A stretch of DNA of 59,128 nt, taken from a virus (lineage: Duplodnaviria > Caudoviricetes). Made by a program: the position numbers and the translations under genes. Of the stretch, positions 1-59,128 are shown one piece after another (positions within the stretch are counted from its first letter, which is position 1; every line of letters starts with the position of its first letter). Below the pieces are notes generated by a model. The model made no database searches. It saw only the letters and a list, made by a program, of their open reading frames with translations, and was not told the DNA's origin. Where the stretch lies: the IMG/VR virus record IMGVR_UViG_3300048554_000481, positions 1 through 59,128 of that record; one strand, given 5' to 3'.

Positions 1-530
1 CGGAAGTCATCGCAGAAGTCCTGTAGTTGGTCACCGCTTAGATAACGCACTAATTCATCAATTAAAATTTTATGTGGCATACTCGGACATTGTTCTCCAC
101 AGTACTCGTCTTGTAGATCATAAAAGCATTCAGCACTATCACCTACTGCTTCAGATCTCATAGGTCGTTTCATATAAAGATCAGGCTTATCTGGACCTTT
201 AGCAAAACCTGTTTCTGGATCAAAACCTGCACCTAAACTTGGATCTGCATTAGGATCGGCTTTTGCAAAACCTGTTTCTGGATCAAAACCTGCGCCTAAA
301 CTTGGATCCATTTCTGGCTTCGGAGGGAAAGTTCTATATGGACCACGATCTTTTAAGTCTCTTGTGTCTACATAATTTATTCCTTTTTTCATGTAATCAG
401 GTACTTGTTGACCAAGAGCTTTCTGCAGATCTATTTTACCCTTACCTCTGTCTTTAAACCGATCATAGTCTACATAACCGCCAGTTTCTTTTAACCCAGC
501 TAATTTTTTCATTCTATCTAAATCGCTCAT
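1..530 (-). CDS. Partial ORF running off the window; probable virion/head-associated protein with an internal repeat
   Basis: Not in the ORF track. ATG at 530 overlaps the stop of 530..1060 (TAATG) and reads MSDLDRMKKLAGLKE...DPSLGAGFDPETGFAK twice, open to the window edge. Confidence 0.75.
   Translation of the reverse strand, partial: MSDLDRMKKLAGLKETGGYVDYDRFKDRGKGKIDLQKALGQQVPDYMKKGINYVDTRDLKDRGPYRTFPPKPEMDPSLGAGFDPETGFAKADPNADPSLGAGFDPETGFAKGPDKPDLYMKRPMRSEAVGDSAECFYDLQDEYCGEQCPSMPHKILIDELVRYLSGDQLQDFCDDF
202..308. repeat. 44-bp direct repeat, 2 copies, 63-bp period, in-frame (DPSLGAGFDPETGFA)
   Basis: gcaaaacctgtttctggatcaaaacctgcRcctaaacttggatc at 202-245 and 265-308. Confidence 0.9.
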
Positions 531-1060
531 TATTCAATTCCTAAATCTTGTTTGTCTGGATTCATCTCATTATCATAATCTGAATCGTATGCACCCTCCA
601 CTTCACTCATGTCAATGTCCATACCGTTAATTGTAATTTTATTAGAATCGAATTCATTAACAAACTGTCTTGGCATTTCGATAGTCACTAACCAAATTGG
701 CTTCTTTAAACGTTTTGGTTTGCGTTTACCATTTTCATCTTCTGGCATTAAATCATCAGGACTGGTAATTTTTATAGGTTCTATGAATGTATCTTTACCA
801 TAGAATACTCTGGCACCATGTTTGATCAACCGCATTGCGGCATCAGGGTCTGGCATTAGTTTGTATGGATACATCAGTGTTACTGTTACCCAATATTTTG
901 TAACTTCTGGTCCGGCAATTACTTCGCCATATTCCCAATTCTTGTAACTGTATATGTTGAGATTATCCAATACTTCTTCAAAATCAATCAGCACATTCAA
1001 GTCACTGCTTGAGTCAACTAGATTATCCAGTGTGTCTTTTAATTCTTCGATCTCTTTCAT
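530..1060 (-). CDS. Hypothetical phage protein
   Basis: 176-aa ORF with a TAAATA late-type promoter immediately upstream (about 1065-1070). Confidence 0.7.
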   Translation of the reverse strand: MKEIEELKDTLDNLVDSSSDLNVLIDFEEVLDNLNIYSYKNWEYGEVIAGPEVTKYWVTVTLMYPYKLMPDPDAAMRLIKHGARVFYGKDTFIEPIKITSPDDLMPEDENGKRKPKRLKKPIWLVTIEMPRQFVNEFDSNKITINGMDIDMSEVEGAYDSDYDNEMNPDKQDLGIE

Positions 1061-1140
1061 GCTAGTATTTAGTCCTTTCCGATAAGTACTTATGTAGACA
1101 ACGTTGGGCTCGCAGACAACTTAATGGAGTTTACAACCGA

Positions 1141-1863
1141 ATGGCAAAAAGAGCAAGACAAAACAAACCGAAAGGTTCATTTAACGAGATGGTGATTGAA
1201 CTGCAAGATTATCGCAGAAAGAAACTACAAATAATCCCTCGAAACGTGCATCAAGAAGATTATCTTGAAATGCTACAAGATCCCAGCAGACATGTAATAT
1301 TTGCAACCGGCCCAGCTGGTACAGGTAAAACTATGATGGCTGTTCAAATGGGTATCAGAAGTTTAGAGGAAGGTACTGTAGACCGTATCGTAATTACAAG
1401 ACCCGCGGTGAGCGTTGACGAACAACATGGTTTCTTACCCGGTGACCTCAAAGCTAAAATGGCTCCCTGGACACAACCAATATTTGACTTCTTAGAAGAA
1501 CACTATAAACCCAAACAAGTGGAACAAATGATTATTGACAAAACTATTGAAATCAGCCCACTTGCATATATGAGAGGTAGAACATTTAAAAAATCTTGGA
1601 TAATTGCAGATGAAATGCAAAATGCAACACAAGAGCAAACTAAAATGTTACTTACTCGTATTGGCGAAGGTAGTAAAATAGTTGCTACAGGAGACCTTGC
1701 TCAACATGATAGGGGGTATGATAATAACGGGCTAAAAGATTTTTTAGCTAAATTCGCAAATACAGAATACAATACAATAGGACATGTACACTTTAACAAA
1801 AAGGATGTCGAAAGACACCCTGTTGTTATTGATGTATTAAAAATCTACGACGAAGCTAGTTAA
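1141..1863 (+). CDS. phoH: PhoH-family ATPase
   Basis: GPAGTGKT, ITRPAV, GFLPG, PLAYMRGRTF, DEMQN, GDLAQHD, DVERHP motifs. Confidence 0.95.
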   Translation: MAKRARQNKPKGSFNEMVIELQDYRRKKLQIIPRNVHQEDYLEMLQDPSRHVIFATGPAGTGKTMMAVQMGIRSLEEGTVDRIVITRPAVSVDEQHGFLPGDLKAKMAPWTQPIFDFLEEHYKPKQVEQMIIDKTIEISPLAYMRGRTFKKSWIIADEMQNATQEQTKMLLTRIGEGSKIVATGDLAQHDRGYDNNGLKDFLAKFANTEYNTIGHVHFNKKDVERHPVVIDVLKIYDEAS

Positions 1864-2431
1864 CGTAATTAACTAATTGAGCCCAGTTGTCTACAACTTT
1901 AACTCTAGCATCGTCAAAATAAGCGTTATGTTGATGCCTTAGCATTATAGCGTTTAATCCGAGATCAGCGCCAAGCTGTGCATTTTCAGGCTTGTCCTCG
2001 ATCCAATACAAATTACTATCTTTGTAAGGTAACAAAGATTGGTCCTTGTCTGCACCCGTATCGATACATTCCACAAACTCAAAAGTACTAGTAGGAAACA
2101 AGTTTGCTAAATTCATTTCTCGCATTTTCTTAGCATAAACATCTTCACTTAAACTGGTAACAGCACCAAACGTATAACCTTTAGCACTAAGTTGTTCCAT
2201 GCCATATACTGCATCTTTGTGTGGACCTAAAAAACCAATCCAAGCACTTTCGTTAAACTCTCTGATTAGTTCTTTAACTTTGGGTTTTTTCATTCCAAAC
2301 CGTTGAGCCATTTCATAACCAAATTCATTTGGATCAGGTTTAAATCCTTTTGTTCCCATCCATTCAATGAATTTGCTTTCCCAATCAAGGAGCACGCCAT
2401 CACAGTCTGTTAGTATTATATTCTTATTCAT
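1856..2431 (-). CDS. HAD-superfamily nucleotidase-like protein
   Basis: ILTDCDGVLLDW motif I and WIEDKPEN motif. Confidence 0.8.
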   Translation of the reverse strand: MNKNIILTDCDGVLLDWESKFIEWMGTKGFKPDPNEFGYEMAQRFGMKKPKVKELIREFNESAWIGFLGPHKDAVYGMEQLSAKGYTFGAVTSLSEDVYAKKMREMNLANLFPTSTFEFVECIDTGADKDQSLLPYKDSNLYWIEDKPENAQLGADLGLNAIMLRHQHNAYFDDARVKVVDNWAQLVNYVN

Positions 2432-2454
2432 AGTTTACTTTCTTTTCTTAACTT

Positions 2455-2491
2455 ATACTAGTACTATACTATAAGATGTCTTACTTGTCAA
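2455..2491 (-). promoter_or_regulatory. Early promoter (TTGACA) with AAGACATCTT spacer palindrome
   Basis: Member of the repeated promoter family; palindrome at 2473-2482. Confidence 0.75.
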
Positions 2492-2894
2492 GCATTAATT
2501 TCCAATTAGACGGTTCTTTTTCAATGTCTATTTTGGTTACTAGTATCTTTCTTATTTCTTTTAATTGAGCTTCTATCTCTGCAATCCGTTTAGATATAGA
2601 TTGTTTTTTCTTTAAATCCTCACAATTATATGTGGGAGGATTTGTCTGAACCACTGTACCTGGTTTTACATTGGGAGAACAGTTTGGTTCTTTGGGCTCT
2701 ACTACTTTGAAGCATTCTTCTGCACCAATGCCTTTTAAGCATAGATCATATGGCATAGCTAGAATATCACAACGACAAGGAACCTTTGTGCCTTCGGGCC
2801 AAGGTAATTCCAATGGATCCTCATGGGCTTGTGCTGATCCCACAACAAATAATAGCATTAACACTGAAAATAATTTAAGCATTTTACTCTCCAA
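2481..2894 (-). CDS. Secreted Cys-rich hypothetical protein
   Basis: Signal-peptide-like N-terminus (..AQA/HED) and several Cys. Confidence 0.55.
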   Translation of the reverse strand: MESKMLKLFSVLMLLFVVGSAQAHEDPLELPWPEGTKVPCRCDILAMPYDLCLKGIGAEECFKVVEPKEPNCSPNVKPGTVVQTNPPTYNCEDLKKKQSISKRIAEIEAQLKEIRKILVTKIDIEKEPSNWKLMLDK

Positions 2895-3344
2895 TTTAAT
2901 GTAAATTTTTAATTGTTTCTTTACTACTGTTTTTATTAGTGTAATTGTTTAGTTGTCTTAACAAAGATGCAACAACACCGCTCCAATAGTTGTCGCCCCA
3001 ACTGCCAGATTCACATCTGTCTCTAGCAGTCATTGCACTATCAATGCGTTTTTCCATTAGTTCAACTGGATGCATGTTGTCCATCCTGTTGCATTTTGTA
3101 ACAGTTATTAATTAACTGCTTTTCATCATCGTTGAAATCTCGTTCCCAACGAGTACCAAATAGTGCATCTAAATCACTGAGCTTGTCAGCTAGACGCATC
3201 AGGCGAACAGCCATGTCATGGTCTTCTTTTATTTTATAAGTTAGGCTCATCATAAACTCAGCTAACGAAGTAGCTTTGTGTTGCTGATCAGTAATTTCAA
3301 AAAAGTTCATAGCCATTGGCAACTCCTGTTGTTTAATGTTAAGT

Positions 3345-3376
3345 GTTATAGTAACATAAGATATCTTACTTGTCAA
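3345..3376 (-). promoter_or_regulatory. Early promoter with AAGATATCTT spacer palindrome
   Basis: TTGACA at 3376-3371, perfect palindrome at 3358-3367, TATAAC -10. Confidence 0.75.
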
Positions 3377-3746
3377 CCTTTTTATCTATTATAGTTAACA
3401 CATATCTTAATTCACTAATTAGACGCAAGTACCATTCTTTATCCATTTTGTCATGGGCCTTGCGTCTATCTTCAATTAGTTGTTTAATCCTAATTTCAAT
3501 ATACTCACGAGTGTCTGGTTTACGACCTCTTCTCATTAGTGAATAGTTGCTGAGTCTTCAGTGATATTCATACCATATACTTGAGATAGTATTTGTACGA
3601 TTTCTTCAGGAACAAAACCAAGTTCATTTTCGTCTGCTCCCTCTGGCATATACATGCCTTTTAATTCGCCTTTAGAACTTATAATTAATCCAAAATCTGT
3701 ATCGTCCAGGCTGTCTTCGAAACTTACTTTTTTCTTAGTCATTTGA

Positions 3747-4019
3747 TTAACCTTTCTTATTTGGGATTAAATCACTCCATTTTATTAATTTAGATTTTTT
3801 TACACTACTGCGTTTTGTGATGTCGTCCCATGTTAGATAACCATGTTGCACCATCAGATCCAACATGCAATATACGTCTCCTGCTTCTTCAAGCAGTTTG
3901 GCATTCCATTCATCATCAACTTGGGCCTTGCGTAGTATCTTCATGCAAACCTGTACAAGTTCGCCACATTCCTCTGCGGTTATGGCGAACAACTGTTGAT
4001 GGGTATCAAGCGTCTTCAT
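3747..4019 (-). CDS. MazG-like NTP pyrophosphohydrolase (short form)
   Basis: AEECGELVQ..K and LLEEAGDV motifs. Confidence 0.8.
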   Translation of the reverse strand: MKTLDTHQQLFAITAEECGELVQVCMKILRKAQVDDEWNAKLLEEAGDVYCMLDLMVQHGYLTWDDITKRSSVKKSKLIKWSDLIPNKKG

Positions 4020-4025
4020 AATTAC

Positions 4026-4319
4026 TTATGCCGCCACTTTGCCAATTATCATACTAGCCGGAACTCTGGTAACCGTTCTACCAAATGGTGTAGCACCTGT
4101 GTCCTGAACCTCTACAGTCTTTTGATTCATCTTAACAATAGTACCAACACGAACAACTCCACGTGATTCCCATTCAACGGTATCGCCTTTTTTAAGACCA
4201 CGTTTTGCTTTAGCACCGATATAATTCATTTGCAATTTCCAAACATTTGCCAACTCGTTCAAATCAGCTTGATTATCAATATCTCGCATTGCGGCGATTG
4301 CAGTTTCAAGTTTTGTCAT
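4026..4319 (-). CDS. Hypothetical early protein, SH3/KOW-like
   Basis: LKKGDTVEW..GTIVKMNQKTVEV. Confidence 0.55.
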   Translation of the reverse strand: MTKLETAIAAMRDIDNQADLNELANVWKLQMNYIGAKAKRGLKKGDTVEWESRGVVRVGTIVKMNQKTVEVQDTGATPFGRTVTRVPASMIIGKVAA

Positions 4320-5260
4320 ATCAGTCTCCTAATTGATTATTTTTTGACTTACTATATCCCAACTCACTTCTTTGGGGGTTCTCTGTGCATGTTGCACAAT
4401 TCTCATCAACAGTTTCATATCCACGGTGGGATGCATACTGTGTATAATTTCTAATTCCTTCGCTCCATATTTGCGATTATTATGGGCGGCTGTCCAAACA
4501 AATTCTGTAATTATATCTGACAGACTTTTAGTCATTGACCTAATCCTGGAATAAACAAATAAACAATAAAATTAAGTGCAAGTGTCGCTCCAAATATAAT
4601 TACCATTCCGAATATTAGTAATACAACTTCTGGGTCGACACCATTGGGCAGTTTCATTAGTCTGGATCCGATATTGCAGGTAGTGCCCATACCATAAGTG
4701 CGGCGCCCAATGCACCAAAAATAAATGTTAAGTGCCAAGCATTACCTTCGTGTCCTGTAGGGCCGTCAATCGCTCCTACTGCCAAAACCAAACAAACAAG
4801 TCCTAAACAAAATCTAAGCATAATCACTCCAATAATCATTCCACATTTCACCAACACCTTCTTCGATAGTGTCAGTATCCAAGTAGCCAATTAAATTTTC
4901 TCTTTTGAAGATATTAACTGCTTCGCTCATTGCTTCCGAAATATATTCACATTCGCCAATTATGCTAGAGACCTCGTCCCAACATTTTTCTTCTAAATCC
5001 AACATCATATTTTTAACTGCACCCATGTGCTCTACTCCTCTTATTTGTAAACTTCAACGCTGACGAACCAGTATGGATCTGCAGGTATAACCCAATCCAT
5101 ATTCTTAAATGTTTCTCGTTCATCTATTAAAGTTGGACCACTTACATAAACATCTGCACTTGGATCTCCGCCTGTACGCATATCAACGAACTCTTGTGCT
5201 TCTGCTTGTGTTGCAAACTGGTAGTTGTTTTTAGTATGCATTGTCTGTCCTTTTTGTTAA

Positions 5261-5300
5261 CTTATACATATACTATAACACCAAGACGTCATACTGTCAA
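5261..5300 (-). promoter_or_regulatory. Early promoter of the repeated family
   Basis: TTGACAgtATGACGTCTTggtgtTATAGT. Confidence 0.8.
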
Positions 5301-5400
5301 CCTTTTTTAGAATATTAAAATCAGTACAACAACTGGTGTGATACCTAACATACCAATTATTGCACAATGTATTGTTCTCCACAAAGCTACCTGATTCATG

Positions 5401-5739
5401 TTACACCAAGTAGTGTGGGCCAGTCCAAGCAACACTGAACTCTTCAAAAATGTTGCCTCGAGCTTTGTTAGTAGCTGGAGCATTAAAACCAGCGGCTTTT
5501 AAGATATCACCTTTTTTAAACTTAGGACCATCTTCTTTAACAATAAAGCCCCAAACACCGCCGCCTCGGACCAGTTTGATGTACTTCTTGCCTTCTCTAA
5601 CTTCAAAGCTATCTTCAAAATTAGCAAGCTCATTAGCAAAGTAGCTACCTGCTTCTGGTTCACCACGTCCGCCAGCAGTTGCAAATTTAACATAGTCTGC
5701 TTTGGCTTTTTGAATCAATGTGTCTATCTGTGTCTGCAT
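5401..5739 (-). CDS. Conserved T4-like/marine phage early protein
   Basis: GKKYIKLV..VWGFIVKED..FKKGDILKAAGFNAPA..ARGNIF..WTGPHYL pattern. Confidence 0.7.
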   Translation of the reverse strand: MQTQIDTLIQKAKADYVKFATAGGRGEPEAGSYFANELANFEDSFEVREGKKYIKLVRGGGVWGFIVKEDGPKFKKGDILKAAGFNAPATNKARGNIFEEFSVAWTGPHYLV

Positions 5740-5764
5740 TTTTAACTCCTTTGTTTCTCACTTT

Positions 5765-5801
5765 ATATATACATATTAGCACCAAGACGTCATACTGTCA
5801 A
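5765..5801 (-). promoter_or_regulatory. Early promoter of the repeated family
   Basis: TTGACAgtATGACGTCTTggtgcTAATAT. Confidence 0.8.
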
Positions 5802-5949
5802 CCTTTTTCTGCATCTTTTTTGTCTTTTTTTGTGGTTAATCTGCTACAAAATAACACACCATGAACTCTTACCAAAAGCTAATTTTCAGCGATTTCTTGT
5901 AAATAACTTTACGGGTGTACTACATCCGTATACAAAAGGAGATTATACA

Positions 5950-6180
5950 ATGGATATAATCAACAAAGTAAAAGGATGGGCCGGTGCTTTAGCTGAAGTA
6001 GGACTAAGTATCGCCGCTCTTATGATCGTAGTAGAAGTACTAGGACTGGGCAACATACCATTCTTTCCAGAAGTGAGTGTCGTAAGTAACGTGAGCGGTA
6101 TGCTCTCAACACTTGGCGCTGAAGGCCTAATGGGCTTGATTGCTATCTGGGTGCTATACGCAATATGGCAAAGAAAGTAA
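5950..6180 (+). CDS. Small two-helix membrane protein (start likely ATG 5950)
   Basis: AAGGAG SD before MDIINKVKGW, two hydrophobic segments, TAAATA at about 5900. Confidence 0.7.
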   Translation: MDIINKVKGWAGALAEVGLSIAALMIVVEVLGLGNIPFFPEVSVVSNVSGMLSTLGAEGLMGLIAIWVLYAIWQRK

Positions 6181-6215
6181 TCTAAGGACAATAGGTTGAA
6201 AACCACGCTAGGAAA

Positions 6216-6677
6216 TCAGCCAACCTTTTTGTTACTCTTAAAATCCCCCTCAATATAAGTTTTAGCCATATGACACAATACACACAATGTATTGATGTTG
6301 TCTTGTGTGTCTTTGCCACCTTGACTCTTCAAGTGAATATGGTCACCATGCATAACACCTCGCATAGCTCTGTTTCTAATAAACGGATCCTCTACATCAC
6401 CAAATCGCACTTCATCTTTGCGTGGATCATATCCGCATTTACTACAACACCAACCTCTGTAAAATGTGTGCGGACGTTCGGGCTTGCCCATTCCTCCATA
6501 TTCACTACATTCTAATTGGTGTTCTCTACACAATACATTACTGCCCGGGCCGTCAAATACACTTAGCTCGTTGCAACAATCTTCAAGCATACACTGTGGA
6601 GCTCTGCGGTATTGCTCCTTTAATACCGCATTGCTCTTTAGTTTATCCTTATTGGGATCTCTTAGTTTCATTTCCAC
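6216..6677 (-). CDS. Zn-binding HNH endonuclease-like protein
   Basis: CSKCG..HGDHIHLKSQGGKD..NINTLCVLCHMAKT. Confidence 0.85.
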   Translation of the reverse strand: MEMKLRDPNKDKLKSNAVLKEQYRRAPQCMLEDCCNELSVFDGPGSNVLCREHQLECSEYGGMGKPERPHTFYRGWCCSKCGYDPRKDEVRFGDVEDPFIRNRAMRGVMHGDHIHLKSQGGKDTQDNINTLCVLCHMAKTYIEGDFKSNKKVG

Positions 6678-7825
6678 AAGTCCGATGCAATAACAGTATA
6701 ACCATTATTGGGTGTGTACTTGGGTGTTTTAAGATCAGTACTCTGCTTCATTTGTGCAATCAAAAACGGAATACCTGTACGCATCTCTGTACTAAATCCT
6801 TTAAGCCCAAACTCTTCATAGCTTTCTGGATTAGCATGAGCATACCAACGAGTATAACTTAAACGTACCTTATCCCAGAATGTACCGTTCTCACCAAAGT
6901 TTGCTTCAAAGAAATCTTTAGTAAAGGCTACCATTTTAAGCAAGTATTCGTTGTCTACCTTTATACCTTGCTCATAACACAAGTTAAAGTATTCATACAA
7001 CTGCCTTGCTTCTTTAGCACGAACCGAACGTTCTTCATTTAGGTATACCCAGTACTGTGCAAACATTCTAGTTACTTCTGGGTGCTTACGAGTTTTGAGA
7101 CTTTTACTCATCAATGTGTCAGCCAACAATGTAAATGCACCAGGTTCATCTTCGTCACCAAATTTATTATTGGTAGCAAATAAACCTGCTTGTGCAAAGT
7201 AATCATTTTTCTGTGCAGTGTCTACCCATTCTGGATAATCAGCACCATCTACTTTAACACCATATACCTGTTGCTTGTAGATATCAATAAAGTCTAAACT
7301 TTCTTTTGCATCTCCATTAAGCATAATAAAGTTTCTACGGATTTCCAACTTCTGTTTGGAGTTGTACACAACAATCGGAACTGTTGCTCGTGCAGTACGT
7401 TCACCAAATACTTTTGTTAGAATAATAAACAATGCAATAATAGTGTGTTGTCCGTCCCATGCAATGTACTTGCCCGGACGTTGTGGATCTTCATACACTT
7501 GAATTGCCATTACCATACTTTCACTGAAGTATGTTAAGATTTTTAAAATGTGTCGTATGTTAAGTTCACGTTGCATGGTCTCGTCAATTAAGATAGCATC
7601 CATGCTAGCACTCATACCTTGACACAATTTAATATCTAAAAATTCTTTCCAACCACGTTCTGTGGGAGGACTACAGTTGCGTCGACGAAACTCGTCTACT
7701 ACTGCTTCTAATTGTGCTTTGAATTGAGGGGCTTTTGCGATTGCTTTTTCTAATCGCTCTTGCAGTGTTACAAAGTTACTCGTGTTCACTTCGTAAAGAC
7801 TGTTAATCTTTTGTGCGTAGTTCAT
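6668..7825 (-). CDS. ParB/Srx-like N-terminal domain protein (DGQH motif)
   Basis: IDETMQRELN..YIAWDGQHT motif. Confidence 0.65.
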   Translation of the reverse strand: MNYAQKINSLYEVNTSNFVTLQERLEKAIAKAPQFKAQLEAVVDEFRRRNCSPPTERGWKEFLDIKLCQGMSASMDAILIDETMQRELNIRHILKILTYFSESMVMAIQVYEDPQRPGKYIAWDGQHTIIALFIILTKVFGERTARATVPIVVYNSKQKLEIRRNFIMLNGDAKESLDFIDIYKQQVYGVKVDGADYPEWVDTAQKNDYFAQAGLFATNNKFGDEDEPGAFTLLADTLMSKSLKTRKHPEVTRMFAQYWVYLNEERSVRAKEARQLYEYFNLCYEQGIKVDNEYLLKMVAFTKDFFEANFGENGTFWDKVRLSYTRWYAHANPESYEEFGLKGFSTEMRTGIPFLIAQMKQSTDLKTPKYTPNNGYTVIASDLWK

Positions 7826-7920
7826 TTATATTTCCTTTTTAAGCGGACATCCTGTCCATAAAGTTAACGGTCATACTCGACCAATATAGTTAAAATAACA
7901 TATTTGTAGGATATGTCAAC

Positions 7921-8325
7921 CTAATAATGCAATTCAAAATTACCTAATAGTGATTGCAGAATTTCGTCATCTTTGTCACCAAACACATATGCACAAGTAT
8001 CCAGCGGAATAAAATGTGTGGTGTCACCATCTTGCAGTGGGTAAGTAGGATCATGTACAATGCCACTTATAAAGTCACATTCATATGCAATTTCAACAGC
8101 GGTTCGCATTTGACTTTCTGTTACACCTAATACCAACACAGTGCCAAAGCCTTGTGGTGTTTCATCATTCCATGCATGATATAAGTTATCGTTGTGCGAA
8201 GTCTCATTTATAGCAAAAACTTCAGCTACAAATGCATTGCTGGCATGACTAGCTTGTGCCATAGCTTTACCTGGATTCATACTGTCCAAATCAGTTCGCA
8301 TTAGTATATAAAGTACTGGTGTCAT
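7921..8325 (-). CDS. Peptidyl-tRNA hydrolase type 2 (Pth2)-like
   Basis: YILMRTDL.SMNPGKAMAQASHAS signature. Confidence 0.8.
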   Translation of the reverse strand: MTPVLYILMRTDLDSMNPGKAMAQASHASNAFVAEVFAINETSHNDNLYHAWNDETPQGFGTVLVLGVTESQMRTAVEIAYECDFISGIVHDPTYPLQDGDTTHFIPLDTCAYVFGDKDDEILQSLLGNFELHY

Positions 8326-8464
8326 TACATCGCCTTTTTGTAAATCTTATATGCTTGTTCAACTCGCATAATTTCATCCATATGGTTGTCCATAGCATCA
8401 ACTAACCATTCCAATGTTTTGCCGTAAAACTCTGCTCTACGTTCTAAAACTTTAATTGCGGTTT

Positions 8465-8650
8465 TTAATTGCATAATTTTTCCTCTACACTCTTTATGTG
8501 TTTACATTTACGATAAGCTGGACAGTCACATTCAAATCCTCGATCTGTCATCTCAACACTATACTCATCGCCTTTACTGCCCACAACGGGCCAAACAATT
8601 CCTACAAAAGGATGATTTTCAGTATTAATTACTTCGCTTGGGAACGCCAT
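8465..8650 (-). CDS. SWIM-type zinc finger protein
   Basis: GSKGDEYSV..CDCPAYRKCKHI. Confidence 0.75.
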   Translation of the reverse strand: MAFPSEVINTENHPFVGIVWPVVGSKGDEYSVEMTDRGFECDCPAYRKCKHIKSVEEKLCN

Positions 8651-9036
8651 TAAGCCGCCTCTAATTCTAACTTACCAGTTTCAGCATTAGGAACAAGTTC
8701 AACTTTAATGCTCTGTTCTTTAGCGGCATCTAGTATAACTTTTTCCATAGCAGGTTCAACAATCTCTTTAATTCGATCCCAATTACCAGGATAGTAACCG
8801 TTGTTTCCATAATACTCTGGAAGTGGGAGGTCATATTTTTTAAGTTTAAGGACTTTCAACTGTTTGCCTCGGTTACCAAGTCCGTTATTGAATATATCAT
8901 GTACAACATTTTGAGCAGTTCTAAATCGTTCTAAACACCTGTTTTTGTTAATGTTTGGAACTGATCCTTGCAACGGGATCATTTCATTTAAAGCGTCTAC
9001 AACTGTCTCTAAATTATTGTTGGTCCACATACTCAA
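8650..9036 (-). CDS. Hypothetical early phage protein
   Basis: 128-aa ORF downstream of an early promoter; HDIFNNGLGN motif. Confidence 0.55.
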   Translation of the reverse strand: MSMWTNNNLETVVDALNEMIPLQGSVPNINKNRCLERFRTAQNVVHDIFNNGLGNRGKQLKVLKLKKYDLPLPEYYGNNGYYPGNWDRIKEIVEPAMEKVILDAAKEQSIKVELVPNAETGKLELEAA

Positions 9037-9051
9037 CTCCTTGTTTGTTTA

Positions 9052-9092
9052 ACTTATACATACACTATAACACCAAGATGTCTTGTTGTCAA
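9052..9092 (-). promoter_or_regulatory. Early promoter of the repeated family
   Basis: TTGACAacAAGACATCTTggtgtTATAGT. Confidence 0.8.
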
Positions 9093-9200
9093 CCTTTATT
9101 TGCTTGTTTTTCAATTAAATACTCATTAAATTTTCTACCGATCCGCCATTAAATATGTATAGTACTCTTCATGAGTACGTTTGAGTGAGAGTGAACATAA

Positions 9201-9683
9201 ATGATTGATCCAATATCAGCGGTAGCGACAGCGTCAGCGGCTTTCTCTGTGATTAAAAAAGGTTTCCAAATGGGTCGTGATGTTGAGAGCATGGCGGGCG
9301 ATTTGGGCAGATGGATGGGTGCAGTATCAGATATTAAAAAAGCTGATGAGTATAGTAAAAATCCACCACTGTTTAAAAAACTATTCGCAAGTGGAAGTGT
9401 TGAAGAAGAAGCTATGAACGCCTTTATGGCGAAAAAGAAAGCTGAAGATATGCGAGAGGAACTCCGCAACATCATCAGTTTTACCCGAGGACCTAGTGCT
9501 TGGAATGAACTTCTACAGACAGAAGCTAACATTCGTAAAAAGCGGCAAGAAGCAATATATGCTCAGGAAGAGTATAGAAGAAAAGTTATTGAATGGATTG
9601 CTATAGGTTTTGCAATTTTAACAATATTAGGCATGATAGGTTTCTTTGGATATCTGGCATTATCTCATAGAGGCGTGATATAA
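9201..9683 (+). CDS. Conserved phage membrane protein (MIDPISA.. type)
   Basis: Coiled region plus C-terminal TM helix; TAAATA upstream. Confidence 0.65.
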   Translation: MIDPISAVATASAAFSVIKKGFQMGRDVESMAGDLGRWMGAVSDIKKADEYSKNPPLFKKLFASGSVEEEAMNAFMAKKKAEDMREELRNIISFTRGPSAWNELLQTEANIRKKRQEAIYAQEEYRRKVIEWIAIGFAILTILGMIGFFGYLALSHRGVI

Positions 9684-10401
9684 AATATGGGACATGTCTT
9701 CCTACTTGTATTATTAATAGGTGAACAAAAACAACCCAACCCAATGTATTTTGCCAGTATCAATACATGCAACTGGTATGCAAGTAGAATTGTAAAAAGG
9801 TACGGAGGTGTTCCGGCTGAACACAGAGCTACTGCATATTGCAAACCTGTTTATGTAAATAAAGATACTACACTAGTTTATGATTGGTAAAGATTATGAG
9901 CCTAAAACACAGGAATACAAGTTTAACTGATACGTTAGATGAAACTAGTCCATTGATACAAGCATGTAATGGTCCACAACTAATGCTTGCTAGGTTTCAT
10001 GGATTTAGTACCTTTTTTAAAAATAAAAAACGAAACAAGCAAGTACAAGACGATTGGATTCGTGCAAATCCTCACAGAGTAAGTAGACCAAGAGCAAATG
10101 GACAAGCTCTTAATACAGAAATGTCAAAAAACGAATACTACGAACAACAAAATAAAAAGTAGTAAATACCCACTTAATTGGCTTTAGAATTTTGTAAATA
10201 GACGTATGCTTTTTGATTGGAGTAAAAAGATTGAATCTCGACGTATTAATGCAGTTATGGCCTATTGCACTTGCTTTTGTTTCTCTTGTAATAGTATTAG
10301 CCAAAATGTATACAAGAATAGATGTTCTCGAAGAGAAGGTTCGCACCCTCTTTGATTTATATAATAAAAGGTAAATATTAGGGACAGAGGAGTACCCCTA
10401 A

Positions 10402-10599
10402 ATGATAAAAAATCTAAAAGACTTAATCATTGTGGTGCTAGTGGCTGGCGTTCTCGCCCTATTAGGTCTCATAATAGTAGGAGATTATTATGTAGCACTA
10501 CAAGAGAACAGACCAGTTGATGAAAGTGTAATTACACTTATGAAGATGGCACTCACCGGACTAATAGGAATTATTGCAGGCTACATTGGATCACGATAG
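10402..10599 (+). CDS. Small two-TM protein (holin-like topology)
   Basis: Two hydrophobic helices, GAGGAG SD, TAAATA upstream. Confidence 0.5.
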   Translation: MIKNLKDLIIVVLVAGVLALLGLIIVGDYYVALQENRPVDESVITLMKMALTGLIGIIAGYIGSR

Positions 10600-10817
10600 A
10601 TATAAACGTTTATTCGATAAAGTCTATGAGGAAGAATTTGTATGGAAACAAAAACCTCATTGCGATTGGGATAAAACAAAGCTAGCTAAAAGCCTACCGA
10701 TAGATATCTTTTATCAATTATATCCTATCACTGCTACATTGATATGGCGTAACAAACTAGCCACTGTATATAGTGGCTAACTTGTAAAAAACTAGCATTA
10801 AATTGCTACATATTGTG

Positions 10818-11732
10818 TTAGATAGTATTTAATTCGATAAGTGTTGCTGAGAGATTTATCTCTGGATCTGCAACTTGTGTATGCTTTACCATACCATTTC
10901 TTATAACAACGATAGCTTCGTCTTGCTTGTCCTCATTGTCACTGAACAGCTCAACATTTTTATACAACCAACGAAACATATCTTCATACTCATCAGTTCT
11001 ACAGTTTGCAATAATTAGTTTTCTTGCTTCACGCACCTGTTTGGCTTTAAACATCTCAACCATTTTAATACGCCAGCCTGTGTCCATATCACTAGATTCT
11101 GGCTGTGCTAGTACACCGTCAACAACTGCCATTTGTATACTGTTAATAGTTTTACGCAAGTCTGGATATGTTGCACGAACAAAACTGTCCAGTGTTTCTA
11201 GTTCAAACTTGACTTGATTTTCAATCAGTATCTCTGCAATCCTAGCAGTAAACTCATTAGTATCCAAACTTGTAATATGAAAGCCTTGACATCTACTGTG
11301 TAGTGCAGGAATAATCTTATTGGGATAGTTACAAGTAAGTATAAAACGCACACTCATATGATACTGTTCCATTACACCACGCAGAGCCGCTTGACCTTCT
11401 GCTGAGATATAATCAGCCTCATCAAGTAGTATTACTTTGTAATCACCCCAAGGCATAGTTTCACTGAAGTTTGTAATCTTTCGTCTAATTAGATCAACAC
11501 CGTTGTCTCGACTAGCATTAATTAATAGTACGTCAGCTTCCTGCACACCCAAATCATTTATCAATACTTTTGCCAGTGTTGTTTTGCCTGTGCCAGCACT
11601 GCCACTGAACAACAAGTGTGGAATGCCTCCATCAGCAATCCAACTTTTTACTTGATGTTTTTGTGCTTCATCTTTGAATACATATTCGTCAACTGTTTTC
11701 GGACGATATTTTTCTACCCAAATGTCTTTCAT
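10818..11732 (-). CDS. Clamp loader AAA+ subunit (T4 gp44/RFC-like)
   Basis: WVEKYRP, GSAGTGKTT, LLDEAD, FILTCN, HSRC. Confidence 0.92.
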   Translation of the reverse strand: MKDIWVEKYRPKTVDEYVFKDEAQKHQVKSWIADGGIPHLLFSGSAGTGKTTLAKVLINDLGVQEADVLLINASRDNGVDLIRRKITNFSETMPWGDYKVILLDEADYISAEGQAALRGVMEQYHMSVRFILTCNYPNKIIPALHSRCQGFHITSLDTNEFTARIAEILIENQVKFELETLDSFVRATYPDLRKTINSIQMAVVDGVLAQPESSDMDTGWRIKMVEMFKAKQVREARKLIIANCRTDEYEDMFRWLYKNVELFSDNEDKQDEAIVVIRNGMVKHTQVADPEINLSATLIELNTI

Positions 11733-11922
11733 TTTTTGTCCTTCAATTTCATATGTTGTTTAGTGAACCATACAGGAACTTCAGGATTTAAATCAATTAG
11801 TTCTTGCTCTGTATATGTTTCTGGAAGTCTTACACCATGCTTTTTAAATTGTTCATAAAATATATCAGCAATTTCATCTTTGTGTTTATTTCTATATGGA
11901 GAATTTTTAGTCCAGTTTTTCA

Positions 11923-12294
11923 TTAGTGCTTCCTCTTGCCATCAAATACGCACACAAAGTAAATGCCTTCGGCACCTGCGTGTACTCGATGAAACCATCC
12001 ATCTGGTATTAGAACGACATCACCTGCTTGAACATCTTTGTCATGATGTTTTCCGTTTAGATCAATCATTTCCATCTTGCCTGTGCCTCTAACAAAGTTA
12101 TAAACTTCTTCTTGTCCAACATGTGCATGTCCACTTGTATGTTTCTCTGCTTTTAAATCTGTTGAACTTACTACTAAGTTGTTTAATGTTGTGTTGTCAA
12201 TTACTGTGTATCTGTCGTCTTGTTTGGCTATTTCGCCGCCTATATCGTATATGCTTAATTTAATATCGATTTTATTCTCCATGGTGTGATGCAC
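11923..12294 (-). CDS. Cupin-domain protein
   Basis: GHAHVGQEEVY..GDVVLIPDGWFHRV. Confidence 0.85.
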   Translation of the reverse strand: MHHTMENKIDIKLSIYDIGGEIAKQDDRYTVIDNTTLNNLVVSSTDLKAEKHTSGHAHVGQEEVYNFVRGTGKMEMIDLNGKHHDKDVQAGDVVLIPDGWFHRVHAGAEGIYFVCVFDGKRKH

Positions 12295-12944
12295 ACTGTA
12301 CCTAAACTAATATGATCGGCTCCAGCATTGAGGTACCTATCAGCACTGGATTTATCCGTAACTCCTCCGCCTGCAATAACTTCAACATGAGGGTGTGTAC
12401 TTTTTATATACTCTAATATTCTCAAAGTATGTGGTACAATTACATCACCACTAAGTCCACCTTTCTCTGTTGGAACAGTATTGCTTGCATGTATTTGATT
12501 ATAGCCTAGTTTAACTATTTTGTCAAGTTGTTTGTTTGTTATATTTGGTGGCACTTTTACAATACACCACTTGCGTTCGTCTTTAGCAAAACTTTTTGTT
12601 AAGTTTGGATGTTCGTCTACATTTGGACAACTTATGTTAAGTTCTAAATTCATATGTTTGGGTACTATCTCATACAGTATCCGCCAGTCATTTGGTTGTA
12701 AACTAGCAATACTCATTACATTGCGTGGTGCAGTATTTTCTATTCCTTCAAATATTCCTGGGTTACGCAAACCCAATTTGTTGCGCCAGCCAGTTTTAGT
12801 ATATCTAAGTGTTTTGATAATTTGTTTTGCTAGTCCAGGACGTGGCTTCACCGTAAATGTTCCAGTAACACTGACTATTGGTTTACCACTTAAAAAATTT
12901 GTATACTGCAAATAATTTCCAAATGGCGCACTAATAAAATACAT
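12255..12944 (-). CDS. pyrD: Dihydroorotate dehydrogenase-like FMN enzyme
   Basis: NKLGLRNPG, ELNISCPN, SNT..GGLSG, IAGGGV. Confidence 0.75.
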   Translation of the reverse strand: MYFISAPFGNYLQYTNFLSGKPIVSVTGTFTVKPRPGLAKQIIKTLRYTKTGWRNKLGLRNPGIFEGIENTAPRNVMSIASLQPNDWRILYEIVPKHMNLELNISCPNVDEHPNLTKSFAKDERKWCIVKVPPNITNKQLDKIVKLGYNQIHASNTVPTEKGGLSGDVIVPHTLRILEYIKSTHPHVEVIAGGGVTDKSSADRYLNAGADHISLGTVCITPWRIKSILN

Positions 12945-13465
12945 TAGCCACCGCCTTGAAGGAAATGTGTGTCACGTGGACAGCTACTCACCAGTAAAGC
13001 GAACAACGGATCTGGTGCTTGTTTTGGATCTATGTTTTCTAGTTTTACAAACTTTTCTTGTATCATAAATGCATCTTTTTCTAACTGTCGTCTACATGTA
13101 ACTTCTAAATATGTACCGTCATGGTACTGTAGAAAATGTACCAGTTCATGTACTAGTACTACTTCAAAAAATCTATCTTCAACCATATGCTGTGTTGGTG
13201 TGCTTCGAATGTATATAGTATTAGTATCATCGTTGTAGTAACCTGCTATATCACATTGTGGTCTTGTATCTAAATATACACCCGCACATATTTCTTTTTG
13301 TTCATTGATTATGATGTCGGGATAATCCCATCCTCCATATACATGATCAGTATGCTCTTCTATAAATTCTACCATGCCAGGTACAAGTGCTTGTAGATGA
13401 CTTACTCGTGCATCTGCAAATACCAATGTAGGAAATAAAAGTATAAACAAAAATACTCTAATCAT
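12944..13465 (-). CDS. Secreted HExxH metalloprotease-like protein
   Basis: Signal peptide, AGYY, VLVHELVHFLQ, downstream E..A. Confidence 0.65.
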   Translation of the reverse strand: MIRVFLFILLFPTLVFADARVSHLQALVPGMVEFIEEHTDHVYGGWDYPDIIINEQKEICAGVYLDTRPQCDIAGYYNDDTNTIYIRSTPTQHMVEDRFFEVVLVHELVHFLQYHDGTYLEVTCRRQLEKDAFMIQEKFVKLENIDPKQAPDPLFALLVSSCPRDTHFLQGGG

Positions 13466-13661
13466 CTAATTCTTTTTCTACCTTAACTGATCCTTTTACA
13501 CCGCATCGAGGACAAAACCAGTGTCCTCTATCGATGCATTCTTTATCGTTCATTGTTGCGTATGTGAAGTAAGCCTTGCACTGAGAACACGTTATGTGAT
13601 AGATGTATTCTAAGTGTGCTTTAAACATCAGTGAATGGGCTCTACTTCTACGATTTCGCAT
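13458..13661 (-). CDS. Small zinc-ribbon protein
   Basis: CSQC..CPRC. Confidence 0.55.
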   Translation of the reverse strand: MRNRRSRAHSLMFKAHLEYIYHITCSQCKAYFTYATMNDKECIDRGHWFCPRCGVKGSVKVEKELDD

Positions 13662-13869
13662 GTTGGAAATACTTTTTGTATTTTGTTGGTTGCTCCAGTT
13701 TTACCACTCGCTGGTACAACTGCTTCTCCGTGTCCACCTGAAATTGTAACATCAAAATCATCAGTAGGACCTTTATTAATCTTTAATACTTTGCCTGTTG
13801 GCAAATTAAAAAGTACTTTGTACTTTAAGCCAGTAGGAAAGTCTACTACATTACTCATAGTTTTCTCCA

Positions 13870-14205
13870 TTAACGTGTTGTATACTCCAACACACTTCTA
13901 TCACCAGTCCATATTCCCATAATGTCCTTGGGATCAAGTGCATAGAGCTTTTTGCCTTGAGGATGATCTACATCAAATCCTCTACTCCAGCGACCATGTG
14001 CAACTGCAACTAGGTCACCTTCTTTGATATCATTTGTAACTTCATTGTCTGAACCTACGCTATGTATCTCAAAGAATCTTGTTTTAATTCCGCTTTGGTC
14101 ACCATCATCATCTAGTGTAATGATACCACCTTTTGTTTTTCCTTCTCCAGGAGGGTTGACAAAAAACCCTAATACACTGTGCTTAACTGCTCTAATGTTT
14201 TTCAT
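13870..14205 (-). CDS. GroES-like co-chaperonin
   Basis: KTKGGIITLDD mobile loop, VG..IKEGDLV. Confidence 0.8.
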   Translation of the reverse strand: MKNIRAVKHSVLGFFVNPPGEGKTKGGIITLDDDGDQSGIKTRFFEIHSVGSDNEVTNDIKEGDLVAVAHGRWSRGFDVDHPQGKKLYALDPKDIMGIWTGDRSVLEYTTR

Positions 14206-14206
14206 A

Positions 14207-15406
14207 CTATACTCCTTCTATGATTTGTTCGAGTGTTTGTAAAACTTGTTCGCTTGTATCTCGCATTGGATACTCTGTGAGTATCGCTTGTTTGATTGTG
14301 TTTCTAGTAAAGTCTAATGCAAAACGTTCTCCTGTTTCTGGATTCATTCCTGTGTTTACTAAAAATACATTACTTCCATGTTGTTCAACTTTGTCCATCA
14401 ACATATCACTATATGTTTGTACACTTCTGGGCATAAACGGTGATCCATAACAAGGACTAAGTGTACGTTTAATTTCTGTTACGCCATCTTCTGTTCCTGG
14501 CATAGTACTGGTATATCCCGTTTCAAAAAAGCGTCTCACTGCATCACCACTTATTCTACTGATAGCTGGAAACACACCTTCTGCGTCCATTGTTAAAAAG
14601 AATATGTTGTCTGCATGACTAAAGTTACTACGTTTGTGATAGGCATTTTCTACGCAACTAATTGGATAACTCAATCTAGCATTTGCCGCATCAGGATTTT
14701 CAATAACCAATGTTTCTCTTCGTCTCGCTTCTTCAACTGCATTAAAAATAGTAGGATGTGTCTCAGGTGTTAAGCCTTCGCTTTTGGCATAGCAACCTGT
14801 TTCGACCATTCTAATACCCATGTTGCTCCATACTACTTCGTCATCACTAATAAGTTTGTATTCGGGATCGCTCGACAATGTTGTTTTGCCTGTGCCACTT
14901 AATCCAAACATTAGGTTGGTTGTTTTACGATATGTAAATGCTCCGCAATGCATTGGCAGTCTATCAAACTTGGGTAATTCAAAACTTACAATACCAAATA
15001 CACCCTTTTTAATTTCACCTAAAAATGTTGTACCTGCAATTAGTAATATCTTCTTATCCAAATGCACATATATTTTAGGTTCCATTTCAATTTCAGTGTT
15101 GTGCCAAATAGTCCAATCACCTTCTTGGTCTTCAGCTGTAACCTTAAACATGTTCCAAACAAATTGTTTGTGACGTGCATCATTTGTGTGTAGTGTAAAA
15201 TTAGTTCCTACTGTTTCAAAGTTCATAGGATCTAAGTAATTCTTTTGACTTTGCAATAGTGCATAAAAATTAGCAAAGTCTTCACCTTTGCCTATCTTGT
15301 TAAACTTAGGTCGTGTCAAATCCAAGTCTTTTGTTTGTTCACCGAAAAAGTATTTTTTATCCGGTGAACGACCAGTGGGGCTGGTCGTTATGCTTATGTT
15401 GGTCAT
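14207..15406 (-). CDS. pckA: ATP-dependent PEP carboxykinase, compact form
   Basis: TGRSP, GEIKKG, MHCGA, FGLSGTGKTTLS, ISDDE, GCYAK, FLTMDAEGV, CYGSPFMP, LVNTG. Confidence 0.9.
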   Translation of the reverse strand: MTNISITTSPTGRSPDKKYFFGEQTKDLDLTRPKFNKIGKGEDFANFYALLQSQKNYLDPMNFETVGTNFTLHTNDARHKQFVWNMFKVTAEDQEGDWTIWHNTEIEMEPKIYVHLDKKILLIAGTTFLGEIKKGVFGIVSFELPKFDRLPMHCGAFTYRKTTNLMFGLSGTGKTTLSSDPEYKLISDDEVVWSNMGIRMVETGCYAKSEGLTPETHPTIFNAVEEARRRETLVIENPDAANARLSYPISCVENAYHKRSNFSHADNIFFLTMDAEGVFPAISRISGDAVRRFFETGYTSTMPGTEDGVTEIKRTLSPCYGSPFMPRSVQTYSDMLMDKVEQHGSNVFLVNTGMNPETGERFALDFTRNTIKQAILTEYPMRDTSEQVLQTLEQIIEGV

Positions 15407-15849
15407 TATTCCTCATCAATATTAATTTCGAGCGTTTCAATGCTTCCGTCGTCATATTCGATTTCAACGTATTTGGTTCCATCGTCTCTTGTGCGAGTAA
15501 TTTTACTTATTGCTTCTGGTTCTTCACTAAACTGTTCTTCTAAATTTACCACTTCAGGATCTTTAAAAGATTCAGTTGGTTCCGGAGTACTATCTGGTTT
15601 TACTGCGGTTTGTTTAATTTCTTGTTGAATAGGCTTGGGATCACTAATTGGCTGTTGTACTGGAGGTGTAACTGTGTTCTGATGTGCAACTGCAATATCT
15701 TCTGCCTTCATCTTAACAGATCCATCTTCGTTTAATCTGTCACCTCTTGCATTCATAGGAACATTGCCTACAGCTCTAGTAGTTTCATGTTGTGCCGCCA
15801 GTGCCGCCATATCAATCATGCCGCCTCTTGCTGTTTTGGTATTTCTCAT
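15406..15849 (-). CDS. Conserved large-phage hypothetical protein
   Basis: KTARGGMIDM..RAVGNVPMNARGDRL pattern. Confidence 0.6.
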   Translation of the reverse strand: MRNTKTARGGMIDMAALAAQHETTRAVGNVPMNARGDRLNEDGSVKMKAEDIAVAHQNTVTPPVQQPISDPKPIQQEIKQTAVKPDSTPEPTESFKDPEVVNLEEQFSEEPEAISKITRTRDDGTKYVEIEYDDGSIETLEINIDEE

Positions 15850-16355
15850 CTTAGAAACTCCTTGTAGTCTAAATTATATTTAATGCTGTCTACTTTGTGT
15901 ACACCTATCAAATATAATATGTAGCTGGATACGCTTGATCCTCTTCCTACACCCCACATGATATTATTACTTTTTAATTCATTTACCATGTATACTAGGA
16001 ATTTTAACATTGGAAACATATCTCGGCTTTCAAATTCTTGGAGTTCTGCAACTACACGTTGATACTGTTCTTCATTTTTTGTTTTACTTAGCAAGTGATC
16101 AATTATATTCAACTGTTTATATTCGTCGGGCATACACCAGTTTTCAGCGTTTTTGTAACTGTACTTATCATTTGAGTCTGCGGGTGTTTCATAATCTATA
16201 ACATCATTAAACTTAAACAAACTGCAAAAATGATTATAAGTATCAATTTTTTCTGTATCTTTAGTAACAATTCTACTAACTGCTTTGCCTTGTAGTAATC
16301 CTTCTACTAGGTCATTTTCATTAACAACCACTTCACTTAATGCTGTCATTTTCAT
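15846..16355 (-). CDS. DNA polymerase III alpha (DnaE)-like fragment
   Basis: WGVGRGSSVSSYILYLIGVHKVDSIKYNL matches DnaE G.GRGS..S...Y.LGIT..DP.KY.L; the ORF ends before the PDID motif. Confidence 0.8.
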   Translation of the reverse strand: MKMTALSEVVVNENDLVEGLLQGKAVSRIVTKDTEKIDTYNHFCSLFKFNDVIDYETPADSNDKYSYKNAENWCMPDEYKQLNIIDHLLSKTKNEEQYQRVVAELQEFESRDMFPMLKFLVYMVNELKSNNIMWGVGRGSSVSSYILYLIGVHKVDSIKYNLDYKEFLR

Positions 16356-16644
16356 CCTATATTTAATACATCATCGTCGGGATCTTTCCCTTCGTCGATT
16401 CTTTTGTCACGTTCTCTTTTTAATGCATCTTGTTCGCTTCTGGCTTTTATTTCGATACTGACCATTTCGATCATATTTTGTATCTGACCAGCTGGTCCTG
16501 ACATTCCCATACTATTAGCTTGTCCCAACTTTTGTCGCAATTCGATTTGCTTTTCCAATAGTTGTTCCATATTTAAATTTTCAATATCTAAAAACATAAC
16601 ACACTATAACACACTTCTTTGGTTGAGTCAACAACAAACTCATA

Positions 16645-17604
16645 TTATAATCCGTTGGGGACTATAATATAATGTATAGAAAGTACAACGCCTACTGACG
16701 CACCCAATCCTATCATCATTTTAATAAAGTCTTTGGTAATAAGTGGAAATACAGTTTTGAACTTGTGCTTGCCAGTAACAGTTGCCATAGCAAGTTCTCG
16801 TCCACATAGTAGTCCTACAAATACCCAAGTTGTTGACATTGGTATATCATTTAGTTCCTTAAAGAAGTACAGTATTACAAAATAAACACAATCAATAATT
16901 GTAGCACTACGCACATATCTTGTGTTGTGCTTTTCAATTACAATCTGTTGTATCTTGCCTCCACCTTCTCGAAACATATATCCTAATCCAAATACAAACA
17001 TTGCACTGATTAGAATCATTAGGTCCCATGGTATTTCTCTTGGTAAGAACACAGCAATGTTTGCCATGTCATGTGATAACCAAGTGAACCATAAGAAGCC
17101 TGTTGTAAACCATTGTGCAATACGCCAATAGTTTTTATGTTGTTCTTTAACAGGCTTTGCTTCGTCTAGCAGTTTGCTAACTACTAGCCATATAGCATAT
17201 GCCGCTACAGCCGCAACTGCATATCCCATCATGCTTTTAACAAGCATTTTTTCCAATACAAATGTACTAGCAAATGCACTCAGCACTAAGAAACTTGTGC
17301 TAACTGGTACACCTATTCTTGTTAACAATAACAAGAGTGCAGGTGCCATTGCGTGATACCATTGTATCTCCTGGAATGGTATTTTATTCAAACGTCCGTA
17401 ACTTATGTCACCTCCATTCATATACCAACCATACCACAAAGTATAAAGGAGAACTGCACTTGCCGCTCCCCACATAACTTTCCAATTAAATTTATCGTTG
17501 TTTGATGCAATCCATGTACCTAGTGTTTGTACACTATCGTTTGCTATTACTGAATAACCGGCGAATAAAAATCCGACGAACATCCATAACGTCAATGCGT
17601 CCAT
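16645..17604 (-). CDS. Multi-pass membrane protein, PiT/PHO4 phosphate-transporter-like
   Basis: About 9-10 TM; repeated ANDS../HDMAN and PVSTS/PMSTT motifs. Confidence 0.65.
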   Translation of the reverse strand: MDALTLWMFVGFLFAGYSVIANDSVQTLGTWIASNNDKFNWKVMWGAASAVLLYTLWYGWYMNGGDISYGRLNKIPFQEIQWYHAMAPALLLLLTRIGVPVSTSFLVLSAFASTFVLEKMLVKSMMGYAVAAVAAYAIWLVVSKLLDEAKPVKEQHKNYWRIAQWFTTGFLWFTWLSHDMANIAVFLPREIPWDLMILISAMFVFGLGYMFREGGGKIQQIVIEKHNTRYVRSATIIDCVYFVILYFFKELNDIPMSTTWVFVGLLCGRELAMATVTGKHKFKTVFPLITKDFIKMMIGLGASVGVVLSIHYIIVPNGL

Positions 17605-17695
17605 ATAATTTCTCCTATGCTTGATGGCTTTACCCCATCGCTCACATGTTGAGTTGTTGTTGACTCATGGTTATTTAACTGTTTATATTACTACA

Positions 17696-17956
17696 CTATC
17701 TAAAAGGTGTCAATTCTTTTGGATCAACATCAATAAATCTAACTATACTATTAATGTCGTTGACTTCTACATCTAGTTTTTTACAACTAAGTCTCATCGA
17801 ACCTTCATACGTTTTTTGTGTCGGTGATTTTACATTACGTTCAATTGTACGTTTGGCTTTAAGGCACTCGCTTAAACCATCTCTTACTGTGTATTCTTTT
17901 AGTTCCAATGGACTACCAAAGAACATTAGTAATACGATTGCTCCTTCTACTACCAT
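17696..17956 (-). CDS. Small exported Cys-containing protein
   Basis: Hydrophobic N-terminus, CLKAKR..SCKK; similar to the next ORF. Confidence 0.55.
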   Translation of the reverse strand: MVVEGAIVLLMFFGSPLELKEYTVRDGLSECLKAKRTIERNVKSPTQKTYEGSMRLSCKKLDVEVNDINSIVRFIDVDPKELTPFR

Positions 17957-17958
17957 GA

Positions 17959-18231
17959 CTAACCTCCAAGACTTTCTGTAACGCTACTAGCTTTGACTTG
18001 TGGGGCTTCGTCTGTGTCTAACAAACGAATAATATAGTCATTGCCATCTGCATCCTTACCAACTTCTACAAGTCTCTTTTGACAAGTATATCTGTAAGGT
18101 TCATCACCGTCGTGTGTTTTTTGTGCTATTCTTTTTTCTCTCAAACAATCTGCCATTTTGTGGTATCCAACGTGTGAGGCTACTTCACCGTTCACATACA
18201 ATAACAGTGTGATACATACCATTTCTATCAT
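17959..18231 (-). CDS. Small exported Cys-containing protein
   Basis: CLREKR..TCQKR. Confidence 0.55.
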   Translation of the reverse strand: MIEMVCITLLLYVNGEVASHVGYHKMADCLREKRIAQKTHDGDEPYRYTCQKRLVEVGKDADGNDYIIRLLDTDEAPQVKASSVTESLGG

Positions 18232-18232
18232 C

Positions 18233-18646
18233 TTAATTTCCGTTCTTTAACTCTAGTTGAGAATCTTTAATTTTCTCAATAGCTTCTTCCAACGAGTTTA
18301 TTCTTTTTTCATAAAACTCCATAGTCAATTTTTGTTGTTGGTCGAAGGGTGCTTGTCCAGTTTCTATCTCGGTAGTGAGTTTTTCAAGTTCGCCGGCAAG
18401 ATGTTCAATTAGCATGAACTGTTCAGAGTCAGCAGGCAAGGAACCCATTTCACCACGAGGCCATTTGATACGAAACTCTGTATTCTGTTCCAAATCACTT
18501 TCCATCATAGTGATACTGGTTTCAATTTGATTTAATCGTTCGATTATTCCGAAGTATGCCCATGTGCCAACCGCCGCGGCGGCTATCATTGATAGTATAT
18601 TACGCAAGGGCAATGATACTTCAGTATTCTCTGAGATCTTTGCCAT
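18233..18646 (-). CDS. Membrane-anchored coiled-coil phage protein
   Basis: One TM, NTEFRIKWPRG motif, late promoter at about 18678. Confidence 0.6.
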   Translation of the reverse strand: MAKISENTEVSLPLRNILSMIAAAAVGTWAYFGIIERLNQIETSITMMESDLEQNTEFRIKWPRGEMGSLPADSEQFMLIEHLAGELEKLTTEIETGQAPFDQQQKLTMEFYEKRINSLEEAIEKIKDSQLELKNGN

Positions 18647-18706
18647 CCTTTTACATCTTTCTGCTGTCTGTTCGTAGTATTTATGTTACATTTTAATAAA
18701 ATGCCT

Positions 18707-18770
18707 ATCCGTCAAAGTTTTGACCGGTGAATCAATTTGACGGACAGAAATCGACGGAATTTTGACGGAT
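18707..18770. repeat. Cluster of TTTGACGGA-type direct and inverted repeats
   Basis: atccgtcaaa 18707-16, tttgaccgg 18718, tttgacgga 18736, tcgacgga 18751, tttgacggat 18761-70. Confidence 0.8.
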
Positions 18771-19456
18771 TATTCTCTATTTCCAAGCAACATCAGTAGC
18801 ATTTGGAACAAGTTAATAAAGTTTAAGTACAAGCTAATTGCAAACTTAACTCCGTAACGTTCGTCTCTTGTTTCGATAAAGATCTGCTTTGCAGTCTGTG
18901 TATCATATGCAGTTAGTCCGGTAAAGATTAGTACACCAATAATACTAATAGCAAACATCAACGCACTGCTAGCCATAAAGATGTTTACAATACTTGCAAC
19001 AATGATACCAATTAATCCAATAAACAAAAAACTTCCCCATGAGGTTAAATCTCTATTGGTTGTGTATCCATATAAACTAGCACCTGCAAATGTAGCACTG
19101 GTTATAAAGAACACTTGTGTAATACTCATTGCTGTATACACTGCAAAAATGGTACTCAAGCTCACACCCATAAGTGTGACAAAAGCATAATAAAATAGTG
19201 TTAGTTTTTTAATATCCCAATTTTGTCCTGTAAAACTATACCAAAAAATCATTCCCAATGGTGCGAACATTGCTACATAAAGCAAACTGCCCATGGAGTA
19301 TAGTAGTCCACTGCTATAGGTTAACCATGCAACTGCACCACTTAGTGCTAGTCCGCTAGCAGTATGGTTGTACATTGACAACATCAGTTGCCTCAATCCC
19401 TGATCAAATTCAGCGTCTTGTCTTGCACCTAGTACAGCTCTTTCAAGTTGATTCAT
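18770..19456 (-). CDS. Bax inhibitor-1/YccA family membrane protein
   Basis: 7 TM; YGYTTNRDLT, GLTAYDTQ, ISLYLNFINLF. Confidence 0.9.
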   Translation of the reverse strand: MNQLERAVLGARQDAEFDQGLRQLMLSMYNHTASGLALSGAVAWLTYSSGLLYSMGSLLYVAMFAPLGMIFWYSFTGQNWDIKKLTLFYYAFVTLMGVSLSTIFAVYTAMSITQVFFITSATFAGASLYGYTTNRDLTSWGSFLFIGLIGIIVASIVNIFMASSALMFAISIIGVLIFTGLTAYDTQTAKQIFIETRDERYGVKFAISLYLNFINLFQMLLMLLGNRE

Positions 19457-19878
19457 TATAAATCTCCTTCTTTTCTATTTTCACTATAATGCACATCAAA
19501 CTCTCCTCCTGGATAACGTGCTTTTAGTTTATTTACATTTTCAGCAATAACATCATTTGGGTCAATGCCTAATGCACGACAACTGTTCATCCAGTACCAC
19601 ATGATATCACCCAGTTCACGTTTAGCATGAAACTGTGTATCAGCATCCAATGGCTTGCCTTGGAATATGCACTTCTTTACAATTTCCATAAACTCTCCGC
19701 CTTCGGCACTGATGCCTACTGCACCAGTTAATAGCAGTGCCATGTTAACACCACTTTGTTCTAAACTTTGTAGTTGGTTACACAGTTGTTCAGTTTGATT
19801 ACTCTGATCACTGGTTACGCCTTCCACAAATTCTTTGTACTTGTTTAAGTCTACATTATTCATAATTACCTCTTTCAT
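19456..19878 (-). CDS. mazG: MazG-like pyrophosphohydrolase
   Basis: AEGGEFMEIVKK..KRELGDIMWY..NVNKLKARYP. Confidence 0.9.
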   Translation of the reverse strand: MKEVIMNNVDLNKYKEFVEGVTSDQSNQTEQLCNQLQSLEQSGVNMALLLTGAVGISAEGGEFMEIVKKCIFQGKPLDADTQFHAKRELGDIMWYWMNSCRALGIDPNDVIAENVNKLKARYPGGEFDVHYSENRKEGDL

Positions 19879-19893
19879 TTTACTAATAATAAA

Positions 19894-20211
19894 CTAGATT
19901 GTATTGTCTGTCAAATCTAATTTTCTAAAAACATTTCTTTTAGAATTTCCATAGTAAGTCCAACTGTCTTTACTACATTCTTTCCTACATGTGGGTGTAT
20001 CAAAACTTTTTTGAAACTCTGTCATGAATTCGCTTTGTGTAATTTCTTTTGATGTATGCAATTTTAAATTTATACTATCCATCGAAAATCCATTACGACT
20101 CGCCCAATCATGCAAATCTTTTCTTCTTTCATATAACCAACAACAAGGCCACATTTCACCTGTAGCACTTATGTAGGCTTTACCTGCTGTTTGTAAACAT
20201 TTAGGAGACAT
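19894..20211 (-). CDS. Stand-alone SPASM/twitch Fe-S domain
   Basis: PKC..YISATGEMWPCCW..CRKEC; start overlaps the radical SAM stop. Confidence 0.65.
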   Translation of the reverse strand: MSPKCLQTAGKAYISATGEMWPCCWLYERRKDLHDWASRNGFSMDSINLKLHTSKEITQSEFMTEFQKSFDTPTCRKECSKDSWTYYGNSKRNVFRKLDLTDNTI

Positions 20212-20830
20212 TCCAGTCAATGCTTTTCCTTTCTTGTTCATTATCAAACCATGTCTGACCGTAGTTACGCAGACTTTTACTAGAATGAAATTCGTCAAAC
20301 CCAAGCTGTTTACTGAGTGTTTGAGCTTCTTCAACCTGATGTTCGTTGTATGGAAAGATCAACATTTGCCAAATCAATTTAGGTCTTTGTTTTGCATTTA
20401 CTAGTGTTTCAATGCCTTGCACAATATCTTTCCATCTTGAATTCTTTCTATAAATGTGATTTGTATCTTCTAATCCATCTATACTAAAATTAAAAGAAAT
20501 ATTATCTGTCCAAGGCAACTTGCTGAGTTGTTCCCACCACTTACGCTTTCTAAAACTTCCATTTGTTTCAACTTTAATTCTTTTGTTGAATTTGGTCGCT
20601 CTCTCCATTATTTCAATAAAGTCCGGATGATAAATTGGATCTCCATAAGCACCAGCAAATATTAGTTTGTGATAATCATTGGATTCGATTTGATCAAATA
20701 CAAACTGTTTATCTATGTGACCATAATCCCAAGTTGTATCATTTTCTTTCTTTTTATATGTCCTTGGGCAACCCGGACATTCAATGGTACACTTTGTTGT
20801 AAGTTCAATTTGCAGTAACAGTTCATTCAT
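20201..20830 (-). CDS. Radical SAM protein
   Basis: ELTTKCTIECPGCPR (CxxxCxxC), GDP, TNG, FSIDGL. Confidence 0.85.
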   Translation of the reverse strand: MNELLLQIELTTKCTIECPGCPRTYKKKENDTTWDYGHIDKQFVFDQIESNDYHKLIFAGAYGDPIYHPDFIEIMERATKFNKRIKVETNGSFRKRKWWEQLSKLPWTDNISFNFSIDGLEDTNHIYRKNSRWKDIVQGIETLVNAKQRPKLIWQMLIFPYNEHQVEEAQTLSKQLGFDEFHSSKSLRNYGQTWFDNEQERKSIDWNVS

Positions 20831-21518
20831 CCGATTCCCAATTCTCAAGTTTAGGAAGCTCCTGTATTTCTTTAAGATATATATCTTGGGGTGAATTCGG
20901 ACTGCCACATATTTCGTCTATTTTAACATCGCCAAATCCTGGTTTTGTTATAACTGTAATGCCACAATTACGTTCATTTGTTCCATAAGGGTAATCACTA
21001 ATATCTATACTACCATTATTTTTCTGTCGTAAATCTGCAATAAATTCTCTACAGCCATCTATTACTGCGGTATCATGAAATGCAACAATACCATTGGGAT
21101 TCATAAAAGGCCATACATTAAAGAAATCATTTTTAATTCCATCATAACTATGACAGCCGTCTATAAATGCAAAATCAATACCAAGTGTGAAACGAGTTTC
21201 TAGTTCTTTTCTAAATGTGTCTTGGTCTTTTTGTGTATTGATTCTTACAAGTGCAAAACGTTCTCCTATAACGGATAATTTTTCTTGTACATGTTCTAGT
21301 GACCCCATTTGTGCAAATTGACCATGTACACCATGTGTGTCCCACATATCAAATCCTGTGTACCAAGATTCAATACCTGTGTCTTGTGTGTTTTCATTTA
21401 ATGCACTGTATATTGCACAAGCCATACCGCCTCGAGCAACTCCTATTTCTACTGCTATTCTAGGACGTTGTAATTTAATTAAGCCGTTTATGAATGACCA
21501 TTCTTGTTTAGTACTCAT
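20823..21518 (-). CDS. Class I SAM-dependent methyltransferase
   Basis: VEIGVARG, FAFIDGCHSY, GIVAFHDT. Confidence 0.85.
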   Translation of the reverse strand: MSTKQEWSFINGLIKLQRPRIAVEIGVARGGMACAIYSALNENTQDTGIESWYTGFDMWDTHGVHGQFAQMGSLEHVQEKLSVIGERFALVRINTQKDQDTFRKELETRFTLGIDFAFIDGCHSYDGIKNDFFNVWPFMNPNGIVAFHDTAVIDGCREFIADLRQKNNGSIDISDYPYGTNERNCGITVITKPGFGDVKIDEICGSPNSPQDIYLKEIQELPKLENWESDE

Positions 21519-21787
21519 TTCACTTCAATATCCAAGTGTTTACCAATCTCTGCTTGAGCGTGTAATACTTGTGCATTCCTAGTATAAATTGATAGTGCTT
21601 CTAGTCTTGCATAATATGCTTCCAGCATTAGTTTGTCTAGTATTACTTTTTTATTATAGTGTTCTTGTGTACGATTCTTTTTATTATTAAAGGCTTCTAG
21701 TTTTTCCTGCGCCATTCTAGCATCAGCATTAAATGGCTGATGCATACTAGTACTTTGTAACATGGGTTGGTTGACTATTTCCGTCAT
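21515..21787 (-). CDS. Hypothetical protein with C-terminal GxxLDIxV motif
   Basis: Ends GKHLDIEVK. Confidence 0.5.
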   Translation of the reverse strand: MTEIVNQPMLQSTSMHQPFNADARMAQEKLEAFNNKKNRTQEHYNKKVILDKLMLEAYYARLEALSIYTRNAQVLHAQAEIGKHLDIEVK

Positions 21788-21990
21788 ACATAGATATCCA
21801 TTTTACTGCCTCTGCGCCATTCACCTTCACTTGATCGCATTTGTGTTCTATGTTCATCCACTATCTCTTTAACAGGTTTAACAGCATCTGGTAGTTCGTT
21901 ACGTCCTACTGGAATTTCTTGGTACACTGTTCTATCCACAGGCGGAACATAATAGTGTTGATAAAAACTAAGTGGACTTATAGCTGTCAT
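21784..21990 (-). CDS. Hypothetical protein with C-terminal GxxMDIxV motif
   Basis: Ends GSKMDIYV. Confidence 0.5.
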   Translation of the reverse strand: MTAISPLSFYQHYYVPPVDRTVYQEIPVGRNELPDAVKPVKEIVDEHRTQMRSSEGEWRRGSKMDIYV

Positions 21991-21991
21991 A

Positions 21992-22795
21992 TTAACCTCT
22001 CATACTTGCCTCTACGATATTACTTATGTTACTAGCAATTTGGGTTTCGAAGTAGGGGTCTTCATCAGCATAACATAATCCTTCACTCAATGCTCTGCTG
22101 AAACTGGCTTGCATATTTTTGTTAAGTGATAAACGCAGACATGCTTGTTCTAAACTATATCCACCGCTGAGTCCAACAATTCGCTTTACTTTATTATCTT
22201 CAAAGTCATTCAGTTCTAAATATGTATTGGGCGTATCAGGAAGTGTTAATTTTAATATACAAGAACCATTGAATCTATGCAAATGCCATACTAAATCTTT
22301 TGCCAATTGATCTTCAATAATTTGTTTATTCATACTGTTAATAGGAATTTCCGGCTCAACTATAGGCATCAAACCTGTTAACGAAATTTCCTCTGCTAGC
22401 TTAAATTGCTGTGTTAATACATCTTTAATTGTCTCTGTAGTATACACAATACTACGCATCTTAGTTCCATAACACTTGTTGGCTATTGCATACTCAATCA
22501 TTTCTTGAACGTCAAATTCTTTGAGCAATCCAGTATCTTCTGTACCGCTGTCTATTTTTAAAATAGCATTAATACTTTTCTTTTTAAGTTCCGGTACTGC
22601 GCCTCGCTCTACACTATCTCTGTACAGTATAGCGGCATCAATATTTCTAGAATTAAATGCTTCACTATTGATCATACGCATACGAAACGCATGGATTTTT
22701 TCCATTTTATCTTCTTCAGTCCATGGCTGTCCATAAGTGTCTAGTACACCTCCAGCACTGCCTCCACTGTTATCCATTGCGGCTATAAAAGTCAT
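21992..22795 (-). CDS. Fructose-bisphosphate aldolase class I (bacterial type)
   Basis: FIAAMDNSGGS, GTKMRS, PIVEPE, ILKLTLP, LSGGYS, ASFSRAL. Confidence 0.88.
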   Translation of the reverse strand: MTFIAAMDNSGGSAGGVLDTYGQPWTEEDKMEKIHAFRMRMINSEAFNSRNIDAAILYRDSVERGAVPELKKKSINAILKIDSGTEDTGLLKEFDVQEMIEYAIANKCYGTKMRSIVYTTETIKDVLTQQFKLAEEISLTGLMPIVEPEIPINSMNKQIIEDQLAKDLVWHLHRFNGSCILKLTLPDTPNTYLELNDFEDNKVKRIVGLSGGYSLEQACLRLSLNKNMQASFSRALSEGLCYADEDPYFETQIASNISNIVEASMRG

Positions 22796-22797
22796 GT

Positions 22798-23760
22798 TCA
22801 ATTTACTCCTATTTTTATAAGTTGATGTGATGTGTCTACCAACCGGCATGAAAAACTCCATTCATTATCATACCATGCTAACACACGAACACAGGTTTTG
22901 TCAACCACTCTTGTTTGTTCGCTAGCAAAGATACAACTTTGTTTAGTGTGATTAAAATCTACACTTACTAATCTCTCCTGAGAGTATTTTATAATACCTT
23001 CCATCTCGTGTCTTGAAGAATTCCATATACTAAGGTTTACCATACTTTCATCTACTTCACGTTCTACATTTAATGTAAGGTCAACTGCACTTACATTGGG
23101 TGTTGGTACTCTGATTGCACTGCCTCGTATTTTTCCTTGCATCTCAGGTATTACTAATCCAAGTGCATCTGCGGCTCCTGTGCTAGTGGGTATCATACTC
23201 ATAGCCCCTGCTCTAGCTCTATACAAGTCTTTGTGCCGTCTATCAACTGTTCCTTGGTCACCAGTATAACTGTGTATTGTAGTCATTTGTCCGTTGATAA
23301 TTTTAAGTTTATCATTTAATACTTTGACCAATGGTGCTAAACAATTTGTTGTACAACTGGCGTTACTAATAATACTATCGCTAGGCAAGATGTCTTGGTG
23401 ATTAACTCCATATACAACTGTTCTATCTACATTTTTTGCAGGAGCACTTATAACAACTTTTTTTGCTCCATTTTCAATATGCTTGTATGCTTTTTTACCG
23501 TCATTGAATGCACCAGTACATTCTAATACAACGTCACAACCAGTCCAATCAAGTTGATCTATATCTCTAGTGTGACTCCAATCGCAGTCTAAATCACCTT
23601 TCCAGCGACCATGTACACTATCATACTTTAGCAAGTGCATGTTTGTGTCCACATCACCACTTGCATTTATTTTAACTATTTCTATATCAGGTCTGTCTTC
23701 AATTATATGTCTTGTAACACATCTTCCTATTCTACCAAAACCGTTAATCCCTACCTTCAT
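22798..23760 (-). CDS. gap: Glyceraldehyde-3-phosphate dehydrogenase type I
   Basis: GINGFGRIGR, ISNASCTTNCLAP, WYDNE. Confidence 0.93.
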   Translation of the reverse strand: MKVGINGFGRIGRCVTRHIIEDRPDIEIVKINASGDVDTNMHLLKYDSVHGRWKGDLDCDWSHTRDIDQLDWTGCDVVLECTGAFNDGKKAYKHIENGAKKVVISAPAKNVDRTVVYGVNHQDILPSDSIISNASCTTNCLAPLVKVLNDKLKIINGQMTTIHSYTGDQGTVDRRHKDLYRARAGAMSMIPTSTGAADALGLVIPEMQGKIRGSAIRVPTPNVSAVDLTLNVEREVDESMVNLSIWNSSRHEMEGIIKYSQERLVSVDFNHTKQSCIFASEQTRVVDKTCVRVLAWYDNEWSFSCRLVDTSHQLIKIGVN

Positions 23761-24157
23761 CTCTAATTCTCTTTTTCTCTAAGCTGAGTTTTTCTTTAGC
23801 ACTCATTGCATATGCGGCTCCTGCCAAGAGAACAATAGCACCTGCTTCCGCTAAGAGTGTTAGTGGTTCTCCGTCTTTACTGTGTAGAATAATCAATCTA
23901 CATAACGCTGTCATTGCAATAATGATTGGCAGTGTAACTGGTATTCTGTTGCTGATATAGTAGGCACCCACCATGCCTACAATTTCTGTGTAAATGAATA
24001 ACAAAAATAAGTCTGCTAGTTCAATGTTTCGTAGTAACCACATATCCCATACTTCACAAGCGGCGGCTAGCACAGTTAGCCCGCCAATGCCGCCTAGCAT
24101 TAGTTTTTCGGTAATTGTTGTGGTCCAGTGTAATCTTTCGTTTAACTTATCTTTCAT
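23744..24157 (-). CDS. Phosphate-starvation-inducible PsiE family membrane protein
   Basis: LADLFLLFIYTE..RIPVTLPIIIAMTALCRLII. Confidence 0.8.
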   Translation of the reverse strand: MKDKLNERLHWTTTITEKLMLGGIGGLTVLAAACEVWDMWLLRNIELADLFLLFIYTEIVGMVGAYYISNRIPVTLPIIIAMTALCRLIILHSKDGEPLTLLAEAGAIVLLAGAAYAMSAKEKLSLEKKRIRDEGRD

Positions 24158-24926
24158 CTTGTTCTTTCAAATAAGGTATATAGTTTTTTGCAATTTTGTA
24201 ATGAAAATCATAATTATAATGCTCTTCATCAATTTTATATTCTTGTATAGTATTTGAGAACCATTGCTCTACATGCATTTTATTATCACTTTTGTAATTT
24301 GTCAATGGACCAAAGTAATCAAAATTTTCTGGTATAAAAACTCTATCATTCATACTAAACAAATACCAGGGTATGTTTCGTTGTTGACATAATCTATCTA
24401 TTATAAAAAGATCACTGCACACTTGTCTATATTTTAAATGTGTTAGTTGATTATGCCATAAGTTTGTGTAATAGAAATTTTCATTTTCTTCCGGGCCTCC
24501 CATTGTCCTACCTTTAAAAGGTTCATAGTGTTCTGTTTTAACATGCATATTGTATTCTGTATATAATGCATCAGTTTCAATGATAGTATCGTCCGTCCAC
24601 CTATCAGTTAAACTATACCTATTAGGACCAATGGCAAAATGATTTGTTTGTAAACCATTAATAAACCAATCTTCAGAAACATTTGTGGCTAGCAAGTATC
24701 TGGTCCAATATGTAAATTGAATAAAAACTTCGTCAACATCATCATAATAATCTAACAGTGTTTTTATAAAGGTAACATATTTTTGATTACTGCAACCAGG
24801 CATTGCGTATATTGCTACCGGTTTTTGATTTAGTTCGCTGTATATTTCAGCATAGTTGTTGGATTGCCAAAACTGTTTGTTGTCATAACCACATGTATGA
24901 CTATCTCCAACAAAAATACTTCTCAT
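24147..24926 (-). CDS. SGNH/GDSL-like hypothetical protein
   Basis: FVGDSHTCG, AMPGCSN, DEEH. Confidence 0.55.
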   Translation of the reverse strand: MRSIFVGDSHTCGYDNKQFWQSNNYAEIYSELNQKPVAIYAMPGCSNQKYVTFIKTLLDYYDDVDEVFIQFTYWTRYLLATNVSEDWFINGLQTNHFAIGPNRYSLTDRWTDDTIIETDALYTEYNMHVKTEHYEPFKGRTMGGPEENENFYYTNLWHNQLTHLKYRQVCSDLFIIDRLCQQRNIPWYLFSMNDRVFIPENFDYFGPLTNYKSDNKMHVEQWFSNTIQEYKIDEEHYNYDFHYKIAKNYIPYLKEQDER

Positions 24927-25255
24927 TCGTAAGTTTCGCCTGTACTTCGAAAGAAGTTTTCGCTCCAAAATGCTTTGTCATCAATCCAAACATCGTAATG
25001 TTCTTTTTTACCAACACTAAGTTCATGATGCTTTGCACCCCAACTGTCTAGTTGACTTTTAGTAAGGTCATAGTAGTCTACCATACTTACTGCGCCTCTG
25101 GCTGTCATATACTTGATTGTATGCCCTGCATCATATAGTGCATTTACTTTGGCAATACGATCCATCATAGGTTCATGTAGTGCATAATTTTTCTTACCAT
25201 CTGGTTCGAATACCTCGTTACAAATGGTTCCGTCAATGTCTATAATATATCTCAT
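24923..25255 (-). CDS. HAD-like phosphatase (capsule-biosynthesis type)
   Basis: IDIDGTIC, TARG, WIDDKA. Confidence 0.8.
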   Translation of the reverse strand: MRYIIDIDGTICNEVFEPDGKKNYALHEPMMDRIAKVNALYDAGHTIKYMTARGAVSMVDYYDLTKSQLDSWGAKHHELSVGKKEHYDVWIDDKAFWSENFFRSTGETYE

Positions 25256-26181
25256 TTGAATAAACTGCTTACACTTTCTTCGTTTGTGATTCTTCGCATA
25301 GCTTCTCCGAAAAGCTCTGCAACTGTTACTTGTCTAATTTTTTTACTTGTATTCTGCATAGGAATACTATCACTAATTACTAACTCTTCTAGCACACTAT
25401 TGTCAACCTTTTTAGTTGCACCATTACTAAGTACGCCATGTGTAATGTATGCTCTAACACTAAGAGCACCTGCATCCATAATTGCTTTAGCGGCATTACA
25501 CAATGTACCGCCACTGTCTACAATATCGTCTACTAGTATTGCATGTTTATCTTTAACTTCGCCAATTAGGTTCATAACTTCTGCTACACCTGCTTTGGGT
25601 CTACGTTTATCAACAATAGCAACATCACCATAAAACATTTCTGCAAACTTTCTTGCACGAACAACACCGCCAGCATCTGGGCTAACAAACACTGTGCCTT
25701 CTGTACAGTTTACGTTTCGTTTGATATCTTTGGCAAAGACCACCCTGCTGGTAAGATCATCCACAGGAATATCAAAGAAACCTTGTATCTGACCAGCATG
25801 AAGATCCATAGTCAAAACTCTATCTGCACCTGCTTTGGTAAGCAAATCTGCAACTAGTTTTGCAGTAATAGGAGTACGACTTGCACTTTTCCTATCCTGT
25901 CTTGCATATCCATAGTATGGCATAACTGCTGATATACGTTGGGCACTGCTACGTTTTGCAGTATCTATCATAACCAGCAACTCCATTAAACTTTCGTTTA
26001 CAGGCATGCATGTACTATTCACTAAAAAAACATCCTTGCCCCGGATGTTCTCTTTTATTTCTACTAATATTTCACCGTCACTAAATCGTGTGACATCTGT
26101 GGGAACTAATTCTGTAAAGCAGTGTTCGGCAACCTTTTGAGCAAACGTAGGGTTGCTACCGCCACTAATGATTTTCATCAT
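25252..26181 (-). CDS. prs: Ribose-phosphate pyrophosphokinase
   Basis: FSDGE, YARQDRK, DLHAGQIQGFF, VSPDAGG, LVDDIVDSGGT. Confidence 0.95.
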   Translation of the reverse strand: MMKIISGGSNPTFAQKVAEHCFTELVPTDVTRFSDGEILVEIKENIRGKDVFLVNSTCMPVNESLMELLVMIDTAKRSSAQRISAVMPYYGYARQDRKSASRTPITAKLVADLLTKAGADRVLTMDLHAGQIQGFFDIPVDDLTSRVVFAKDIKRNVNCTEGTVFVSPDAGGVVRARKFAEMFYGDVAIVDKRRPKAGVAEVMNLIGEVKDKHAILVDDIVDSGGTLCNAAKAIMDAGALSVRAYITHGVLSNGATKKVDNSVLEELVISDSIPMQNTSKKIRQVTVAELFGEAMRRITNEESVSSLFK

Positions 26182-26193
26182 AAGACCTCTCTT

Positions 26194-26505
26194 TTAGACG
26201 TTAAAACTTTCGCCACAGCCACATGAGGCTGTCGCGTTTGGATTTTTGACAACTAGATAGTTGCCGCCAAGTTCTCTTATATAATCAACTGTACAACCGA
26301 AAACAAACATTTCGCTCATTGGGTCAAGTTCTAGAATATCGTCTATTACTTTTCCTTCTGGCTCATCTGTAAAGTCCCAATCATACTTAAATCCACTACA
26401 ACCACCACCTTGTACTGCTAATCTTACATATTGCTTTTTGTGTTGTAGTAACATTTCTTGCAAGTAACTTTTAGCTGATTCGGTAACTGTTAATGGTATC
26501 TGCAT
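26194..26505 (-). CDS. iscA: HesB/IscA-type Fe-S carrier
   Basis: GGGCSGFKY..NPNATASCGCGESF. Confidence 0.92.
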   Translation of the reverse strand: MQIPLTVTESAKSYLQEMLLQHKKQYVRLAVQGGGCSGFKYDWDFTDEPEGKVIDDILELDPMSEMFVFGCTVDYIRELGGNYLVVKNPNATASCGCGESFNV

Positions 26506-26506
26506 T

Positions 26507-26950
26507 TTACTTCTCTATTGGTTCTGGTACAATACCACGCTCTGTTAGCATTGCTCTGTTATTTAAGTGTGCTTGTGCAATATCATCTTTTGACTGTCCA
26601 TGATATGCTGTTGCATGTCCTTCACTAATCATTTGTTCATTAATATTTGTACCGTCTACTAGTACTGTTCCTAGTATGCGTCCGAACTTGCCTTTTTCAT
26701 TATCAACTACAGTTTGCACAATAATCTCTTCACCTTTAATGTGTTTATATAGCCAATCTTTTGCAAGCAAGCCATATGCTTTTTCTTCTAAATCTCTTGT
26801 ACGGCTCTCTGGTGTATCTATTCCTAGCATACGCACTCTGCCTTCCAGCAGTACATCGAATCCTAAGTCCAGTATACAGTCAAATGTGTCTCCGTCAACC
26901 ACTTTTGTTATTTGTTTAACCCGAAAGTTATATAGTTCTACTTCACTCAT
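26507..26950 (-). CDS. Thermonuclease (SNase)-like protein
   Basis: VVDGDT, RMLGIDTPE, GKFGRILG. Confidence 0.85.
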   Translation of the reverse strand: MSEVELYNFRVKQITKVVDGDTFDCILDLGFDVLLEGRVRMLGIDTPESRTRDLEEKAYGLLAKDWLYKHIKGEEIIVQTVVDNEKGKFGRILGTVLVDGTNINEQMISEGHATAYHGQSKDDIAQAHLNNRAMLTERGIVPEPIEK

Positions 26951-26962
26951 TGCTCACTCCTC

Positions 26963-27667
26963 TTACAGAGTATTTATGAGTAACTCCTCTACTTTTCGGT
27001 ATCCAGCTAACAAGTCTCCCGTGTCGTTTCGAAATAGATCTTTGTCAAAACTTTCATTTTGTTTATTCCACAAACGCATTGTGTCAGGACAAATCTCATC
27101 TGCAAGTAACAGTCTTCCTTCCTTGTCTAATCCGTATTCTAATTTAAAATCTACCAGTTGTAGTTCTACCCTACGAAACAACTGTGTTAGTATATTATTA
27201 ATTTTCAAAGTGGTGTTTCGAATCTCAGACAATGTTACAGTATCTGTAATACCCAATGCTACAATAGCATCATCACATATAGGCGGATCAGCTAGTGCAT
27301 CATCTTTTACACACCATTCAACAATTACATTTTTTAGACTAGTGCCAACTTCTACACCATACCTTTTACAAAATGTTCCTGCCGCTCTATTGCGTACAAC
27401 AACTTCAATTGGAATGATATCCAACTTATGACAACGGTGTTCTCTTTTTCCATTTAATTCAATAAAATGTGTTTCAATTCCGTGTGTATGTAAATGACCT
27501 AATAATTTTGCACTAATACTTGCATTCAATACACCTTTACCTTGAAACACTGCTTCTTTAGCTCTGTTGCCTGCTGTAGCATCATCTTTAAAATACATCA
27601 TTACAGTATCTTGTGTATGCTTAAATACCTTTTTGGCTTTACCTTCGTAGAGTAATAAGTTATTCAT
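26963..27667 (-). CDS. purC: SAICAR synthetase
   Basis: LYEGKAK, IPIEVVVRN, LVDFKLEYG, LADEICPDTMRLW, DKDLFR. Confidence 0.95.
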   Translation of the reverse strand: MNNLLLYEGKAKKVFKHTQDTVMMYFKDDATAGNRAKEAVFQGKGVLNASISAKLLGHLHTHGIETHFIELNGKREHRCHKLDIIPIEVVVRNRAAGTFCKRYGVEVGTSLKNVIVEWCVKDDALADPPICDDAIVALGITDTVTLSEIRNTTLKINNILTQLFRRVELQLVDFKLEYGLDKEGRLLLADEICPDTMRLWNKQNESFDKDLFRNDTGDLLAGYRKVEELLINTL

Positions 27668-28314
27668 ATGCTTTCCCTAATTTGTTCAATAGTCTTAATA
27701 GGATCGTCACTTTCTGTAATAGTTCTACCAATAACTAGATAGTCGGCACCCATACTAATTGCTTGTTTAGGTGACACCGTTCTTATCTGTCCTTTGTTTG
27801 TTCCTATCCCAGGACAAACTTTTATCATATTTTGTGTGTAAGGCTTTACCACTGCCAAGTCTGCAGGGCTACATATCATACCACTAAAGCCGTACTTTTG
27901 TACTCGTTCAATGTTGTCTCTCCACATTGCGTCTGCACCCTTGGGCAAATAGTGCAATATGTTTAACAAGTCACTGCCACTCCAACTGGTGAGGTATGTA
28001 ACGCCTAGTAGTTTAATTTGATTTGAGAATTGTTCAAGTTCTTCAAATACTGCTTCATTATTGTGTGTGCATATAGTTGTCATTGTAGCGCCTTTGTCTA
28101 CAATTTTCTGTACAACTTGCTTTACAGTATTTGGTGTGTCCCACAGTTTACAGTCAACAAATAGTTCTTTGCCTTCTGTGTAATCTTTAATGTAAACACT
28201 TTGACTCCACAGTGTGTGATTAGTTTTAAATCCGTCTACGTGGTGTCTTAATTTTGCCGCCATTTCCAATGCATCCAGTGGATTAGTATAATCTAATGCG
28301 ACAATGATTTTCAT
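27664..28314 (-). CDS. pyrF: Orotidine-5'-phosphate decarboxylase
   Basis: [32 protein letters not shown]. Confidence 0.9.
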
Positions 28315-28652
28315 TCTTCCGGTCCTGGTTCTCTACTTACTAGTTCTGCTTTACCTTCTTTGCCGTTCCAGTCATCTGCATTTGGCAAGGGATCTATTTG
28401 TTCTGTTATGTTAGGCCATATCTCTGACATCTCTGTATTAAACTGTAACCACTTTGCGAGATCAGGTGTCATATCAGTATCCGGTACAATAGCATCTGCA
28501 GGACATTCTGGTTCACAAACACCACAGTCTATACATTCGTCTGGGTGTATAACAATCGTATTCTCGCCAATGTAGAAGCAATCCACAGGACATACTTCTA
28601 CACAATCTGTAAACCTACAATTTACACATTTTTCATTTACTATATACGTCAC
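28311..28652 (-). CDS. fdxA: 7Fe ferredoxin (FdxA type)
   Basis: [32 protein letters not shown]. Confidence 0.92.
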
Positions 28653-28917
28653 TGAGCATCAATAATTTCTATAATAAGTTCTTCTTTTTTCTTTCTTCTA
28701 TCTAGCTCTAACCCAAATTCACTTTTTGCTAATTCCTCTAACTGTACTTTAGTTTTTTTAGACAAGGTATTTTTTGTGTATGTTTTATGCTCACTTGAGT
28801 TTTGTATACTGCCTGTAATAACTAGTTCTTTTGTAGGAGTAGCATCAGTAAACCTAATGTCATTTGGCACATGCCATTCATCATCTGGTTTAATACCAAA
28901 TATTTGTTTAATCCATT

Positions 28918-29232
28918 TCATTCCCATATTCCTAATATCATCTTAGTTTCTTCGCTCATCATGTCAGGACCAAATGGCGGAGTAAAAGTTGTTATAATAT
29001 CTACTGCACTAACTCCGTCTACTCTAATTGTGGCTCCTTCAATGTCTGCAATTATTTGATCTGCAAATGGACAGAAAGCACTGGTTAATGTATGTGTGAC
29101 GGATACTTTAGGCAAGTGTTCTAAGTCAATATCATAAATTAATCCCAAGTCATAAACATTTATGTCAATCTCAGGATCATATACAGTTCTTAGGTTCTCG
29201 ACTATTTCTCCGCCAATTGCTTCTTTATCCAT
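28918..29232 (-). CDS. DUF59/SufT-like Fe-S assembly protein
   Basis: LRTVYDPEI.INVYDLGLIY..TLTSAFCP. Confidence 0.88.
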   Translation of the reverse strand: MDKEAIGGEIVENLRTVYDPEIDINVYDLGLIYDIDLEHLPKVSVTHTLTSAFCPFADQIIADIEGATIRVDGVSAVDIITTFTPPFGPDMMSEETKMILGIWE

Positions 29233-29450
29233 TGGTGTTTGCCATTAGTTTAAGTGTTAACATATCTTCTTTTTTACGAAACCAAACTTCGTATCCGTGT
29301 TGCGACTTTCGAAACCCTCCATACTTTGTACCAAACATGTTTTCTAATAGACTATGAAAACCTTTTGATCCTTTGGAGCTTCTGTTAAAGATAGAACAAT
29401 AGTATCTATCTTCCATTTGCCAATTTGCACACCATTCTAAATCTTGCATC

Positions 29451-29900
29451 TTAACCTTCATATATTGCTGAGTTAGCACCATGTTCTGCACATTCACAAC
29501 TTACAACCCAGCAACGTCCATCACTCATCTCATTAACAATTTCTTGTGCTTTGTTGTATGCATGTTCTGCAAACTTTTCTACACCAACACCATCTAAGAT
29601 GTTTAGCTCTGCAAGTCCTGCATCTTCTAAGGCACGAAAGTTATCCAATGCCCAATCTTTACTGTCCAGTACAACTTTATGATCAAAGTTATCTTCTAAC
29701 CACTTCTTGAGTGGTTTCAATCCGCCAAAGTCAACAACCCAATTTTTGTTGTCTAATTCGTTACAACTGAATGTAAATTTAAATTGCAAACTGTAACCGT
29801 GTAAGAAACGACAGTGTGAATGATCTGCATGTGGTTGTCTAAAACAAGCACTCAACCCAATGTTATGCCCGTATGTTTTTGTACTAAAATATTTTCCCAT
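29451..29900 (-). CDS. queD: QueD/6-pyruvoyl-tetrahydropterin synthase
   Basis: SHCRFLHGY, VVDFGGLK, FDH, EH.ANSAIY. Confidence 0.88.
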   Translation of the reverse strand: MGKYFSTKTYGHNIGLSACFRQPHADHSHCRFLHGYSLQFKFTFSCNELDNKNWVVDFGGLKPLKKWLEDNFDHKVVLDSKDWALDNFRALEDAGLAELNILDGVGVEKFAEHAYNKAQEIVNEMSDGRCWVVSCECAEHGANSAIYEG

Positions 29901-29909
29901 ATTGTTCTC

Positions 29910-30500
29910 CTATGTAATATGAGCGGCAGAATTAGAAGGGTTGACGCTAAGTCCTTGTGTATTATTTATATTAGCATATAATTTAGAATATGCAACCTGA
30001 ATTGCTTTGGCTTGATAGTAACTATCCTTGAGTGCATTGTGCAAATCTGTTTGCATATCTTTCCTTGGATCTCTTGGAAGTAAACTGATAAGTGTTCTAC
30101 CATCTCTCACTTGCCAAAAGTTCCAAGGGATTGGTAAGGACATTTGACGATACAGTGTTTCCACTATTGTAACATCAAAACCATATCCATGACCCCAAAG
30201 TACATCAACACCTACCATCCATTTGGTCATATGGTTTAGAAAGTGTACCAGCCCGACTCTGTCATCTTCTCCAAAGGCTTCTTCCATTATTGCGGGGTCT
30301 TGTTTAGTCCACCAATCTATAGTTCCTTGGTCTTGTGATCTACCAAGACGATCTTGTTCATCTACATCCAATCGATAATAGAAATCACTATGTGGCTCAC
30401 TGTTGTTATCTGGATTAAACTTTACGCCACCTATAGTTAATATAGTTGCGTATGGATCAGTTGCCAGTGTTTCTAAATCTATCATTGCATGAATAGCCAT
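29910..30500 (-). CDS. DEDDh 3'-5' exonuclease
   Basis: MIDLETL, FDV, RDGRT, HNALKD. Confidence 0.85.
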   Translation of the reverse strand: MAIHAMIDLETLATDPYATILTIGGVKFNPDNNSEPHSDFYYRLDVDEQDRLGRSQDQGTIDWWTKQDPAIMEEAFGEDDRVGLVHFLNHMTKWMVGVDVLWGHGYGFDVTIVETLYRQMSLPIPWNFWQVRDGRTLISLLPRDPRKDMQTDLHNALKDSYYQAKAIQVAYSKLYANINNTQGLSVNPSNSAAHIT

Positions 30501-30503
30501 ATG

Positions 30504-30878
30504 TTATCGCCTCATACTTGCAATATCTTTTGCATCTTCTTTCTTGTCTGCAAATATGGGTACCATATTGCTCTTGTGCATTGTAGCAATACCTAGTAGC
30601 TGACGTTCGCCACTGTATGTCATACTTTCTTTTGCAGGTCCATGTCCACAAATGTTGTCACTAGTAGGCAAGCCTCTAGCACCTTCTCTATAATCTGGAA
30701 TTGAATTGACCGATTTACCAGCATGTTTCTTTGCCGCAAGTTGATCAGGGTGAACACCTTTCTTACGCAACCATTTTTCATGCTCTGCATTTGCTTTTGC
30801 TTGCTTTGCGTTGGGCTTTTTCTTTTTACGATTGTACTGAGTAGTGGTCATATACGGACCAACCAAGTGCATACTCAT
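30504..30878 (-). CDS. Conserved T4-like basic hypothetical protein
   Basis: LGIATMHKSNMVPIF..AKDIASMRR. Confidence 0.65.
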   Translation of the reverse strand: MSMHLVGPYMTTTQYNRKKKKPNAKQAKANAEHEKWLRKKGVHPDQLAAKKHAGKSVNSIPDYREGARGLPTSDNICGHGPAKESMTYSGERQLLGIATMHKSNMVPIFADKKEDAKDIASMRR

Positions 30879-31123
30879 ACTTAACTCCTCGAATATTTTA
30901 CAGACTCTTTAGGGCCTGTAGTTGTGAATTCCATACCATGCATATTGCCAACATAAACTCTGCCATTCCATTTCATAGGAATCTTTTGTTTTGCTACAAA
31001 TGCATCCAAGTGTTTCTCAAATCTAAAGTTGTCTATTTCGGCAAGAACTTCTGTGCCTGTATTTGTGCTGGTAACGACAGCTTCTTCAGCATACACTACT
31101 TTGTTGTTCATTGTCAACTCCAA

Positions 31124-31657
31124 TTAGTTTAATAATTGATATCTTATACGAAATCTAACTTGTTGTCCTCTCCATGCATTAGCACCTTGTGCTTTGTTTA
31201 CTCGCATAGTTAGGATAGTTCCGTTTACATTATAACTTATATCGTATTCATTTACAACTGTTCTTGTTGAGCTTCTATATTCTGTATGACACTGTGTAGC
31301 ATTTTGGTACCCAACAATATTTCGAGTTTGTTGTCCAGTTTGAGAACCTTTAACAGCACCAATAGCGGCACCAATACCAGTCATTGCTTGTTTGCCACTG
31401 CCACTACCAAATTGGTTGCCAATTACACCGCCAATGATAGCACCAAGTACTGCATTACCATTATTGTTGCTTTGCCCACTATTGCCATAAATTGGAACTT
31501 GAACTTGTTTACATACATCTTTTGGTATTTGAGATGTCACTTGTGTATGCACTGGCTTTACTTGTGTTATAGTACCAAATACTATTTCACTGGTTGCATG
31601 TGCAGGCGCACACATTGCGGTTGTTAAAATTCCTATTAATACAAATAACTTTTTCAT
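31124..31657 (-). CDS. Glycine-zipper 2TM exported protein
   Basis: Signal peptide; GAIIGGVIGNQFGSGSGK. Confidence 0.85.
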   Translation of the reverse strand: MKKLFVLIGILTTAMCAPAHATSEIVFGTITQVKPVHTQVTSQIPKDVCKQVQVPIYGNSGQSNNNGNAVLGAIIGGVIGNQFGSGSGKQAMTGIGAAIGAVKGSQTGQQTRNIVGYQNATQCHTEYRSSTRTVVNEYDISYNVNGTILTMRVNKAQGANAWRGQQVRFRIRYQLLN

Positions 31658-31957
31658 AAGTCTTGACTCCGTTCAGGGATTTCTTCATACATATGGACAT
31701 TACCCTTGTTAATCCATACCTCAAAAAACTCTCTCGGCTTTAGAGCTTTATCATTATAGTGAAATCGTTCGTCTCTGTTTTCCCAGTAAGCATGCCAAAA
31801 CTCTGTAGTTTTTTTAGCTTTCTCAAAAGACATAACATTCAACTCCTTGATTTACTATTAGTATAGCACTATTTACTATGATGTCAACCTAATATATTGG
31901 TGGCAGACACCACATAATTTAGTGCTATAACCCAAATAACAAGTTCTACAATAAACA

Positions 31958-33073
31958 TTAATCTGATCTTTCTCCAACACCATAATCTATTGTTACAGGA
32001 AATCTAGGGATACCATCATTGCTCAATTCAAAGTATCTGCAAGTTGCCCAGTCTATATTTGGGTTTTCCAACAGTGTCTTTAACTGTGCTTGCGAACCTC
32101 TTAGTCCACTACTAAATGTTGTACCATCTTTCATTTTAAGAGTAAGTCTTTTAGCATATCCTGTCCAGGCACCTTGCCCTTCATGTACTTCAACTACTTC
32201 GTACTCTTCAGTAACAAACTCTTTTCTTTTAAGTAGACTCTTGCTACGTTTACACTGGTAAGGAGCATCCTGTCGTACCATCTGTCCTTCGTAACCAGCT
32301 TCTGTATACTCGCCATACAGCCTATCAATATCTGCACTGTTGTTTGCAACGTCTGTGTGTACAAGCACAATCATATTGCCCGACACATTATTAGCTAACC
32401 ATACCGAACGATCCATAAACAGTTTATCAGGATCATTTTTATCATACATATCGTAGATATGATATTCAACTAGTTCTGCACTTTCTGCAATCTCTTCTGG
32501 TCTGCACTTTACTTTACGAACCAAGCTAACAATCTTTTGAAAGTCTGCTTTAAGTTCATGATTGTAAAGTTCACCATCTAATACAACATTTGGGTTAGCT
32601 TCAATGATATGCTTTACACTTTCCCAAATATGTGGGCAACTGTTAATAGGCTTACCGCCTCTGGTGTGCATACCATGCTTGTCAATTACACAACGGATAC
32701 CATCTAATTTGGGTTGTGTAAATCCATCCTCAACTGGAGTTTTTGTAAAGTCGTGTGCTAACATAGGCTTGAACAGTTCGTAACTGTCAATATCATCTAT
32801 GTTTGCAAAATACTCTTTGTCAGCTTTTTTAGTCCATTCAGCTTGTGCTTCGAACTCAGCTTGACCTTTAGCAGTAGTAGCATTGCTTCTACCCACATTC
32901 TTTGCTATGCTCATATTCCAAACACTGGTGATCTTCTCACCATCAACTAGACCACTAATGCTACGGATACCAGCCATATCTTCATTGTCAAATCCAACTT
33001 CAACAGTCCATATTCTAACTTTACCTTTTGAATCTCTTTTGTAAAGTGGATCTAAACTAACTATATTCTGCAT
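31958..33073 (-). CDS. lig: ATP-dependent DNA ligase
   Basis: QPKLDGIRC, LDGELY, YEGQMVR, LLKRK, IPRFP. Confidence 0.92.
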   Translation of the reverse strand: MQNIVSLDPLYKRDSKGKVRIWTVEVGFDNEDMAGIRSISGLVDGEKITSVWNMSIAKNVGRSNATTAKGQAEFEAQAEWTKKADKEYFANIDDIDSYELFKPMLAHDFTKTPVEDGFTQPKLDGIRCVIDKHGMHTRGGKPINSCPHIWESVKHIIEANPNVVLDGELYNHELKADFQKIVSLVRKVKCRPEEIAESAELVEYHIYDMYDKNDPDKLFMDRSVWLANNVSGNMIVLVHTDVANNSADIDRLYGEYTEAGYEGQMVRQDAPYQCKRSKSLLKRKEFVTEEYEVVEVHEGQGAWTGYAKRLTLKMKDGTTFSSGLRGSQAQLKTLLENPNIDWATCRYFELSNDGIPRFPVTIDYGVGERSD

Positions 33074-33091
33074 ATATCACTCCTTAATTGT

Positions 33092-33127
33092 TATATACAG
33101 TATAGCACCAAGATGTCTTGTTGTCAA
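33092..33127 (-). promoter_or_regulatory. Early promoter of the repeated family (ligase)
   Basis: TTGACAacAAGACATCTTggtgcTATACT. Confidence 0.82.
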
Positions 33128-33213
33128 GCTCTTTTTGCTAATAAAAAGTTTATTTTTGCATTACGGATTTGTCTGATGGCACGTTTAAAGCACCAGAGCG
33201 TGTAATTGTTCAT
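33124..33213 (-). CDS. 29-aa basic peptide downstream of the glutamine riboswitch
   Basis: GGGAGA SD; MNNYTLWCFKRAIRQIRNAKINFLLAKRA. Confidence 0.6.
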   Translation of the reverse strand: MNNYTLWCFKRAIRQIRNAKINFLLAKRA

Positions 33214-33238
33214 AACACTTCTCCCTTTCGGTTAAAGT

Positions 33239-33284
33239 GCGTTCCTTCGCTAGTGCTACTTCCGTCCCTTACGGGATGAACGAT
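33239..33284 (-). ncRNA. Glutamine riboswitch (glnA RNA motif)
   Basis: AUCGUUCAUCCC-GUAA-GGGACGGAAGUAGC-ACUA-GCGAAGGAACGC fits the glnA consensus; TATAAATA at 33296-33303. Confidence 0.85.
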
Positions 33285-33298
33285 TTACTTAAAAATAT

Positions 33299-33451
33299 TT
33301 ATAACTGATGTACAAGATAGACTAATAACCAAATCAACAAACCTAGTGCGACACCTTTAGCCCAAGCTATCCAGGCTACTCCATACCAACTGATGTTTAA
33401 TGCTTCCTTGCCTCGTACTGTTTGTCTTTTATGCCACTCAATGAGCTTCAT
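33299..33451 (-). CDS. 50-aa membrane peptide
   Basis: MKLIEWHKRQ..WYGVAWIAWAKGVALGLLIWLL; AGGAG SD. Confidence 0.55.
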   Translation of the reverse strand: MKLIEWHKRQTVRGKEALNISWYGVAWIAWAKGVALGLLIWLLVYLVHQL

Positions 33452-33679
33452 ATCATACTCCTATGTCTGGATCCCTACCAAATCCCGGTCTTTTTGTGTT
33501 GGTTTGCTCTACTTCTATATGACAGTTTACATTACTAGTAGTATCTTTTAAAAAGTCAATAACAAGCCAACAGTCTTCTACACTTGGGAGACCGCCTTCT
33601 AATACATGGCCATTATCGTCAACTACATAAAACTTGTAGACTTTGCCGGGCCATGGTTTATGCTGGTCGATTGGAATTC

Positions 33680-33766
33680 TCATTTCATTAATCCTATCCA
33701 ATGTGTACAGTCGTCACAGGGATCATCATATTGATAAGAACGCCAATCTTCATTGGGATCTTCCAT
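33680..33766 (-). CDS. 28-aa acidic CxxC peptide
   Basis: MEDPNEDWRSYQYDDPCDDCTHWIGLMK directly after ATAAATA; stop overlaps the next ATG (ATGA). Confidence 0.5.
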   Translation of the reverse strand: MEDPNEDWRSYQYDDPCDDCTHWIGLMK

Positions 33767-34293
33767 GGTTATGTATTTATGGCTAAATATCGCAATAGAT
33801 AAGTACACATATAACAGTCAAGTACAGAAAGTGCTGACGTCAAACTCACAAGGAGAACGACATGTCCAAAGAAGATAACACTGGTAAAATGGAAGTAGCA
33901 GTAAGAATATTAGGCAACGAGTTAGTTGCACTAAAAATGGTAGTAGACGATTTTAAGATAAAATGGTTAATTTATGGTGTAGTAACTATTGTGGCACTAG
34001 GTTGGGCCGCTAGTAGTTTTGGACCAGCATTATTTGATATGGTAGGAACAGGAACCAATGGGTAAGAAAAAATCAAGAGCAACTCAAACAAGTAAAGGTG
34101 AAGTTGGATCACCTATGAAAACTAAATTAAGATCTAGCGATGAAGGCTATGCTTCACAACGTATGATGAATCAGCTGAACGCATTTAACAAGGGAAAACG
34201 TGTTATGGTAACTATTAAGAATCCAAACGGAGCAGAAACTAATAAACCATATATTCGTGTACCTGCTAAGGATGTATGGAAAAGTAGTAGGAG

Positions 34294-34656
34294 ATGAGTA
34301 CATTATTCTTATTTTTATTGTTAATCAAACACAGTATATGCGACTTAGCACTACAAAGTAGATTTGTTAACAAACACGGTGATAAGAAAAATCTTACAGA
34401 CCTTAAAGGTTATCTACATGCAGGTGACCACGCAATGGGAACATTTTTAGTAGCTCTACTCTTTGTAGGTATTTTGCCTGCATTGGGTGTTGCTATTGCA
34501 GACTTTGTACTGCATTTTATAATTGATTATACTAAACGCAGATACACACTTGCGAAAAACATTAAACAAAGTAATCGTAAATTTTGGTACATACAAAGTA
34601 TTGACCAAATGGCACACTATGGTTGCTATTTTATTTTTGTAATAATTCTTATATAG
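34294..34656 (+). CDS. DUF3307-like membrane protein
   Basis: KHSICDLALQ, H..IDY.K, DQMAH. Confidence 0.75.
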   Translation: MSTLFLFLLLIKHSICDLALQSRFVNKHGDKKNLTDLKGYLHAGDHAMGTFLVALLFVGILPALGVAIADFVLHFIIDYTKRRYTLAKNIKQSNRKFWYIQSIDQMAHYGCYFIFVIILI

Positions 34657-35815
34657 ATTCCAAATACTCTAAGGTCATCGGACCTATAACATCGACTGCT
34701 TTCATTTTACGCTGTGCAAGATAAAATTTAGTGTCATTTGCAATGTCTACCAAATCACGTTTAACACTTTTATTCATTCTTATTGAAGTCAACGTCGACG
34801 ATGTGTCAGGATTCTTTAATTGTCCGTGAACCTTATCGATTAACCAATTTGGTAAGTTCATACAGTTTAGTACACTATTGTCTGGTTTGATACCAAAAGT
34901 TAACATATATTTCCATTTTTTCTTATGAAAAAATTCTTCAATCTGAGGCAAATACTCGAAGTTGTACAAGTTTACTAGTAAGCTAATTTTTACATCCAAT
35001 ACTTTACTTCGGTGTGAAAATATAAAGTCTAAATTTTCTTCCATTTTCTTCCAAGTATGAGGCCAGCGTATGAATTCATAATTTTTATGTATTCCGTCTG
35101 TACTGATCCTAATTCTAGCCTGTTTGGTTTTAGATAATCTACGAATAATTTCATCATTCATTACGGTTCCGTTTGTAGTAATTTGTAATTCTAGTTGAGA
35201 ACAATCAATTTCATCTAATACTTTTTCAATGGGTTTCCAATTCTCTATTAACAAAGGTTCACCACCTTTTATATGAATGCTTTTTACCTTATAGTTTCTG
35301 AGAATATCAGCTGTAAGATTTGTTATATCTGCGTTTTTTGGTTGCTTGTCAATGTAGGTGTTCCAATGTTCAGGTAACTCTGCTTTTTGATACTTTGCTG
35401 ATACAGTTTCTATCAGACTACTCGTATTACCGTTACAAAACACACAAGCAAGATTGCATACATTACTTAAATCTAAATCTAGTCTTAGGAAATCAAAATC
35501 TGTTTTGTCATCTTTGCTTTGTCGGTTTATCACAGTTCTAGGACTGTCTACCATTGCCTTTTCTAAATTAGTGCAATTTATACATGAAGGATGTAAGTGT
35601 GAAGGATTTTCTTTAAACCATTTTTGATAATATTCTCTAGTAGGATGTTTTAAAATGCTTTGTACATCTACTTTGATATGCTTATATTGATCTTGTGGAA
35701 TCAGAGCCTTATGTGTATTACAACAAGGTCGGACATTAGTTAACAATTGATTATTTTGGTCAGGGTGAAAAGTAAGTCTGAGACCTTTATCAACATAGGC
35801 GCAGTAGTTATTCAT
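34649..35815 (-). CDS. Radical SAM protein with N-terminal twitch domain
   Basis: VRPCC..CINC; SNVCNLACVFC; GGEPLL; TTNGT. Confidence 0.85.
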   Translation of the reverse strand: MNNYCAYVDKGLRLTFHPDQNNQLLTNVRPCCNTHKALIPQDQYKHIKVDVQSILKHPTREYYQKWFKENPSHLHPSCINCTNLEKAMVDSPRTVINRQSKDDKTDFDFLRLDLDLSNVCNLACVFCNGNTSSLIETVSAKYQKAELPEHWNTYIDKQPKNADITNLTADILRNYKVKSIHIKGGEPLLIENWKPIEKVLDEIDCSQLELQITTNGTVMNDEIIRRLSKTKQARIRISTDGIHKNYEFIRWPHTWKKMEENLDFIFSHRSKVLDVKISLLVNLYNFEYLPQIEEFFHKKKWKYMLTFGIKPDNSVLNCMNLPNWLIDKVHGQLKNPDTSSTLTSIRMNKSVKRDLVDIANDTKFYLAQRKMKAVDVIGPMTLEYLESI

Positions 35816-36369
35816 ATAGATTCTAATTTTTGCTTTATCTTGTGTGCAAATGTAGGAGCATTTCCTTTATCATCGGGATCATCTCCTATTAATTTTTTCA
35901 TAAGCCAGATGCGTGATTTTACATTTTCTACTTTACGGTCATGGTCATCGGCTCTGATATCCATAAAGCTATTGTGTAACTGTTGAATTTTATTTTGTAA
36001 GTCCATATGCATATTTATGGCTTACTCATGACAACACCTCCGCAATGCAGAGGTGTGCCTAATTATTTCTTTTTCTTATTTTCTATCTTGTGTTCTTATC
36101 CATTCCTATCGTTTTGTTGTTATGTTAGTTTTGGTTAAGTTCGGATCCAGCAACTATCTCACCATTTGGTTTGACTCGTAAAAGTTTCATTGTAATCATA
36201 CCCTCAAGTGCTTTTTCAATTCCTTGACGTTTTCCTTGTGTATAACCTAACCATGTGCAAAATAAACAAATGACAACGGCTATATATGATTCATATCCTA
36301 CAAACATTGCTGACTCCTTTTTTTCGTTATATACTTAATATAGTATACTTATAGTAAAAAGTCAAGAGC

Positions 36370-37155
36370 TTAGAAGCTAAAACTTGCTCCAACTGCTGGT
36401 TTAATTTCTTCACTATCTAGATTGTATGCGCCTTCAGCAAATAGTGTTAAACCATTTACGTCTCTCTTCCAACCAAGACCAATGTTTTGTAATGCATCAT
36501 CTGCATCGCCATTGGTAAACGCTGTCATACCATTCATAGAAACATTTGCTTCGTATGCAACATCATCGCCATAGGTCATTACACCGCCAACTGCTACATC
36601 ACCCAAAGTATATCCACCGGCTACGCCAAATGTTGTGTCTTCTGAGTCTAAGTTAAAATCAATCACTGGATTGATAGAAGCTCCTGCTACTTCCATTGCA
36701 TAACCAACCTGTACATTGCTTAGGTCTGTGACATCATCTGTCATGTCAGTAAAGCCTAAATGTAGAGATAAGTCATTAGATGCAAATCGGATACTATCGT
36801 TGTCTGCTGGATCAGCAAGTGTGTCATCGCCAACTACTTCTAGTCCTGCTCCTGGAAAGATATCTCCTTGGTCACCAACAGAAACAGTACTTGCTCCCAT
36901 TGCCATTCCAAGCGTCCATCCATCAATGGCTAATCCGCCTTCGTTTGTGCTCAATAAGTTGATTGAAGCTGAAGCATTTCCTGCTACAGAAGCACCGAGG
37001 CTTAGTTCTGTTTTAGCACCAAAATCGCCGTCTGTTTGTTCAGTTACTTCAATACCAACACCGCCGGTAATTGCAACTGTAGGGGCTGAGTCTTGAGCAA
37101 AAACTGCGGTTGACATAGCTACTAGAGCTGTTGTCATTGCTAGTAAATTTTTCAT
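36370..37155 (-). CDS. Outer-membrane porin-like beta-barrel
   Basis: Signal peptide (AVFA/QD), alternating beta pattern, C-terminal ASFSF. Confidence 0.75.
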   Translation of the reverse strand: MKNLLAMTTALVAMSTAVFAQDSAPTVAITGGVGIEVTEQTDGDFGAKTELSLGASVAGNASASINLLSTNEGGLAIDGWTLGMAMGASTVSVGDQGDIFPGAGLEVVGDDTLADPADNDSIRFASNDLSLHLGFTDMTDDVTDLSNVQVGYAMEVAGASINPVIDFNLDSEDTTFGVAGGYTLGDVAVGGVMTYGDDVAYEANVSMNGMTAFTNGDADDALQNIGLGWKRDVNGLTLFAEGAYNLDSEEIKPAVGASFSF

Positions 37156-37308
37156 TATTCTTTTCCTTAAGGTTAAAAAAAAGACGTAAGAAAGCAAATA
37201 TTGTTGCTCTTCTTCGTCCAGTTATATTTAACTGTTTAAAATAAAAACCACAGTTAATAATACAATTAACTGCGGTTGTTATGTTATCTTTGTGGTTTTT
37301 ATGTTACA

Positions 37309-37752
37309 CTATTCATGCTCTCCGCCATTGCCTCTGCCATTGCGACTTTGGAAGGCGGCAAACACATGTGGCTTACGTTTGGCTGTTTCAAATGTTGCTA
37401 CAGTAATTACAATGGCGGCAATCAACATAACGTGAGCCATTGCACTAATAGCAAATACAGTCCAACTGCCAACTAGCATAGCGAATGTGATACACCACAT
37501 CCATGCTAGCACTTGCATAAGCAAGTGTCTTACTTGTAAGTCCGGAATGTTTTTAAGTGGACTAACATCGCTGTTCATAACACTGTTCCAGCTGTTTACT
37601 ACAAATGTTCTCATTGGTGCGTATCCTTTTTCAAATATTACTCTAAGTGGGTAGTGTGCATCAGCATCATCACGAAATTCGATTGCGTCATTTACGTCAT
37701 CAAACAACTTAGATACTTTGTGCGTTTTAAAGAAAGCAGTTACTCTGTACAT
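37309..37752 (-). CDS. Conserved membrane hypothetical protein
   Basis: PLKNIPDLQVRHLLMQVLAWMWC..GGEHE. Confidence 0.6.
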   Translation of the reverse strand: MYRVTAFFKTHKVSKLFDDVNDAIEFRDDADAHYPLRVIFEKGYAPMRTFVVNSWNSVMNSDVSPLKNIPDLQVRHLLMQVLAWMWCITFAMLVGSWTVFAISAMAHVMLIAAIVITVATFETAKRKPHVFAAFQSRNGRGNGGEHE

Positions 37753-37780
37753 ATTCTATCCCTTAGTTTACAATTAAAAA

Positions 37781-38133
37781 CGCAACTATTCTGTTGCCAG
37801 GTCAGTTGCCAACCCCGGAAACCTAATTAGGCTGCCATTGCCATTTCTGGCGCATAATTGTCATTTGCAATTATAGTTTTTGATCATTTTCGGAATCACC
37901 CGGCAAACTCCACTCAATTTTCATATCTGTCGATCCTAGTTCAGCCCCATCAAAAGCACACTGTATATTTTCAGCCACACGTTTATTTCTTGTTATAATC
38001 AGGATTTGTTGTTTTTCCCTAATGTATACCAAATGTCTAACTTGTGCCAACTGCCTCTCAATGTGTTTATGGTGGAGCTGTGGGGTACTGCCCCCCAGTC
38101 CAGTCTACTTCCACGTTGCTTCAACGTTTACAA
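37781..38133 (-). ncRNA. ssrA: Circularly permuted two-piece tmRNA, alphaproteobacterial type
   Basis: Acceptor piece has T-arm UGGGG-GGCAGUA-CCCCA and ends CAGCUCCACCA at 38070. Coding piece starts GGGGCUGAACUAGGAUCGAC at 37948. G3.U70 pair present. Tag ANDNYAPEMAMAA-stop at 37868-37827. Confidence 0.93.
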
Positions 38134-38136
38134 GTA

Positions 38137-38167
38137 TATTTATATACTATGTTTTAGGTATTGTCAA
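38137..38167 (-). promoter_or_regulatory. Overlapping sigma70-type and T4 late-type promoters for tmRNA
   Basis: TTGACA at 38167-38162 with an AT-rich -10 region; perfect TATAAATA at 38144-38137. Confidence 0.7.
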
Positions 38168-38406
38168 GTCTCAATGGCATCTTTTAATACACATTTATAT
38201 TCAACGGTATCCCATTTGCCATCTGGTGGTATTAGTTGGTATATTGGAAGCATGTCATGACATTCTTTCTTAGTATCAAACCACTGCACATCTTGTGTTA
38301 AACAAGATCCGTTCAAACATACTGTTAGCAATATATGCCATATTACTTCCATTAGTTACGACCCATGTGTTTAGGGCCAACGTCTCTTGCTATCCAGTCT
38401 AGTAGT

Positions 38407-39495
38407 TTAAACCAACGCTTGCTGATACGGATCAACATCTAAGTACTTCCCCCATTCGGTATAATAGTGACGCATACCAACTTCGTCGTGTATTGTTGAG
38501 TTTTCATGTCTACCATGCAGTATATGTCTATTCTCAGTACCCGGTGCCATTGATGCTCCTTGTCCTGTTACACCTAATAGATCTTCATGTAGATTACGTC
38601 CAAAAGGTCCCCAAATAGTATTGTGATGTTTGATACGAGTTTGTCTTTCTTCTGGTGTATCTTTGCGTAGTCCGTAGCCCCTAAATTCAATTAGCACACT
38701 ATTAGGCCCTAGTGGAGTAACACTATCACTACGATAAGCACTGCCACGCAAGTTAAAGTTAAAGCCCGGAAACAAGTCTACCATATACCATTGGTTAGGA
38801 GGTAGATTAGGAAAACTAAGTTCGCCTCTATCACCGTCTTTATCAAACTCAGTATAGTTAACTGTGAAGCTACTTACATTAACATGCCCATTGTCAAAAG
38901 GAACATTCTTTCTTGCAAAGTATTCGTCGTTAAATCCTGTTACACGATTGAAGTAGTGCATGAAGTCGTGATAGAATTCACTGTTGGTATCATGCCATAG
39001 TTTATAGTTGGTAGGAATAATTGCTTTATGGTAATGAAATATTTCTAGTTCTTCAGTATCGATAGCATCTGCAATACAATCAAATGCACCCGCTGTCCAT
39101 TCTTCTACACTTTGAGTTGGATTAGGATCAAGTGTTACCCATACCATACCTCCATGCTTTACTTCACAATGTAGTTGTGGTTCAACTGTTACAATAGGTG
39201 CTTGTAGTTTACCTGCTGGTGCCCACCTATCAAAGATGGTTGAGCAACTATCATAGTTACGATATGCTCGTACACCATCTCCGGTATTGTACATAATAAT
39301 ATTATATCCAGCAATTTGTGATGTACGATAATCTAGTTCATTATACATCTCACTAATATGGCATACTGGTACCCATACTTTGCTAAAGATACTTTCAATT
39401 TCTTCGTCAAATATCTTTTGACTAGAATATATCTCGCTACTAACTGATTCTACTTTTGGTTTTGCTAACCAATTTTTATGATTGCGTGGTGGCAT
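38407..39495 (-). CDS. Ring-hydroxylating (Rieske-family) oxygenase alpha-like subunit with degenerate Rieske domain
   Basis: IYSSQKIFDEE.ESIFSKVWVPVCH; NYKLWHDTNSEFYH.DFMH and HEDL mononuclear-Fe region; no CxH..CxxH pair. Confidence 0.8.
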   Translation of the reverse strand: MPPRNHKNWLAKPKVESVSSEIYSSQKIFDEEIESIFSKVWVPVCHISEMYNELDYRTSQIAGYNIIMYNTGDGVRAYRNYDSCSTIFDRWAPAGKLQAPIVTVEPQLHCEVKHGGMVWVTLDPNPTQSVEEWTAGAFDCIADAIDTEELEIFHYHKAIIPTNYKLWHDTNSEFYHDFMHYFNRVTGFNDEYFARKNVPFDNGHVNVSSFTVNYTEFDKDGDRGELSFPNLPPNQWYMVDLFPGFNFNLRGSAYRSDSVTPLGPNSVLIEFRGYGLRKDTPEERQTRIKHHNTIWGPFGRNLHEDLLGVTGQGASMAPGTENRHILHGRHENSTIHDEVGMRHYYTEWGKYLDVDPYQQALV

Positions 39496-39555
39496 AATAA
39501 TGCTCTCCTTATGCTATATTTAATTTATTATAGCATAATAAAATGGTACAATCTA

Positions 39556-39591
39556 ATACAAAGATAGTATTAACAAATAGGCAGTGCCTAT
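39556..39591. promoter_or_regulatory. Tandem LysR-type boxes
   Basis: ATAC-N7-GTAT (39556-70) and ATAG-N7-CTAT (39577-91) upstream of the oxygenase. Confidence 0.55.
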
Positions 39592-39847
39592 TAACGTTTT
39601 CTCAATACACCGTCGACTTTTATAAATGCGCCTTCCGGGCTATGAACAGCGGCTAACAATTCATCCCACTGCTTATGACTTATTCTAATATTTTGTTCTT
39701 CATCCATAATACTGCAATATTGTGAGATAAAAACGCCCTCGTCTTCTAGTTCAACTTTGAGATCTTCTTCTACACCTGTGTCGTCTAGTACTACTATTTC
39801 TATAACATCATCTTCAAATTCAACTGTATACATTTACATTTCCTAAT

Positions 39848-39922
39848 TGGCACCGGTTGGAGGAATCGAACCCCCGCCTTCAGTTTTGGAGACTGCCGTG
39901 CTACCACTAACACCAAACCGAT
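39848..39922 (-). tRNA. trnW: tRNA-Trp (CCA)
   Basis: Cloverleaf: ATCGGTT/AACCGGT acceptor, CTCCAAA anticodon loop, GGGGG-TTCGATT-CCTCC T-arm, encoded CCA. Confidence 0.92.
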
Positions 39923-40485
39923 TAAAAATTTAAATAGCTAGCAGTTTTTAATGTAGCTACTTTTTCAACTCCAGAGTCCCATTGATGAACAGGAGCCGTG
40001 TCCCACATCAATTCTCTACTATAAGGCAATATATTCCACATACTTAAACCATCTGTTCTACTACCTAACAATTCGCCTTCTAACTGTCCTGGTCCCCATG
40101 TACAATTACCTATCATAACTCTCCAATAGTTTGGAAACTCGTTATTGTTAAGCATCTGTATCATCTTCTTATCTCTAGTCATACACAAGTTATCATTTAA
40201 CTGAATAGTACTGTCTACTATTTGTACCTCAGAACTGTGTAGAACATATACCTGTGTCACATTTACAGGACCTCCGTAGTATATTGGACATACAACTCCT
40301 AATTGAATACTCTTTCTTAACTTTACTGCTACTCTCTGTTCCAGCTCTTTGTTTACTATCCAACCTTTAGCACCATCACCGTTTTGTTCGTGAATGTAAA
40401 CTACACTGCTACGAAAGTTTGTGTCGTGCATACTAGGTAAACTTAATAAAAAATTGTCATTAGCATTAAGTTCTGGGTTTTCCAA
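39922..40485 (-). CDS. YqgE/AlgH (DUF179) family protein
   Basis: LLSLPSM.D.NF..SVVYI, YYGGPV, WGPGQLEGE. Confidence 0.85.
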   Translation of the reverse strand: MENPELNANDNFLLSLPSMHDTNFRSSVVYIHEQNGDGAKGWIVNKELEQRVAVKLRKSIQLGVVCPIYYGGPVNVTQVYVLHSSEVQIVDSTIQLNDNLCMTRDKKMIQMLNNNEFPNYWRVMIGNCTWGPGQLEGELLGSRTDGLSMWNILPYSRELMWDTAPVHQWDSGVEKVATLKTASYLNF

Positions 40486-40731
40486 AGTCTCTATCCATAT
40501 CTATTTCTGACATTCTAACTAAGTCTGCCAGATATTTTATATCATCTACTAGTGCTTGGCATTTATGTTTATCATAACCGCCCGTTGTCTTATACCGCTC
40601 TCTATGTAATTCAAGAGCTCTTGAATGCAATACTTCTATCTTACGATAATAATCTTCTACACTGTGCATTGATCTAACCTATTTACTTTTTGTATTATAC
40701 ACATATTTAACCTGTTTGTCAATAAATAGTA

Positions 40732-41208
40732 TTGGAGAAAGACATGGACGCAGAAATAATGAGTGCCGGAGGTGTAGGCTTAGAAATCACCAACTTATTA
40801 ATGCCTTTTGTAAGTGCATTAATGTTATTAGTAATCACACTATGGTTCAAAGACTTTGCTACTAAGATAGCAAAAGGTATGGCTTTTAAAATGAACAAAA
40901 GTTTTAACGAAGGCGATAACGTAATACTCGACGGCTCAGATGCACTAATTGTAAAAATAGGATTAAGTGAAACTGTATTTGGTGTATACAGCGACAAGGG
41001 ATATACTTGGCGCTTTGTACCTAATGAGCGTATTCCCATGTTGAAACTAGAAAAAGTTATTAACAAAGATCTCCACCTAGATACTGAAGCTGAGAAAGCA
41101 GAGAAACTACAAGCGATGATTGATCGTACTCAAGATTCTCAAATCGGTGCAAACAGAAATGCTATTGAGGAGATCAAAAATGGCGTCAAACGACCTACAA
41201 AAGTTTAG
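40732..41208 (+). CDS. MscS-like small membrane protein
   Basis: TM helix then FNEGDNVILDG..IVKIGL..VPNERI. Confidence 0.6.
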   Translation: MEKDMDAEIMSAGGVGLEITNLLMPFVSALMLLVITLWFKDFATKIAKGMAFKMNKSFNEGDNVILDGSDALIVKIGLSETVFGVYSDKGYTWRFVPNERIPMLKLEKVINKDLHLDTEAEKAEKLQAMIDRTQDSQIGANRNAIEEIKNGVKRPTKV

Positions 41209-41959
41209 TTATGCTAGTGCATTACATTTCGCTGAACTAGCTAATCTTGCATACCAAGAAGAAAAACAATTTAAAAAAACTGCCTCTGCTATGGGATATA
41301 AGAGTGTCAAATACTTTGATGTAGACGGTGCCCAAGCATATGGTATGGCAAAAGAAGATTACATAGTGTTGGCATTTAGGGGTACGGAACCAACACAGTT
41401 CAACGATATAAAAGCAGACTTAAACGCACTACATGTACGCAACGAATTAGGAGCAGGTCGTGTACACAAAGGCTTTAAACGTGAAGTAGATGATATTTGG
41501 GAACAGATAGAAACTTGGTTAGCAAAACGCAAATACACACAAGCATATACTTGTGGACACAGTTTAGGTGGTGCTATGAGTACTATTGCATGTAGTAGAT
41601 TAGAAGAAGGTTCTATTTGTTATAGCTTTGGTTCACCAAGAGTTGGAACACCAGGTTGGGTTAGAGAGTTTGATAATAAATTTATACTACATAGATTTGT
41701 AAACAATAATGACATAGTGCCAAGAGTTCCATTTGCTATTATGTGGTATAAACATGCAGGGCATCTTAACTATATCAATACTTACGGCAACATCAGAAGT
41801 GCTACACTATGGCAAAGATTTAAAGATAGATTTAGAGGTTATCGGAGTGCATGGAAGAAACGCATGTGGTTTGATAGCATTTATGATCATTCAATGCCTA
41901 AGTATGTTAAACGTATTCATGATTTTGCTTACTATGATGACAAAATGAAATCCAAATAA
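41180..41959 (+). CDS. Class 3 lipase-like alpha/beta hydrolase
   Basis: LAFRGTE, VHKGF, GHSLGGA, FGSPRVG, NDIVPRVP, DHSM. Confidence 0.88.
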   Translation: MASNDLQKFSYASALHFAELANLAYQEEKQFKKTASAMGYKSVKYFDVDGAQAYGMAKEDYIVLAFRGTEPTQFNDIKADLNALHVRNELGAGRVHKGFKREVDDIWEQIETWLAKRKYTQAYTCGHSLGGAMSTIACSRLEEGSICYSFGSPRVGTPGWVREFDNKFILHRFVNNNDIVPRVPFAIMWYKHAGHLNYINTYGNIRSATLWQRFKDRFRGYRSAWKKRMWFDSIYDHSMPKYVKRIHDFAYYDDKMKSK

Positions 41960-42058
41960 TTAACTATAAACCTAAACTCCACATCCATATAGGTATAATT
42001 ATAAAATGTAAAAGCAAACAGATACCAAGCATTAGGTAAACTGTTCGCTTTTGTGGGT

Positions 42059-42274
42059 TCATTTGTTTACATTCAAGTTGCTTGGATTGTACTGCTCACC
42101 GTTATACTGTGAACCTGTTTTACCAGCGTCAGTTTCAACTCCAAAGTTACAACTAGCCACTGCTAATAAAAAAGCAAGAGAAGCATAAACTCCATACTTA
42201 CTGTATTTTATAAATGCTCCAAATGTACGTTCTGCTTCTTCCTGTGCGGCTTGCCTTACGTCTAACTCCCCCAT
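42059..42274 (-). CDS. aa3-type cytochrome c oxidase subunit IV-like protein
   Basis: MGELDV..AERTFGAFIK plus one TM, resembling Paracoccus/Rhodobacter subunit IV. Confidence 0.55.
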   Translation of the reverse strand: MGELDVRQAAQEEAERTFGAFIKYSKYGVYASLAFLLAVASCNFGVETDAGKTGSQYNGEQYNPSNLNVNK

Positions 42275-42610
42275 CCAGCAAACTCCTCTTTGTTTTGCAT
42301 TCTGACGTGACGAGTAGGCAAATAGTTTTCTGTAGGGCCTAAACACTCCCAACCTGTTTCAGCTAACCATTCCACTAACTGAGTTTTACTACCAAACCTC
42401 ATTGATGAAGTTTCTCCTGTTCGTGCATTGAGTATTGTATAATTCATCCGTTTGCTCCAAAACAAGGTAACAATGGAGTCATGTTACAATAACGTGCATA
42501 GTCTTCCGGCCCTACCATTGCATAAGTTGTAGCAATTGGTACTCCTGCCATTACGAATAGAATTATAAGAAAGGCCCAGCCTAGTCCTTTAGTTGTACAA
42601 TAGTTTTCAC

Positions 42611-43015
42611 TCATGTGCGATTTCCTCTTAGTGCAAAAAATAATCCACCTACCCATAACAGTACATGGAAGTTATCGTATAGTATGACATCCCAAAAACT
42701 TTCTGGTTGACCTACCCAAATAACACCTGTCATAATACTACAAATTGTAATACCACAAAAACGTGTTAGTACATCACCATAGTCTCTGAGCCATGCCCAA
42801 CTTGCTAATAGACCAGCCACAAGTAAACCTACGCCTGCTCCTAATTCTCCATATGCAACAACCCACCATACCAAGTATGGAAGTTCAAATGATTCAGCAT
42901 CTTCTAGTGTTACTGGAAATTTACTCAAACCCTGTTGTATGAACACAATAGCCAGCGGTATTCGCAGTAGCCAATGGCTCATACAGAACTCAGGTATACG
43001 CTTTACAAAACTCAT
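42611..43015 (-). CDS. DoxX-family membrane protein
   Basis: LLRIPLAIVFIQQGLSK..VAYGELGAG. Confidence 0.75.
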   Translation of the reverse strand: MSFVKRIPEFCMSHWLLRIPLAIVFIQQGLSKFPVTLEDAESFELPYLVWWVVAYGELGAGVGLLVAGLLASWAWLRDYGDVLTRFCGITICSIMTGVIWVGQPESFWDVILYDNFHVLLWVGGLFFALRGNRT

Positions 43016-43437
43016 AGATCAGCTAACAATGCCTTTAGTTTTTTCTTGCTTTTGCCACGCACTTTAGCTTTGGATATATCGTTATCACCATCACCCACAA
43101 CTACAAGAGCAATCATACCCATTGAAGCATGTGGTGTACACTGATATAGATATACGCCTGGTGTATCAAATGTAATAGCAACTTCTTTACCATTCTTTGA
43201 TTTCTTGGGTGCATCCCATCCATCTGGACCTGCAATGAATTCTACATTGTGACCTTTTGAAGTTGGTACCCAAGTAATTGTATCGCCTACGTCAATACGA
43301 GCAATGTCTTCTGAGTAAACCATTTTGGCTCCGTCATCACGCTTGTTTAACATATCGATAGTTAAGTCTTCTCCAAATGCTGGAGTTAATGCAAACACTG
43401 CAAAAAACAGTGTGAGATATGATGTCAATACTTTCAT
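43012..43437 (-). CDS. Pseudoazurin (type-1 copper protein)
   Basis: Signal peptide; KGHNVE; YQCTPHASMGM. Confidence 0.9.
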   Translation of the reverse strand: MKVLTSYLTLFFAVFALTPAFGEDLTIDMLNKRDDGAKMVYSEDIARIDVGDTITWVPTSKGHNVEFIAGPDGWDAPKKSKNGKEVAITFDTPGVYLYQCTPHASMGMIALVVVGDGDNDISKAKVRGKSKKKLKALLADL

Positions 43438-43524
43438 TTAAGTTTCCCTTTTAATATGTTTGTATAATACTATATAGTACAGGTTGACCCGAAAATCAAC
43501 CTGTATTTGCACTTTATAAGTGTG

Positions 43525-43584
43525 TTATTTTGTAGCAGGCTTAGGGTTTAAAAAGTCTGCTTCTTCATCTGTATAGGGCCACAT
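43525..43584 (-). CDS. 19-aa peptide MWPYTDEEADFLNPKPATK
   Basis: TAATG-coupled to the upstream ORF; AGGA SD. Confidence 0.5.
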   Translation of the reverse strand: MWPYTDEEADFLNPKPATK

Positions 43585-43628
43585 TATTTTCCTACCCTTT
43601 TTCTATATGAATGATCTGGATCTAACAT
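43584..43628 (-). CDS. 14-aa peptide MLDPDHSYRKRVGK
   Basis: TAATG overlaps at both ends. Confidence 0.45.
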   Translation of the reverse strand: MLDPDHSYRKRVGK

Positions 43629-43816
43629 TATTTTTCGCCTCTGATTTCTTTAACTTCCATCATTAACTTTCTTGCTTCTTTGTGCATACCCATTCTAGTT
43701 AATTCTGCCGCGGCTCTTGATCTACCCGCAACTTCAAAAAATGTTCTAAATCCATTTAAGAAGTTCATTAGTAAGTCTCCTGTAGTTGCTGTGTATTCCA
43801 TTAGTAGTGTAGTCAT
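43628..43816 (-). CDS. 62-aa small protein
   Basis: GRSRAAAELTRMG motif; TAATG-coupled. Confidence 0.6.
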   Translation of the reverse strand: MTTLLMEYTATTGDLLMNFLNGFRTFFEVAGRSRAAAELTRMGMHKEARKLMMEVKEIRGEK

Positions 43817-44082
43817 TACACCCATCCTCTCAAGTTATCGTTAGCTTGTGTTTTAGTGTTCATTCCGTCTCTTCTCCAGTTACCTCTTGCAATACTTTCG
43901 ATATCACTACGACCAATTCCTAAGTCTTTTAGTTCATAGTCTGTAAGTTGTGAAAGTTCGTTTCTTGTTTGTCTAACCAGTTGTCTGTGTCTTGCTTTTG
44001 CTTTCATATCATGTACAAGTTCAAATAGTCCTTGAAATGCTTCTGAAAAAATGTTACCTACTGTTAAAATTGCTTGTGTCAT
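43816..44082 (-). CDS. DUF1127 (YjiS-like) small protein
   Basis: RQTRNELSQLTDYELKDLGIGRSDI. Confidence 0.88.
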   Translation of the reverse strand: MTQAILTVGNIFSEAFQGLFELVHDMKAKARHRQLVRQTRNELSQLTDYELKDLGIGRSDIESIARGNWRRDGMNTKTQANDNLRGWV

Positions 44083-44249
44083 TAGTTGTGTACTCCCATT
44101 CTTGGGCCTTTGCCCGTTGCTTTAATATGTTCATATGCGAATTTCCAATCTTTCCCATATTCTGTTCTTGCCCATGTGTGTATGTCGTTATCTTTGAGTG
44201 TCTTACGCTCAAACATGCTCACAAGGCTTCCTAATAGCTTTCTTGCCAT
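44082..44249 (-). CDS. 55-aa small protein, first gene of the DUF1127 operon
   Basis: AAGGAG SD; MARKLLGSLVSMF..WARTEYGKDWKFAY; TAATG overlap. Confidence 0.7.
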   Translation of the reverse strand: MARKLLGSLVSMFERKTLKDNDIHTWARTEYGKDWKFAYEHIKATGKGPRMGVHN

Positions 44250-44271
44250 TTTAGTCTCCTTTAAGTTTTAT

Positions 44272-44360
44272 GATGCTTGAGGGAAGCAATACCCCGGTCT
44301 GTTTCCGGCGTCACTTGTCTTTCCAAGTGCCACTCATTTTTTCTGAGCTGAGGTCGCTCG
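44272..44360 (-). ncRNA. Candidate structured leader RNA (multi-hairpin junction)
   Basis: GC-rich island with helices GCUCA/UGAGU, CACUUG/CAAGUG, CCGG/CCGG and UGCUU-CCCUC-AAGCA. Confidence 0.65.
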
Positions 44361-44475
44361 TAACATAAACACAGTTGTATTTTTATTACAACTATATTTA
44401 TATTATAGTACAGTCATTCTGTCCTATTTACTACTGCTTATGCAGTATACTCGTCATGCACTGAGTGCATAGCTT

Positions 44476-45531
44476 TTATTTACGGGTTGGATTTGGTTGG
44501 AAAAATACTTCCGGTGCTTGTGATGGTATCAAACTAGGAATGCCCGAATACAATGCACCTGACTTTCTAAGTTGATTTAAATTTTTACCATTAGAGCAAG
44601 TAATCATTGATGCGGCACCAATAGCTAAACTACACATTATTTCCCATTGACCGCCCATGTCTGGATTAGCTTTATACCAATCAAAATTAGCGGCAATATA
44701 TGCATCTAATACTGCATCAGGATTTGCATTAGGATTATCAAATGCTTGTACAATAGGACCTGCCATCTTATCAAATACTTGACCAAATATTGCATCACCT
44801 ACTGCTTTTCTTCTGCCTTGTCCGAATTCTATTTTGTTACACATATCAACAAACAATTTAAGATTCATAGTTTTCTTGCCACTGCCAAAGTAACCTTCTA
44901 GTGGTTGTTGAAATTCTGGGAACTTATTGAGTACAGCTAATACTCTTTCTTTGCTTACTCCGCCTTCACCCATTCGACCACTACCAGCTCCAACTTTAGC
45001 ACTGCTGGCAACTTTAAGTTCAACTGCTTTTCCCATTACATCGATATCACCTGTGCCTTTTTGCGAAATATCAGTACTAAGTATTGCTAGTGCATGTTCG
45101 CCTTTACCTGCACGTTGTTGTCCTGCTCCGAAGTCCATAAACTCCAAAAACATTTGTTCTACAAGCGGTCCGTTAAATATATCACTAATACTGTAATGTC
45201 CATCAGTTAAAAATGTACGAGTATTAACACATTTATTTGCTTGTAGTAAATCTAAGAACTCATTCTTTTGTTGTATATTAAGTCTATCACTAGCAACAAT
45301 CTTTTCAGCTATTGTTTTAATAGCGGCATCATTATATTCGCCTTGTAGTTTACTACTTACTACAGGTAAAAATCTATCAACTACACCGTTCTTTTGAACA
45401 ATGCTGTAGACTCTGTCAATTAGCTTTGCTTGTTCTTCGTCATTAGGATCGTAACTACCAACAGTTGCTAAGATTTCCTGTTTGGCTTGATTCGGATCTT
45501 CATACTCATTTAAAAATTGTGTTGCTCTCAT
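44476..45531 (-). CDS. Late protein with possible PD-(D/E)xK-like domain
   Basis: GKGEHALAIL..GDIDVMGKAVELK; ATAAATA immediately upstream. Confidence 0.55.
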   Translation of the reverse strand: MRATQFLNEYEDPNQAKQEILATVGSYDPNDEEQAKLIDRVYSIVQKNGVVDRFLPVVSSKLQGEYNDAAIKTIAEKIVASDRLNIQQKNEFLDLLQANKCVNTRTFLTDGHYSISDIFNGPLVEQMFLEFMDFGAGQQRAGKGEHALAILSTDISQKGTGDIDVMGKAVELKVASSAKVGAGSGRMGEGGVSKERVLAVLNKFPEFQQPLEGYFGSGKKTMNLKLFVDMCNKIEFGQGRRKAVGDAIFGQVFDKMAGPIVQAFDNPNANPDAVLDAYIAANFDWYKANPDMGGQWEIMCSLAIGAASMITCSNGKNLNQLRKSGALYSGIPSLIPSQAPEVFFQPNPTRK

Positions 45532-45542
45532 GTAATTATTTA

Positions 45543-46670
45543 TCAGTTACCTGTGGTGGTCGCTTCGTAGGTTTTGTTGAACTGATTGTTTACTTTGATA
45601 AATGTTGTACACTTGGCTAATTGTTTTAGTTTAATAGCACCCACATATGTGAGTGTACTGCGAACACCTCCTAGTACGTCTTGGAGTGTTACTGCAACAG
45701 GACCTCTGTAAGGAACAAGTACTGTACGTCCTTCACTGCTACGATAGTCTTTGAGCCCATCAAAATGTTTGTCATTTGCAGTTGTACTACTCATACCATA
45801 GAACTGTACAAACTGTTTCTCTTCAAATACTCTACTACCAGCACGGTCACATTCATTTGTCATATACTTTTTAGTAATTACTTCGCCGCCACCTTCATCG
45901 TGTCCGGCAAGCATACCACCCAGCATTACAAAATCGGCGCCGCCAGCGAAAGCCTTAGCCACATCACCAGGACAAGTACAGCCACCGTCAGCGATAATAT
46001 GTCCGCCAAGTCCATGCGCCGCATCGGCGCACTCAATAACTGCACTAAGTTGGGGATAGCCCACCCCAGTTTGTATGCGAGTCGTACAAACCGACCCTGG
46101 TCCAATTCCGACTTTGACGATGTCTGCTCCATTTAGTATTAACTCCTGTGTTTGATCTGCGGTAACTACATTACCTGCAATAATTACCAAGTTAGGATAA
46201 TTTTGTCTAAAGTCTCTAACATATTCAATAAAACGTTGACTGTATCCATTTGCAACATCAATACAAACATACTTTAGTTTATCGCCTACTTGTTCGTATA
46301 CATTTCTAAACTTTTGTTCATCTTCTTCTTTTACACCAATACTCATAGCTACATGTTCTTTACGCCAAGCGGGTGCATCCTGTTTATCAAAATAATCTAC
46401 TAGTTCGCCTACACTATATGTTTTAACTAAGCAAGTGAAAATACTTTTCTCACCTAGTGTGTCAGCCATTTCGAATGTACCAACACCATCCATGTTGCTA
46501 GCCATAATCGGAATGCCTTCATAATGGCAATCATCTTTTAAAGGAATATTGTAATGTCTAAATTCAAATTTGCGGTCCATCCGCACTTGTTTACGACTAC
46601 CTAGTGTGCTTCGCTTGGGTCTAATCAAGACATCACTGTAGTCAAGTTTAACTTCGTCTTCTATTCTCAT
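45543..46670 (-). CDS. guaC: GMP reductase
   Basis: KLDYSDVLIRPKRSTL.SR, DVANGYS, GIGPGSVCTTR, IIADGGC, SEG. Confidence 0.93.
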   Translation of the reverse strand: MRIEDEVKLDYSDVLIRPKRSTLGSRKQVRMDRKFEFRHYNIPLKDDCHYEGIPIMASNMDGVGTFEMADTLGEKSIFTCLVKTYSVGELVDYFDKQDAPAWRKEHVAMSIGVKEEDEQKFRNVYEQVGDKLKYVCIDVANGYSQRFIEYVRDFRQNYPNLVIIAGNVVTADQTQELILNGADIVKVGIGPGSVCTTRIQTGVGYPQLSAVIECADAAHGLGGHIIADGGCTCPGDVAKAFAGGADFVMLGGMLAGHDEGGGEVITKKYMTNECDRAGSRVFEEKQFVQFYGMSSTTANDKHFDGLKDYRSSEGRTVLVPYRGPVAVTLQDVLGGVRSTLTYVGAIKLKQLAKCTTFIKVNNQFNKTYEATTTGN

Positions 46671-46686
46671 TGGAACCTCTATATGT

Positions 46687-46989
46687 TTATAGTTCTTCTA
46701 AATCTAAAGCCAGTGGGTACCCCGCACTGCGACTTATTGAAACGCTTTCAGCTATTTTTTGTTCTGCTATTTCGTAATAATATACACCAGCGACACCTTT
46801 ACCGTCGTTGTGTATTTTTAATGTAATTTCACTTGAAGTATCTTGAGTATGTCCAAAGATAGTAATTAACAGTTCTATCACAAATTCCATTGGTGTACTG
46901 TCATCATTATATAGAATGACGCTATACTTCTTTGGCTTTGCCACATCAAGTCGTTCAGTTGATTCGATATCTGTTTCAGTTGCTTCCAT
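46687..46989 (-). CDS. clpS: ClpS adaptor
   Basis: YSVILYNDDSTPMEFV..IHNDGKGVAG..AEQK..YPL. Confidence 0.92.
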   Translation of the reverse strand: MEATETDIESTERLDVAKPKKYSVILYNDDSTPMEFVIELLITIFGHTQDTSSEITLKIHNDGKGVAGVYYYEIAEQKIAESVSISRSAGYPLALDLEEL

Positions 46990-47009
46990 AGTAGTATTTA
47001 CCCAAATAA

Positions 47010-47032
47010 GAGGGGGGAATTATCCCCCCACT
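47010..47032 (-). terminator. Intrinsic terminator-like hairpin after hsp20
   Basis: GGGGG(G)-loop-CCCCCC followed by UCUUAUUU on the minus strand. Confidence 0.65.
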
Positions 47033-47036
47033 ATTG

Positions 47037-47471
47037 TTATTTGATAGCGATTGTTTTAGGTTTCTTTTCCTCTGGAATGATTCGCTCTAGTTCAATATAA
47101 AGCATACCGTTTTCCATTCTAGAACCTTGCACTACAATATCGTCTGTAAGTGTGAAGTTACGTTTGAAAGTTCTTTGGGCAATGCCTTTGTGTAGCCATT
47201 CCCATCCTTTAGGCTCTACTTCGCCTTCTGGTTTGTGTTCAATAGTAAGTACACCTTCCGCGACTGTGATAGTCAAATCCTCTTTTGCAACGCCTGCTAG
47301 GGCAATCTCAATTTGGAATTTTTCACCGTCTTTTACAATGTTGTAGGGAGGGTATCCGCCTGTGCTATTTTGATTGTGTTCGATGTAGTTAAACATGTTG
47401 TCAAATACTCTATCGAAGCCTACTGCATAAGGCGTTAGTTTATTAATGTCGAGGGTTGTTAATCTATTCAT
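47037..47471 (-). CDS. Small heat-shock protein Hsp20 (IbpA-like)
   Basis: GFDR, YPPYNI, IEIALAG, HKGIAQRTF, NGML, PEEKKPKTIAI. Confidence 0.93.
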   Translation of the reverse strand: MNRLTTLDINKLTPYAVGFDRVFDNMFNYIEHNQNSTGGYPPYNIVKDGEKFQIEIALAGVAKEDLTITVAEGVLTIEHKPEGEVEPKGWEWLHKGIAQRTFKRNFTLTDDIVVQGSRMENGMLYIELERIIPEEKKPKTIAIK

Positions 47472-47529
47472 TTGCTATCTCCTTTATTAAGCAAGATTAT
47501 AAATGTAGACCCATCATTGGCATCTACAT
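47472..47529 (-). promoter_or_regulatory. ROSE-like RNA thermometer in the hsp20 leader
   Basis: UCUUGCUU-AAUA-AAGGAGA (U(U/C)GCU anti-SD, bulged G) preceded by hairpin AUGUAGA../..UCUACAU. Confidence 0.65.
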
Positions 47530-47677
47530 GTTTATTTATTAAACTAGGAACTAACCATGGTTCCTAACGAGCTTATTAAGTAGCTACCCTTTCTTATCTA
47601 TGTACTTGTATTTCTTCTAACGTCTTGTTCTTATCTGTTTCGCTCTGACTGTAATCCTATTACTGTCAAGTTATTAA

Positions 47678-47886
47678 GTGATAGGAGGGACTACTGATTA
47701 CCCTCAACCCCAAGTCCAGATCAGCTCTGTGTTACCCAGGGAGCCTAGCATAGGATAGTTAGTTCCTAAATCTGCATCTTCCTGTCTCCAGGCTCATGCA
47801 GTGCCACTATAGCTACTAGCCAAGTTAATGCCTCTGTAAGCATCGTTTCCTTGCACTATCTAGTAAAGACCGCTAAATCTTTGCTA
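47678..47886 (-). ncRNA. Unidentified large structured ncRNA candidate
   Basis: ORF-free GC-enriched block with at least 7 helices and an upstream TTGAC/TATATT promoter (about 47895-47922). Confidence 0.65.
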
Positions 47887-47929
47887 TGTACTTAATATAG
47901 TATAGGTCAACCCAAAAGTCAACCTTTTT

Positions 47930-48172
47930 TTACAAATTATCTTTATTCTTTTCTTGCTCTTTGATCCAACGTTTACGAGCTTGCTGTTTTTCTCTACGTT
48001 TAATTGCACTTGGTTTTTCATAGAATTCGTGTTTACGCATGTCTTTAATCATACCTTCACTATTCATTAATTTTTTTAATCTTCTAAGTGCTCGAGTAAC
48101 ATCATTGTTGCGTACTTCAACATACAATCCATGCCTATCGTTAATATCAGAGCTTACTTTGTTTCTCTTCAT
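47930..48172 (-). CDS. rpsU: Ribosomal protein bS21
   Basis: VEVRNNDVTRALRRLKK..EFYEKPS..RR; ATGA-coupled to infC. Confidence 0.9.
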   Translation of the reverse strand: MKRNKVSSDINDRHGLYVEVRNNDVTRALRRLKKLMNSEGMIKDMRKHEFYEKPSAIKRREKQQARKRWIKEQEKNKDNL

Positions 48173-48702
48173 TCTTTCCTCATCAATACACCGATCATAC
48201 GGTTTCCATTTATTGTAGGTTTGGTTTCCCAAATGCCAAAGCTAATATACTCAACTAGTCGATCCATTATATCAAAGCCAACTTGTTTGTTAGCATTTTC
48301 TCTGCCTTTATAACGTATCACACATTTTACTTTATTATTCTTTTCTAAAAATTTAATAATGCTTTTGCATTTAGTTTCGAAATCATGTACGTCTATTCCA
48401 AGTCTAAATTGTACTTCTTTGACTACTATCTGATTTTCTCTTTGTTTTTTAGCTGTCTCTTTTTGTTTGCGTTTTTGTTCGTAAAAATATTTATTAGCAT
48501 CTAATATTTTAGCAATGGGAGGTTCAGCATCCGCATTTATTACTACTAAATCTTTTTCTTCTTCTGTCGCAATAGCTAAAGCGTCATTCTTATTCATAAC
48601 GCCAAGTTGTCCAGATTCACTAACTACTCTAAGTTGATGAAATCTTATAGCATCATTGATCTGTCGATCATCTGATTGCCTTTTGTGTCTAAACTGTTTC
48701 AA
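48169..48702 (-). CDS. infC: Translation initiation factor IF3
   Basis: INDAIR..LRVV, PPIAKILD, KEVQFR..IDVHDFETK, YKGRE. Confidence 0.9.
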   Translation of the reverse strand: MKQFRHKRQSDDRQINDAIRFHQLRVVSESGQLGVMNKNDALAIATEEEKDLVVINADAEPPIAKILDANKYFYEQKRKQKETAKKQRENQIVVKEVQFRLGIDVHDFETKCKSIIKFLEKNNKVKCVIRYKGRENANKQVGFDIMDRLVEYISFGIWETKPTINGNRMIGVLMRKE

Positions 48703-49120
48703 GACTATCCAACATTATATCTGAGTAATCTTCGACACTTTCGTATATATTATATTTTCTCATCGTATTCAAAAGTTTTCGCATACCTTTCCTTTTATTT
48801 GTATTGCTAATTATAACAAAATTATCTGACTCTTGTGTTAATACACACGCAATACCTAGTTCAGTTATGTTATCTAAATCTACATAGACTGTATCACTGA
48901 ATCTCATCATACTTACGGTCCAAGCACAATTCTCATCAACGATATTACCATCTGTATGACATAATGTAATTGGAACTGTTTTAAATAAATTTTCATACAT
49001 TAATTCAACGTCATGTAGAAAGTTACTATCACTACTTAGCACAGATATAATTGGGCCAAATTCTGGCAACAGCATATCCGGCGGCGTCACTGTGTAGATT
49101 GGGTTTTCCCTCATTTGGGT

Positions 49121-50989
49121 TTACTCGTCCTCTTTTGTTTCAATTTTTTTTATTTTTATACTTTTAATAGTTTTTGGCATCGCCGCTAATTTACCATCTG
49201 GCGAATATAATTTTCTATTCTGTCTTTCAGCTAGTTCGCTATCAGTAAGTTCCTCATCAGTTCTAGTATCATTATATGGGTTATAAGGTTCATTGTCAAG
49301 TTCTTTTGCAACTTCTTCTAATACCTCAGGATCTGCTTTTTCTAATAGTTCTTCTAACATTGCATCTACTTCAGCAGTTTTTAATAAATGCGGACCTTTT
49401 ACTCCATCATCATCCGATATGTATTCTTCCTCGAGCACTTGGTCATCGACATCTTCGAACTTTTCTCCGTCGAGTGCTTCTTCCATTTGAACATCAGGAT
49501 CTTTGGTATCTTCTTCAATAGGCTTTGGATCATTTGGTTCGGCTTTTTCTTTATCATGTCTTCTCCATTCAAATGTGTACTGACTTGCAATTAGCAATAG
49601 TACTGCTAGTGGATCAAATACAAATATAATTGTAATAATAACCCAACGTACTGCCTGTTCAAGTATATCTCTATCTGCTTCTTCATATATAAATTCTGCA
49701 ATATATTTGATAGGACCTACTTCAGCTTCCAGCTTTCTATACTCTGCTTCAATACTATACTTTTCTTCTGTGAGTGTGTCAATCTCTGTGTTAGCAGTTT
49801 TAATTCTAGCATTCTGTTCATCAATAATTGTATCTACGTCTGCACCGCCATCAACTTTAATTTTCTCTCTTAACTGTTGAATAAGTGTTTGACTTGCTTT
49901 TACATTATCATCAGCACTCTTTCTAATACGGCTTATTTCATCTCTAGCAGTAGTTACAATAGGAGACTCAGCTGAACGTACTGTGTCTATCTTTTCTAAC
50001 ATTTGCACTTCTCTAGTTTTAAGTGCTGGTATTTGATTACTTCTAATGTCTTTTACAACACCGCTAAGTCTTGTTCTTTCTTCATCAACTGTGGTTTTTG
50101 CTTCTGCTCTAAGTTGACTTATTTGGTCATTGATTCCGTTTATAACTAATTTCTGTTGTTCAATCCATGCATTAGCACTGGCTCTTGTTCTTGGACCTAC
50201 ACTGCCATCTGCCACACTTCCTATTGTTGTTTGTGCTTGTTTTACTTGTTCACGTTCACCGCTTGCAATCTGACCTTCAACTTTAACTATAGTTGCTTGT
50301 ATATTAGAAACTTGATCCAACAGTGGTTGTACTGCACTGTTGTCTACTTTGAGTCCAGCTATTTTCTCTTCGTATTCTTTTGCACTTGTTTCTAATCTAA
50401 CTATCTCATCTTTAATGTTCGTTAGCTGGTCTTCGTAAGGCTTAGTTCTATCACTGTCTACACTTCTTGCATCAGCTATAATTTTTTGTTGTTCATCTAT
50501 TGCAGGCTGTATTCTAGTATAGGCTGTGTCAATACGAGCTTGTTCTTTTTCTATTTGTGCATTTATATCATCATTACGATTGCCTGTACTTGTTTCAGCT
50601 TTTACAATCTTTTCTTCTGCACGAACAATTTGTGATTCTAGTCGTGCTATCTCAGTTTCAATTCTACCTAAGTTTTCTACACTTTCAATACTAGCACTGG
50701 TCTGTTCAATGTGTGCTTTACTAAGGAAGCCAAATATACCCATGCTTGTAATAAACATTAATACTAGCACAGCCACACTCAGGTAGTATCTCAACCACCA
50801 AGCGGCTCGCTTCCAATGCTTGTGTAACCATACTGCGGTTACCAACTTGCCTATTTCTAATGCACCACCCATAACCATAATAGGTATGGCGGCGGCGGCA
50901 AAAATCGCCACAAGTCCAGCGATACTATAATATATTGCTACTGCTGAAATTGATAAGGCTGTTATAAAAACTAAGAAACCTAAAAACAT
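49121..50989 (-). CDS. Membrane-anchored long coiled-coil protein
   Basis: N-terminal TMs (LEIGKLV, ITSMGIFGFLSKAH), coiled coil, EVGPIKYIA, VFDPLAVLLL. Confidence 0.7.
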   Translation of the reverse strand: MFLGFLVFITALSISAVAIYYSIAGLVAIFAAAAIPIMVMGGALEIGKLVTAVWLHKHWKRAAWWLRYYLSVAVLVLMFITSMGIFGFLSKAHIEQTSASIESVENLGRIETEIARLESQIVRAEEKIVKAETSTGNRNDDINAQIEKEQARIDTAYTRIQPAIDEQQKIIADARSVDSDRTKPYEDQLTNIKDEIVRLETSAKEYEEKIAGLKVDNSAVQPLLDQVSNIQATIVKVEGQIASGEREQVKQAQTTIGSVADGSVGPRTRASANAWIEQQKLVINGINDQISQLRAEAKTTVDEERTRLSGVVKDIRSNQIPALKTREVQMLEKIDTVRSAESPIVTTARDEISRIRKSADDNVKASQTLIQQLREKIKVDGGADVDTIIDEQNARIKTANTEIDTLTEEKYSIEAEYRKLEAEVGPIKYIAEFIYEEADRDILEQAVRWVIITIIFVFDPLAVLLLIASQYTFEWRRHDKEKAEPNDPKPIEEDTKDPDVQMEEALDGEKFEDVDDQVLEEEYISDDDGVKGPHLLKTAEVDAMLEELLEKADPEVLEEVAKELDNEPYNPYNDTRTDEELTDSELAERQNRKLYSPDGKLAAMPKTIKSIKIKKIETKEDE

Positions 50990-51340
50990 TTATTCTCCAA
51001 AACGTTCAGCAAATCCAAGATCGATCAGTTGCTGATTGATATCGACTTTGCCATTCTGGTTATCGATAGTTAATTTACCCATAACTCTTCCCGCTTTGCC
51101 TCTTTTGTTTACTATTGTTTCACACACAAATTCATTACCTAATAGCTCAGTTAATTTTGTTTTACTCGCTATGGCTTGTTGTCTTACTGATTCTTCATTA
51201 CTTCGGATATCTTGTACATTAACACCATACAATTTTATCCGTTGTCTTATAGTCACATTGAAACCCAAATCAATTATGGCGTCAACTGTGTTTCCATCTA
51301 TCACTCTTAATGTATTGCATTGATATGTATACATATACAA
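50990..51340 (-). CDS. Degenerate SNase-like paralogue
   Basis: RVIDGNTVD..IDLGF, GKAGRVMG. Confidence 0.65.
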   Translation of the reverse strand: MYMYTYQCNTLRVIDGNTVDAIIDLGFNVTIRQRIKLYGVNVQDIRSNEESVRQQAIASKTKLTELLGNEFVCETIVNKRGKAGRVMGKLTIDNQNGKVDINQQLIDLGFAERFGE

Positions 51341-51358
51341 AATCCTTTATTGTTTATA

Positions 51359-52075
51359 CTATTTATCGGATTTTGCCCTGGACTGTTGCTGTTTTGCAAG
51401 CCAGTCTTTTGCTATACGACTACTAGGTGCTTGATTTGCGAAAGCTCTAATGGCTTTTTCTACATAATCAAAGTTTTCTTTGCGTTCTGGATCTTCTAAT
51501 CCACCGCTATTATCTATTACATGAAAGTTGCCTGCTCCAAATATTTGTTGGAACTTCATAATATTTGCTTGTACTTGAGCCCACATTTTACTAACAACTT
51601 TACTTGGTAGTTGTCTAGCTCTTTTTTTATTACGTTCTTGTGCTACATCTTCATTTGTATTTACAAACAACATCATTGTGTCATAACCTAAACTTTTTAA
51701 GTTATCACTTTGCTTTTTTACTTTTGCTGGGTCTTTGCCTGTGCCATCTATAATAACACCAAGTCTACCATCCAAGTGACTTGCTTCTTTACTCATAGTA
51801 ACTGCTTTGGCACGATTACGAATCTCTTGTCCTCTGTCACTGTACACTTGGTCAGGATCTTTTAGGTCAAGTTCTGGTTCTGCTTTTTTGGCTAGGTATT
51901 CATAAATGTCATCACTGTTGATCATTTTTAGACCATACTGTGATCCACCCAAAAGTGTGCGGGCCACATAGCTTTTTCCACTACCTGGACCGCCAGCAAG
52001 AAATATTGCTTTAAAAATTTGAGGATCATTAGGACCCTCATTTATATTAGATTGAATTACTTCATGTATTAACAT
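51359..52075 (-). CDS. Zeta-toxin-like P-loop kinase
   Basis: FLAGGPGSGKS, INSDD, IIDGTG, ERNKKRAR; ATAAATA upstream. Confidence 0.75.
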   Translation of the reverse strand: MLIHEVIQSNINEGPNDPQIFKAIFLAGGPGSGKSYVARTLLGGSQYGLKMINSDDIYEYLAKKAEPELDLKDPDQVYSDRGQEIRNRAKAVTMSKEASHLDGRLGVIIDGTGKDPAKVKKQSDNLKSLGYDTMMLFVNTNEDVAQERNKKRARQLPSKVVSKMWAQVQANIMKFQQIFGAGNFHVIDNSGGLEDPERKENFDYVEKAIRAFANQAPSSRIAKDWLAKQQQSRAKSDK

Positions 52076-52088
52076 GCATATATTTATG

Positions 52089-52736
52089 CTAATCCCATCT
52101 GTAAAAGATATGTGCTCCAATACGACCTATATGGTTCATTCCTCTGTCATTGGCCCATCGTGGCTTAACATATGTAGCATGATAGTGTGTTGCACCTTCT
52201 GTAATACCTCTATACTTGTCACTGTACAATATAGCACCAGCTACATATTGTGCTTGCACCCATCCTGTTTCATCTCTGGGATCGTCACTTTTACCATCAC
52301 AAAACCAGCTGAATTGACACTTGTGCCTAATAGGATTAAAGACCCGATCTTCGTCAGGTAACTCTGGATCCTGTTTTGTTTTCCAACTTTCTTTTGTAGG
52401 ACCTTCTTTGATTACTTCACATACTGTGTTAGGATATCTATCATCATGTACTCTATTCAACACTACATCTGCAACTGCATATTGTCCTGCTAGATTATCA
52501 CTACGACTTTCGTAATAGATATTCAGTGCCATGCACATTGCTTGTTCATCGTTGCCTATTAATTTTGGTTGTAAAGTTTCCATGTCTTGATTTATGTCTT
52601 GGAAACTAACTAGTGTTTCGGCGCCTGCCATGTTTCCTGCTTTACCGGGTTCGATTAGCGAAAACATAAAGAAAGCAAAAAACCCCACCATAAGTCCATT
52701 CAGGCTTATTGCCATTATCTTAAAAACTCTATACAT
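52089..52736 (-). CDS. Cell wall hydrolase SleB/Hydrolase_2
   Basis: CMALNIYYESR, VVLNRV, CQFSW, GATHYHA.YV.P.W, IGAHIFY. Confidence 0.9.
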   Translation of the reverse strand: MYRVFKIMAISLNGLMVGFFAFFMFSLIEPGKAGNMAGAETLVSFQDINQDMETLQPKLIGNDEQAMCMALNIYYESRSDNLAGQYAVADVVLNRVHDDRYPNTVCEVIKEGPTKESWKTKQDPELPDEDRVFNPIRHKCQFSWFCDGKSDDPRDETGWVQAQYVAGAILYSDKYRGITEGATHYHATYVKPRWANDRGMNHIGRIGAHIFYRWD

Positions 52737-53429
52737 ATATCTGCCTCACTTACTCATTATTATTTAAGTTAAAGTTCGCCAAAAATGATTCGTTCCTTTA
52801 CTTTACCTGCATCGTCTACGAAGTCAATGGAACCATCTTTAACATCTCCACGTTGCTTCAAACCATGTTTATTTTTTGTTAATTGTTTCATGTGTTTGAC
52901 AGCTTTATTTTTATCACCAAAGAGATCACAACTCTTGGATTTTATACCTCCGTAATTATTATAATAAACTGATTCAATTTCATATGTAGCCATAATATAT
53001 ACCTCATCCTTTGTATATAATATAATACTTCAACTACTATATGTCAAGTTCAAATTGATAGTCTGGAGCATTTTCTGCTTCAAACTGTTCTACGATTGCC
53101 TTTTTCTGAGCAATCATATTCTCCAGCGAATAAACTGCCATTCGCTTCTCATCACTTGCACCTTCTGTCAAGTTAATAATTGCACCTTCAAGTATTTCGA
53201 TATCTTGGATAAGATCGTTCATAGTAGACCTCCTAGTCTAAATCACATTGCCAATAAGTGCCGTCATACCAAGCACGGAGACCACCCAGTGGATAATCTT
53301 TATGCTCAAAGAATATATACGGACGACCATTGGTGTCCAGTTTTGTTTCTATAATACTGGCTTCATTTAAAGGTATTAAACGTTCTGCACCAGTTTCTGC
53401 ATAGTACGCACTGTTAAAAATTCTAAGCA

Positions 53430-53750
53430 TTAAGATACCTCTTCAAAGCCGCACATTGCAACTTCGTAAGTTTTACCATCAACTATCATTTGGTCACCCA
53501 TTGAAGTAGATCGAAGTCCCATACCATTTTTTAACGGAGCAAGTGTAGTAACAAAAGGATTGTAATCGCCGTTTTCCATACCGTCTTCAAAAGTTTTCTC
53601 AGGTCGGCTCCAACTGCCCATTACATTGTTAGTCCAACGATAAGCATACTCAAGTGCTTCTTCAACTACATTAAGAGTTGTTTCAACTTCTGCTACTGTA
53701 ACTGGTGCATCTTCAAATGCTTTGTGGATAACTGTTACATTCATTCCCAT
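53430..53750 (-). CDS. Conserved early phage protein
   Basis: RSTSMGD..YEVAMCGF; downstream of an early promoter. Confidence 0.6.
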   Translation of the reverse strand: MGMNVTVIHKAFEDAPVTVAEVETTLNVVEEALEYAYRWTNNVMGSWSRPEKTFEDGMENGDYNPFVTTLAPLKNGMGLRSTSMGDQMIVDGKTYEVAMCGFEEVS

Positions 53751-53771
53751 GTCTATCTCCTTATTAACTAC

Positions 53772-53804
53772 TTACAGTATACATTCAAGACGTCTTACTG
53801 TCAA
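53772..53804 (-). promoter_or_regulatory. Early promoter with perfect AAGACGTCTT palindrome
   Basis: TTGACAgtAAGACGTCTTgaatgTATACT. Confidence 0.82.
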
Positions 53805-54074
53805 CCTTTTTCTACTATATCCATTGCCCATTGATCCCAGGGCTCATTTTTTGTAGCTTTCAATAAGTTAAAATCAACGTCAAAGCCATCTGCTAAAACA
53901 TCTTCTAGCATTGCATCTTTAATAACATTTAGGTTAGCTTTGTCGTTTGTATCAATCCAAAGTGTTCCATACTCCCAAAACATATTTGGAGCAGATGCAC
54001 CTAATTCTGCAAACTGTTTTTCAATAGCGGTGATTGATTTTGATTCTAAACCCATTACAAGCTCCTTTGTTAAC

Positions 54075-54113
54075 TTATACATACACTATAACACCAAGAT
54101 GTCATACTGTCAA
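54075..54113 (-). promoter_or_regulatory. Early promoter of the repeated family
   Basis: TTGACAgtATGACATCTTggtgtTATAGT. Confidence 0.8.
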
Positions 54114-54885
54114 GTGTTTTTTGGAGGTTTTGTTGTAAAATCTAAATTAAAATCATCGCCAGCTATTAGATCATCTACACTATATTCTACTGTATATGTT
54201 TTAGTAGTATCTAAATTTTTAATGTCCGCGAACAGTCTATCCAACGCTTCATCTGTCCAATTACTACCAGTATCTACATCAGTGTATATAACATTTTGGA
54301 ACTTTTTCCATTCATAATAGTTCTGAATATCAATTGGATCGCAAGGATCATATCCTTCGGCTACCATATCTTCTAATAGTGCAGTATCGTGTAATCCACT
54401 TTTACGTTTAGCTCGTTCTACATCAAAATTAAATATTTCTGCCGTCATTAGTCACACTCCGGAAACTTTTTTCTTACCAGTTGATGAATTGGTTCAAAAT
54501 GCCCATTCATGTTTTCAGCTACATATGTTTTTGGTTCTTGTGTACCCCATTTAAATATAGCAATTTTTGCCATATTAAATATCTCTCGCTTGTTAGCATT
54601 TATTAGTGTATCAGCTGGGTTGTCATCATCTATTTCATCTAGATAACGTAAAGCGAATGTCGCTATATCTTCTACACTTAGTGGGACCTCTACTTTTGCC
54701 AAGATCTTTCTACCATCGCCAGTGTCTTTTGACCTCATTGTTTTGCCTTTCTTTTGCCTATGTTAGTATTCGATGTGCCATGACATCTCTCCATTCATTC
54801 TTACTATAGTAAGAGTTTATGGCAAGATGACTCGATTGTCAAGCGAAAAAGACAAAAAAGATTATCTTTCTTCTTGACACAGTAT

Positions 54886-57426
54886 TTATGCTTCAATAAA
54901 TGAGATTGCGGAACTCCAAGTAACACTTTTGCCTGTAGAACCTTTTGCTCTTACACGGAATTGGTTACCAATAATTTCTGCATTTACATTCCAACCTGTA
55001 TATGATACAGTCCAATCACTGTTTTGATCTGGACTTAATGCGCCGCCTGATATTGCTGTATTAGCTGTATAAGTGTTTAGTTCGTATTCAACTAGATCAC
55101 CTGAAAGATAACTAGCCATTGGATCCCAAACGTCTACGCCTAAATCTGATGTGCCGCCTCTTTGATAATCTATTTTAATAGGAGTACCAACTAGACTTAA
55201 ATTACCACTAGTGTTTGTTACTAGCCCTTCTACTTTAAAGGCTTGCTTTTCGCCACTAGCCGCAATTCCCAATGCTCTTACTTCAAAGAACCAAGTCTTA
55301 TCGCTAGCTGGTTCTGGTGTGCCACCATTAAATTGTAATACAGTTGCAGTACCATCTGTTGTGTTAAGAGGATCACTTGGTATGCCTCCCATGCTTGATA
55401 CATCTACAGTTGTTGCTGTTTGTGTTATTAATACTGTACCATCTGTACTTGTTAGACTTTTAAATTTAAAATTATCTGCTGTTCTAGCATCAAATAATCC
55501 AGTGCCACTACCAACATTACTCACAGTAATTGAGTCTGATAGTGTAAGTTCGTCTGTACCTTGTGCTACAGTAATACCTGCTCCGCCAACAACACTTCTA
55601 AATCTAAGATCTGGACCGCTTACATCTTTAAATACTTCGCTACCAGATCCTAAGTTTGTGGCTCCGTTAATACCTGTTTGACTAGAAGTTGTTAACAAAC
55701 TCTTCCAAGTAGTTGTGTCTCCAAAGTATCCTTCTATGCTATGATTATCTGAATTATATCTAATCTCACCTATTTCAGTATTTGGTCGCTGTGCAGTTGT
55801 ACCAACCGGAATTTTTATTGCGGCTGTGCCTGGTATTCTCGTATTTTCTTCTAGTTCAATTTTAATGTCGCCGCCAATGCCATCTGCATTAGTAACTTTA
55901 ATTTGACCAGCAGTTTGTTCAACTTTTCTTGCTCTACTTACTCCAGCACTTTTAACTACGAGACCGCTACCTTGCTCTTCGTTCAAACTGTTTATAAACT
56001 CTAGTGCAGTGAAACTTGCTTGTTCAAAGTCAGCTATTGTACCTGTGTCACTAACACCCGGATCTTTTCTAACAAAAATTGTTAAAATATCTGATCTAAC
56101 AACAATATCATTAGCATTGGCTGATATTGCATTTTGACCTGCTTCACTGCTAACAACAAATAGTGTATTTGAACCACCATTGAAGTTTTGAATTATAGTT
56201 GTTCCTGTAACAGATGTGCCAGTTCCTGCAATGTTACTAACGTCTGTTGTAAATCCGCCAGCATTATGTCCTGGTCTATCTGTCGGGACAACAGGTGTTG
56301 ACCCATCGCTTGTTTCTTGTTCTCTTTGTTGATGATTTTGAGTAAACCCAATTACATTGCCACAGTAATCATATACTGGTGTTTGACTATCAACATTAGG
56401 TTGTGGATCATCATCTCTTTGTAGTAAATCTAATAGCTCTTGATCCAATAATAGATGAAAAATATTAGGATATTCAATTACTTCACCTTGTAATACACGG
56501 TTTCCATTTGAATCATACTGGTGTCCAACATTTGTTTGACCTGTGCTAGAACCTTTGGAATACTGTACTGGATACCCGCCTAATCTGTCATAAAGTGATT
56601 TAAGCTGACTTGTAAGTCTTGCATTACCTGAAATGCCGCCACTGTTACTATTATGTAATACTCCAATTTGTGCATTACAACCAGGATCAGGAGTTGCAAA
56701 TTGACTACCGCCTTGACTATAACTTCCACCAATGGTATTTTCAAAATTAATTAGTCCTGTTATTTGATCACCGATACTCTTAATATCTTGTGTAATAGCA
56801 TCTAATTCAGACTGTACTAGTGTTCCACTTGTAATCTTACCAATGTTACTTGCTAAATTTCCTAGTACTCCGCCGTTAAAAATATTAGTATTGAAGCCGC
56901 CATCTGCACTAATACAAGCACACATATCAGCATCTGCAATAGCACCAATGCCGTCTGTGATTGCTTTACCTGCTCCTAAGAAACTGCCCATTGCACGTTC
57001 TAACATGTTGGGAATAGCAATAGGATCTACTGGAGCACTACAGAAGTTTATCATGTTAGCAACATTTTGTGCTTCTGCTAACACACCATTGAGTCTGCCT
57101 AGTACTTCGTCAAACTTTGTATGATCCATAAAACTTTCTAAGCTACCTTGTAGCTCGTTTAATGCATCGTTGAGTTCACCTTGTATATTTGGAATACCTA
57201 ATAGTGCGGCAATATTTGTATGCAAGCACAGTTGTACGTTGGGTAATTTTAGACCATTACCCGCTAGTAAGCCGCACAGTAGTTCTCTGAGTGTAAAACT
57301 ATATTCAGCACTAACAACACCGCGTAGTGCATCAGTACCAAGTCCTTGTGTACCACTTAGATGATGTCTAGTATCTAAATAATCGTTTGCACTAGACAAA
57401 CCATTTGTAAAATCTTTGTAACTCAT
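54886..57426 (-). CDS. Large virion structural protein (baseplate/tail-associated)
   Basis: IPVGTTAQRP..GEIRYN and NLGSGSEVF..LRFRSV tail-fibre-like motifs; adjacent to the PAAR-like gene. Confidence 0.65.
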   Translation of the reverse strand: MSYKDFTNGLSSANDYLDTRHHLSGTQGLGTDALRGVVSAEYSFTLRELLCGLLAGNGLKLPNVQLCLHTNIAALLGIPNIQGELNDALNELQGSLESFMDHTKFDEVLGRLNGVLAEAQNVANMINFCSAPVDPIAIPNMLERAMGSFLGAGKAITDGIGAIADADMCACISADGGFNTNIFNGGVLGNLASNIGKITSGTLVQSELDAITQDIKSIGDQITGLINFENTIGGSYSQGGSQFATPDPGCNAQIGVLHNSNSGGISGNARLTSQLKSLYDRLGGYPVQYSKGSSTGQTNVGHQYDSNGNRVLQGEVIEYPNIFHLLLDQELLDLLQRDDDPQPNVDSQTPVYDYCGNVIGFTQNHQQREQETSDGSTPVVPTDRPGHNAGGFTTDVSNIAGTGTSVTGTTIIQNFNGGSNTLFVVSSEAGQNAISANANDIVVRSDILTIFVRKDPGVSDTGTIADFEQASFTALEFINSLNEEQGSGLVVKSAGVSRARKVEQTAGQIKVTNADGIGGDIKIELEENTRIPGTAAIKIPVGTTAQRPNTEIGEIRYNSDNHSIEGYFGDTTTWKSLLTTSSQTGINGATNLGSGSEVFKDVSGPDLRFRSVVGGAGITVAQGTDELTLSDSITVSNVGSGTGLFDARTADNFKFKSLTSTDGTVLITQTATTVDVSSMGGIPSDPLNTTDGTATVLQFNGGTPEPASDKTWFFEVRALGIAASGEKQAFKVEGLVTNTSGNLSLVGTPIKIDYQRGGTSDLGVDVWDPMASYLSGDLVEYELNTYTANTAISGGALSPDQNSDWTVSYTGWNVNAEIIGNQFRVRAKGSTGKSVTWSSAISFIEA

Positions 57427-57728
57427 TGTACTGTTTGACCCCCACCTGCTCTAACATTTGGACTAGCACTACTAGCATTTGGTCCACAATGAGGTGGTAT
57501 AGGACATAAACCATCTGGGCCAGCAGGATCTCCATTGAGTATAACTGCACGATTTTCAACTCTAACTTTACCAACAGTGTCGGTTGCTTTTAATGGTCCA
57601 CCACCATGAGTGTTTGGATCAGCGTCTATACTGACAAATCTGCTGTTTGCTCTTACTGTATTTTGTTGAGCGACAGTTGTTGCACCGCAAATTCTACTAT
57701 CACCTTGTCTATGAACATATCTTGCCAT
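57423..57728 (-). CDS. PAAR-like baseplate spike tip protein
   Basis: VHRQGDSRICG..H....SASPNVRAG; TATAAATA upstream. Confidence 0.7.
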   Translation of the reverse strand: MARYVHRQGDSRICGATTVAQQNTVRANSRFVSIDADPNTHGGGPLKATDTVGKVRVENRAVILNGDPAGPDGLCPIPPHCGPNASSASPNVRAGGGQTVQ

Positions 57729-57736
57729 GCAAGTAT

Positions 57737-58087
57737 TTATAAAAGTCCTGTGAGCTTTTCTGTATCTGACCTATCTGGTAACTTAATACCACTTGAACCT
57801 TGCAGATAAACACTTGCAATACCTTGTGATGGCGTATACATTGCAACAATCTGATCCTGACTAACTGTTACTGGGTCACTTTTATGAACATCTAAACTCA
57901 TTAGCCAAGGAATAAGCATTGCTTGTCCGTTTTGTGGGTTTAGTGTTAGTACAGTTGGCTTTACAATATGTAGTGTTTTTTGCTTAGTTGCTGAATCAAA
58001 CTTTTCAAATCTTGCTACTACTTCTTCACCTGTACTTAATTTAATGCCTATAATATCATTCTTTTTATAATTGGATGTCACCAACAT
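57737..58087 (-). CDS. Conserved phage hypothetical protein (Sm-like fold possible)
   Basis: IKLSTGEEVVAR..LIPWL. Confidence 0.55.
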   Translation of the reverse strand: MLVTSNYKKNDIIGIKLSTGEEVVARFEKFDSATKQKTLHIVKPTVLTLNPQNGQAMLIPWLMSLDVHKSDPVTVSQDQIVAMYTPSQGIASVYLQGSSGIKLPDRSDTEKLTGLL

Positions 58088-58340
58088 CTATAACTTCTCC
58101 TATGAGTTTTCTTACCATGTCTGGATTCATACGAACAAGTGCTTGCCCTCCTCCTGCTACTAGTAGTTTTCCATTGTTGTAAATTTGAGGCATAGTTCTA
58201 TGCCCCTCACTTATCAAAAACTCTCTAGCTTCAGGATTGGTATCCACTCTGATTTCTTCGTATTCAAATCCGTTTGTATCTAAGTATTGTTTAGCCATTG
58301 TGCAATAATGACACAATGGCTTACTATATACCGTAATCAC
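58065..58340 (-). CDS. Glutaredoxin
   Basis: VYSKPLCHYC..RTMPQIY..GG. Confidence 0.9.
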   Translation of the reverse strand: MITVYSKPLCHYCTMAKQYLDTNGFEYEEIRVDTNPEAREFLISEGHRTMPQIYNNGKLLVAGGGQALVRMNPDMVRKLIGEVIDVGDIQL

Positions 58341-59128
58341 AATTTCATCCCTTGGAATGTGCTACCGTTAACATCTTGCTTAGTGCCTCCGATAACGTAA
58401 CTACTAATCTCAGTTTCTTGTGGCGCAACTTGCACTTCTGCACCTGCAATCCACTTTTGTGTCCAAGGTAAAGGATTACTTACACCTTTGTATGGGCTTT
58501 CAAGTCCAACTGCCGTCATACGTTTATTAGCAGTCCATTCAACATATTCACCCAATAGTTGTGCATTTAGTCCAATCATTGATCCGTCCTTGAACAAATA
58601 GTCTGCCCAGGCTTTCTCTTGGTCTACTGCATCAATAAACAGTTGAACCATTTCGTCCCGAGTTTCTTCTTGGATACGAGCAAAGTCGGGATCATCTTTG
58701 GGCATCAGTTTTAGTAATGTTTGGGTACTACCCAAATGTACATTCTCATCTCTACAAATAAGTTTAATAATCTTAGCATTGCCTTCCATCTTCTTAAGTT
58801 CAGCAAATGCCCAGCTACATGCAAACGATACATAAAAGCGAACACCTTCAAGAATGTTTACACTCATCATAGCTTTCCATATTAACTTTTTCAATTCGTA
58901 TTTGTCAACTACAATCTTCTTACCGTTGACAGTGTGTGTACCTTCACCTAGTAAATTGTACCATTGACCCATTTCAATTAGGTCATCATAGTGCTTGCTG
59001 ATATCACTTGCACAATCCATAATAGGTGCAATCTCCATCATCTCGTCAAATACAATACTTGGGTTTGAATACACATTTCTAATAATATGTGTGTAACTGC
59101 GACTGTGGATAGTTTCGTTAAACGTCCA
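58337..59128 (-). CDS. nrdB: Ribonucleotide reductase class Ia beta subunit (5' end outside the window)
   Basis: NETIHSRSYTHIIRN, LEGVRFYVSF, RDENVH, VAPQETEISSY. Confidence 0.95.
   Translation of the reverse strand, partial: WTFNETIHSRSYTHIIRNVYSNPSIVFDEMMEIAPIMDCASDISKHYDDLIEMGQWYNLLGEGTHTVNGKKIVVDKYELKKLIWKAMMSVNILEGVRFYVSFACSWAFAELKKMEGNAKIIKLICRDENVHLGSTQTLLKLMPKDDPDFARIQEETRDEMVQLFIDAVDQEKAWADYLFKDGSMIGLNAQLLGEYVEWTANKRMTAVGLESPYKGVSNPLPWTQKWIAGAEVQVAPQETEISSYVIGGTKQDVNGSTFQGMKL

What the first reader, a model, noticed from the sequence alone, without database searches (positions are those of the whole stretch)
47545..47886. Large unrecognised structured RNA between rpsU/infC and hsp20
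Seen: about 340 ORF-free nt with a promoter upstream and a terminator-like hairpin at the end (UAGGAAC/GUUCCUA). Minus-strand helices: UAGcAAAGAU/GUCUUUaCUA; long-range GAUAG/CUAUC enclosing about 180 nt; CAAG..AUGCUU-acag-AGGCAU..CUUG; CUGCAU-gag-CCUG-GAGA-CAGG-aag-AUGCAG (GNRA loop); UAGGA/UCCUA; GGCUC/GAGCU; GAGGG/CCCUC or alternatively GGACU/AGUCC; UGACaGUAAU/AUUACaGUCA. Two loops contain GGGUAA. I cannot match it to tRNA, RNase P, SRP, 6S or a riboswitch. Inference: a candidate new phage ncRNA class, possibly linked to translation or stress given its neighbours.
Basis: partly seen in the sequence, partly recalled or inferred. Interest (0 to 1): 0.82.

Follow-up and report, generated by a model that had tools for sequence, protein, structure and literature searches.

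The report
manA RNA upstream of phage hsp20
The gene-free stretch is a real structured RNA, but it is a divergent copy of the already described manA RNA of marine phages, with its own promoter in front of a heat-shock gene, so it is not a new class.

Summary
47545-47886 has no ORF of 30 aa or more inside it, a promoter lies upstream, and nearly all the listed helices are there. The interpretation as a new ncRNA class does not hold. 47675-47885 (-) matches Rfam manA (RF01745) over the full model at 44.9 bits, E 2.5e-10, below the gathering score of 55.2. RNAs at the same S21-hsp20 position in related phage contigs score 56-75.6 bits. A model built from this clade finds the canonical P-SSM3/P-SSM4 manA. 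Covariation is strong. Weinberg 2010 already lists ibpA (Hsp20) chaperone genes downstream of manA.

The 340 nt are not one RNA. They hold manA (about 212 nt), hairpin Ha, a spacer, two covarying hairpins that belong to the hsp20 leader, and then a ROSE-like element just outside the interval.

Additional results:
- A conserved TTGAC-N17-TATATT promoter directly precedes manA.
- An intrinsic terminator follows manA in 44 of 74 relatives, but not here.
- Each phage record searched holds at most one copy.
- The loop pairs that drive manA self-assembly in a 2026 cryo-EM preprint stay complementary here.

Function remains unproven. Novelty: new member of a known kind.

The parts
47894..47922 (-). 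Sigma70-type promoter: -35 TTGACT at 47922-47917, 17-nt spacer, -10 TATATT at 47899-47894. The inferred start is about 47887.
   Evidence: Scan. TTGAC and TATATTA are invariant in 19 of 19 aligned relatives. The pattern TTGAC-N18-TATATTA with at most 1 mismatch occurs 7 times in the window, all on the - strand, against 0.97 expected. The same promoter type precedes manA in 62 of 79 distinct relatives. A perfect TTGACA-17-TATAAT precedes manA in P-SSM4. Weak hint for the start: RNA-library contig X1 record 5 ends at 47887 and folds back.
47675..47886 (-). manA-family RNA, nine helices. P1 is 47886-47861. The closing helix P2 is 47860-47856 with 47684-47680. L6 is the GNRA loop GAGA. L8 (GCUGAU) and L9 (AUCAGU) are complementary, as are L5 (UAGU) and L7 (ACUA).
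   Evidence: Rfam RF01745, 44.9 bits (gathering score 55.2), E 2.5e-10, model positions 1-192 of 192. Orthologues score 56-75.6 bits. The clade model R1 scores 216.5 bits here and finds the P-SSM3/4 manA. Covariation. Loop complementarity.
47646..47668 (-). Hairpin Ha (9 pairs plus one A-A mismatch, loop AGG), 7 nt after manA. It sits where most relatives have an intrinsic terminator, but it has no U tract.
   Evidence: Sequence. Present in 8 of 19 aligned relatives, with one variant that keeps the pairing. My terminator scan finds none in the window, against 44 of 74 relatives. RNA-library contigs end at 47656 (X1, X10) and 47645 (X9), which is a weak hint only.
47591..47636 (-). Purine-rich spacer with two copies of AGAUAAGAA (47636-47628 and 47599-47591). 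Role unknown.
   Evidence: GAUAAGA is conserved in the alignment. There are 4 copies in the window against 1.2 expected, and 2 of them lie here.
47570..47585 (-). Small hairpin Hb (4 pairs, loop ending in UAAUA).
   Evidence: 19 of 19 sequences are paired, and 2 of 4 pairs change on both sides.
47544..47567 (-). It has 7-8 pairs and a conserved loop CAYGGUUA. It belongs to the hsp20 leader block.
   Evidence: 8 of 8 pairs change on both sides and 96.7% of cells are paired. The terminator scan does not call it. The block is also present in L028 and L004, which lack manA.
47533..47539 (-). Invariant AUAAAUA(AA) between Hc and the ROSE-like hairpin. Possibly a T4-type late promoter (that consensus is recalled, not tested).
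   Evidence: Invariant in 19 of 19. 15 of the window's 16 ATAAATA lie on the coding strand, and the total of 16 is below the 28 expected.
47466..47529 (-). ROSE-like element in the hsp20 5' UTR. One invariant hairpin (47527-47505) is followed by a weak hairpin in which CUUGCUU faces the Shine-Dalgarno AAGGAG, with a bulged G.
   Evidence: ROSE_3 RF02523, 33.4 bits (gathering score 43), E 4.4e-5. 35.3 bits in L008. Hairpin 1 is invariant. Against: the folding model leaves the SD mostly unpaired in context.
47037..47471 (-). hsp20 (144 aa), the gene downstream.
   Evidence: Pfam HSP20, E 1.4e-17.
47930..48232 (-). Ribosomal protein S21 gene, the upstream neighbour (context only).
   Evidence: Pfam Ribosomal_S21, E 1.7e-18. 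An S21 match lies upstream of hsp20 in 25 of the 36 relatives' loci tabulated.

Best explanation
Identity (about 0.93): 47675-47886 (-) is a divergent member of the manA RNA family (Rfam RF01745), a roughly 200-nt nine-helix RNA of marine phages.

What is shown:
- It is preceded at a fixed distance by an invariant sigma70-type promoter.
- It adopts the family's covarying fold.
- It sits between the S21 and hsp20 genes in a whole clade of uncultured large marine phages.
It holds hairpin Ha, a purine-rich spacer, and two covarying hairpins (Hb, Hc). Hb and Hc belong with a ROSE-like, Shine-Dalgarno-masking element to the hsp20 leader.

Mechanism (inferred, about 0.4): manA is a product RNA, not a ligand sensor for hsp20.
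- It is made as a promoter-started unit. In most relatives this unit is closed at once by an intrinsic terminator, and each phage record searched holds at most one copy.
- It folds and associates with copies of itself through the L5-L7 and L8-L9 loop-loop pairs. These pairs build pentamers and cages in cryo-EM of other manA RNAs.
- In this phage the terminator is replaced by a hairpin without a U tract. Transcription probably runs on into hsp20.
- Translation of hsp20 is then set by the ROSE-like hairpins, and perhaps by a late promoter at AUAAAUA.

The confidence figure of 0.85 refers to the identity and the modular anatomy, not to the mechanism.
For: Membership:
- Full-length Rfam match, E 2.5e-10.
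- RNAs at the same position score above the gathering score: L014 75.6, L010 63.1, L003 60.6, L013 59.5 and L084 56.0 bits.
- Model R1, built from this clade, hits 18 of the 19 aligned S21-hsp20 loci (A2) and the canonical P-SSM3/P-SSM4 manA (32.1 bits, E 4e-8). Rfam scores those two sites 193 and 184 bits.
- RNAalifold recovers the architecture without being given it.
- Covariation.
- Weinberg 2010 names ibpA chaperones among the downstream genes.

Product-RNA reading:
- A promoter of type TTGAC-N17-19-TAnAnT lies directly upstream in 62 of 79 distinct relatives. The same holds in P-SSM4.
- An intrinsic terminator lies within 230 nt in 44 of 74 distinct relatives. In 38 of them it starts within 30 nt of manA's end, mostly 6-12 nt. 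Only 24 of 370 shuffles have one.
- Downstream genes are very diverse: 25 copies of an unknown 148-aa protein, 15 gp32, then mannose-6-P isomerase/cytidylyltransferase, redoxin, rubrerythrin, radical SAM, a CspA-like protein and Hsp20. Hsp20 follows in only 5 of 92.
- There is one copy in 4 of 5 long records and none in the fifth, and one in the window.
- L8-L9 complementarity is kept with different sequences: GCUGAU/AUCAGU here, and AGGAU/AUCCU, CGAGA/UCUCG, GGUAU/AUACC and CUGUA/UACAG elsewhere. Own pairs beat permuted pairs in all but 1 of 2000 permutations. L5-L7 is UAGU/ACUA here and UGGU/ACCA elsewhere, with 8 of 2000.
- The preprint 10.64898/2026.07.01.735769 reports L5-L7' and L8-L9' kissing loops building manA pentamers, decamers and a 60-mer (passages and section 8 read).

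Separate modules: Hc has 8 of 8 covarying pairs and Hb 2 of 4. The Hb-Hc-ROSE block occurs without manA in L004 and L028.
Against: - The Rfam score is below the family's gathering score (44.9 against 55.2).
- Nothing here shows oligomerisation. The loop pairs could be intramolecular pseudoknots, and Weinberg 2010 drew a 'pseudoknot?'.
- The permutation tests do not correct for relatedness.
- L8-L9 is weak or absent in L005/L006 (-1.8 and -1.0 kcal/mol, GNRA-like L8), in L083 (-0.4), and in the six L003-type rows (-3.3 to -3.9, with the best stretch outside the loops).
- A promoter-aptamer-terminator layout is also what a transcriptional riboswitch looks like. The last 50 nt of manA pair slightly better with their own terminator's 5' arm than with others' (10 of 1000 permutations, five tests, uncorrected).
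- This window has no terminator after manA.
- RNA-library contigs of close relatives run from hsp20 into manA: X11 record 10 covers 47263-47765 and X9 record 14 covers 47263-47674. The RNA may therefore act as a leader here.
- The ROSE match is below its gathering score, and the folding model does not favour SD masking in context.
Confidence: 0.85

Rival explanations
1. Classical reading: manA is the aptamer of an orphan riboswitch. Here it senses an unknown ligand and controls hsp20 in cis.
For: Rfam and Weinberg 2010 class it as a probable cis-regulator and riboswitch candidate, with ibpA among its downstream genes. It lies 5' of hsp20 on the same strand with no terminator between them. Terminators directly after manA in 38 of 74 relatives fit an expression platform, and there is a weak anti-terminator-like signal of 10 in 1000. 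RNA-library contigs of relatives bridge hsp20 and manA.
Against: In this window manA ends 203 nt before the start codon, and it has no terminator or SD-pairing partner of its own. Independent modules are inserted between manA and hsp20 in relatives: element X, and a 65-70 aa ORF. Downstream genes share no pathway. Each record searched holds at most one copy. Whole-manA against terminator arms shows no co-variation, 389 and 298 of 1000. The hsp20 SD has its own ROSE-like element.
Confidence: 0.25
2. Passive role: a stable 5' structure, with P1 starting at +1 or +2, that only protects early transcripts from 5'-end-dependent RNases or sets their half-life.
For: The P1 hairpin begins 1-2 nt after the inferred start. 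manA sits at the very 5' end of units with many different genes.
Against: A nine-helix fold with conserved loops and covarying loop-loop pairs is far more than protection needs. In most relatives a terminator separates it from the next gene.
Confidence: 0.1
3. One reading: a single roughly 340-nt RNA of a new, undescribed class.
For: No family reaches its gathering score in 47400-48000. blastn against 50,697 phage records finds nothing.
Against: There is a full-length manA match at E 2.5e-10. Orthologues score above the gathering score. The model search is reciprocal. The fold is shared and covaries. The 3' third of the interval belongs to the hsp20 leader.
Confidence: 0.02

Closest known systems
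manA RNA motif (Rfam RF01745; Weinberg et al. 2010, Genome Biol 11:R31)
   Same: It has the same nine-helix architecture, matched over model positions 1-192. It has the same conserved strings (GUG...UAAC..UUG, GGUA...UCC in P9), a GNRA L6, and complementary L5/L7 and L8/L9. Its habitat is marine phage, and it lies 5' of an ibpA/Hsp20 gene as described in 2010.
   Different: It scores 10 bits below the gathering score. The P2-P3 junction reads GUGCAAGGAAAC instead of the consensus GUGaCUGAAUAAaCUU, and P6 is lengthened by an inner stem. It lies in an uncultured phage lineage that carries an alpha-type tmRNA, whose Hsp20 is at most 44% identical to that of any phage record in the collection. It has no terminator after it, unlike 44 of 74 relatives.
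ROSE-type RNA thermometers (Rfam ROSE_3, RF02523)
   Same: For 47466-47529 only. It is in the 5' UTR of a small heat-shock gene. It has two hairpins, the second placing a U-rich UUGCU-type strand with a bulged G opposite the SD. That hallmark is recalled from the ROSE literature, but the pairing is read from the sequence.
   Different: It is below the gathering score (33.4 against 43). Nearest-neighbour folding leaves the SD 63-82% unpaired at 10-42 C in context. It is preceded by two extra covarying hairpins (Hb, Hc) that match no Rfam family.
Self-assembling RNA-only particles (manA cages in bioRxiv 10.64898/2026.07.01.735769; ROOL, GOLLD and raiA multimers, which are recalled and not read here)
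   Same: The two loop-loop pairs that hold manA pentamers together in the preprint are complementary in this RNA: 6 bp for L8-L9 and 4 bp for L5-L7.
   Different: No assembly data exist for this sequence. I assigned helix numbers by counting helices in the Rfam consensus, because the preprint's figures and supplements were not visible.
wcaG RNA (RF01761), the other cyanophage riboswitch candidate of Weinberg 2010
   Same: It shares the habitat and the publication, and it is found near manA in cyanophage S-CREM1.
   Different: It has no match in the window at E <= 0.05.

Membership tests
manA RNA (RF01745) | Score at or above Rfam's gathering score (55.2 bits) | tested here: not met
   44.9 bits. 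E is 2.5e-10 on 601 nt and 2.5e-8 on the whole window.
manA RNA (RF01745) | Match over the whole model, with all helices placed | tested here: met
   Model positions 1-192 of 192, not truncated.
manA RNA (RF01745) | Homology to accepted members, shown through orthologues and a reciprocal search | tested here: met
   RNAs at the same position score 75.6, 63.1, 60.6, 59.5 and 56.0 bits. Model R1, built from the window's clade, finds the P-SSM3/P-SSM4 manA sites (32.1 bits, E 4e-8), which Rfam scores at 193 and 184 bits.
manA RNA (RF01745) | Consensus secondary structure kept by compensatory changes | tested here: met
   28 of 48 pairs covary on 10 distinct sequences, with 0 of 500 shuffles reaching that. 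41 of 48 covary on 85 distinct sequences, score 0.637 against 0.197. P1 has 7 of 9. The A5 alignment was fitted to the model, which favours the structure. Alignment A1 was made by MAFFT alone.
manA RNA (RF01745) | Complementary L5/L7 and L8/L9 loops and a GNRA L6 (preprint, section 8) | tested here: met
   The window has UAGU/ACUA, GCUGAU/AUCAGU, and L6 = GAGA. Helix numbering is inferred, because the figures were not seen.
manA RNA (RF01745) | Location 5' of genes such as manA, nucleotidyltransferase, ibpA or photosynthesis genes in marine phages | tested here: met
   hsp20 lies downstream. Relatives with the same core precede a mannose-6-P isomerase/cytidylyltransferase gene, gp32 and others. 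The text of Weinberg 2010 was read.
manA RNA (RF01745) | Homo-oligomerisation or ligand binding | not testable with these tools
   Needs SEC, cryo-EM or in-line probing.
ROSE_3 thermometer (RF02523), for 47466-47529 | Score at or above the gathering score (43 bits) | tested here: not met
   33.4 bits, E 4.4e-5. L008 scores 35.3 and L017 scores 21.8.
ROSE_3 thermometer (RF02523), for 47466-47529 | 5' UTR of a small heat-shock gene, with the SD inside the last hairpin opposite UUGCU with a bulged G | tested here: met
   Pairs 47497-47489 with 47484-47477, with G47492 bulged. CUUGCUU is invariant in 19 of 19. The hallmark itself is recalled.
ROSE_3 thermometer (RF02523), for 47466-47529 | SD masked at low temperature and freed at high temperature | tested here: inconclusive
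   The isolated 25-mer folds into the masking hairpin (-6.7 kcal/mol at 15 C, -3.0 at 37 C). In the 73-nt context the SD is 63-82% unpaired at 10-42 C.

The most novel reading that the evidence does not exclude
manA RNAs are not riboswitches. They are free-standing phage RNA genes, each a strong early promoter, a 200-nt RNA and a terminator, with at most one found per phage record searched. Their product self-assembles in the infected cell into pentamer-based shells through the covarying L5-L7 and L8-L9 loops. In this lineage the terminator has decayed, so the particle-forming RNA is fused to the leader of a thermometer-controlled hsp20 mRNA. That could tether or co-localise the chaperone message.
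Probability: 0.35. Interest if true: 0.75.

Novelty: new member of a known kind. Interest (0 to 1): 0.33.

Why it matters
For the scan, a finding scored 0.82 as a possible new RNA class resolves to a family described in 2010. It was missed only because this sub-clade scores about 10 bits under Rfam's threshold.

For manA itself, which has been an orphan for 16 years, the surroundings collected here bear on the open question of riboswitch versus product RNA:
- A conserved promoter lies immediately upstream (62 of 79).
- A terminator lies immediately downstream (38-44 of 74).
- Each phage record searched holds at most one copy.
- The downstream genes are unrelated to each other.
- The loops that build RNA cages in a 2026 cryo-EM preprint covary.

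These make a direct test cheap: transcribe 47887 to about 47645 and check whether it assembles. The phage hsp20 leader, with two covarying hairpins and a ROSE-like element, is a second and smaller lead.

Tried and rejected
- blastn (distant mode) of 47440-47960 against the phage records found no match.
- Single-sequence folding z-scores are not significant, so I do not use them as support.
- The fast first look of the genome search missed manA in records where cmscan later found it above the gathering score (L003, L010 and L013). The tally of 11 of 50 is therefore a lower bound. Loci L052-L081 were never searched with the Rfam model. 25 of them went into the R1 search and gave no hit.
- Cultured cyanomyoviruses P-SSM4, P-SSM3, S-CAM8 and Syn33 have only about 150 nt upstream of hsp20, and no manA is there. 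Their manA, where present, follows pstS. The printed manA-ibpA link therefore probably rests on metagenomic sequences. Additional file 3 of Weinberg 2010 would show this, but supplements are closed.
- Hb, Hc and the spacer match no Rfam family at E <= 10, apart from chance-level rows.
- Anti-terminator test: whole manA against the terminator arms shows no signal (389 and 298 of 1000). Only the last 50 nt against the 5' arm gives 10 of 1000, uncorrected for five tests and for relatedness. This is inconclusive.
- ROSE masking is not favoured by the folding model in context.
- The other perfect TTGAC-N18-TATATTA promoters in the window (36365-36336 and 53047-53018) are followed by 60-aa and 74-aa ORFs, not by ORF-free RNA-like stretches.
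- A whole-window Rfam search at E <= 0.05 added nothing.
- Two ideas were checked by eye only and dropped. The first was that Ha's loop (AUAGGA) pairs with the 3' strand of P2; the loop is not conserved in alignment A2. The second was that Hc's loop GGUUA pairs with L7; I did not test it.
- RNA runs: all four runs are contigs. The stretch 47542-47655 in X1 has no cover, and S21/IF3 has none in X1, X10 and X11, with only one short contig (48007-48157) in X9. The contig depths are 10-36 over manA against about 8 over hsp20. By the tool's own warning these figures cannot rank or delimit transcripts, so I draw nothing from them. The contig ends at 47656 and 47645 lie in or at hairpin Ha and may be assembly breaks.
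- Not seen: supplements of Weinberg 2010 (Additional files 1-3), Table S7 of the S-CREM1 paper, and Figures S13-S17 of the preprint. They may list these very loci or define the helix numbers differently.
Full report
WHAT IS THERE. The window is a 59-kb fragment of an uncultured virus record. Around the finding all genes lie on the minus strand: IF3 (48169-48702), ribosomal protein S21 (47930-48232), the ORF-free stretch, Hsp20 (47037-47471), ClpS and a GMP-reductase-like gene. A TTGACT-17-TATATT promoter-like site lies at 47922-47894. Folding the single sequence is not better than chance (z -0.91 and -1.48). Any claim of structure therefore has to rest on comparison with relatives.

IDENTITY. 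At gathering thresholds Rfam finds only a tmRNA, a glutamine riboswitch and a tRNA elsewhere in the window.
- A permissive scan of 47400-48000 matches 47675-47885 (-) to manA RNA (RF01745) over the whole model (1-192). The score is 44.9 bits, E 2.5e-10, below the curated 55.2 bits.
- I fetched 80 viral contigs that encode relatives of the Hsp20. In 11 of the first 50 records the fast search found manA, and three were above the cut-off. A full cmscan of ten loci raised this. L014 scores 75.6, L010 63.1, L003 60.6 and L013 59.5 bits, all at the same place between S21 and hsp20. L016, L017, L022 and L009 score 28.5-42.9 bits. L004 and L008 have no hit.
- A covariance model (R1) built from the window's own sub-clade then hit 18 of the 19 aligned S21-hsp20 loci, L083, and the canonical manA RNAs of Prochlorococcus phages P-SSM3 and P-SSM4 (32.1 bits, E 4e-8). 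Rfam scores those two sites 193 and 184 bits. The link is therefore reciprocal.
- RNAalifold on a plain MAFFT alignment recovers the manA architecture. On that alignment 93.3% of cells pair against 79.0% in shuffles, and 28 of 48 pairs change on both sides, with 0 of 500 shuffles reaching this and slid controls at 4-10.
- A pattern scan for the clade's P2-P3 core found at least 120 further viral loci. R1 hit 92 of the first 100. On these, 41 of 48 pairs covary, with a score of 0.637 against 0.197. That alignment is fitted to the model, which favours the structure.
- Weinberg et al. [quoted passage not shown]
I therefore file the RNA as a divergent manA member, and I state plainly that the gathering-score criterion is not met.

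THE INTERVAL IS MODULAR. I aligned 19 distinct S21-hsp20 spacers (A2). In order they show:
- an invariant promoter (TTGAC, then TATATTA);
- manA, in 18 of 19;
- in six relatives, including L004 which lacks manA, an extra element X of about 110 nt;
- hairpin Ha in the window's sub-clade (8 of 19);
- a purine-rich spacer with repeated GAUAAGA;
- a 4-bp hairpin Hb;
- an invariant AUAAAUAAA;
- an invariant hairpin, and then an SD-containing hairpin.

Hc is a real conserved structure. All 8 pairs change on both sides, 96.7% of cells are paired, and the loop CAYGGUUA is conserved. Hb covaries at 2 of 4 pairs, and P1 of manA at 7 of 9. Hc has no U tract and the terminator scan does not call it. The Hb-Hc block also occurs where manA is absent (L004; L028). 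It therefore belongs to the hsp20 leader and not to manA.

47466-47529 matches ROSE_3 at 33.4 bits (gathering score 43). Its second hairpin puts CUUGCUU, with a bulged G, opposite AAGGAG. The nearest-neighbour model, however, leaves the SD mostly unpaired in context. I therefore call it ROSE-like and not a shown thermometer.

HOW manA IS BUILT INTO GENOMES.
- Upstream of the 92 further manA copies, 62 of 79 distinct sequences carry TTGAC-N17-19-TAnAnT at a near-fixed distance, often behind the previous gene's terminator. P-SSM4 has a perfect TTGACA-17-TATAAT that ends 7 nt before P1. In the window this promoter type occurs 7 times, all on the coding strand, against 0.97 expected.
- Downstream, 44 of 74 distinct copies have an A-tract, GC hairpin and U-tract terminator within 230 nt. 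In 38 of them it starts within 30 nt of manA's end, mostly 6-12 nt. Only 24 of 370 shuffles have one. The window has none, and Ha occupies that position.
- A first ORF of at least 50 aa was found downstream in 77 of the 92 copies, and these ORFs fall into many unrelated groups. There are 25 copies of an unknown 148-aa protein and 15 of gp32. The rest include a mannose-6-P isomerase/cytidylyltransferase, redoxin, rubrerythrin, a radical-SAM/SPASM protein, a CspA-like protein and Hsp20. An Hsp20 relative follows in only 5 of 92 copies with room.
- Four of five long relatives' records hold exactly one copy and one holds none. In the complete 173.5-kb record the copy lies 4.6 kb from hsp20.

LOOPS. 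A 2026 preprint reports that manA RNAs form decamers and a 60-mer cage from pentamers held by L5-L7' and L8-L9' kissing loops and a GNRA L6 (passages and section 8 read). I counted helices in the Rfam consensus to assign numbers.
- In the window L6 is GAGA, L8 and L9 are complementary over 6 bp, and L5 and L7 over 4 bp.
- Across 20 distinct sequences the L8-L9 pair is kept with at least five different sequences. Own pairs beat permuted pairs (mean -4.45 against -2.93 kcal/mol, 1 of 2000 permutations). For L5-L7 the figures are -1.61 against -0.99, and 8 of 2000.
- Exceptions are listed in the Against line. The test ignores relatedness, and the pairs could be intramolecular.

RNA LIBRARIES. The run search listed 24 runs from ten studies that hold part of 47000-48300, and 11 of them are on record as RNA. 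I laid contigs from four runs of four studies.
- In X1, contigs identical to the window cover 47656-47887 and 47057-47541. One contig stops at 47887 and continues as a fold-back onto 47859-47830. This would fit a cDNA that reached a 5' end at the base of P1.
- In X11 and X9, contigs of close relatives (16 differences) run from hsp20 to 47765 and 47674.
- These are contigs. The tool warns that DNA may be present and that contigs show neither ends nor levels, so I treat them as weak hints only.

READING.
- Shown: a manA-family fold, its own conserved promoter, and separate covarying hairpins in the hsp20 leader.
- Inferred (about 0.4): manA is a product RNA that self-associates. Here it is read through into hsp20 because its terminator is missing.
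- Rivals: a ligand-sensing riboswitch (about 0.25), a passive 5' stabiliser (about 0.1), and a new class (about 0.02).

NOVELTY. This is a new, sub-threshold member of a known family in its published context. The lineage is uncultured. Its Hsp20 is at most 44% identical to that of any phage record in the collection searched, and the window carries an alpha-type tmRNA. In the held library, my searches for 'manA RNA' with motif and phage, for 'manA motif' with riboswitch, and for 'RF01745' listed nine distinct papers in all.

Noticed in passing
L017:2492-2615 (also L018, L020, L009, L016, L004; not in the window): Element X is a conserved structured element of about 110 nt, placed after manA, or instead of it in L004. 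It has a long closing stem, with 33 predicted pairs of which 5 covary among 5 sequences, and a terminator-like hairpin behind it. It has no Rfam match at E <= 10 apart from chance-level rows.
   Followed up: partly
window 37779-38178 (-): A two-piece (permuted) alpha-proteobacterial-type tmRNA gene lies in a phage fragment (128.6 bits). This may hint at an alphaproteobacterial host.
   Followed up: no
window 33236-33284 (-), with ATAAATA at 33296-33302: A glutamine riboswitch aptamer (57.3 bits, above the gathering score) lies 11 nt behind an ATAAATA motif.
   Followed up: no
window 48169-48702, 47930-48232, 46687-46989, 45543-46670 (all -): The phage encodes translation initiation factor IF3, ribosomal protein S21, ClpS and a GMP-reductase/IMPDH-family protein in one cluster around hsp20.
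   Followed up: no
window, whole: ATAAATA occurs 16 times against 28 expected, and 15 of the 16 lie on the coding (-) strand. TTGAC-N18-TATATTA with at most 1 mismatch occurs 7 times, all on the - strand, against 0.97 expected. These look like two promoter classes. Calling them late and early rests on recall.
   Followed up: partly
window 47591-47599 and 47628-47636 (-): AGAUAAGAA is repeated twice in the spacer, out of 4 copies in the window against 1.2 expected. GAUAAGA is repeated up to four times in relatives' spacers. Its role is unknown.
   Followed up: partly
L002:1766-2536: The closest relative, whose Hsp20 is 99% identical, has about 770 extra bases between the S21 stop and the manA promoter.
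   Followed up: no
L017, L018, L009, L016, L010, L022, L032, L005, L006, L004 (A2 columns 720-935): A conserved ORF of about 65-70 aa is inserted between the ROSE-like element and hsp20 in a second sub-clade. The ROSE-like SD then serves this ORF.
   Followed up: no
L099 (P-SSM4 NC_006884.2, 164884-165057): The annotated 57-aa hypothetical protein PSSM4_169.1 lies almost wholly inside the 184-bit manA RNA (164829-165014). It is probably an over-call.
   Followed up: no
L221:4924-5249 (G023, complete 173.5-kb record): About 295 nt separate manA from the next strong terminator (4954-4924, -) in this record. This may be room for another RNA element.
   Followed up: no
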